Shown here in pieces: positions 1 to 60,113 of a DNA stretch of 60,113 bases. The stretch comes from Narcine bancroftii. Its lineage: Eukaryota. How positions within the stretch are numbered: the first letter of the stretch is position 1; every line of letters begins with the position of its first letter. The notes beneath the pieces were generated by a model. It did no database searches, was not told the DNA's origin, and saw only the letters and a list, made by a program, of their open reading frames with translations. The position numbers were made by a program, and so were the translations under genes. The DNA lies in assembly GCF_036971445.1 (NCBI RefSeq), contig NC_091478.1:30755888-30816000 (forward strand). The letters are read 5' to 3'.

Positions 1-12890: not shown

Positions 12891-14454
12891 AGCAAAGGTT
12901 CTGTGAATATCCTGGTGTATCTAGATCTTCTCACCTCTCAGAAAGATTAAGTAATTGAATTCATTGTTGCCGCTTCATAGTTGCTTTCATTAAAGCATTA
13001 ATCTAGGCAAAATTATCAGTGGATCCTGCTAATGTTTCAGCTGTTTCAGTTTACATGTCGTGCTTTGGCTACGTGCTCACTTAGAGGAGAGAAATCAAAT
13101 CAGCTTATTTCCTCCTCATCGTATTTCCCTGTAGTCCTGCAATGTATTTTATCTCACATCCCCATCAACTCTTCTAGGATACTGGTCTACACTAAAAGGT
13201 AATCTACTGTGGTAAATTCACCTGCCCGGTGGGAGGAAACCAGAGCATCTAAAGAAAGCTAAACACAGTCACAGGGAGAATATACAAATGCAAAATAGTC
13301 AAGATCAAATCTAGGTTGCGAGAGCTCTGAAGCAAGAATAGAAACTGCTACATAACCACTTTAACTCCTTTCATTGTATAATGTAAATTAAGGTGAAATG
13401 GTGCGTGATTGATAGTGAAGTATTCAATATATTGCATTAATACAATGTGGGTCAGTTAATATGACATCACTGCTGGATGCAAATGATAATGTTGACATAA
13501 AGCTGCTAAATAATGTATAACATTATAAACTAGAAATATGATCCAATATTCAAGTGTTGCATTATTTACATTGTTTCACTCTGCTTCGATCCATAACCCT
13601 GACAAACTTGGTGCACTAAATATATGAAGTCCCCTGCCTCCAAAAATCAAAACTTGCTCAAAATTAAAGGGAATTATTTAATGCATGAAATTTTGTGAAC
13701 TTGAATATTGATGTATTTTAACCAGTACGAAGTTTGTGCTGTGGAAGTCTGAATATATTTTCCATTTACACAGTGTAAAGTATGAAATATTTATCTTGCA
13801 AATTGTACAAGGACAATTAAATTCTAAACCATGGATGGAAATAATCTAGTTGCGTATTTATATGACTAGTAAATAATATTTACCTCACCTAAGTAGCATA
13901 GCTATGTAATTATAAGCCTGCATCCAGTGCACACACATCACAGCATTCTTGAAAGAATATTCCATCCAAAGGAAGTGCACAATTCCTGGATTTGACCTTA
14001 AATCATTACCAGGACTCTGGGAACTTCAAAGCAAGTTCCAAGTGGAATAGCTCACCACCTTGAACATCCTGCGACATGATGCACACCTAATCTATGCGGA
14101 GATCAGCTTGTGCCAGTAACCTGAACGTTCTCAAAAATCACTGAGGTTCCTAATTATGCATGAGGGTGAAATTCAGGAATAAAATTCTAGTATGCCAATC
14201 AATTATGCATTCCAAAAATATTAACAAATCAAAATAAATAAAACATTTTATTTAAAAAGTCAGAAAGTCAATGCAAATTTAGTTGCTATCAACAAATGAA
14301 TAAGTGCACAAGCCACATTCCCTTCCAAATTGCATTGGGCTTTCATGTACTTTCTTCACTCAAATGACTCTTTACAACTGGAAATGGCATTCATAACAAA
14401 GCATATATTGAAGTAATTTGTTGGAGCTTGTTAGAATTTTTCCCTTTTACTGAC

Positions 14455-14587
14455 CTTCTAAATCCTCCTGTTAAAGTCACCTTGGCATGAGGGGTGTATT
14501 CATGGACAATATCTTGAATCATTTGACCCACAGCTTCAGCCTCTGCTCTGCTTACAGACTGTATAATATCTTCATAGTACAAGAACC
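14455..14587 (-). CDS. DNTT: TdT coding exon, equivalent to human exon 7 (start of palm, GGFRRG motif)
   Basis: cctacatag|GG TTC...AGA AG|gtcagt. 133 nt, phase 1-2, (G)FLYYEDIIQSVSRAEAEAVGQMIQDIVHEYTPHAKVTLTGGFR(R). GFLYYED is TdT-type; the phase joins the previous exon to give Gly. Confidence 0.94.
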
Positions 14588-14747
14588 CTATGTAGGAGAT
14601 AACTTTGCTCAGCACTTTAATATATAGTTATATTATAGAAGTTAAACCACAGTGTAAACACCAATCTTATTGTTCCATCCCAGATTCCACAAATAGTCTC
14701 ACACAAAGGGCACAAATAATAAAGTTTGCAGGTTAACCTTGAGAGTA

Positions 14748-15343
14748 CAGGTACACAATCCTTTATCCGGAATCTTTGGGGGACAGAGTATTCTGAATTT
14801 CAGATTTTTCCAGATTTCGGAAACCCCATCAAAATTGTGCTGCCGGCCCCCCGGCCGCCGGCCCCCCGGCCGCCGGCCCCCCGGCCGCCGGCCCCCCGGC
14901 CGCCGGCCCCCCGGCCGCCGGCCCCCCGGCCGCCGGCCCCCCGGCCGCCGGCCCCCCGGCCGCCGGCCCCCCGGCCGCCGGCCCCCCGGCCGCCGGCCCC
15001 CCGGCCGCCGGCCCCCCAACCGCCGGTCCCCCGGCCGCCTCCCCCAACCGCCGGTCCCCCGGCCGCCTCCCCCAACCGCCGGTCCCCCGGCCGCCTCCCC
15101 CAACCGCCGGTCCCCCGGCCGCCTCCCCCAACCGCCGGTCCCCCGGCCGCCTCCCCCAACCGCCGGTCCCTCGGCCGCCTCCCCCAACCGCCGGTCCCTC
15201 GGCCGCCTCCCCCAACCGCCGGTCCCTCGGCCGCCTCCCCCAACCGCCGGTCCCTCGGCCGCCTCCCCCAACCGCCGGTCCCCACTTGCTGGATTTTGGA
15301 GCTTTCCGGATTTTAGATGTCCGGATAAAAGATAGTGTACCTG
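14748..15343. mobile_element. Tc1/mariner-superfamily (Tigger/pogo-like) MITE
   Basis: TIRs CAGGTACACAATCCTTTATCCGGA...TCCGGATAAAAGATAGTGTACCTG, flanked by TA on both sides (14746-14747, 15344-15345). Confidence 0.9.
14842..15283. repeat. Compound GC-rich minisatellite: 15-bp GCCGGCCCCCCGGCC about 11-12 copies, then 28-bp CCGCCTCCCCCAACCGCCGGTCCCYCGG about 10 copies
   Basis: Direct reading; AAC recurs every 28 bp from 15018 to 15270. Confidence 0.95.
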
Positions 15344-15559
15344 TATTGACTTACAATTTAGACAGAGAACCAAGAATTCCTGGTTACTCCCACATATTCA
15401 TAGCTAAATTCATCATAGTATATTAATCCATGAGGCACCTGGTCTAATGGCACTACTAGATTTAATGTGGCATGAAATGTAATCAGGTCTGCCTGACTAT
15501 GGTAGTATTGTTTCATGTGACAGGTAATAGAATCAAGGCCGAAAGACAAACATTATTAT

Positions 15560-16150
15560 GTACAGCCCAGTGACTTGACATCTCAGCCACCAGGTTTTTC
15601 AGAAGGTATTCAATAAAGTGCCATAATAAAAACACTTCTGCATAAGATAATGCTTTATAAAATTGGGGGTAATTTCCAAGCATGGATCAAGGAATTGTTA
15701 ACCAATAAGCAGAGCATCACAGGAATTGGTGTTGGGCCCAAAACTGTTCATAATATGCAATGATGATTTGAAGGAGGGAACCAGTATACAATTCCTAAGG
15801 ACACTAAAATGAGTGGAAAAAAATTGCAGCAGGCTATTGTGCAGGGACAGCTGGGAGGGCTTGTGTATAAATAACTAAAGTTCAGTTTGCAGATGCAGCA
15901 GGTAATTAAGAAAACCTGATATTGAACTTCATTGGTAGAGAATTGAATTTAAGAGCAGGGAGATGCTGCAGCAACTATACAGGGTAAACCTATAATTCTG
16001 TATGCAGTCCTGGTCTCCTTTCTTGAGACAGGAAGCATTGCTAAAGAGCTCCCCGAGGTTGATTCTGGAAATGAGAAATTAAGTAGCCTGGGACAATACT
16101 CATTTAAGTTTAGGAATGTGAGGGGCATCTTCTGGAAAGTTATAAAATTA
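15560..16150 (+). mobile_element. Decayed CR1-like LINE RT fragment
   Basis: Degenerate DF.K.F.KVP, GP.LFII..DDL and FIGRGIEFKSRE.LQ.LYR stretches typical of CR1 ORF2. Confidence 0.6.
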
Positions 16151-16631
16151 TGTTAAGTATTTATTATGATAAATTATGGTACTTGCCTCTACCACTGCTT
16201 CTGACAGCTCATTCCATTACCCACCACATTCTGATTTTCACACAAAGATGGCCCTCTAGTCTAGAATATGCTTCTGATGAAAGCACTCTTTCAAAAATTG
16301 TGAAATTTAGATTTCTGTACATGCTCTGGATTTCAAAACTCTATGGTATGGCCAAAGAGACGTAATCTCTTCAAATCCCTTTTATTAATAACACTTTTGT
16401 ATAGAATAAACATTTCAAGTGAATGAAAAACATTAGTGAGATGAATTTAATAATTCATACAACTGACTTGGATCTTGTAAAGGTGATATTTTCAAAGATG
16501 CTGGTTTTCAAAATTTTTTTCTCTTTTAGCATTGATATTACACCTTGTTATAAAGATACCCCTTTAGAATATACAAAGTAATATTTAACACTGTATACAA
16601 TATATGAACTATACACTATAACAAATATTAC

Positions 16632-16755
16632 CTGCCCTCTGCATTTTGGTAAATGTTATATCCTCAGTTGTTTTTACTTCCTCTATTGTCCGAAATCCTA
16701 GTCCATACCACTTGTCAGCCGTCTTCACTCCAACACCAAAGACACTGGTGAACAG
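16632..16755 (-). CDS. DNTT: TdT coding exon, equivalent to human exon 6 (fingers, HhH motif)
   Basis: tttttactgcag|CTG...GCA G|gtaat. 124 nt, phase 0-1, LFTSVFGVGVKTADKWYGLGFRTIEEVKTTEDITFTKMQRA(G). Confidence 0.94.
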
Positions 16756-16992
16756 CTGCAGTAAAAACAATTTACACTGAATGGAGATCGTTGCTCTGTT
16801 AGTGTTAACACCTGCATCACATATTATTGTCATTATGTTGACCTTTTTTATCAATTAATGCATTTAAAAAAAATCACAAAGAACCTGTTATTAGAAGAAA
16901 TGCACAAACTTTCTCAGGCAAGCTCGTGCTAACTGAGAAAAAAGATTATTATCACACAAAATGTCACACAAAATTAAATGTCAAAAGGTTTC

Positions 16993-17170
16993 TAGGGGGT
17001 GGGCAACCTTTTAATTTTTAATTTAGACATACAGCACCGTTCCAAGCCATTTCAGTCCATGAGTCCATGCTGCCCAATTAACCCATGCCCCCGGTATGTC
17101 ATTGTGGGCCAGAATGGCCGGTTATCATGCTGTATGTTTAAATTTAAAATTAAAAGGTTAGCCACCTCTA
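16993..17170. mobile_element. Palindromic MITE-like element with hAT-like ends and SINE-tail-derived arms
   Basis: AACCTTTTAATTTTTAATTTAGACATACAGCA...TGCTGTATGTTTAAATTTAAAATTAAAAGGTT (32-bp arms, 2 mismatches), bounded by TAGGGGGTGGGC/GCCACCTCTA. Confidence 0.6.
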
Positions 17171-18250
17171 TCAGCTTCAATGAATATAAAAAACATTAAT
17201 TGCTAAAATAAATACAGCTTAGGTATCAATTTTTCAATTTGTACTGTGAGATCAAGATTTATCACGAACAGGGAATTGATAACCCCCTTGAGAGGGGAGC
17301 TAACATCAATACTTTTTTCCGAATCTTGTCCCACTTCTAATGTTAATGGAGACGAAGCAGGGGATAGGTCAGTCATTTAAATGATATTGTAAGGTCAAGA
17401 AATTAACATTTAACCCATTTTACAGATTTTATCTGATTAACTGGCAGGGAAATGTGATAAATTCAATGCACCAGCAACATAGATATCCAGCTAACATAGC
17501 TATATTTAACCTGTCAAAAGACTGACCCAATCCCCTCACACTGGCATCGCCCATCCTGCCAATAACCATCTTATCCAAGATTGAAGCAAGGATGTCTTAT
17601 TTGGATCAGGGGATGGAAAACCTACACCCACCCCCACCCCCCCTCCCAAGTACTGGGGAACATATGCATCCTTCCCTCCCTCCCAATGTCTAATCCATTT
17701 CTCACAATTCCATGAATGTAGAAACCACCTTCCTCTGCAATTCTACTCACCCATTTAAACCTGTTAATCAGCCCAGCTCTGAGAAGCAAACTTACCAAAC
17801 ACAAATGGAGGTAAAACTTCACAGCTTGTGAAGAACTCAAAACCCCAACTTGCTGACACAAGTCCCTCATCTATAAACTCATATTGCAGCCAAAAAAGCT
17901 CCTTACAGTCACATAAGGATGCATATCAGAGCATTGAAATGGAAAATATTGGAGATATTTTTCTTCTGAGAGACAAGAGGCCAGAGACAGGTTATAACAG
18001 CCAGACCCTGCCCCCACCCCTCATAGCATTCAACACTTGTAACACATTGCACTTTCAATCCATGACATGCCCCATTCATTATGCACATTCCCCCATTTTA
18101 CAGCCACATCCAGGTAAGCTTCCCCTGTTGCACACATTACCTGATCCTTTCTATTTATAATAGGCTATTGACCTGCAACTTGTTAAAGTTTCCCTCAGCC
18201 ATCTCCACAACACTGTAAACAAGTTCATCCATGTGCCATCACCCACTTAC

Positions 18251-18322
18251 TTTTCTTGCTTTGTACTTCTCATCACACAACAAACTCTCGACCTGAGAGC
18301 AAACCCCATCTTCCAGAATATC
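18251..18322 (-). CDS. DNTT: TdT coding exon, equivalent to human exon 5
   Basis: ttcttttccacag|GAT...AAA|gtaagt. 72 nt, phase 0-0, DILEDGVCSQVESLLCDEKYKARK (compare TdT [24 protein letters not shown]). Too short for the ORF track. Confidence 0.92.
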
Positions 18323-18921
18323 CTGTGGAAAAGAATGAAATCAATTTTAATCATCATCTGACATCATCTTGGGCTGTTATTTCCAATCCTTTTTTTTTAA
18401 ACTATGTTTTCTGTTAATACTGTGTTTGAAAAATTGCCCTGGATTGTTACCGTGGAGCAAAGACCAATGAACAAAGGGGAAGAAGGTAGCTAAAGCAAAT
18501 GGGGCAGAAGAAGATGGCACAAGACTGGAGCAGAAGAAGAAGGCACGAGACTGGGGTAGGTGTTTTTACTCTCCACTTCCTCATCAATGGCATGGCCATA
18601 TGTAATAAGTGATAATTACCCTACTACTGCTTTCAGTCTCATTATCATCAACCTCCCCCTCCTTATTCTTAAGGAAAGGAAGGTGCTTAACTTGGACTCA
18701 AAAGCAACAGTCCACATGGTCAGTTGCACAAAACTAGGCCCTGCTGAGATGCCATCAATCTCATTTTCTTGCCTTGCAGAAGAAAACCATCTCCTCCAGC
18801 CCAAAATCATTCTTCAGAAAATAGGTTCGTGTTCGATAATGATCATTTTATGTCAAATTATCCTACATGAAAAAGAGGAATGTGTGCTCATTGAAGTATA
18901 TTTAAATAAATGGTTTATTGT

Positions 18922-19160
18922 GAGGCTGTTAGGACAGCACTCTTACTGTGCCAGAGATCGGGATTGTGGTTCAATCCTACGCTATCTGTAAGGAGTTTAT
19001 ATATCCTCCCCTCGTCTGCGTGGGTTTTCGTCAGGGGCTCCCATTTCCTCCCACCCTCCAAAAAAAAATGTACTGGGGGTGTAGGTCAATTGGGTCACAC
19101 TGGCTCATGAGCCAAAAGGGTCTGTCACCATGCTGGATGTTAAAATTTAAATAAATTTAA
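18922..19160 (+). mobile_element. tRNA-derived SINE
   Basis: B-box-like GGTTCAATCC and the conserved core (tctgtaaggagtttatatatcctcccc..gtgggtttt), shared with copies at 28630, 29830, 50205 and 59545. Confidence 0.7.
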
Positions 19161-19773
19161 ACTAAAGTGTCATAGATTCATTTAGCATAGAAACACGTCT
19201 TCGGCTTATCATTCCAGGCAGAATACAAAGTACCCATCTATGGTAATCCCATTTATCAGCATTGAGTCTGTAGACTTAAATATCTTGGTAATTCAAGTGC
19301 TCATTGAGCTACTTCGTAAATGTTATGAGAGCCTCTGCTTTCCACCACTGTCTTAGACAGTGGGTCTCCAGTCTGAAGTATGGAGATTTGGTGTAATTGA
19401 CGTTAGAAGAACTATGTGCACTCATAGGGCAGGACTTTGACATGTGTTTTTTTTTGGAGAGCACAGTGCAGTGGGTTGGTATTATGAAGTTAAATAATAT
19501 GCTGGTGTTTGCGAGAAAGGAAAGTGAATCAAGGCCAACATTTTAATGTCAGCCCAGCTGAGATTAAGCTCTGAAGAAATATTGTTATCAGTATTATTGC
19601 TTAGTATTTTATTCTGATTTGTAAGAAGAACTACATTGTAACAAATGAAGACAAATTAAGATGCAATATTTTCCACATTATTTAGTTGACTTTAAGAAAT
19701 GTGTAATGTTCATTGTCTGTTACAGCAGGGATCGACATCATTGTCCAGAAATAAATTTTACAAAGTTTTGTAC

Positions 19774-19944
19774 CTCAATTATAACTCTTATTTGTTTTCC
19801 AATACAGGGCAGTCCTTCCAGGTCATTCATCCCACTTATTGGATAAGGAAGTGACTTTAGCAGTGATGCTGCTCTTGCATATGTCACATAGGAGCCAGAA
19901 TTTTCATTGAACTCACAATTTTCCGCTAAAATATCTAACACATC
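19774..19944 (-). CDS. DNTT: TdT coding exon, equivalent to human exon 4
   Basis: ttctgcag|GAT...GAG|gtacaa. 171 nt, phase 0-0, DVLDILAENCEFNENSGSYVTYARAASLLKSLPYPISGMNDLEGLPCIGKQIRVIIE (in ORF 19738..19995). DILAENCEF is TdT-type. Confidence 0.93.
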
Positions 19945-20641
19945 CTGCAGAACAAATAATAACATTAGAAGACTAGCAATGCCAGATTGTAACATATTAA
20001 ACTTCAGATGTTATACTTACTAGGACAAATGTCATTATTTTGAAGTCAGGTGGTTTAATCTACTCACAGTCAAAGAAATACAAAATATCTTAGGACAGGA
20101 TTAAGTTCTGGTCCATATCAATTTGGAACATGATGAATTTTGTCATTATATTTTGTCATCATATTTCTTAGTTATAAATCTAAGGGGATAATAGGTTGTT
20201 TGGATGTAACTGAGCAGCAAGGGCCAGAATTGGTTTCTATTGTGTAATAAATAAATAAATTATATAACAATTTAAAATCATTTTAAAATAATTTGCAGTT
20301 TATACAGCCAATTCATAAAGTTTTCTAATGGGAAATATCCATCATATTCGATATACTTTTAAATACAGCATTAGAATTTGCATATATTATGCTTATAAAT
20401 TAGTAAAATGCCTTGAGGCATTTCTCTGGACCATTATCTAATCAAACTTTACACCAATTTAAATGAGAAAAAAATTGGACAGGTAGTAATGGAAGTTGGC
20501 TTTAAATTTAAAAGAAAAAACAAAGGGGAACGGTGAGAATTAATCCCAGCTCAAAGTTACATGAGTTAATCTGGAGAGTAACTGGGCTTCAATGTCTTCA
20601 GCTGTTTTGTCCTTTCCATATCAAAGGGTTGAAAAGTGGGC

Positions 20642-21200
20642 TTTTTTTTTTAAAGTTTTTTATTTTTCAACACTCTGAACCATATTAACCAAAATGCACA
20701 CAAACATTTCCCTCTTGAATATACACAGTGTCATTTTCTCCCCTTTTTCCCCCTCCCGTCCCTCCCTCCTTCCCACCCACTAAACATTCAACATATAGAA
20801 TACAATAAACCCACAACCATTCCAACATCTAAAATTCCCTTAACCCCAAGTGTCCCCCCCCCCCCCCCGAGTCGCCCCTTGTCCCTTGCCGGGCAATCAC
20901 AACTCCCCTCTCCATTCGGACTGAGAACCTGTTCGCAAGTGTCAACTGATTTCGCAGTGACTGTTGTTCATTCCCACCCAACCCCCTTCAGAAAACTTTT
21001 ATCTTCACATTACAATAAAACTCCCCCTCTTCTTCTCTTTCTTCCTATTTATTTATTTATTTATTATTATTATTATTATTAATTTATTTTTTTATTTAAC
21101 CCCTCCTCTTTTTTCTCCCCCTTCTCCCTTACTTCCCTTTTCTTCCCTCCTTTAGTTCTTACTTATACATTATTTTTACTTCTTTATATGTAGTTTGTCG
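20642..21200 (-). mobile_element. L1-like 3' UTR fragment joined to further L1-like non-coding sequence
   Basis: Poly-T start; 20660-20810 is similar to the L1 3' UTR at 31105-31270. Confidence 0.55.
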
Positions 21201-21299
21201 TCATCCTTGATGATGATTGCACAGAGGGAAGCTTCATTCCTATCTTCGGAAATACAGAAGGAGCCCATGCCTGTGTTGAGCAATGACTAAACATCACAA

Positions 21300-22280
21300 A
21301 AATAAGGACTGATAACTGGCAAGTAACATTAGCAAATGGGTATTGAAATCAGTTATGGGTGTGGTTAGATCAGTGCAATCTGAATCTCTGCACCTGTGAA
21401 GGACTGGGATAAATGTCCTTGGGGGATTGTTCTTCAGTGCTGTTAGGGAGGGTTTAAATTAATGTGGCATGAGGATGGGAATCCAGGCCAAAAGACAGAG
21501 GGTACCAATGCAAATGTTAAAAGAGAGAAAAGTAAGCATGGAGTACAGAAAGGTCAAGCACATAAGACACTAAGATTATGAGAATCTGAGGGACAAAGAA
21601 TATAAGGGCATTTCATCTCGACACTCGGTCAGTAAAATTGTGGCACAAACCACCACAAAGTGATATGATTAAGTGATGTTATAGAAATTTAGTTGTAGGG
21701 TGGAGATTATTGGGATTTAAATTTCTAAGGGTATCAGGTTATTCGGAAGTTTATGGAGGAAGATAAGGTATGTGAAGGATGAGATCCATATGATAGTGAA
21801 AAATTATATAAGTTCGAAGTAGGAGTGTTGAATTCATTTGGGTAGAGATTAGGAGTAATAAAGGAAAAAAATCACTGGTGAAAATTGTTCTCTAGACCTT
21901 CAAATAAAAACATTACATTGGCATGTGCAATAAACCAAGAAATATTTGATATGTAAGAATAGAATGGCAGTGGTCATGAGGGACTTTAACTTGCACATAG
22001 ATTGGGTGAAATGAGTTGTTTAAGTCAGTTGGAGGTGCACTTCATAGAATGATTCCGTGAAAACTATCTTGAACACCATGTTACCTAATCCAGAAAGGAA
22101 CATATTGTCTTAGACTTGGTCCTAAGGTGCAATTAATTATCTTGTAATTAGGCATTCTCTCAGAAAGAGCGATCACAGTGTGAATGGAAGATGCAAACCA
22201 GTGAACAAAGGAAACAACAACAAGATGAGGGAGGAGTTGGCTAGTTTAGACTGGGCACACAGGCTGATTGGAGGAAGAAG
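21300..22280 (+). mobile_element. Old CR1-like LINE, end of ORF1 and endonuclease region (continues after the younger insertions at about 23745-23808 and 27220-28260)
   Basis: Degenerate VVMRDFNLHIDW, LDLVL and SDH.V endonuclease motifs. The RT part resumes at 27220 (SNFADDTKLSG at about 27415-27450). Confidence 0.6.
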
Positions 22281-22284
22281 TTGA

Positions 22285-23745
22285 GTATCACTATAAAAAT
22301 GAGGGACTGTGTAGCGGAGCAGTCATTGGGTATTGTTGGAGTGGGGTGAGTCAGAGTGGTAAGGCTTTGATTCAACAGGCTTTGGCGAGGGATAGTACAA
22401 GTTGGAGTAAGAAAGGGCCACCCTATTCAAGGAACAAAAAGGTTTCAGCAGGTAGACACAGATAAGGGCAGATTTTAGTTACCATACTTTTTTCCTCTGG
22501 TCATAAACAGTAGGAATGGCAGTCAAGGTAGGGGAATGCTCCTCTTGCAGAATATGAGTTGTTAGGGAAGCCAGCAGTATCCCTGATGACTTCATCTGTG
22601 AGAAGTGCATCCAACTGCAGCTCCTGACAAGCTGAGTTAAGGAATTGGAGTTGGAGTTGGATGAACTGCGCATCATTTGGGAGGCAGAGAGGGTGATAGA
22701 CAAGAGTTACAGGGAGACTATCACACCTAGGAGGCAGGTGTAGGATAGATGGGTGACAATCAGGAGAGGGAAAAGAAACAGACAGACAGTTCAATAGAGA
22801 ATAGACAATAGGAGCTGGAGTAGGCCCTTTGGCCCGTCGAGCCAGCACCGCTATTTTACAGATCATGGCTGATCACTACCATCAGTACCCCTTTCCAGCC
22901 TTATCCCCATAACCCTTAACTCCTTTGCCCACTAGAGTCTTATCTAACTCTCTTTTGAACATAAAAAGAGAGTTAGATAAGACTCTAGTGGGCAAAGGAG
23001 TTAAGGGGAAAGGGGTACTGATAGTAGTTCAGGGCACCCCTGTGCCCGTAACCCTCAATAAGAAGTATACCATTATGGATAATGTTGGGAGGGGGGGAAC
23101 CTACCAGGGGTAAGCCACAGTGATCAGGTCTCTGGCATGGAATCTGGTCCTGTAGCTAAGAAGGGAAGGGAGGGGAAGAGGCGAGCAGTAGTGATAGGAG
23201 TTTCCATATTTAAAGGGACAGATAAGAGGTTCTGTGGAAGAGATTGAGTATCCCAGCTGGTATGTTGCTGAGAAGATTTACTAGCATGTTGCCTGGACAT
23301 CAAGAACTGAGTTACAGGGAAAAGTTAAAAAAATTAGGACTTTATTCCCTGGAGCATAGAAGAATGAGAGCAGATTTGATAGAGGTATTTAAAATTAAGA
23401 GAGGGATAGACAGAGTAAATAGATAGGATTTTTCCACTGAAATTAGGTAAGATACAAACCAGAGGACGTGGGTTAAGAGTGAAAAGGGAAAACTTTAAGG
23501 GAAACATTAGGAGGAACTTCTTCACACAGAGACTGGTAGGAGTGTGGAACATTCTACCAGCTGAAGTGGTGAATGCGGGCTCAATTTAAAAATTTAAGAA
23601 GAATTTGGACAGGTACATCGATGGGAGAGGAATGGAGGGCTATGGGCTGGGTGCAGGTCAGTGATACTAGGCAAAAAAAAAAGTTCAGCACAGGCTAGAA
23701 GGGCCAAAGGGGCCTTTTTATGTGCTGCAGTGTTCTACGGTTCAA
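22285..23745 (+). mobile_element. Internally deleted CR1 element (ORF1 zinc-finger/leucine-zipper and esterase start fused to ORF2 3' end and 3' UTR)
   Basis: MAVKVGECSSC...FICEKCIQLQLL..VKELELELDELRII (about 22516-22740) and RRAVVIG.SILKGTD (GDSL-like), then an abrupt join to RRFTSMLPG..LSYREKLKKLGLYSLEHRRMRADLIEVFKI and a CR1 3' UTR. Confidence 0.8.
22913..23007. repeat. Perfect 44-bp inverted repeat with 7-nt loop, inside a small CR1 3'-end insertion (22794-23025, TSD AGTTCA)
   Basis: 22913-22956 is the exact reverse complement of 22964-23007. AGTTCA occurs at 22788-22793 and 23026-23031. Confidence 0.92.
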
Positions 23746-23808
23746 TGGTAGAACAGTTGAGGAATAGCAGAAGACCTTCAAAGAAATTTTTCAGTGTTTG
23801 ACAAGAGT

Positions 23809-26800
23809 TTCTTCTTTTTTTCTTTGGCTTGGCTTCGCGGACGAAGATTTATGGAGGGGTAATGTCCATGTCAGCTGCAGGCTCGTTTGTGGCTGACAAG
23901 TCCGATGCGGGACAGGCAGACATGGTTGCGGGGAAAATTGGTTGGTTGGGGTTGGGTGTTGGGTTTTTCCTCCTTTGTCTTTTGTCAGTGAGGTGGGCTC
24001 TGCGGTCTTCTTCAAAGGATGTTGCTGCCCGCCGAACTGTGAGGCGCCAAGATGCACGGTTTGAGGCGATATCAGCCCACTGGCGGTGGTCAATGTGGCA
24101 GGCACCAAGAGATTTCTTTAGGGAGTCCTTGTACCTCTTCTTTGGTGCACCTCTGTCACGGTGGCTAGTGGAGAGCTCACCATATAACACGATCTAGTGA
24201 AGGCGATGGACCTCCATTCTGGAGACGTGACCTGCCCAACGCAGTTGGATCTTCAGCAGCGTGGATTCGATGCTGTCGGCCTTTGCCATCTCGAGTACTT
24301 CGATGTTAGGGATGAAGTTGCTCCAATGAATGTTGAGGATGGAGCAGAGACAACGCTGGTGGAAGCGTTCTAGGAGCCGTAGGTGATGCCGGTAGAGGAC
24401 CCATGATTCAGAGCCAAACAGGAGTGTGGGTATGACAACAGCTCAGTTTACGCTAATCTTTGTGAGGTTTTTCAGTTGGTTGTTTATCCAGACTCTTTTG
24501 TGTAGTCTTCCAAAGGCACTATTTGCCTTGGCGAGTCTGTTGTCTATCTCGTTGTCGATCCTTGCATCCGATGAAATGGTGCAGCCGAGATAGGTAAACT
24601 GGTTGACCGTTTTGAGTTTTGTGTGCTTGATGGAGATGTGGGGAGGCTGGTAGTCATGGTGGGGAGCTGGCTGATGGAGGACCTCAGTTTTCTTCAGGCT
24701 GACTTCCAGGCCAAACATTTTGGCAGTTTCCGCAAAATAGGACGTCAAGCGCTGAAGAGCTGGCTCTGAATGGGCAACTAAAGCGGCATCGTCTGCAAAG
24801 AGTAGTTCACGGACAAGTTGCTCTTGTGTCTTGGTGTGAGCATGCAGGCGCCTCAGATTGAAGAGACTGCCATCCGTGCGGTACCGGATGTAAAAAGCGT
24901 CTTCATTGTTGAGGTCTTTCATGGCTTGTTTCAGCATCATGCTGAAGAAGATTGAAAAGAGGGTTGGTGCGAGAACGCAGCCTTGCTTCACGCCATTGTT
25001 AATGGAGAAGAGTTCAGAGAGCTCATTGCTGTATCTGACCCGACCTTGTTGGTTTTCGTGCAGTTGGATAACCTTGTTGAGGAACTTTGGGGGGCATCCG
25101 AGGCGCTCTAGTATTTGCCAAAGCCCTTTCCTGCTAACGGTGTCGAAGGCTTTGGTGAGGTCAACAAAGGTGATGTAGAGTCCTTTGTTTTGTTCTCTGC
25201 ACTTTTCTTGGAGCTGTCTGAGGGCAAAGACCATGTCAGTAGTTCCTCTGTTTGCGCGAAAGCCGCACTGTGATTCTGGGAGAACATTCTCAGCGAGACT
25301 AGGTACTATTCTATTTAGGAGAATCCTAGCGAAGATTTTGCCTGCAATGGAGAGCAGCGTGATTCCCCTGTAGTTTGAGCAGTCTGATTTCTCGCCTTTG
25401 TTTTTGTACAGGGTGATGATGATGGCATCGCGAAGGTCCTGAGGCAGCTTTCCTTGGTCCCAGCAGAGCTTGAAAAACTCATGCAGTTTGGCATGCAGAG
25501 TTTTGCCGCCAGCCTTCCAGACATCTGGGGGGATTCCATCCAAACCTGCTGCTTTGCCACTTTTCAGTTGTTCAATTGCCTTATATGTCTCTTCCTGGAT
25601 GAGGACCTCATCCAGCTCTAGCCTTAGGGGCTGTTGAGGGAGCTGGAGCAGGGCGGATTCTTGGACTGAGCGGTTGGCACTGAAAAGAAATTGGAAGTGT
25701 TCTGACCATCGGTTGAGGATGGAGATCTTGTCGCTGAGGAGGACTTTGCCATCTGAACTGCGCAGCGGGCTTTGGACTTGGGGTGAGGGGCCGTACACAG
25801 CCTTTAGAGCCTCGTAAAAACCCCTGAAGTCGCCAATGTCTGCGCTGAGCTGGGTTCGTTTGGCGAGGCTAGTCCACCACTCATTTTGGATCTCCCGGAG
25901 TTTGCGCTGAAGATGGCTGCTTGCGCGATGGAAGGCTTGTTTCTTCTCTGGCCAGGACAGCTTTGCAAGGTGAGCCTGGTGGGCAGTTCGCTTCTTTGCC
26001 AGCAGCTCCTGGATTTCCTGGTTGTTTTCGTCGAACCAGTCCTTGTTTTTCCTGGAGGAGAAGCCTTCAGCTGATCCCAGAGGGTTTCAGGGGACGAGTC
26101 CATGAGGCGGATTGCATCCTCGAGCTTTGCTTTGAGGTTTGCCTGGAAGTTTCCTCTCACTCCAACATTGAACCTCTTTCTGGGGGCTTTACTGTTCCTG
26201 GACTTTGGCTTGAAGTGAAGGTTGAGCTTGCAGCGAACCAGCCGGTGGTCAATGTGGCATTCTGCGCTGGGCATGACCCTGGTGTGGAGCACATCTCGTT
26301 TGTCTCTTTCTCGCACCAGGACGTAGTCCAGGAGGTGCCAGTGTTTGGATCGGGGATGCATCCAGGTAGTCTTCAGGCTATCCCTCTGCTGAAAAAGGGT
26401 GTTTGTAATGACAAGCCACTGTTCTGCGCAGAGCTCCAACAGGAGGCGCCTGTTGTCGTTGCACTTGCTGACACCATGCTTGCCCAGGATTCCTGGCCTG
26501 GTTTCTGAGTCTTTGCCGATGCGAGCGTTGAAGTCGCCAAGGATGACAACCTTGTCGGCTGTAGGGGTGCGTTGAATGAGGTTGCACAGATCAGTGTAGA
26601 ACTTGTCCTTTTCTGCTGGTTCCGCCTGGAAGGTTGGATCATAGACACTGATGAGGGTGACGCGACGCTTGTTTTGAAGGGGGAGTCGCATGGACATGAT
26701 CCGGTCCGAGTGGCCTGTCAGGAGGTTTTCGAGTATGGAGGCAATGGAGTTCTTGACCATGAAGGTGTCGTTCATCCATAGGCTTCCCAGACCAGTAGAG

Positions 26801-27219
26801 TGTGTAGCCCACGTCGCGTTCTTGGAGGCTGCCTGCATCTGCAAGGCGGACTTCACTGAGAGCGGCTATGTTGATGTCAAGTCTGAGGAGTTCATGTGCG
26901 ATGAGGGCAGACCGACGTTCAGGTCGGTGGCTGTCAGCCTTGTCTAGCATGGTTCTGATGATCCAGCATGCTAGCTTGAGTTTGTGAGCATCTTTTGAGG
27001 GGGAGGACGTGGAGGGGGAGGACGTGGACCTATCCTCGGGCCTGCGCAAAGGAGCTTTTAGGTGGAGTGCAGTGTGTGCAGTACTGGCCCCACCCTTTAC
27101 ACCCATGGTTCGTGTGCTGTGGCCAAGCAAGCTGGGACGTGGCAGTGAGGTCCTTGGGTCATAGGTTTTATATCAGAGTGGCCTTCTCCTATGCAGGTTT
27201 CTTACCCGGGCTGGAGGGG
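23809..27219 (-). mobile_element. Near full-length RTE-clade LINE (single APE endonuclease + RT ORF broken by several frameshifts)
   Basis: ORFs 26639..27130 (KLACWIIRTM, IAALSEVR), 25804..26856 (ILGDFNARIG, LDYVL, DHRLV) and 24443..25798 (NYRGITLLS, ESQCGFR, FVDLTKAFDTV, GVKQGCVLAP, LLFADD, FTYLG). GAA-rich tail; TSD CAAGAGT at 23802-23808 and 27220-27226. Confidence 0.95.
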
Positions 27220-27226
27220 CAAGAGT

Positions 27227-28260
27227 ATATTCCAGTTAAAAGCAAGAACAGGAAGGGCGATGATATATAATCTGCTATTAGCATGGATAGAAGTTTGTTA
27301 ACCAGAGAGTTGGGATAAATGGGTATTTTTCTGGTTGGCCATTGGTAGTGAATGGAGTGCTGTGCCCACAACCATTCTCAATATACATTAACAATTTGGA
27401 ATAGAGTGTAATGTATCTAATTTTGCAGATGACACTAAATTGAGTGGAAAAGCAAATTGTGCACAGGCTGCAAGAGAGTCTGCAGAGACATATGGATGGG
27501 TTAAATGGGTGGGCAAGTGTCTGGTAGATGGACTATAATGTTGTTCAATAGAACATCATCCATTTTGGAAGGAAAAATTATAATTCAAACATTTATTTAA
27601 ATGGTAAAATTATTGTTGCATGTTGTGCAGCAAGACTTAGGATTGATGGTATATGAAGCACAAAAAGTTTGTTTGCCGGTGTAACAGATTATTAAGAGGG
27701 CAAAAGCTGAATGTTGGCTTTTATTGCTAGAGCTCCTGAATTCAAGAGCAGTGATATTCTATGACAACTGTACAGGACATGGTGAGGCCCCACCTGGAGA
27801 ACCGTGGCAATTCCAGTATCTGTACTTGGAGGCAGTGCTGAGGAGGTTCACCTGGTTGACTTTGGAAATGGCAAGCTATATTGAGTAACTTGGGATGATA
27901 ATTCATTCAAGGTAAGAAAGATGAGGGAGGATTTTATAGGAACAGATAAAATTATGAAGAAAATAGATAAGATAGTAGCAATGAGGTTGTTTCCACTGGC
28001 AGGTGAAACTGGAACTTGGGGGCATAGCTTCAAGATTTGGGGGAGTAGATGCAAGTTTTAAGAGAAACATAAGGTAGAACTACTTCTCCCAGAGAGTAGT
28101 GAACCTGTGGAATGGATACATTTTTTCACTGGTAGGTGAATTAAAAGTTACAGGAAACAGGTGGATAAGGGGCTGAGTCCACAGCCAGATCAGCCATGAT
28201 CTCATTGACTGATGGAGCAGGCTCGACTGGCTAACTCTTGCTCCTATTTCCTCTGTTTTT
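27227..28260 (+). mobile_element. Old CR1-like RT/3' end fragment
   Basis: IYINNLE...SNFADDTKLSG, VRPHLE and FSQRVVNLWN motifs, plus a CR1-type 3' UTR. Confidence 0.7.
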
Positions 28261-28629
28261 GCAATCAAAGTCAACTCTTCACCTTAATTGTAATTATGTA
28301 AAGCACAGAAATCCTGAATGTTAGTCTTAGGTGCTTTGCCCACTCTTCACAGGCTTCACTCTGTGAAGCACTTCACAAGCTGACAGATGGGAAGCTCTTG
28401 TTCAATATCCTCTCCATTTTGGAGTTTGGAAAGAGACGGTGCCTCTATCCCTGTGCAGGTAAAACTCAGCCATCATACATGGAGGATTCAAACCCAGTTG
28501 GAGTGGTGAAGAGAGGATTGGAAGGAATAATGGTTAAGAAGGATTTGACCTGTGCCATCATGGCTATTTCATGCCCATCTCTTGCATTTTGATAGTAAAT
28601 GAGGGCCTGACTACTGCACAAGGGTATAT

Positions 28630-28862
28630 CAGGGACAGCTCAGTTAGCGCAATGCTATTATAGTGCTAGCGACCTGGGTTCGAATCTGGCGTTGCCTGTA
28701 AGGTATTTGTATATTTCTCTGTGACCAGAGTGGGTTTCCTCCAGGGGCTTCAGTTTGTTCCCACTCTTAACAATGTATGGGATTGGTAAGTTAATTGGGT
28801 GGCATGTTTCAATGGCTAGAATCAGTTTCCCCCATGTTGTAAATAAATAAAAAATATAAATA
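28630..28862 (+). mobile_element. tRNA-derived SINE
   Basis: A/B-box-like head (agctcagttagcgc...GGGTTCGAATC), shared core and A-rich tail. Confidence 0.75.
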
Positions 28863-29817
28863 AAGATGGCACCACTGCTGCAGCTGCGGTAACGACAGTG
28901 CTGAAGTTGGTTTGGACCTGGGAGGAGCGGAGACCAGAGGCACATCTTCCAGTGCTCCTCCACAGGGTCTTTTATCCAAGTCATATGCTGATGACCTGCT
29001 ATATAGGTTTAAACTGCCTAAAGCATGGGAGAAGAGTCTTCAGTGTAGGGAATCGCAGCAGGGAACAAATAAGGGGTTTGGCAGCCAAAGGACTCACACC
29101 AGGTTGCAGGGTGCTGAAGAATGGTTCATGAGAACCATGTATTGGGACCAGGACTCATGAGGCAGTCGAGGGCGATCAGAGATCCTGAAGGGCCTTAAGT
29201 GTTAACAGCTTCTGTTCATATCCAGGAGCCAAGGTGTGTAAGTTGGATGCTTGAAGCCCAGGTTCACCACCAAACTGAGGTTACAGGAGCACAGGAAGCA
29301 GTGGCATCAGAGAAGATGGCGGAATCTGCAAACACTCAATATCTCTGAAGGGACTTTGGCTTGTTTCTCTTTCTCTTCTTGATCAATACACCAGACTAGA
29401 GGTGCCTCTTTGAGTGTAAAAGTAAATTAATTTTGTGCACTATGTAATGAAAAGGAACCTTGTACCTTGAGGGTTAGTTGGCTGTTGAGCTGCCAAAGCT
29501 ATTTGTCAGCTATTTGGCATTCATAGCATTTAGGTGTTCAGCAAGAACCTGTATCCTCTCATGCAACTGAAAATTTGGTGTTCCATGGTAATAGCCATGC
29601 TTTCCATGGTTGAAAACATTAGTGAAAATGCATGCAGTATGCTACCCTTCACTGAATGATGGCAGATGCATAATGGGTGAAGTAACCATCACCTGTCCTA
29701 AATTCCAATTATGCCGAGTGAATGCAAAAATTAGTTCAATTACGTTAGGTTTTTTGAGGCACGGTAAGGTTTTATTTCTACCTCTTACCTTTTTTACAGT
29801 TGACACAATGACAAGAA

Positions 29818-30070
29818 TTTTTTTTATTTTAAAATTTAGACATACAGCACTGTAACAGGCCAATTTGGCCCTACGAGCTGCCTAGTTTACACCTCATTAG
29901 CCTACATCCGGTACATTTTCTAATGGTGGGAAGAAACCGAAGTCCCCGAACAAAACCCACACAAGCATGGGTAAAACGTACAAACTCCTTACAGACAGCA
30001 CGGGCTTCGAACCCAGTTCTGGTCTTGATAACTGGTGCTGTAAAGGCATTGTGCTAACCGCTACGCCAAT
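29818..30070 (-). mobile_element. tRNA-derived SINE
   Basis: Reverse complement has tggcgtagcggttagcac...GGGTTCGAAGCCC; the tail aatttagacatacagcac is shared with 59548 and 17020. Confidence 0.8.
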
Positions 30071-31095
30071 CTACTTGCCATTACATTCAAAGTGAAAAGA
30101 ATGTTGCAATGCAAATCAGAACTTATTATTATGCTAACTGCAAAATTTGGCTCCAAACACATGTTTTTTCTAACACTCCAGGTGCCAATTCAGTTCCAAT
30201 ATGGTGACTGATTAGCATGGCATGAATCTCACAGCTGCTATATTGCAGAGGGTATTAGCTTGTGCATGGCTAAAAAATGCGAAAAATACAGAGTAGACAG
30301 ATCATGCCAAGTAGCTCAAGCTCTAGTTCACAAAAATAAAGTTTTATATTTCTATCACAAAACTAAAGGCTTGCTGGAGGAATTCAGCAGCTGTGGAGGA
30401 AAAGAGATACTTGCCTCTTACAAAGTGAAGCATTTCATACTGGTTCAGATTAAACTCCATTTGCCATTTCTATATGCATATCTCTGATTGGGATCATCTA
30501 GAATTGTTTGATAGCCTGCTGTCCACAACTCCATCAATCTTTGTGCCATCCAAGTCATTTGTACACATCACAAACAACAAGGATCCCATCCCCAATCCCT
30601 GCTGAATACCACTGGTCACAGATCTTCAGCTAGAGGGGAAAGTATACAGTCAATGGTGGGGCTTTTAAAAGCATTGATGAGCAAATGGATCTTTGTTTCA
30701 GGTCCATCATTCCTTCAAACTAGCTATAAAAAAGACAGTGGTAAAGAAGGCATCTGGACACTTGCCTTCATTGGTTGGGGCATTGAGTATAAAGGAAAAG
30801 AGCAAAGGAAGTTGTGTTGTTGATAGTAAAACTTTGGTCAGACAGCCCTTGGGGTATTGTGTGCAAATCTGCTCGCCCTATTACAGAGAGGATGTGGAGG
30901 CTTTGAAAAGGGCACAGAAGAAATTTACCAAATTTCTGTAGAGGGTATGGCCTATGGGAAGAAGTAACACATGAATATGTAGGGATTAGATAGAAAGGTA
31001 TCACATGCAAGTAAGCAGAGTTTGAGTTTGATGTAGGCATTGTGTTCAGCACAAATATCATGGACTGAAGGACCTGTTCCAGTACATTCTCTGGA

Positions 31096-32670
31096 TTTTT
31101 TTTTTATTTCTCACACAATAAACCATACTGACCAAAATACATACAGACATTTTTCTCTTGAATATATACAGGGTCATTTTCTCCCCTTTTTCCCCCCTCC
31201 CTTCCCTCCCTCCCTCTCCCCCCCCCTTCCCATTTAATTGTTCAATCTATAAGATACATTAAATCTATTAAACAATGTCGTCACTTAATAAAATAAACAA
31301 GACATTTTTGTCTTTTACATACTGGGTCAGTTCATTTCGTTGTCTTCTGCTTCTGTCATTTTAGATGGTGGAGGTTCATGGTAGGATTTCTCTATTGTAT
31401 TTCATGTACGGTTCCCATATTTGTTCGAATATTGTGATGTTATTTCTTAAATTATGTGTTATTTTTTCTAATGGAATACATTTATTTATTGCTATGTACC
31501 ATTGTTGTATTCTCAAGTTGTCTTCTAATTTCCAGGTTGACATAATACATTTTTTTGCTACAGCTAGAGCTATCATAATAAATCTTTTTTGTGCTCCATC
31601 CAAATTGAGTCCAAATTCTTTATTTCTTATATTATTTAGAAGGAAGATCTCTGGGTATTTTGGTATATTGCTTTTTGTGATTTTATTTAATATCTGGTTT
31701 AGATCTTCCCAAAAATTTTTTCACTTTCTCACATGCCCAAATTGCATGTATTGTTGTTCCCGTTTCCTTTTTACAGAGAAAACATCTGTCTGATACTGTT
31801 GGGTCCCATTTTTTTAACTTTTGGGGTGTGGTGTATAGCCTGTGTAACCAATTATATTGTATCATGCGTAACCTCGTGTTTATTGTATTTCTCATAGTTC
31901 CGGAGCATAGCTTTTCTCATGTTTCATTCTTTATCTTTACGTTTAGATCTTGTTCCCATTTTTGTTTAGGTTTACAGTTTGTTTCCTCGTTCTCCTTTTC
32001 TTGCAGTTTGATGTACATGTTTGTTATAAATTTTTTAATTATCATTGTGTCTGTAATCACATATTCAAAATTGCTTCCTTCTGGTAACCTCAGACTGTTT
32101 CCCAATTTGCCCTTCAAGTAGGATTTCAGTTGGTGGTATGCAAACCTTGTATCGTGAGTTATATTATATTTGTCCTTCATTTGTTCAAAAGATAATAATT
32201 TATTTCCCAAAAAACAATTTTCTATTCTTTTGATCCCTTTTCTCTCCCATTCTCTGAAGGAAAGGTTATTTATTGTGAAAGGGATTAGTTGATTTTGTGT
32301 CAATATTAATTTTGGTAGTTGATAATTTATTTTATTCCTTTCTACGTGAACCTTCTTCCAAATGTTGACCAGATGGTGCAATACTGGTGAATTCCTACGT
32401 TGCACCAATTTTTCATCCCACTTATAGAGTATATGCTCAGGTATCTTCTCCCCTATTTTATCTAGCTCTAATCTGGTCCAATCTGGTTTTTCCCTTGTTT
32501 GATAAAAATCTGATAGGTATCTTAATTGTGCTGCTCTATAATAATTCTTAAAGTTTAAGAAAATAATGAGCTAAAGAAAATAATAAGAAAATTCTTATGG
32601 AAAGGGGGGAAACCGACGATAGCACTAGATAAATTAACAGAATGGTATAAACAAGGAGGCTTACAACTAC
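31096..32670 (-). mobile_element. L1-like LINE 3' end with inverted 5' segment (about 32566-32670 on +)
   Basis: Minus-strand ORFs 31376..31603, 31683..31895 (CFLCKKETGTTIHAIWAC) and 31917..32408, with poly-T at 31096. The plus-strand piece ELKKIIRKFLWKGGKP..GGLQL directly precedes the minus-strand NFKNYYRAAQ in ORF2 order. Confidence 0.9.
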
Positions 32671-34199
32671 ATGGCCATTAGTTGGTCACAGGGACTGTCT
32701 CTGCATTATTTGACTATGAATCTCCACCACGCAGAGGGTCTGCATGGTGACATGACCAAAGGGTAGAGAAAGTAAGGTTTTTTTTACACGCACATGGTTC
32801 TGCCATGTTGAAGTTGTCAGATATAAGAAAGAAGCTCAAAAAGTGTAGAATCAGTGTGAAGAGAGAGATAGAGAAAGGCACATGCCTGCCACCATCTGCA
32901 TTTTATAACCCAGAAAAGTCTATGCGATATGGGGAAGGTTAAGTGTGAGTATTTCATCATCCTCAGTGCTAACCATGGACTCTGCTAACCATTCGAAAAA
33001 TCATGAGCACCATTTCCTCCTTGCTACTTATCTCATGGACACAGTTTTGTCTGCTGCCATAAGTTGGTGCTGGCATAACTTTTTGCCACTATTTCCTCCA
33101 AGGGAAAAAGGAAAGCATTAAATGAGTTTATTTACAGTGCGTCCTGCTGTGTTATCCATGGCTGAAAAGCAAGAAGTGTGGGTAAACAGTGAGAAATGAA
33201 TGTGATTGTTAGAGTAATGGTAAGTATGCAACTGTGTGGCAGGCCACATGACGTTTACAAGGAATCCTGAATGATGGTGGCCATTGTAAATGTCTGATAG
33301 AGGCATACTGTATAGATCATGGAGCACTCTGGTGCAATGTATTTACTGACCTTGACCACACATGTCAGGCATTATTTTATACTCCCAGCTCTGCATTCTG
33401 GTCCTGGTGCTTGGCTTCCTCCATGCCCCTCCTGAATCACTTCCTCCCAGTGTTTTATTATGAACCTGAGATCAGAAAATCAGCATGCCTCCTTTCTCTT
33501 CTCTGCTGTGACTTGTTGCTAACTTTCTAAAGTGCATATATATTTTAAGTGTGACCTGCTTAGGGTTCTTTCCACATCTTGCTCCAGCCACGTTTTTTCA
33601 GTGTGTCTGAAGGTCAGCATCTCCCCTGTTCTTATGCTTCTTCCACCAAAAGTTCCAGTACCGTGTCAGAAAACCATGGAGTCTGGTCTGTTCCACCGTG
33701 TGCCATTCTTGAATAGGTCAAAGTGGATTTCAGTATACCTAACAATCCATTCTCTATTTTAAACTGCATCAATTTCATTTTAAGTGATGCTTGTCAATCT
33801 ACAGTTTGGGTGCCCAAGTGAAGCAATACCCAATGAATAATGAAATCCAAGAGGCTGCATGCAAGTAAGGTAAAACTGAGTAAAATCAAACCTTGGCATG
33901 CTCCCATATTGGAATAAATGAGCATGGATTAATTGTGTATTATGATTCTTTTGGCTGTTTTTGTGATTCTCCAATTCAGTCTCCAATGTCTCTTAAATCT
34001 GGATTTCAACCAAGCATGCAAATTCAAAAATAATGTTTGCGCTGCAGTAAAATTTGCATCAAACATGGATCTATTATTAATTTAATCGCCAGCATTGCTT
34101 TATATCAATGTACCATATGCAGGTTTGATTTATATACAATGATTTTGTGCATCTCCAGCTTTACAGACAATATATGTTATATTCTTCAAGTTTAAAAAA

Positions 34200-34520
34200 T
34201 AAAGAAATCTCTTGGTGCCTGCCACATTGACCACCGCCAGTGGGCTGATCTCGCCTCAAACCGTGCATCTTGGCGCCTCACAGTTCGGCGGGCAGCAACC
34301 TCCTTTGAAGAAGACCGCAGAGTCCACCTCACTGTCAAAAGACAAAGGAGGAAAAACCCAACACCCAACCCCAACCCACCAATTTTCCCCTGCAACCGCT
34401 GCAACCGTGTCTGCCTGTCCCGCATCGGACTTGTCAGCCACAAACGAGCCTGCAGCTGACGTGGACATTTACCCCCTCCATAAATCTTTGTCTGCGAAGC
34501 CAAGCCAAAGAAAGAAGAAA
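34200..34520 (+). mobile_element. 5'-truncated RTE LINE copy
   Basis: Same family as 226-711; retains the C-terminal PCNRCNRVCLSRIGLVSHKRACS. Confidence 0.9.
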
Positions 34521-35171
34521 AAATAATATAGTTGCTTTGGCAAAAATTTTTAAAGTTAGTCCTTATGAACAATGAAGATTTGAATAAATCAAAGATAGTA
34601 ATAGAGGTAGCTTGGTTGAAATGGGCCTGACTGTGATTTGCGATGTGCAAGGATGGATTGAACAATGGTATTCCTATGTTAATTACTGCATGATACCATT
34701 TTAGATCAGGAGACAATGGATAAGTTCTGTTAAAAATATAAACCTGCAAAATTTTTCTTCTACCAAATTGAACGTTTTCAATTCAACGCTATAGTAACAA
34801 AGCAAATACTAGTCCTCCCAGAGATGTACTACTCTTCCAGCCAAAATGACAAATGTTTTGCTCTTTTGCCTATTTCAATAATGTTTCTCCTGCAATTAAC
34901 ACCTGACAAGGTGAGTGATATTTCATTAAAGTACAGAAAGAAACTTCTGATGTAGCAGCAGGCACAGACTATTATTTTTCAATCCAGCCCTATTGTCATA
35001 TATTCCACACAGCTGGGATGCTGGACTTTTGAGGCCACAGCTCCAGCTGTGACCAAAATGAAACCACTTGCCTAAAAATATTTTCATGAAGTAAATTCTC
35101 AGGGTTAGATGTTGTTTCATGAATGGATTTTACAGTACCTATTCAATCCTCATAATTAGTGGAGCTAAATC

Positions 35172-35345
35172 AAGCTGCTGGAGAACTCAGCGAATCAAAG
35201 GAATAGTTGATGTTTCAGGCTGAGAACCTGCATCAGGACTGAGAGTGATCCCTTTGTCTTCACAGATATTGCCTGACCAACCAAGTTCCTCGACAGATCT
35301 TTTTATTGTGGTAGATTCTAGCATCTGCAGTCTCTTATTTCTCTC
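35172..35345. mobile_element. Penelope-like terminal repeat fragment (related pieces near 30360, 40735, 45560, 49100)
   Basis: Recurrent motif ctgctggagaactcagc...gatgtttc...ctgacc..agttcct...tagatt.cagcatctgcag; the family assignment is from recall. Confidence 0.45.
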
Positions 35346-36111
35346 TTCCATCACAAAACTTACCTTATACATATTAAAATAAATGAACATTAATAACATC
35401 TAAAGGTTCTGCCAGGCCAAAGGCTGCACATTGAGAGCAGTATTATGAGTCATTTCTCAGTAGGTAACCTCAAGCTTCCTCATTTCATCATGGAGAACAT
35501 CATTGGAATATTAACCCCAGTACGTGGGCTTTAGCCAATGAAAATTCTAATAATTCCTCCAAATATTTATAGAACATATAACAGTATCGCACAGGAGAAA
35601 TCGTTTTGGACCCTGTGTCTATGCCAAATATAATGCCCAAACTAAAGTCTACTGCTTTTAAACGTTGCTGTCACATCTGCTTCCATCACTCACTAAGCCC
35701 CTCCCCTCTCTATGTAAAAATAATTCCCCACACATCTCCTTCAAAGACCCCTCCCCACCCCATCCCACATATTAAACTTATATCCTCTTGTATTTGACAT
35801 TCATTCATAGTTTTATAAACTGCCATCAGGTCTACTGTCAGTCTCCAGTGCTCCAAAGAAAAGAACAAAGATCCCAAGCTTGTCCAACCTCTTCCTGTAA
35901 ATACCCTCTATCTTGGCAACATTGTGGTAAATCTCTTCTGTACCTTCTGTACTGTTTCCCAAGTCTCCACATCTTTCCAACAATGGAGCAACCAGAATTG
36001 CACACAATACTCAAAAGTGCAGCCCAATCAAAGTTTTATATTGCTGTTTGATTTCTTTACCTTCTTCATACTCAATGTCCCACCCTTTGAGGGCAAGGAA
36101 ATCATAAGCCT

Positions 36112-36292
36112 TTTCTTTCTTTTTCTTTGGCTTGGCTTTGCAGACGAAGATTTATGGAGGGGGTAAAAGTCCACGTCAGCTGCAGGCTCGTTTGTGGCTG
36201 ACAAGTCCGATGTGGGACAGGCAGACATGGTTGCAGCGGTTGCAGGGGAAAATTGGTTGGTTGGGGTTGGGTGTTGGGTTTTTCCTCCTTTG
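36112..36292 (-). mobile_element. Short RTE LINE 3' end
   Basis: Reverse complement of the 3' end of the 34200 copy. Confidence 0.9.
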
Positions 36293-36719
36293 CCTGTGAT
36301 TTAAAATGTATATAACACTTTGGGAAATTTTCTAATTAAGAAGGCTTTAATTTCCAATGTTTATTCTCAGCCTCAACCTGCAAAAGTAGTCTACATCATC
36401 ATTTAAAGAGCTGCTGCTTCTTTTCCGATTGTTCATCATTTCTTAGGAATCTTCATCAATTAAAATATAATGGATTTACTCACTAGCTTCCTTCTTGCAT
36501 CTAACATTATCCGAGGCAATCAATCAAGGATCTGATGTTAACTCAAAAACTGCAACTAAGAAGCAAAATTGACACCACAATGGAGGGAGTTGATAACCAG
36601 CTAGCAGACATAACAAGTAAGATTTAAACAAATATTCTATGAAATCTCATGAGCCAGGAAGAACTAAAACACTCTTAATGACTCCTAACAAGTAGAACAA
36701 ATGTAGCATTTTTTTTATA

Positions 36720-37116
36720 ATGATACCAACATTGGTTAACTCGGCCTGTGACATCACAGGCACCAAACTTCACTCCATTGAGGACATCTACTTGAAGTGG
36801 TGTCTTAAAAAAATCAGCCTCTATCCTAAAACACCCCCACCACCCAGGCCATGCCCTCTTCACTCTGCGACCATCAGGAAAAAGGTACAGGACCCTAAAG
36901 ACGAGCACTCAACGGCTCAAGGGCAGCTTCTTCCCTGCTGCCATCAGATTCCCGAATAATCAATGAACCAAAGACACTGCCTTACTTTTCATGCACTATT
37001 ATTTTAATTTTTTAATATATTATTGTTGTAAGGTGGTTCATAATATGTTTGCACTGTGAGGCTGCCGCAAAACACCAAATTTGGTGACTTGATCATGGCA
37101 ATAAATTCTGATTCTA
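36720..37116 (+). mobile_element. Rex1/Babar-like LINE 3' end
   Basis: VNSACDITGTKLHSIEDIY..CLKK, HP.HALFTL.PSG.R, ..SFFPAAIR motifs and an AATAAATTCTGATTCT tail; a similar piece lies at about 38040-38460. Confidence 0.6.
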
Positions 37117-37119
37117 TTG

Positions 37120-38010
37120 GCTGTAAAGTGGACAGTAAAGAAGGTTAACTAAGATTACAAAAGGATCGATATGAACTTGGAAAATGGGCCAATGAAGTTA
37201 ACTCGGTCAAGTGTGAGGCGTTGAACTTTGAGTTAAACCAGGGCAGGACTTACACAATGAATGGTGAGGTCCTGCTGAGTGTTATAGAACAGAGACATAA
37301 TTCTATGAAAGTATCAATGCAGATAGACAGGATGGTGAAGAAGCCTTTTGCATACTTGCCTTCATCAGTAGTGGATACAGGAGCAGGGAAGTCATGTTAG
37401 AACTGTGTGGGACATTGGTGAGGCCATACTTGTATTGAATATTGAAAGCAGGTTTATTCAACCAGCTGCAGGAAAGATATTAAGCTGGAAAGGAGCAGAA
37501 AAGATTCACAAGAATGTGGTGAGGGCTGGTAGCTTGAATTTATAAGGAGAGCCTGGATAGACTGGGTCTTTTCTTCCTGTATCATAGGTGGCTAAGGGGG
37601 AATCTGGGAGAGCTTTACAAAATGATAAGGTAAATCATCAAAGCCTTCTTCCAGGGTAGGAGAATCTAGAGGTGAGAGAGGAAAGGTTTAAGAGGAAGAA
37701 TAGTTTGGGGTGGGGGGGGGGGGTGCAAGGGCAGGCAGAAACAATGGGCCTTCCAGGACAGTGCTGTTGGTGGATATTGGGTAAGGGATAAGGCTATGGA
37801 AGGGATATCCTGATGTGATGAGATTTACAAGGGATCTGCAGGGCATATTCTTCACACAGAGAGTAGTGGATATATTGAATGAGGTGCCAGAGATGTGGTA
37901 CAAGAATAACATTCAAAATACATTTTGACAGGTAATTGAATAGGGAAGTATGGATGGATGTGGGCTGAACACAGGCAAATAGAACTCACTTGGTCAGCAT
38001 GGAGAATTTG
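37120..38010 (+). mobile_element. Decayed CR1-like LINE 3' part
   Basis: LRLQKD, VKKPF..LAFI, LVRPYL, LDRLGLF and FFTQRVV.ILNE motifs. Confidence 0.65.
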
Positions 38011-41000
38011 ACCATATGGATATCGAAGGCATCCTGTAAGGCTAAATCACTGTGTGGTGTGGAATCTGCTCTGCAAGACCACAAGAAACCATGGAGGTTT
38101 GTGAATGTGCCTCAGGCCATCACACATTCCCTCCTCCCTTCACCAACTCCCTCTGCCTCAGAAAAGCATCCAATATATTAAAAACCTCATCTTATCCCAG
38201 TCACACACCCTTCACAACACTCCTGTCAGGAAGAAGATACACAAGCATGAGATTACACACAATCAGACTGAAGGAGAGTTTCTTTCCCACAGTTATCTAA
38301 CTCATAAATAATAAGCATGCTGCCTTTTCTCCATACTAACATGTCTTTCTGTAAATCTGCACATTTGTACTGTGCCTTACTTATTGTACTACGTATGAGA
38401 TGTCCTGCTCACAAAACAACTTCTATTACTGCATCCTGGTACATCCTGACAATAAACCTGGACTGTTTCCATGCTGCAGAACTCCATATCTCTAATGAAT
38501 GATTCACTAAGCTCTCAAAGGACAGACATAGATGATCACCATTGGACAGACAGTATCTTAACCAGTCCAGCCCAATGGATATACTGTAAACCTTCCCTTA
38601 CAGAACTGCATAATTTATATTTCCACATACTTCCCAAACAATTTCTACTATATTTTCAGATAAAGTGACAACTTGGTCCAAAAATCCCAAATACTGAAGC
38701 CTGATCCAAAAGTGTTAGGTAATAGATTAGAATTTTACCTTGTTTCCCCATAACCTTATATAGAAACTCCTGAAAAACAAAGTCAGTTATTGTTTTATAT
38801 CAAAATGTGGCTTTTGTTGCCAGGGATCACTGTTACTGTTTACCCTCCACAAATCTCTCCCAAGCTTCATCTAACCACTTCAGCACGTCCTTTCTCTATC
38901 ATTTGTTTATCCGGCTTCCTCTTAAAAGCATCTGTGTGCTTCTGGTCTCAACGAGTTCCACATTTTAACCACTCTCTTGCCACAATTATTTCTAGTGAGT
39001 TCTTCATAAGATTTTCCTTTACCTCCATAATGCTCGAGTTTAGAGCATAACCTGCAGGAACCTGCGACAATACATGATTTGGCATATGAAATACCTGATC
39101 TCTCTTTCAAACCTGTTCTGAATGTACCTTCCTCCAACCCAAACAATGCAATGAAAAAAAAACAAATGGATCCAAGACTTCAGGAAATGAAAACCTCTGT
39201 CACAGGAGGCAGCTGTTGATGTTTGTGTTTGGTTTTATTGTGCACTTTTAATTTCTGAATTTTAAAACTCAAGGCATGGGGGAAGAAGGAACCTTTAGGG
39301 AGGTTGATGGGGAGGGGCAGGAATGTGAAACGAGCCATGATGAAATTATATACAAAGTGCAAATTTAAATATAAACATATTTTTGAATCTTTTCAATCTT
39401 TGAATTGAAGTGAAGAATAACATGGGAGAAATTGCAGCACATCAAAGCAAATCTGGGAATGTGCATTATCTGGTGTCTTTTGTCAAATATTCAGTCACAT
39501 TTATTTCATGAAATCTCAAATTAATTGTAATTTGTTTAAGAAAACAATGTTTCTAGAAATATTTGAATTTGCATGCTGGGCGAGGGGTTAGGAATCCACA
39601 TTTCAAATAGAAACCAGGAACGTAAAAAGGCTGAATCTCATGTGAAATGAGAAACTGCCCCAGAAGATGATGTTGCTGAGAATCTTTGCTGCTTGCCATG
39701 AGAATGGGAAGGAGGAGTAGTGAGAGCTGTAGAAACTAAAGGTGAATGCATTTCGACAGAGGTTAATCGGGTAACCATTGAGATGGGAGGTCAGGTTGGT
39801 AACTGAGCAGAGAGTATTGGATAGGTATTTGTGATTTCAAATCATCAGATCAAAGGCCCATGGCATCTCAGTGATCATGGGGTTCAATGGTGATAATAGC
39901 AGAGCAGTAATTGGTCATCAGTGAGAGATAATAGGCCTGAAGGAGATTGTTCATCGGGGAGTGTCAGTGACAAGTGATCATGGACAGTATTAGTGTACAG
40001 AAGATGTTCACCTTGATAGGGATGAGTGATTTGGGCATGTCACTGATCACTGTGGGGTGGGGGGGAGGTGTTGCTGGTGGAATTACGTTGACTGTTATCA
40101 ATATAGTAGCAATGATCAGAGGGGAGGAAAGGGTTGGTATTTGCAAGAAGACTTTATTTTGGGGGAGGTTTAATTTGCAGGCATAAAAATGGACTTGTCT
40201 AGCGCTGCAGGAGGAAGTAAATGACATTTTATGATGTATGAAGAGCATTTTATTAGAAGAATACAAATGTAAATTGAACTTATTTAGATGCAATACGTAT
40301 TACATGTACTAACTGTAAAAAGCTACAGAATTCTCGTTGGGTTGTGTCGATGACACTAAAATATACTGATGTGTAACCGTACAGTTTATATGGAATAAGG
40401 GGGGAAAACTAGCAAGCAAGTGTTACACAGCTTCTCAATTTGTCTGATCGTATCCTAGACTGAATGTAATAATATTGACAAAAGGTACTATATTCACCAC
40501 ATTAATTTCTTACGTTGCATCAGGTTAAGTTCATTTCACATGCACAAACTTTTCCAAATAATGAATATCTATCCTGATCAATATCACTCATTACCAGAGC
40601 AAATGGAATTACAAACAGAAAATACTTGGTATAACAGGCAGGAACTGTGGACAGAAGATATCCAGATTTATAATTTTTGGTCTGGTTGCAGTTTTGTTGA
40701 TAGGTCATTAATCTGACATTTTTTTGGGGGGGGGCCTGTCCTGCTGAGTATTTCCAGTAATTTTTTTAAACAAATTTTATTTCAGATTTCTAGCATCTGC
40801 ATTATTATTCTATTTTATGGAGGTGGAATCTCATTTAAAGTCCCATGATTCAACCAAGACTATTCTTGTATGTTGCTCCAACATAATTACTTCCCATAAT
40901 TATTTATCTTCTGATGGATAATTTCACATACTCCAAAGAGATATACCAAGTATCGTGAATCTTCATTAGTGTCAGCAATATGACAGTAGTAATTGCAAGT

Positions 41001-44000
41001 CTATCTGGACAATTAATCTGTTCTTAAAATTCAATTTGAAGGCAATTCTCTGCCTCATGATGTAAACAAAGTATTTTATTCATATTGAGATATTAGAGAT
41101 TTGTACTGCTGCAGGAATAGTTACGGTAAGAACATGATAGACCAGACTGTGATTGTAGTTAGAACATAGATTAATACAGCACACTACAGGCCCTTCGGCC
41201 CTCGATGTTGTGCCGACAATTCAATTCAAATAGTTCTATTTGATTGGTGTACCAAGGAGAATTGGATTGAAGGGACATTGTCTTAAAACATATACTATCA
41301 TCAAATTAAAAATGCCTTACTGAGTCATAGTGTCAAGAAGAGACACAACATAAAAATAAGCCCTTGAGCCCAATGAGTCCAAGCCAATCACGAACCAACC
41401 CATTTGCACTAATCCTACCCAAACACATTTTATTCTCCCGCATTCTCATCTACTTCCTCCAAATGCCACCATTCATCTAAACACTAGGAGTCGTTTACAT
41501 TGGCCATTTAATCTACTAGTATGCAGTATATGTCCAAGGATGCACTGCTTTAAAACAGCCATTCAAGACACCAGATTTTTTCAATGAAATGGGCTTTGTT
41601 GAGAAATCCCTAAGATATTGACTGGACAGGACAGTTCCTTCCTGTTGGGAAGCTCTGGATTTCTGCACATGAATGAGGACCGAAGTCCAAAGCTGGCTAA
41701 CATATTCAGCATCAAATCTGGAAGTGGATGGAAAATTGCTGCATTTGCCCAGCACTTGTGCTGGGAAATCTGTTCAATTATACCAGATCAGCCTTATGAC
41801 AAGAAGCTCAGTGAGGCAGCAAAGGTTAAGGTAAATATTAGTTATTAATAGAGTACAGTATATTTAAATCTTGTGTATTTTTTCTCAAAAATAGGTAAAT
41901 ATTTTGATTAATTTCCAATATCTCAAAACTTGGTTCAACTTTCCAAATGCTGAAAATCAAAACATTCACTGTCATTGATAACTTTGACAGTTAGATAAAC
42001 TGGTGGCGCATCTGAATTAGATCTCAAAGGGCCTCTACACAGAGAATGATATCATTCTGGTCCAGAAGGTTCTCATGCAAGCATGTCACTGACTTCTAAC
42101 TCCAGTGTGATAAAAAGGTACAAAATGTAATCAAATTGAACATGAATATTGGTTCACTTTCCAGCTGGGAATTTTCAATTACTACAGATTTGATAGCAGG
42201 GATGTTAAAAATATTCTACTGGGGCTTTGTGGGGTGACACAGGGAAAATCAGTGCAACTGTTGAGAAACAAAAAAGTTGTGGATTGAGTTTTGGAGGAAC
42301 TGGTGTGGGGGTGAGGGTGCAGAGGAACAATGGGAGAAACACTGGAGTAGACTAATTTTGGGAGATAGTGAGGGTTAAATTGTTTATCCTTCAAAAACAC
42401 GTGGCAAGGAAAAGCAATAAATGTCAATGCCAGAACGCTGTGCAAATGATCTCACGTGCAGTCAAGGCCAGCAAATGCATCTATAAATGCAATATTCTAC
42501 TACCTGCACCACAAAGCTCTCTCAGTAAGTAATTCATTCACCTCAACAACATTTAAATCAACCAAGATTCACATCTAACATTCATACTTTTAAATCAGCC
42601 ACTTGAGACTCTTACATTCAACAAAGTCGGTATCCTTATACCCACATCTCAAAAAGCAGACACCATGATAATTAACAGCAGGGAATATAATACTGCTCTT
42701 AGTTTCATTTCCCATGGAGATGGCAGTCCTGGTCATTGCTGAGTCGCTATCAGAAGACATTTATGATGAGTCTAACAGCATGCTTAATTTTTTTGTTCTT
42801 TCTGTAACTTGCTTCAAGCCTCAGGTCACCAGCATAAAAATACTTCAACAGCAGCCAGAACATGACCTGAATTCAACAGAAACTTTGCACATATGGAATA
42901 ACATTCTAAATGTGTAGAATCACAGCATGAACCAGAGAGGTAATGCAGCAACTAGCAAATAAATAACTTATGATGTCTCCAGACAAAACTGCTAGGGGTT
43001 CTTTGTGCCTTCAAATGCACATTCAGCTCTGTAAGATTAAAAGACTGGAGAGCTGCAAATGACTGTGCTACAGGATGATTAATGTCACAGTCTGACTACC
43101 TCATATTTTGCAAACCATTTAACTAATGCGGCATTCACCACTCTTTCCATTGGAAATATGGTAAAAGTTTTCACTGCACAGCTATTCTGGAGACAAAGTA
43201 CCATCTTCATAGTGAGGATCCCTCCACCATGTTGTGTGCTCTATGACGCTAAATGTGATAGACTTATTGGACCATTGGCAGAGCAGAGATGCATACCAAC
43301 ACAATGTTAACCTTGTAGCCTAGTAAATGACTCATTCATTAGTACCATCACACCAGAGAACTGATCAGTTTTCCATGAAGAGAGACTAAACGGAACAGTA
43401 AAGATTATCACAGGATAATATGACTGCTAAACAATAAAGCACCATGTAATAGACAGACCCAAGAGGTATCACAATCAATGCATCAGATCAATACTCTGCA
43501 ATCCTGCCAAATTGACTTGCGAATGGCAGTGGACAATTAAGAAGCTTGCAGGAGAGAATGGTTCCAGGAACATCCCTGTTGTTGATAATATTGAGCCTCA
43601 GCATGTCAGTGCTATAGGCAAAGCTAAAACATTCATGAGCATGTTCAGTCAGATGCATTGAATCGATAATCTATTTCATCTTCCTCCTGAGATCCTCTGA
43701 GATGTGGGCTTTCACTCAGTTCACCCCACGTGATGACAGGAAATGGTGAGAATGCTAGATGCAGCGAAGACAACAGACAAATAAAATTTCATATGCACCT
43801 GAGGACTAGCCGTACATCTAGCCTGGCCCCTTTCTTACCATCTGACAGTCCTGACAAGTGTCAAAGAGTTTGGGGCACTCAAGGGTTGGAGATTTGATTA
43901 TTGTGAAAAAAATTAAATAAATTATATGGTTATATGGTTAACACAAACCAATTTCATCCACCGTGGGGATCTCAATGCGAAAATAACAAAGAATTCTATC

Positions 44001-44668
44001 CACTCTTCATCCAAATTTATTTTGTTTTTTCTGATTTGTATGCATGTAATATGATTTTCAAGGTTAACCTTTAATTGATTACAATATGGGATTGGTGTTT
44101 TAAATTCAAGTGAAATTTCTTGGTTACAGTTTATGAACTGTTAGCTATATAGCAAACTACAATAAAACCCATTATCTGGAGCTCAAGCAACTAGCAAAAA
44201 AAAAATCGCAGAAAATGAATAGGTAAAAAAATATGGCTTTGAAATTGGCGTACCTCGCCGTTAGTTCACCAATTACACACACACAATCTCAAGCAACTGT
44301 AAAGTTCACTTATCCTGCATCTAACAATCCCCATAGGTGCTGGATACCAGGGATTTTATTGTTTTACTGTGAAAACCTGCCCTGGTATGCCCTTTTAATA
44401 AAAGACATACCAAATACAGCTAATTACTGCTCCATCAGTCCCTCAAACATTAATAAAATGATGGCAGCACTTACTCAATAATAATCTGTTTTTCAATGCC
44501 CAGTTGGGATTTTGCCAAGAATAACCAGCTCTGGGGCTCATCATAATCATGGCAAAAACAGGGACCAAAGGGCTGAATTCCATACATCAGGTGAGATTGA
44601 CTGCCCTTAGTGTTTGACAGAACGTGGCATGAAGTCCTGCTAAAACTGATTTCAATTGGCCTCAAAGG

Positions 44669-45483
44669 TTTTAACCCAAGTAGTGAAAAGTGGTCCAAAT
44701 TGAAATTTCTCTAAAACTTTAAATAAAAATTTCCACTCAACTCTATCAAAAGTCTTTTCCTCATCCATCGCCACTATCATTGGTTGATTATCTTTTTGTC
44801 TAGCAGCATTAATTATAGAAATTCAACTTAGTAACATTATCAACTGAATAACGACCTTTTATAAATCCAGCCTGATCAATATGTACTAATTTTGGTAAAT
44901 AATTAGCCAATCTATTCGCCAATACTTTGGCAATAATTTTATAATCTACATTTAATAATGATATTGGTTGATAAGAAGACACTTTTAATGGATCTCTATC
45001 TTTCTTTGGAATAACGGTAATCAATGCCCTCGAAAATGGTTCTGGAAATGAACCCATCTCAGTTGCCTGTTTCAATACATCCATATAAACCAGAAACAAC
45101 AAATCAACGAAATGCAATCGTGTTTATATTTGGAAAAAATAACATAATTTGCAAAATAATTACTCTTTTTTTTGTTTAAATGTGGGGTTTATCATTGGAT
45201 CGCATGGCTACTGACCTTAAGTAAAAGTTATGTAAAGAGTTGGCACACTGATTATTTGATTTTAAATGAATAATTTTTGGTAAGGCTCTGAGGGGTGCGG
45301 GAGAGAGTTAGGATAGTGTAGTTGGTGGAGGGAGGATGGGGGGCAGGGGTGGGTGATGGGGGGATACTTATATTCTTTCTTTATATTTTGTCCTTTTTTT
45401 CTTATTTCTTCTTTGTATCTGTATTTTTATATTTTCTCTTTTCGTAATATTTAAAAATTTTTAAATAAAATTTTGAAAAAAAT
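44669..45483 (+). mobile_element. L1-like insertion with 5' inversion, large internal deletion and 15-bp TSD
   Basis: AATTGGCCTCAAAGG at 44654-44668 and 45484-45498. About 44669-45100 is RT N-terminal sequence on the minus strand (ALITVIPKKDRDP..SYQPISLLNVDYKIIAKVLANRL). About 45105-45483 is the ORF2 end and 3' UTR on the plus strand with AATAAA and an A tail. Confidence 0.9.
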
Positions 45484-45809
45484 AATTGGCCTCAAAGGGA
45501 AAACACTCATTTGGCTGAATGCATATCATACAGAAAGGAAAAAGACAATGATTATAATTTAATACCTCAAAGTGCTGGAAAAACACAGCAGGTCATGCAG
45601 TATTATATAGCAAAGATACATAACCAACACTTTGCTCCTGAGCTCTTCATGAAGGTATGAGCAGACAGGCACCTGAATAAAATGGTGAGGGGAGGGACAG
45701 GGAAAGGGAACAGGCCCACAGGCATGAGGCCATAGGTGGATATGGGTGGGAGGACCAAAGAGAAAAATGGGAAATGATAGGGGGAGGTTGGTAGCAAATC
45801 CTTGTCTTA

Positions 45810-46130
45810 TCACACTTAGCATTGCTGCACCTCAGGATGGTGTGCACAGCCCAATACTGTTCATGTTGATGATTCACGACTGCACTGGCAGATGTAATTC
45901 TAATAGAATTATCAAGTTTGTGGATGATACAACAGTAGTTGGCCTCATCTCCAAAAATAAGGAGTTGGCTTATAGCGAGCAGGTTGAGTGGCTCATAAAA
46001 TGGGGTGAGAACAACAACATGGGCAAGACAGAAGAGAAGATTATGGAATTCAGGCAGATGAAGATTGACCATTCTCTATTACACACCAATGTTCCATCGT
46101 GGTAAGTGGAGAGCACAAAGTTCCTTGGTG
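45810..46130 (+). mobile_element. Rex1/Babar-like RT fragment
   Basis: APQDGVHSPILFMLMIHDC...IIKFVDDTTVVGLI (ORF 45746..46105). Confidence 0.7.
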
Positions 46131-46854
46131 TACATAGTCAAGGCGAATTTTAACATGCAAGTACATTGGAAAATCCAGGTTGGGACTGGATTTCAAGAAA
46201 GAAAATTTGTAGAAAGCCTATGAGATGGCTTTTTAGAGCAGCTTGTTGATGAGTCCACGTGGGGAATGACTGTACTGGATTAGATGTTGTGTAATGCAGC
46301 AGAGGTGATTAGAAGGTAAGTATGTATATTTTGACTCTTTCATGACCTGTAACCCTGTTATAGTTTGTCAAAAACAACAAAAATCTATGATGAAAAAATA
46401 AGTGTGCTTTAAGACTTTGGTACTCCACGCGCACAGGCAAAATTCTGACTTGCGACCATTCTGAGATATGGTCGCTCCTTCGGTCCCAGTTACAGTCTTA
46501 AGTAGGGGACTACCTGTATATGTTAATTTGTGTAAGACCAATAAAAAAAATTAGAGAAAAAAAGTGAAGAAAATCAGAAAGATAGCTGATATCATAAAGA
46601 CTCTAAATCTGCCACAAAAAAAAAACATGAGAAAATTCTTTCTCAGATTAAGCAAGGTTTGGGACATGGAATCTGTTACATCTTTGTCTGGGTGTTTACT
46701 GGCATCGTCCTCTATGTTGCAGCAGTTATTCATGGAGAAATCCTCCACATTGGACTTGTTTACCACCAGGAAACAAAAAACTAAAATTTGTACAAATTTG
46801 CAAATAGATAACCATGTCAGAAATAAGATAAAAAGGTTATTTGATGAGTTTTAC

Positions 46855-46956
46855 CGTGAAAATCTTGTTTTTATTGTCAAGCGTAGATTTCCTCAGACAT
46901 GCATACTGAGGAACAGTTGTCAGGAGTGAAGTTGATGGTAAATCTGATTGAAGCAC
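46855..46956 (-). CDS. DNTT: TdT (DNA nucleotidylexotransferase) coding exon, equivalent to human exon 3 (linker after BRCT into the 8-kDa domain)
   Basis: Minus strand reads ctttttctttccttag|GTG...ACG|gtaaaa. 102 nt, phase 0-0, translating VLQSDLPSTSLLTTVPQYACLRKSTLDNKNKIFT, which matches the TdT motif SQYACQRRTTLNNxNxIFT. Not in the ORF track. Confidence 0.88.
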
Positions 46957-48419
46957 CTAAGGAAAGAAAAAGAGCAGAATTAAATTTAGTGTTCTTCATT
47001 TGAGGGTGTTTAGTTTCTTATTGGTCCCACTGAGTTATGAATTATGATTTTGGCAACAAATAATTGTGGACTTCACAGTAGTCATTTGCTGGGTTAATAA
47101 ATTGCAACATTATTCAAGAGTTAAAGATTCCCTGCAATATATATAATTGTATAATCATAATTTAAGTGCCTCTTTCACTTTATTATTGAGAAGTCATGAA
47201 CCAGAGAATAATTTTGAGATAATGGAGAAGAAATATTTAAAAATAGAATTATATTAAAATAGGCTTTCATCTCTTTCTTTCCTTGTCACATTGCAGCAAA
47301 CTCCCAAGGTCAAGATTGCTTTTGCTCAGTAATATTACATGGAAGACTGACTTTACACTATTAGGAGTGTCCCTGAAATAAAAAGAACATTGGAATGTCA
47401 TCTGGAATCTGGCAGGACCTGGCTCAACATTGCAGTGCATCCATGGACACCTGGAATGTTACTTTGGGATTTTGGGGATCAAGATGGTCTTCTGGGAATA
47501 CTGAAGTCAGATTTAATGAGGTCTGAAAATGTGGCATTTGTAAACAATGACAAAAATGGTTGGAAATTATGAACTGTCCAGGACTGAAAATACTGTTTGA
47601 AAGCATTAGGGGTGCAAAGGTATTTCACCATTGTTGGAACTTTGTAGAATTTGGGGGAGGGGAATGGGAAGATAGTGCCAAACATCTAAGAAAATGATTG
47701 AATAGATATCCCTTTAAATAATAGAGAATGGGTATGAAATGAACTATGTATCTATGATTGTTCATCTTAGCATGTCTTTCAATTGTCAGGAAGCATCTCA
47801 CTGCTATATGGCATTTGCACAATAAAACCTATAAATCTATGTTGTTACGCTGCAGACCAGCAACAATAGAAATTCATCGGCAATGTTATATTTGTCTTTT
47901 AAAACACTATTTTTATTAATAACTACTAATAATATAACACATAAATCAAATCAACCCCAACTATGCGCGAATGTATGTGTGGGTATGGGTGTGGGTGTGG
48001 TGGATACCCAAACCATTATAGCATAGGCACAATTCTGGAAAGTCATTCCAATGTTCAGTCTTAGAAATCCATTGTTGAAATGCAGAGGAGGGACTGAGTG
48101 ACCAGACTGCCCAAAACTCACAAATCCTTGTTGAGTTTCTTCCAGAGAAATTATCCTTTCATGTGAACAGTTGTCACATCTCCCCTTTTCCTTGTATAGA
48201 GGAAACAAAATGAGTGACTTCTTTCTTTTAAAAAATATTTTAATTGAATTTAATGAAAACCTTTACACTTAATAATCTAGTAAATGTCATAAACTATATC
48301 ATATACATAACATACATAAATTGTAAATCAAAAACATTTGACACTTCCATGATGTGTCCAAAACCCAGATCCAGGTCAATCAAAATGACCTTTCCTTTGA
48401 CCAAAGATAGTGGCAGCAC

Positions 48420-48733
48420 TAGGAGCGAGGGGTAATGCCAGCATTGATCAGGGAGTGGGTGGTGGTGGTGGCACACTGAGCAGGGAGATGACACCAGTAC
48501 AACATGGTGGCCACCAAGACCAGCTTGTGAGGACACCTTGTTGCCATTTATTTTGCTCACTGCTGCCACCCTGAGTCTGGCCATAAAATTATTGCACTGC
48601 CTTCTTCTTTAAACTTTGCAGCAGACTGAATAATAACAAGACTGAAGGTTCAGAATGCCTACTTTTCCCTTACCGCCCCCTTGGATCCTTCCACTGCCCA
48701 CAGGGGGATGGCAGTGCCCACTTTGAGAATCAC
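48420..48733. mobile_element. hAT-like MITE fragment, same family as 4092-4885 in opposite orientation
   Basis: 48540-48650 is the reverse complement of 4225-4330; end CCCACTTTGAGAATCACT. Confidence 0.7.
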
Positions 48734-50204
48734 TTCACTAAATGAAATGGGAACTTGTAATAATGTTTATAGATATAAAAAACTAATGTTTCAGCAAATA
48801 AACTTGAACAAACATATTTCATGCATTCATGCTGCATTACAACACTGAATGAGACCATTCAAGCCATCAAATCCATGACAGCTCTCCAACCAATCCTATC
48901 AATTCCCTTCTCCCACTTTTTTCCCTCATTCTATTTTCTCTCACATTCCCATTAACATTGTTCTGATTTTTCTGCCACAAATCAGCTCTAGGGGTAATTT
49001 TTAAAATTTTTTTTATTCATTCAGGAATGTGGGCTTCGCAGGATGACAGCATTTAATTAACTATCTCAATAATGAGTTCATATCAGAAGCAGTGACTGAC
49101 CAATTCTCTCCAATAGATGGAGCCTGACCCACAAGTCCTTCCTGCCAATTAATTTGCTCAAGATTTCAGCATCTGCAATATGTGCATTTCTAGATTAATT
49201 GCTTATCCCTAATTGATCTTGAGTAGATGGTGGTAAATCACTGCAGTCATTGAGGTGTGTGTATAAACCCACAAGGCAGCAAGAGAGGAATTTCTAACAT
49301 TTTGACTCAACAACGGTGAAGGAATGGCAATACATTCCCATCGATGGTTCATGGCTTGGAGGACAACTTCAAGGTTCCCATGCTTTTACTGCCCTTGTCC
49401 TTCCAGCTGGAAGACATCATGAGTCCAGAAGGTACTGTCCAAGGACTCTTGGACACTGCAGTAAGTTGCTGCAGTGCATCTTGAAGATGGCACAAAATGG
49501 CTCAGAGGTGGAAAGGACAGGATGCTTATAAGCAGGCTGTTTCATTTTGTTCAGCCTCAAACTTCCTGAATGTTGTTGAGGGCAATGGACAGGCATTGGG
49601 GAGTTAGGACCTGAACTCCTTGCCACAGGATTCCTAGCCTTGGAGCTGCTTTCATAGCCTCATTTTGGAGAGAGCTACTCTAATTCAGTTTCTGGTCAAT
49701 GATAACACCAGGATATTGACAGTGGGTGATTTAGTCATGGTAATGCCAGGCCTGAGTATTGGCCAGGTCTTGCTGCATTTGGTTGATTGAGATGATTAAC
49801 CTTCAATTACCAGAAACACCTTCTGTTGGGCTTGGTATGACTCCAGCTTAGACAGTGCTTGATCAAACACTACATTGATGTACTTTCACTTCTTCTCTAG
49901 AGTGCAGATCTTTTTTCCAAGTTTGGATCAAAGCTGCTTTGAGAACATGAGCTGGGTTACTTTGGCAGAATCCAAGCTGAGCTTCTGCGAGCAGGTTGTT
50001 GCTGAGCAAGTGCTGCTTGATTGATTAGGTGATGATCAAGAGTGGACTCATGTGGCAGTAACTGGCCCAGTTGGATTTCTCCTGACACACTTTGGAAATT
50101 TTCTATTGTTGCCAGTGTTGTAGCTGCACTGGAACAGCTTAGCCAAGGATGGAGCAAATTCTGAACCACCTCTTCAGTATTATTGCTGGAATGTTGTCAA
50201 GGCA

Positions 50205-50400
50205 GGGTGGAGTATAGCGTCAGTGACCTGGATTCAAAGCTGGCGCTGTATTTAAGAAGTTTGTATATTCTCCAGTGTCTGCATGGGTTTCCTCCAGGTG
50301 CTCTGGTTTCCTCTAAAACCTATAAAGGTTGTAGGATAATTAGGGTATTTGGGCAGCACGGTCAGACTGGCCTGATATTCTGCTCTACGTCTAAATAAAA
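50205..50400 (+). mobile_element. tRNA-derived SINE (degenerate)
   Basis: Core agtttgtatattctcc..gcatgggtttcctccaggtgctctggtttcct shared with the other SINEs. Confidence 0.65.
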
Positions 50401-50559
50401 CAACGTAACCAATGCCACTACACTAATCTAACCATTGTCAGGCTCATTCAGGAACCTGATAACTGCAGGAAGTAAACGTCCATGTGGGATGGATGTTGTA
50501 CCCTGCTACGCAAAGGACACTCTCTCCCTTTGCTACTCTCAGTGTTTCTTCCAAGTGGA

Positions 50560-51680
50560 AGGTTAGTTAGGAAGGTTCATGTGATAAGGATTAACTTTGA
50601 GATAATCAAATGGATTCAACAGTGGCTGGAAGGGAGATGCCAGAGAGTCATTGTGGATAAATGTTTGTCAGGCTGGAGACTGGTAACAAGCAGTGTGCCT
50701 CAGGTTTCTGTAATGGGTCCCTTGCTGTTTATCGTTTACATTAATGATCTGGATGATGGGGTGGTAAATTGGATTAGTAAATAGGTGGAATTGTGGATAA
50801 TGAAGAAAGTTTTTAAAGATTGCAAAAGGATTTGGATGACTTAGAAGAGTGGGCTGAAAGATGGCGGATGGAGTTTAATGCTGAGAAGTGTCCAGTGCTT
50901 CATTTTGGAAGGAATAATCAAAACAGGACGTACATAGTAAATGGGAGGGCAGTGAAGAATGCAGTGGAGCAGAATGATCTAGGAATAATGGCTCATCATT
51001 CCCTGAAAGTAGAATCTCATGTAGATAGGGTGGTGAAGAAGGCTTTTAGTATGCTGGCCTTTATAAATCAAAGCATAGAATACAGGAGTTGGGAAGTGAT
51101 GTTGAGACTAATTAAGGCATTGGTGAGGCCAAATTTAGAGTACCTTGTGGCATTCTGGCCACCAAATTACAGGAAGGATATCAATAAGGTAGAAAGAATG
51201 CAGAGAAGATTTATGAAAATATTACCTGGGTTTCAGAATGTAGATTACAAAGAAAGATTGAGCAGATTAGGTCTTTATTCCTTGGAACATTGAAGGTTGA
51301 GTGGGGTCTTGATAGAGGTATTTAAGATTATGAGGGGGATAGATAAGAGTTGATGTGAATAGGCTTTTTCCCTTGAGGGTAGGAGAGATTGAAACAAGAG
51401 GTCATGAGTTAAGAGTTAAGGGGAAAAAGTTTAGAAGTTACATGAGGGGGAACCTTCGCTCAAGAAAGTAGTGGCTGTATGGAATGAGCTTCTGGGAGTA
51501 GTGGTGGCAGGGTCCATTTTGTAATTTAAGAAAAAATTGGATAGGTATATGGATGGGAAGGGGAATGGAGGGTTATGGGCAAGGTGCAGGTAGGTGGGAC
51601 TAGAGCACAGGACTTGGTTCAGTGTGGATTAGAAGGGATGAGATGGCCTGTTTCTGTGCTGTAATTGTTATATTGTTATA
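50560..51680 (+). mobile_element. CR1-like LINE RT 3' part and 3' UTR
   Basis: ORFs 50482..50784 (VTSSVPQVSVMGPLLFIVYINDLD) and 50820..51293 (WRMEFNAEKC, LVRPNLEY, RLGLYSLE). Confidence 0.85.
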
Positions 51681-52860
51681 TGGTGTCCTACATGGATTAG
51701 TATTGATTCATGAGCTAAGGGGGAAGAGCAGTAGATAGTATTCAGCATAAGGTTTTCTTGCCCAGGGTTAACCTGATACCATGAGGTATTATTTGATCTG
51801 GAGTCAATGTTAAGGACAGTATACCATTGCATACCACTCAGTATAACACTGAGCTGCCATCTCTGCTGGATCTGTCTTGCCCGGTGGGATAGGACATACA
51901 CAGGGATGAAGCTGGTCATGTTTGGGATGTTGATTATAAGGTATGATTCCATTAGCAAGACTACATCAGGCTGTTGCAGAAGCAAATTACCCGACCAGCA
52001 TTACTTTGAAGATGTGGGAAGCTTTATATTCTATATTATCTAATTAAATTCTGAGATTTTAATAAGTTCTATTCAGTAAAGTTTAATGGGTTCTGAAAGT
52101 TTTTTCTGTGAAATTAATAACATTTGATCTCTCATTCGGTTCAAACTCACGGAATGAGCGAGTAAAAAAAGAGAAAACATCTTGGCTGTTAGGCCATCTA
52201 TTTTTTTTAAAACGTTTTCACAATGAATGATAAAAAGATAGCAATGCCATCAGGGTAACATCTTTGCTGTCAATCAAAATCAGAATGAACTACCATGGTC
52301 TAAGCAATCAACACTTCCATCAGGATTTAAATTTCAATTAATCCCTGTCAAGATGTAAACAAATAATGAGTTGGCTTGCCAAACAAAGCTCTTGACTTGC
52401 ATCCTGTAGACAGCACATAACTTTGACATCACCTTATAAATAAGAGAACTCCAATCTGATATGGCTCAAATTTATAGATATTTTTCCATTGCATCTTACA
52501 TTATTGAAAAAGAAAATCAATGGAGATTGAACCCAAAAACTCATGAAAACATTTGCAACGATCCTGGTTTGCGATGATGTCTTGCCCATTCAGTGCAGTG
52601 CGGAGAGGACACTAACATTGTGGTGTCTTCATTCTTCATCACATTATCTATTTGTTGTGAGAGCAGCAGGGCCTCGATTAATGTAATTATATACCACGCT
52701 CTCTAAAGCTTGGTGACAATAATTAAAGAATTAGCACAATATGATTTCTCAAGGTTCCAGCATTATAGGTGACGAATGCAGAGCAGCAAACAACATGAAA
52801 CAAAGTATTTGGATGTACATCAGAAATCAAAGGAACCAGATGAGCAGACAGCTATGGAAG

Positions 52861-53554
52861 TGTGAGAGATGGGAAAATTGACCTAAAATTATGAACATGG
52901 AAGAAACTAAAGTTCATCAGTAAAATGGCTGAAACCAGTTCAAACAGGATAAGTTTGGGGCTTAGGATGCAGGAAAGCAGAGTCAGCAAGATTAACATAA
53001 GAATCTTCTATCCTTTGTGACAAGACCATAGGACTAAGATAAGGAATGGTAAGGTACAATAGAATGTAGGAAGTTGAGGTAGTCTGGATCAGATAAGGGT
53101 CTCCTAGCCCTGGACAGAAGTACCAAGTCATACATTTCTAATTAGCTAACCATACACAGATTTATACATATGAAATTAGCCAACCCTAGATAGAATGAGT
53201 CAACTCTGCATATCAAGAGACTGTAGCCCCGAGAATCAGAAGGTGTGAATAAGGACAATGACATGAAGGGACACCGACAGGATAACCCCCCTGGTTCTCC
53301 AAGTATACTGAAATTGCACGTAGGCAGGCAGGATTGCCTAATGCCAAACCTCTCCAGCAGGAGGCAGAAGAATGTAAGGGGGAGGGTATTCCTACACTGA
53401 AATCAACTGTATAAAAGTTGGGTGAGCCCCAGTGTGTGTGTGTATTCCCAGGGTAAGGGGAAGCACCCAACTTTGCATTGTTGTAGTAATAAATGTTCTT
53501 TGTTCTCAATTTTTGTCTCGAGCAATTTCTTTAAAGGTACTTTAATTCCTAACA
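52861..53554 (+). repeat. ERV 5' LTR
   Basis: TGTGAG...CTAACA; TATAAAA at 53410-53416 and AATAAA at 53488-53493. Confidence 0.97.
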
Positions 53555-53556
53555 AA

Positions 53557-53574
53557 TGGGGGCTCGTCCGGGAT
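53557..53574 (+). promoter_or_regulatory. Primer binding site complementary to the tRNA-Pro 3' end
   Basis: TGGGGGCTCGTCCGGGAT, the canonical 18-nt MLV-type PBS-Pro, 2 nt after the 5' LTR. Confidence 0.95.
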
Positions 53575-53778
53575 CACACTCCCTCCACTGACAGAGTGCC
53601 CCGACGACGAGAGTAGGTGCACCCCGGCTGATTCAGCTGGACTCACGGGCGACGGGTGGCTGGTCAGTGGAAGAAGCGAGTGATATCCGAGAAGAGGCAT
53701 TGAGAACAAACGGCGGAAGGACGCGCGCTAGAGCAGTACTGCCAGAACTCGGTAAGAGTATTTTACTTGTTCCTAAGT

Positions 53779-54997
53779 ATGGGAATAGCGGGCAGTAGAG
53801 ATGAGAGTCCTGACACAGGACGTGACCACCAGATAGCTACGTACAGCCCGCTTGGGATGATGTTATCTGAGTGGGGCACAGGAAAGACCCGCGGTAAAGA
53901 CAAACTAGCGGGCAGTAGAGATGAGAGTCCTGACACAGGACGTGACCACCAGATAGCTACGTACAGCCCGCTTGGGATGATGTTATCTGAGTGGGGCACA
54001 GGAAAGACCCGCGGTAAAGACAAACTGACGACGGTCAGGTATTGTTGTAATGAATGGGTGGGATACCCGGTTAAAGGGAGCTCCGTGTACTGGCCAAAAT
54101 TCGGATCCGAGGATGAATGGATGTGTGAAGTTTGAACTTATGGCTCTATCAAAACCAGCCAGACAATGTTGAGAGCAGGGAATATGCAGCCTGCTGGCTC
54201 AAGGGATCCATTGAACAGCTGGTTTTGAATGAGAAAGAATTCAGGAATAAGAGAGAGGAGGAACCTCTTGTCCCTGAACCACAGGGTTGGGATGTGTTAC
54301 ATTCCCTCCCTCCACCTTATGTTCCTCCTATGCCGGCTCCTATCTTTCCTTCCCCTCCTATTGCCTACCCTTCTGCACCTTCCCCACCTCCCCCACCACT
54401 AGAGAAGAGAGAAGAGAGCAGGAGTGGTATGATAACTTGCTCACAAAGCACTCGATTACCACCTCTGTTGGCAGGAGAGAGAGGTAACTTTAATTCAGAA
54501 CAGCGTGAGACTCTTCAGGAAGAAGGCAGAACCCTTTGATTCATTTCCCAGGGAGCAGGAACCCAGACCTAATAAGCCAGAAACCAATTGGATGAGACCA
54601 CTGCGGGAAGTTCCCATGAGAGAGGGTCTCGGTTTCGTAAATGTGCCCCTGACCAGTACTGAAGTGTGTAACTTTAAGAAAGAACTGACCTCCCTGATAG
54701 AAGATCCCCAGGGATGTGCCGAACAGTTAGACCAATTTTTGGGACCAAATATATATACAATATGGGGGTCTCGACATAGAATCCCCAGCAGGGGAACAAT
54801 TGGTACTAACAGGTTTTGTTACCAACTCAGCCCCAGACATTAAGAGAAAATTACAAAAGACAGAAAATTGGCATGAGCAGGGAATAACCCAGCTTCTACA
54901 GATCACACAAAAAGCATTTGTCCAGACATCTGAGGATAAGCAGAAAGCAAAGGCTAACATTTTGATGCAAGCAGTTAAAGGAATAGTAGACGAGTAA
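53779..54997 (+). pseudogene. gag: ERV gag pseudogene (MA, late domains, partial CA), frameshifted and internally deleted
   Basis: ATG at 53779 gives MGIAGS (MGxxxS myristoylation motif). MA motifs SPLGMML..W and CNEWVGY..WPKFGS; late domains PPPY and PSAP; CA pieces PLREVP..VNVPLTSTEVCNFKKEL..LIEDP and FVTNSAPDIKRKLQK. Spread over four ORFs. Confidence 0.88.
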
Positions 54998-56465
54998 CAT
55001 GAAAAAAAAAGGCAGGGACTGTGTGCCAGCTCCTGAATGTTGGGAGAAGTGCAGGGAGTGGGAGAGTAGAGACCAGAGATAATTTCATAAATCACGACTT
55101 CCCACTTCAGTCACTGACCAATATTGATTAAAATTCATGCTAAAATTTAAATGTCATAAATGATCGTTTTTCAATACTGAAGAATTAGCGAATTTAACTA
55201 CCAGTTAATTCCAATTTATGAAATAAATTGTATTCAAATGTGATTTTGCACAGGGACTACCTGAGAATAGTGATGTTATAACATTTGCAGGGAGAAATGT
55301 TTGCGCAAATAGGGTGAGTTCTATACATCTTAACTTTAAGTGTATGTGAGATAAAGAAAGGATCTGATGTGTAAAGTGGCTGGATCAGCCAGTTGAAGGG
55401 GGAGTGTGCATGTCCCTTTAAGTGCACTGTGGCACTTGAAATTGAGGCTTCAGGCTCTTGTCTTGCAGTTAGAGATATGGAGCCCTATCAACACATTTAA
55501 TACATTTCTTCTACACATTCAGCAGTCAAGGTCCGTGAGTTTAAAGATCACCCACCTCTGGAGAATAAAGATACCTCTGGGGATTCCTATGGGGATTCCT
55601 ATAAGTTTAATCATTCATTTCTCTGGTGCATTTTCCTCTGGAGTGAAATTAATGCCTCAGCACAATTTCTCTGTATTGCCGCTGTTATTTAATTCATGAT
55701 AACTTTCCCCCATTCATCAGGTTTATATTTAAATCCGGTAGTGCGGAAGTTACATTGTAAATAATCACGGAGGTAAACCCTGCGCAACTGGATTCAGCTT
55801 AATGGAGAAATAAACCTGCGAACTGGTCTATGGTGCTGTGTGAGTACTGCAATAGGTGGAATATGATTTAAATTGGTGGCATAGTTCAGAACAATTGGGT
55901 GCATAAGAATAATAATATCATTAAGAACTCACAGATCTTGTACCAGATGCTATTCAGTACATCTTGACTTAAGGACTGGAGAAATTGGCATGTTAGAATG
56001 AGATTGGCATGGTACCAATATTTCTTGATTCAATAATGACTCCACAAGCTCCAGGATTCATGCAGCAGAACTTTTAAGTGGAATATAATAGAAACTAGCC
56101 TGTACTTAAATTATTGTGTGTGCAATCTTCATAAGAACATCTTTTAACTTTTTTTTGGTGCCTGTTTTACAGACTGTTTTAAATAAGGCCAGCTCCTGTG
56201 AGCTGTGGCACAAGGCATTTTACTTAAGGCAGAACTAAAGGTTGAATATGTTTCAAGTTCTCTTGCAGGGGCTCTTGTGCTGCAATGTCTGTTATGTACT
56301 CACTCTAACAAATTGGAGGGTTGTGCCCCATACAGACAAGCAGCTCCAACTGCATTTTAATAAGGTCTAACATATTCAAAACCCATGCAAATATGGTTTG
56401 TGTTTCATTTTACAATTTTTACACTAACACAAAGGAAAGTCAGATTGTTATTCATTTTATTAAAA

Positions 56466-56606
56466 TCTAGTGATTGGTTATATGTAAAAGCATGGCAAGA
56501 GGATCAACTAAAACCTGCCTGGGATGGTCCCTTCTGTGTACTTTTAATTACAGACACCGCAGTAAGAACAAGAGAGAAAGGCTGGACCCACATTCAAAGA
56601 ATTAAT
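56466..56606 (+). pseudogene. Retroviral integrase C-terminal (GPY/F) remnant
   Basis: DWLYVKAW..QLKPAWDGPFCVLLITDTAVRT.EKGWTH, typical of class I integrase C-termini. Confidence 0.85.
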
Positions 56607-56644
56607 GACAAAGTGCCATAATGTTACAATTTTATTCGTTTTTT

Positions 56645-57100
56645 TAATGGTTTATTCAGTTTTGTGTATTTTATTGCTGTTTTCAATGAGCTTTACATTT
56701 ATCGTGGTTTATTCAGTTTTTGTGTATTTTATTGCTGTTTTCAATGAGCTTTACATTTATTGTGGTTTTATTCAGTTCTTCTTGCATTTTATTGCAGTTT
56801 TCAATGAGCTTTACATTTATTGTGGTTTTATTCAGTTCTTCTTGCATTTTATTGCAGTTTTCAATGAGCTTTACATTTATTGTGTTTTATTCAGTTCTTA
56901 CTGTATTTTATTGCAGTTTCCAATGAGTTTGACATTTATTGTGGTTTTATTCAGTTCTTCTTGCATTTTATTGCAGTTTTCAATGAGCTTTACATTTATT
57001 GTGTTTTATTCAGTTCTTATTGTATTTTATTGCAGTTTTCAATGAGCTTTACATTTTTTGTGTTTTATTCAGTTCTTATTGTATTTTAATGAGCTTACAT
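56645..57100. repeat. AT-rich 57-60-bp tandem array, about 7-8 copies, inside the ERV
   Basis: Unit ATTTATTGTGGTTTTATTCAGTTCTTCTTGCATTTTATTGCAGTTTTCAATGAGCTTTAC. Confidence 0.93.
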
Positions 57101-58000
57101 GTATTCTTCATTGTTGTTTACTAATTTCTTTGGAATATTGTTCGTTAATGTTTTAAGCCCCCCTGGAATAGGGGCAGCAGAGGTTACAATTCAGCTCCTT
57201 TAGAATGTAGACAGGGCATAGATTTAATGTATAGTCATAATGGGATATAAGGGATCCCAATACGGACCAGGGGAATTAAACAGCTTTAGTGGAGTACTCT
57301 CGATGTTTTAAGTACTTCTGGAGAAGGGGTAGCAGAGGTTACAGATTGTACTGTTTTACAGGCTAGAGAGGGCATAGAGGCAAGGTATTTAGAATACGGA
57401 TCAGGGAAACACAGTGGGGATAGGCAGTCACACAGTGAGGCACCTGTGTACACAGACTAACCGCAAAATAAACAATGTACATTTCACACAAAGGGGGAAA
57501 CTAACAAGCTAACCGCAAAACAAACAGACACTTCACACAACCACGAGACACATAATCCCCCACCTGGCTCTCTCTCTGATCATCCCTGAAGGGGAACACC
57601 TGTTTTCAGGGAGCTGCTGCTCATCTGGTGCTTATATAACGTGGAAAGGAGCGAAGTAGAGTGCAGGGTGTCAAAATCCTCACAAAGGACATGGTGGGAC
57701 AAAGACAGACAGAATGGTAGTCAGGATTGTACATGTAGCAGAGAGAGAGAGAGTTGACACATATGCTAATGTTAGCAGACAAGCTGCAACACACAGTTAA
57801 ATCACAAGAAACAATCCCCCCCCAGCTTGGTCTCTTTTCATCACCCCATGAAAGGGAGCACCAGTTTCCAACAACGTGAGCTGCTTGACACTTTAATATC
57901 AGGCTCCAAACAGCCTTCGGAGATCGGTGGCCCTAGGGTTCGGGGCTGAAGAGGACATCAGATACTAGCCACAATCAAACGGAACCGCCTGACTACTGCT

Positions 58001-58160
58001 ACTCGTTCGCTGCTGAAGGCAGCGCTTCTCATAGACTGCGACTCGTTCGCTGCTGAAGGCAGCGCTTCTCATAGACTGCGACTCGTTCGCTGCTGAAGGC
58101 AGCGCTTCTCATAGACTGCGACTCGTTCGCTGCTGAAGGCAGCGCTTCTCACAGACTTCG
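58001..58160. repeat. 40-bp tandem repeat x4, each unit containing a stem-loop
   Basis: Unit ACTCGTTCGCTGCTGAAGGCAGCGCTTCTCATAGACTGCG, with internal CGCTGC-TGAAG-GCAGCG. Confidence 0.95.
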
Positions 58161-58511
58161 TCGGGACAACACTTACAAAGGTCGTGTGCTTCAAAGACAC
58201 TGCTTCAATATTTCAACGTATGGGATGGACTAGACTTTTTACTGAGAACTGGAGCCTGATACTCCAAACCCTAATAAGCAGCTGGACTCACTCCCCTGAC
58301 CTTCATGGTGCTCCCCTACCTAAAGACTTTACACAGACATTACAATTCGGTTATTGACCAGCTGGGTAAAACTACACCTTACACTTGAAAGATCAGTGTT
58401 ACTGATCTAAAAGAAAAGTGAGGAAAAGGGGGGGGGGGGATCAGTCACACTGACACTAGTAACCAAAGATCAGTAACACTGATCATGGTGAAAGATCAGT
58501 ATTACTGATCT

Positions 58512-58527
58512 AAAAGAAAAGTGAGGA
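58512..58527 (+). promoter_or_regulatory. Polypurine tract before the 3' LTR (duplicate copy at 58409-58424)
   Basis: AAAAGAAAAGTGAGGA ending 1 nt upstream of the LTR start. Confidence 0.85.
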
Positions 58528-58528
58528 T

Positions 58529-59222
58529 TGTGAGAGATGGGAAAATTGACCTAAAATTATGAACATGGAAGAAACTAAAGTTCATCAGTAAAATGGCTGA
58601 AACCAGTTCAAACAGGATAAGTTTGGGGCTTAGGATGCAGGAAAGCAGAGTCAGCACGATTAACATAAGAATCTTCTATCCTTTGTGACAAGACCATAGG
58701 ACTAAGATAAGGAATGGTAAGGTACAATAGAATGTAGGAAGTTGAGGTAGTCTGGATCAGATAAGGGTCTCCTAGCCCTGGACAGAAGTACCAAGTCATA
58801 CATTTCTAATTAGCTAACCATACACAGATTTATACATATGAAATTAGCCAACCCTAGATAGAATGAGTCAACTCTGCATATCAAGAGACTGTAGCCCCGA
58901 GAATCAGAAGGTGTGAATAAGGACAATGACATGAAGGGACACCGACAGGATAACCCCCCTGGTTCTCCAAGTATACTGAAATTGCACGTAGGCAGGCAGG
59001 ATTGCCTAATGCCAAACCTCTCCAGCAGGAGGCAGAAGAATGTAAGGGGGAGGGTATTCCTACACTGAAATCAACTGTATAAAAGTTGGGTGAGCCCCAG
59101 TGTGTGTGTGTATTCCCAGGGTAAGGGGAAGCACCCAACTTTGCATTGTTGTAGTAATAAATGTTCTTTGTTCTCAATTTTTGTCTCGAGCAATTTCTTT
59201 AAAGGTACTTTAATTCCTAACA
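58529..59222 (+). repeat. ERV 3' LTR
   Basis: Copy of 52861-53554 at offset 5668; the only difference seen by eye is A52989 versus C58657. Confidence 0.97.
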
Positions 59223-59539
59223 GAAGTCAATGTCACGAGATTAGGTCCAATAGCCTGCTGGAGTGCAACTAGAAATTCAATGATCTCACGGGAGGGGTCA
59301 AAAATGTTAAACAGCTTCAATTAACATATTTTGCCATTCCAACCATCAACTTATGTGACTGATCAAGTTGCTATACTTCCTCACCTCACCTATCAACCAC
59401 CTTTATCAGTCAAAATTAAGCCAGAATGATATGTTTCCTTCTCCCTCCCCACTGGATTTAGCACTGGTGCAAATCCCTGCACAGCTTCTTCTTCCACCTT
59501 CATCTGTTCCTTATATAGCTCTTCCTCTTCCTTTAAATA

Positions 59540-59795
59540 TAAAAAAAATTAGACATACAGCACAGTATTAGGCCATTTTGGCTCACAAGTCCGTGGCGAC
59601 CAACTTACATCCAATTAACCTTCACTCCTGGTATGTATAGAACAGTGGGAGGAAACTGGAGCCCCCATGGAAAACCCAGGCAGACACGGGGAGAACGTAC
59701 AAACTTCTTACAGACAGTGCAGGATTCGAACCTTTATCCCAATCACTGGCACTGTGACGGCATTGCACTAACTGCTACACTAGCTGTGCTGCCCC
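59540..59795 (-). mobile_element. tRNA-derived SINE
   Basis: Same family as 29818-30070 (tail aattagacatacagcac; the reverse strand has GGTTCGAATCC). Confidence 0.8.
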
Positions 59796-60113
59796 AACCT
59801 TGCCTTCCTTTTCCTTGCGCTCCAGATTTTCAACTCCTTGATGACAAGACCTGTTCCTTCATGCATCAGAAATCAGAAAGCCCATCCAGTTGATCACTGC
59901 AGAGCTTCTTCAGAAGATTCTAATTTCAGTATTTTATCTTTCTCAGCCTGAAGATGCTCCATGGGACTATGGCTTTTGTTCATTGCAAGTTCTCTAGAAG
60001 TGCACATATCATGCATTAAAGTCAATAACCAGTTGTCAACAGATAGCCTCTGGAGATAGCATGTTCATTTTAAATATGTCAAATTGGCATTTCAGTTGCT
60101 GGTCCATTTAACA

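What the first reader, a model, noticed from the sequence alone, without database searches (positions are those of the whole stretch)
52861..59222. Very young non-autonomous ERV: near-identical LTRs around a long-dead, rebuilt interior
Seen: 694-bp LTRs differing at one position by eye, an intact GAAG TSD, a perfect PBS-Pro and a PPT. Yet gag has several frameshifts and a capsid deletion, RT/RNaseH/env are absent, and only about 140 bp of integrase remains. Known: LTRs are identical at integration, so that much internal decay is unlikely to have accumulated at this locus. Inference: this is a member of a parasitic, VL30/ETn-like family mobilised recently in trans by an active class I helper retrovirus, probably in a cartilaginous fish. 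It has kept only cis-acting RNA modules and sits antisense inside what is probably DNTT intron 2.
Basis: partly seen in the sequence, partly recalled or inferred. Interest (0 to 1): 0.75.

Follow-up and report, generated by a model that had tools for sequence, protein, structure and literature searches.

The report
Parasitic retrovirus family in electric ray
This is one copy, probably not yet fixed in the species, of a broken retrovirus-like element that likely exists in several hundred near-identical copies in an electric ray's genome and likely spread by borrowing the enzymes of an intact relative, a lifestyle already known from mice, cattle and koalas but not found described for rays or sharks in my searches.

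Summary
Confirmed: 694-bp LTRs differing at one base, GAAG target duplication, tRNA-Pro primer site, purine tract, broken gag, ~150 bp of integrase, antisense to a TdT (DNTT) gene. It is a family member, not a lone ruin. Five Narcine bancroftii proteins on at least four contigs end at the same capsid-deletion junction. Interior contigs identical to the window lie at 312-423 times single-copy depth in two DNA runs of one sample. A full-length Gag, 97% identical to three deleted siblings, marks a candidate helper; the siblings are mosaics. Contig ends point to an empty allele in that sample. Corrections: the two frameshifts and the 120-bp duplication are not family-wide (siblings keep a 315-residue frame). 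The filler holds an inverted fossil RT fragment. 'Very young' is not shown by the LTRs: at a shark mutation rate one difference spans about 26,000 to 5.7 million generations. No intact pol or env of a helper was found. The design matches ETn/MusD, recKoRV and bovine D-type ERVK: a new member of a known kind, in a new host class.

The parts
52857..52860 (.). 5' target-site duplication GAAG
52861..53554 (+). 5' LTR, 694 bp, TATA at 53410, AATAAA at 53488
53557..53574 (+). primer-binding site for tRNA-Pro, 2 nt after the LTR
   Evidence: same 18-mer named tRNA-Pro PBS of MLV in PMC1769482
53575..53778 (+). GC- and CpG-rich leader (likely packaging region, inferred) with a splice-donor-like GGTAAG at 53751
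   Evidence: folding no better than shuffles, z -0.88
53779..54997 (+). broken gag: matrix, proline-rich region and capsid pieces; 120-bp duplication 53786-54025; frameshifts near 54130 and 54524; family-shared capsid deletion at 54758/54759; ends before the zinc knuckle
54998..56462 (.). central filler replacing the end of gag and nearly all of pro-pol; shared, often letter for letter, with high-depth contigs
55854..56132 (-). inverted, stop-containing fragment of a class I reverse transcriptase N-terminus inside the filler
56463..56618 (+). integrase C-terminal remnant (MLVIN_C)
   Evidence: loose ends on both sides
56641..57090 (.). array of ~7.4 copies of a T-rich 60-mer; 20 AATAAA hexamers on the - strand, none on +
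57091..58379 (.). 3' non-coding interior in place of env, with an imperfect 76-bp repeat pair and a CpG-rich 40-mer x4 array (57995-58157)
58380..58528 (+). repeated palindromic hairpin module and duplicated purine tract; the PPT next to the LTR is ~58512-58526
58529..59222 (+). 3' LTR, 694 bp
59223..59226 (.). 3' target-site duplication GAAG
46852..46956 (-). host TdT (DNTT) exon nearest the element, 5.9 kb downstream of it in gene direction
   Evidence: weak alone, E 0.03
16633..16758 (-). later host TdT (DNTT) exon
   Evidence: E 9e-12 to mouse TdT

Best explanation
This is one insertion of a non-autonomous class I (gamma/epsilon-like) endogenous retrovirus family, likely several hundred copies strong in an electric ray (most likely Narcine bancroftii), that was likely copied and integrated by the proteins of a related intact provirus. 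Shown: integrase-type ends and target duplication; no self-encoded RT, RNase H, integrase core, zinc knuckle or env; the capsid deletion and the filler are shared with many other copies, so most decay happened once in a founder and was then copied. Inferred: a founder arose when the middle of a provirus was replaced by unrelated sequence that included an inverted piece of an older retroelement. Its RNA, with LTRs, primer site, leader and purine tract, was co-packaged with helper RNA, reverse-transcribed and integrated. Template switching with helper RNA explains why deleted copies carry different gag 5' segments, some 97% identical to the full-length Gag. This copy belongs to a minor branch or picked up private changes (two frameshifts, a 120-bp duplication, about 1% substitutions). 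It sits antisense in the TdT gene and is probably heterozygous in the sequenced animal. Whether the family still moves today is open (about even odds).
For: Same capsid-deletion tail in 5 of 6 proteins of the two closest clusters, on at least 4 contigs. Five contigs with 0 differences to the window's interior lie at depth 2357-3190 (X4; flank 7.55) and 5346-5375 (X7; flank 13.8), ratios 312-423. Runs hold 66-74% of the interior's sampled words, more than gag plus leader (29%) or the whole laid part (62%) could give, so the unlaid 3' interior is shared too. Undeleted capsid continues from 54758 in 6 (X4) and 5 (X7) contigs; other sequence joins upstream of the integrase remnant at 56463 in 3 contigs of X7. 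P0006 is a 563-aa Gag with Gag_p30 and zf-CCHC. Mosaicism: P0001 is 93% like P0002 and 78% like P0006 over columns 1-60, but 65% and 92% over columns 171-245; P0003-P0005 are 97% like P0006 over columns 1-288 yet carry the deletion. Empty allele: X4's flank contig matches to 52861 and runs on for 442 letters that do not lie on the LTR; X7's stops exactly at 52861, the last base that the filled and empty forms share. In run X11 the LTR has another flank.
Against: No intact pol or env of this family was found: the integrase-remnant search gave 0 of 2 candidates, and the phmmer hits that span most of the remnant reach about 60% identity. Depth of contigs is not a true copy number (tool caveat), and X4 and X7 are one sample, possibly the window's source. 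The letters of X4's 442-base run-on were not shown, so the empty allele is inferred. The window copy differs from the contig majority at about 1%, more than its LTR pair predicts, and its frameshifts are not family-wide. At 7e-10 per base per generation (epaulette shark, PMC10587355) one LTR difference means ~1.0 million generations (Poisson range 26,000-5.7 million), so recency is not proven. Trans-complementation itself was not tested.
Confidence: 0.86

Rival explanations
1. Same family and same mechanism, but an old burst: the helper is extinct, and the LTR identity and lack of fixation reflect the slow mutation rate and large populations of elasmobranchs.
For: One LTR difference is compatible with up to ~5.7 million generations at the epaulette-shark rate. 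The window copy carries several changes absent from the contig majority. The same interior, 0.6-2% different, occurs in a run labelled as another organism (X11). No intact pol was found.
Against: An empty allele is indicated. A full-length open Gag and several open 315-aa frames persist, three of them 99% alike on different contigs. The rate comes from a shark, not a ray.
Confidence: 0.35
2. The interior multiplied at the DNA level (tandem arrays, segmental duplication or conversion between solo LTRs) rather than through RNA and a helper.
For: Some siblings lie on small contigs (732 kb; the full-length Gag on 217 kb) and are nearly identical. One contig joins an LTR end to an LTR start.
Against: This copy has its own target duplication and a likely empty allele. 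Another flank is seen in X11. Siblings lie on at least four contigs and are mosaics with the full-length type.
Confidence: 0.07
3. An old single-locus provirus whose LTRs were made alike by gene conversion or assembly collapse.
For: The LTR family is very abundant (summed depth tens of thousands), so conversion or mis-assembly is possible in principle.
Against: The deletion and the filler are shared by many copies. The family's LTRs vary at many sites, yet this pair differs at one. An old fixed locus would have no empty allele.
Confidence: 0.04

Closest known systems
Bovine ERVK[2-1-LTR] D-type elements (PMC10924933; abstract, passages and section 20 read)
   Same: Defective copies keep LTRs and part of gag, have the centre swapped for an old retroelement piece, recombine with competent copies, and are abundant in their clade (85% D-type of ~400 loci).
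   Different: ERVK, not class I. Mobilisation in trans was measured in cattle germlines; here it is inferred. Here the captured RT piece is inverted and the 3' remnant is integrase, not env.
Mouse ETn mobilised by MusD (PMC6466679, passages read)
   Same: LTR element without coding capacity, derived from its helper, keeping bits of gag and pol around unrelated filler; a few hundred copies (~240 ETn), insertionally polymorphic, often intronic.
   Different: Class II betaretrovirus group in mouse. This element has a tRNA-Pro primer site, MLV-type capsid and integrase C-terminus, and siblings keep a 315-aa gag frame.
recKoRV of koala (PMC6112702, abstract read)
   Same: Gamma-like ends around a centre taken from an older degraded retroelement; many copies; disrupted frames.
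   Different: KoRV is a proven infectious helper; none is shown here. The donor of the filler is unidentified here.
Mouse VL30 (PMC6466679, passages read)
   Same: Non-autonomous class I ERV co-packaged with a helper; similar size (5.5 kb cited); polymorphic.
   Different: A rodent family packaged by MLV. Here gag is closely related to, and recombines with, the candidate helper. No sequence comparison with VL30 was made.
Zebrafish BHIKHARI Bik-1/Bik-2 (PMC12067270, passages read)
   Same: Recently active fish ERV families; Bik-2 is called non-autonomous, encoding gag but neither pol nor env.
   Different: Lokiretrovirus-related, with a capsid-bearing Gag shown to have host function. Here the class is I, the capsid is half deleted, and no function is shown.

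Membership tests
Class I (gamma/epsilon-like) ERV | LTRs with TG...CA ends, short target duplication, PBS and PPT | tested here: met
   PBS-Pro
Class I (gamma/epsilon-like) ERV | MLV-type capsid and integrase C-terminal domain | tested here: met
   Gag_p30 and MLVIN_C; best solved-structure hit 6HWX, E 2.5e-26 (that it is MLV capsid is recalled)
Class I (gamma/epsilon-like) ERV | RT phylogeny placing it in gamma, epsilon or an intermediate clade | not testable with these tools
   the element has no sense RT and no helper pol was retrieved; Gag relatives at 33-58% come from sharks, rays and birds
Non-autonomous, trans-complemented ERV (ETn / recKoRV / D-type kind) | no capacity to encode RT, integrase or a full Gag | tested here: met
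Non-autonomous, trans-complemented ERV (ETn / recKoRV / D-type kind) | many copies share the same lesion and filler | tested here: met
Non-autonomous, trans-complemented ERV (ETn / recKoRV / D-type kind) | centre replaced by an older retroelement piece | tested here: met
   inverted fossil RT fragment; the rest of the filler is unidentified
Non-autonomous, trans-complemented ERV (ETn / recKoRV / D-type kind) | a coding-competent helper with related ends in the same genome | tested here: inconclusive
   full-length Gag P0006 and undeleted capsid contigs found; intact pol/env and helper LTRs not found or not visible
Non-autonomous, trans-complemented ERV (ETn / recKoRV / D-type kind) | insertional polymorphism | tested here: inconclusive
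   contig geometry points to both alleles in one sample; run-on letters not shown
Non-autonomous, trans-complemented ERV (ETn / recKoRV / D-type kind) | RNA packaged and copied by helper proteins | not testable with these tools
   only indirect: gag mosaicism
ETn/MusD family proper | class II betaretrovirus group | tested here: not met
   class I domains and PBS-Pro; ETn/MusD class
VL30 family proper | sequence homology to rodent VL30 and packaging by MLV | not tested
   no vertebrate DNA collection to compare against; the host is a ray, so the resemblance is by lifestyle
ERVi (invading ERV, Wang and Han criteria, PMC10435555) | identical LTRs, intact gag/pro/pol/env, insertional polymorphism | tested here: not met
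   one LTR difference and no intact genes; a helper copy might qualify, untested

The most novel reading that the evidence does not exclude
An electric ray carries a class I retrovirus that is still copying itself and is being overrun by this parasite, and the parasite is more than cis signals. Its short matrix-to-half-capsid protein is kept open to steer or jam helper particles. Its 60-mer array of antisense poly(A) signals cuts off host transcripts that read through it, here making a segregating low-TdT allele that would affect antigen-receptor junction diversity.
Probability: 0.12. Interest if true: 0.72.

Novelty: new member of a known kind. Interest (0 to 1): 0.44.

Why it matters
The pattern 'helper ends plus a swapped-in old retroelement, then takeover by the defective form' is reported for mouse, koala and cattle (PMC10924933, section 20). 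Finding it in a ray would extend it across jawed vertebrates and to class I elements of fishes, as a convergent route of ERV decay. It also suggests that ERV loads in cartilaginous fish can be far above the 100-700 insertions quoted for elephant shark (PMC4977317, passage). A screen of 2004 vertebrates for invading ERVs included 13 cartilaginous fishes, required intact genes, and names no cartilaginous clade or order in the sample sizes of its Fig. 2 legend (PMC10435555, section 6 read; supplements not opened); a ray helper would be worth checking by those criteria. The probable polymorphism in the TdT gene gives a testable allele. The kind of system itself is well known.

Tried and rejected
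No whole genome was available, so sibling loci could not be counted or flanks compared directly. Rfam on 52800-59900 gave 3 matches, all E about 4 and far below gathering scores: no ribozyme or known RNA family. No tRNA genes in the window. The interior has no similarity to the LTR or to the rest of the window. The leader (z -0.88) and the 40-mer array (z +1.73) fold no better than shuffles. The pre-PPT module folds at z -6.75, but internal palindrome repeats inflate this, so it is not evidence of function. IMG/VR gave nothing for P0006. The search for a near-identical helper integrase gave 0 of 2 candidates, a weak negative because repeats are often left unannotated (own knowledge). Narcine protein P0009 (57% to the remnant) and P0165 and P0200 belong to other families. 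Expression: no RNA holder listed on record; X1 holds the interior but its kind is a guess, so no claim on transcription is made. Holders X5 and X10 (organisms B, C) were left out because sister runs of the same samples hold 0.00 of the words, which suggests carry-over. Summed LTR depth was not turned into a copy number, since overlapping short contigs inflate it. Earlier findings of this scan: nothing by place, sequence or words. Literature: 'Narcine' plus 'endogenous retrovir' gave 0 papers; searches listed no description of this family; the VGP Phase I preprint has no 'Narcine' or 'retrovir' in its main text. Subscription journals, repeat libraries (Dfam, Repbase) and supplements were not seen, so an automatic repeat annotation may already hold it.
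Full report
Observation. The element runs from 52861 to 59222. Its two LTRs are 694 bp, begin TG, end CA and differ at one position; GAAG lies on both sides. Two bases after the 5' LTR comes the 18-mer that a murine leukaemia virus paper names as the tRNA-Pro primer site (PMC1769482, one passage read). A purine tract precedes the 3' LTR, with a second copy about 100 bp upstream. Against the full-length relative P0006, gag starts at 53779, holds a perfect 120-bp duplication, shifts frame near 54130 and 54524, lacks about 110 capsid codons at 54758/54759 and stops at 54995-54997, before the zinc knuckle. The only sense pol remnant is the integrase C-terminus at 56463-56618. Of 73 frames of 30 aa or more in 55001-58528, none hit RT, RNase H or env in Pfam.

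Host and site. The best protein relatives are Narcine bancroftii predicted proteins (71 of 74 residues identical in the matrix piece), so the host is most likely this electric ray or a close relative. Two minus-strand exons match TdT, so the plus-strand element is antisense to the gene and 5.9 kb upstream of the exon-3-type segment. No BRCT exon was detected in between or up to the window's end (25 frames). Intron 2 is therefore likely but not shown.

It is a family. No genome was held, so I used protein records and public runs. The two closest protein clusters hold six proteins. Five (P0001-P0005, 315-316 aa, on at least four contigs) end in the same out-of-frame tail as the window, so they share its capsid-deletion junction. 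The sixth (P0006, 563 aa) is a complete Gag with capsid and zinc knuckle. Laying 51900-56630 on four runs gave single-copy flank contigs at depth 7.55 (X4) and 13.8 (X7; same sample). Five listed interior contigs without a single difference from the window had 312 to 423 times that depth. The tool warns that depth is no exact copy number, so I read this as a few hundred copies. A capsid C-terminal contig and a filler contig had the same depth in X7 (5375 and 5346), as expected if they travel together. Nine runs hold half or more of the whole interior's sampled words (eight at 0.66-0.74). Gag plus leader make up 29% of the interior and the laid part 62%, so the unlaid 3' part must be widely held too. 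Run X11 (another organism label, another study) has the same interior at 0.6-2% difference and an LTR with a different flank.

What is shared and what is private. The deletion and the filler are family traits. The two frameshifts and the duplication are not: the five siblings read through both places, high-depth contigs differ from the window by small indels exactly there, and the duplication junction is barely covered. Among the 40 of 162 variant sites shown, six (54362, 54619, 54991, 55180, 55257, 55475) have another letter in at least 94% of depth in both DNA runs. The word share implies about 1.0-1.3% difference from what the runs hold. One LTR difference predicts only 0.07% per site since insertion (range 0.002-0.4%). 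So this copy most likely descends from a minor branch. The sibling proteins are a biased sample, since copies with frameshifts would not be annotated.

Filler. A profile of 31 fetched pol-type proteins found, besides the integrase remnant, an inverted RT N-terminal fragment with stops at 55854-56132 (25.8 bits, E 6e-10; no hit in 30 of 30 shuffles). Contigs over this region match the window exactly (X4 55736-55884 at depth 2401; X1 55779-56097). A decayed piece copied letter for letter many times is the clearest sign that decay came before spread. The rest of the filler is unidentified.

Helper. Undeleted capsid sequence continues from 54758 in both DNA runs, and other sequence joins on before 56463 (X7) and after 56605 (X1), at the edges of the integrase remnant. 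P0003-P0005 are 97% identical to P0006 over the first 288 columns yet carry the deletion, while P0001 switches its nearest partner from P0002 (93% vs 78%) to P0006 (92% vs 65%) along its length; the window copy is nearest P0001 in its first piece and P0002 in the next two. Such mosaics are expected when defective and full-length RNAs are co-packaged (inference; the same argument is made for cattle in PMC10924933, section 20). An intact pol or env was not found, so a competent helper is inferred, not shown.

Age and polymorphism. Filled and empty forms of this site share sequence up to 52861. X7's flank contig matches the window at 962 of 962 bases and stops exactly there, as a graph fork would cause; a homozygous insertion would let it run about 30 bases into the LTR. 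X4's contig differs by one gap and runs on for 442 letters that do not lie on the LTR; 442 bases of the 3' flank would end at 59669, inside a repeat found three times in the window. The letters were not shown, so heterozygosity is likely, not proven. LTR identity is a weak clock here: at 7e-10 per base per generation (epaulette shark, PMC10587355, passages read), one difference gives about 1.0 million generations, range 26,000 to 5.7 million. 'Unfixed' is the better-supported word; 'very young' and 'still active' are about even odds.

Possible effect on the host. The 60-mer array carries 20 AATAAA hexamers on the TdT-sense strand and none on the other; the adjacent 5.9 kb of intron has 5. Antisense intronic ERVs are generally the tolerated orientation (PMC1794541, search listing; PMC6466679, passage).

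Comparison. It works like ETn with MusD, recKoRV with KoRV, bovine D-type with C-type ERVK, and VL30 with MLV. It is not a member of those named families: ETn/MusD is class II, and the others are mammal-specific. By domains and primer site it is class I; gamma versus epsilon could not be settled without a helper RT. My searches found no paper on Narcine ERVs or on this family; repeat libraries and supplements were not seen.

Verdict. It is a new member of a known kind, of interest mainly for its host class and scale. Interest 0.44.

Noticed in passing
window 56641-57090: T-rich 60-mer array with three AATAAA per unit on the - strand (TdT sense); on the + strand each unit also holds pyrimidine-rich AG motifs that look like splice acceptors. 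Could act as an antisense poly(A) trap.
   Followed up: partly
window 58380-58528: Three to four copies of a GATCAGT-NNN-ACTGATC-type palindrome and a duplicated purine tract just before the 3' LTR; a candidate export, dimerisation or strand-transfer module.
   Followed up: partly
protein P0200 (Narcine bancroftii, 412 aa): A gag fragment joined to an integrase C-terminus from a different ERV family (47-56% to this one): perhaps a second internally deleted family in the same genome, or a gene-prediction join.
   Followed up: no
run X7, joints 53554 to 52861 and 56446 to 52859: Low-depth contigs join an LTR end to an LTR start with four letters between, and place an LTR start inside the filler: likely the family inserting into its own copies.
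   Followed up: no
run X7, joint 54759-54802: A further small deletion variant at the capsid junction (depth 120, roughly nine times the flank): a sub-branch of the family.
   Followed up: no
window 24443-27172 (-), with shorter copies at 225-711, 34200-34527, 36112-36295: Nearly intact LINE with a 547-aa RT-like frame and an endonuclease-like frame (RTE-like by eye) in the TdT gene; copies 89-96% alike.
   Followed up: no
window 11645-12727: Decayed gypsy-like RT/RNase H fragments (by eye) on both strands.
   Followed up: no
window 4350-4634 and 14842-15283: GC-rich minisatellites (10-, 16-, 15- and 28-mers) inside introns.
   Followed up: no
window 50476-51684 and 59532-59778: A CR1-like LINE fragment and a SINE-like repeat (both named by eye) flank the insertion; the latter recurs at 18945-19161 and 29831-30064.
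   Followed up: no
window 7628-7790: Assembly gap of 163 N.
   Followed up: no
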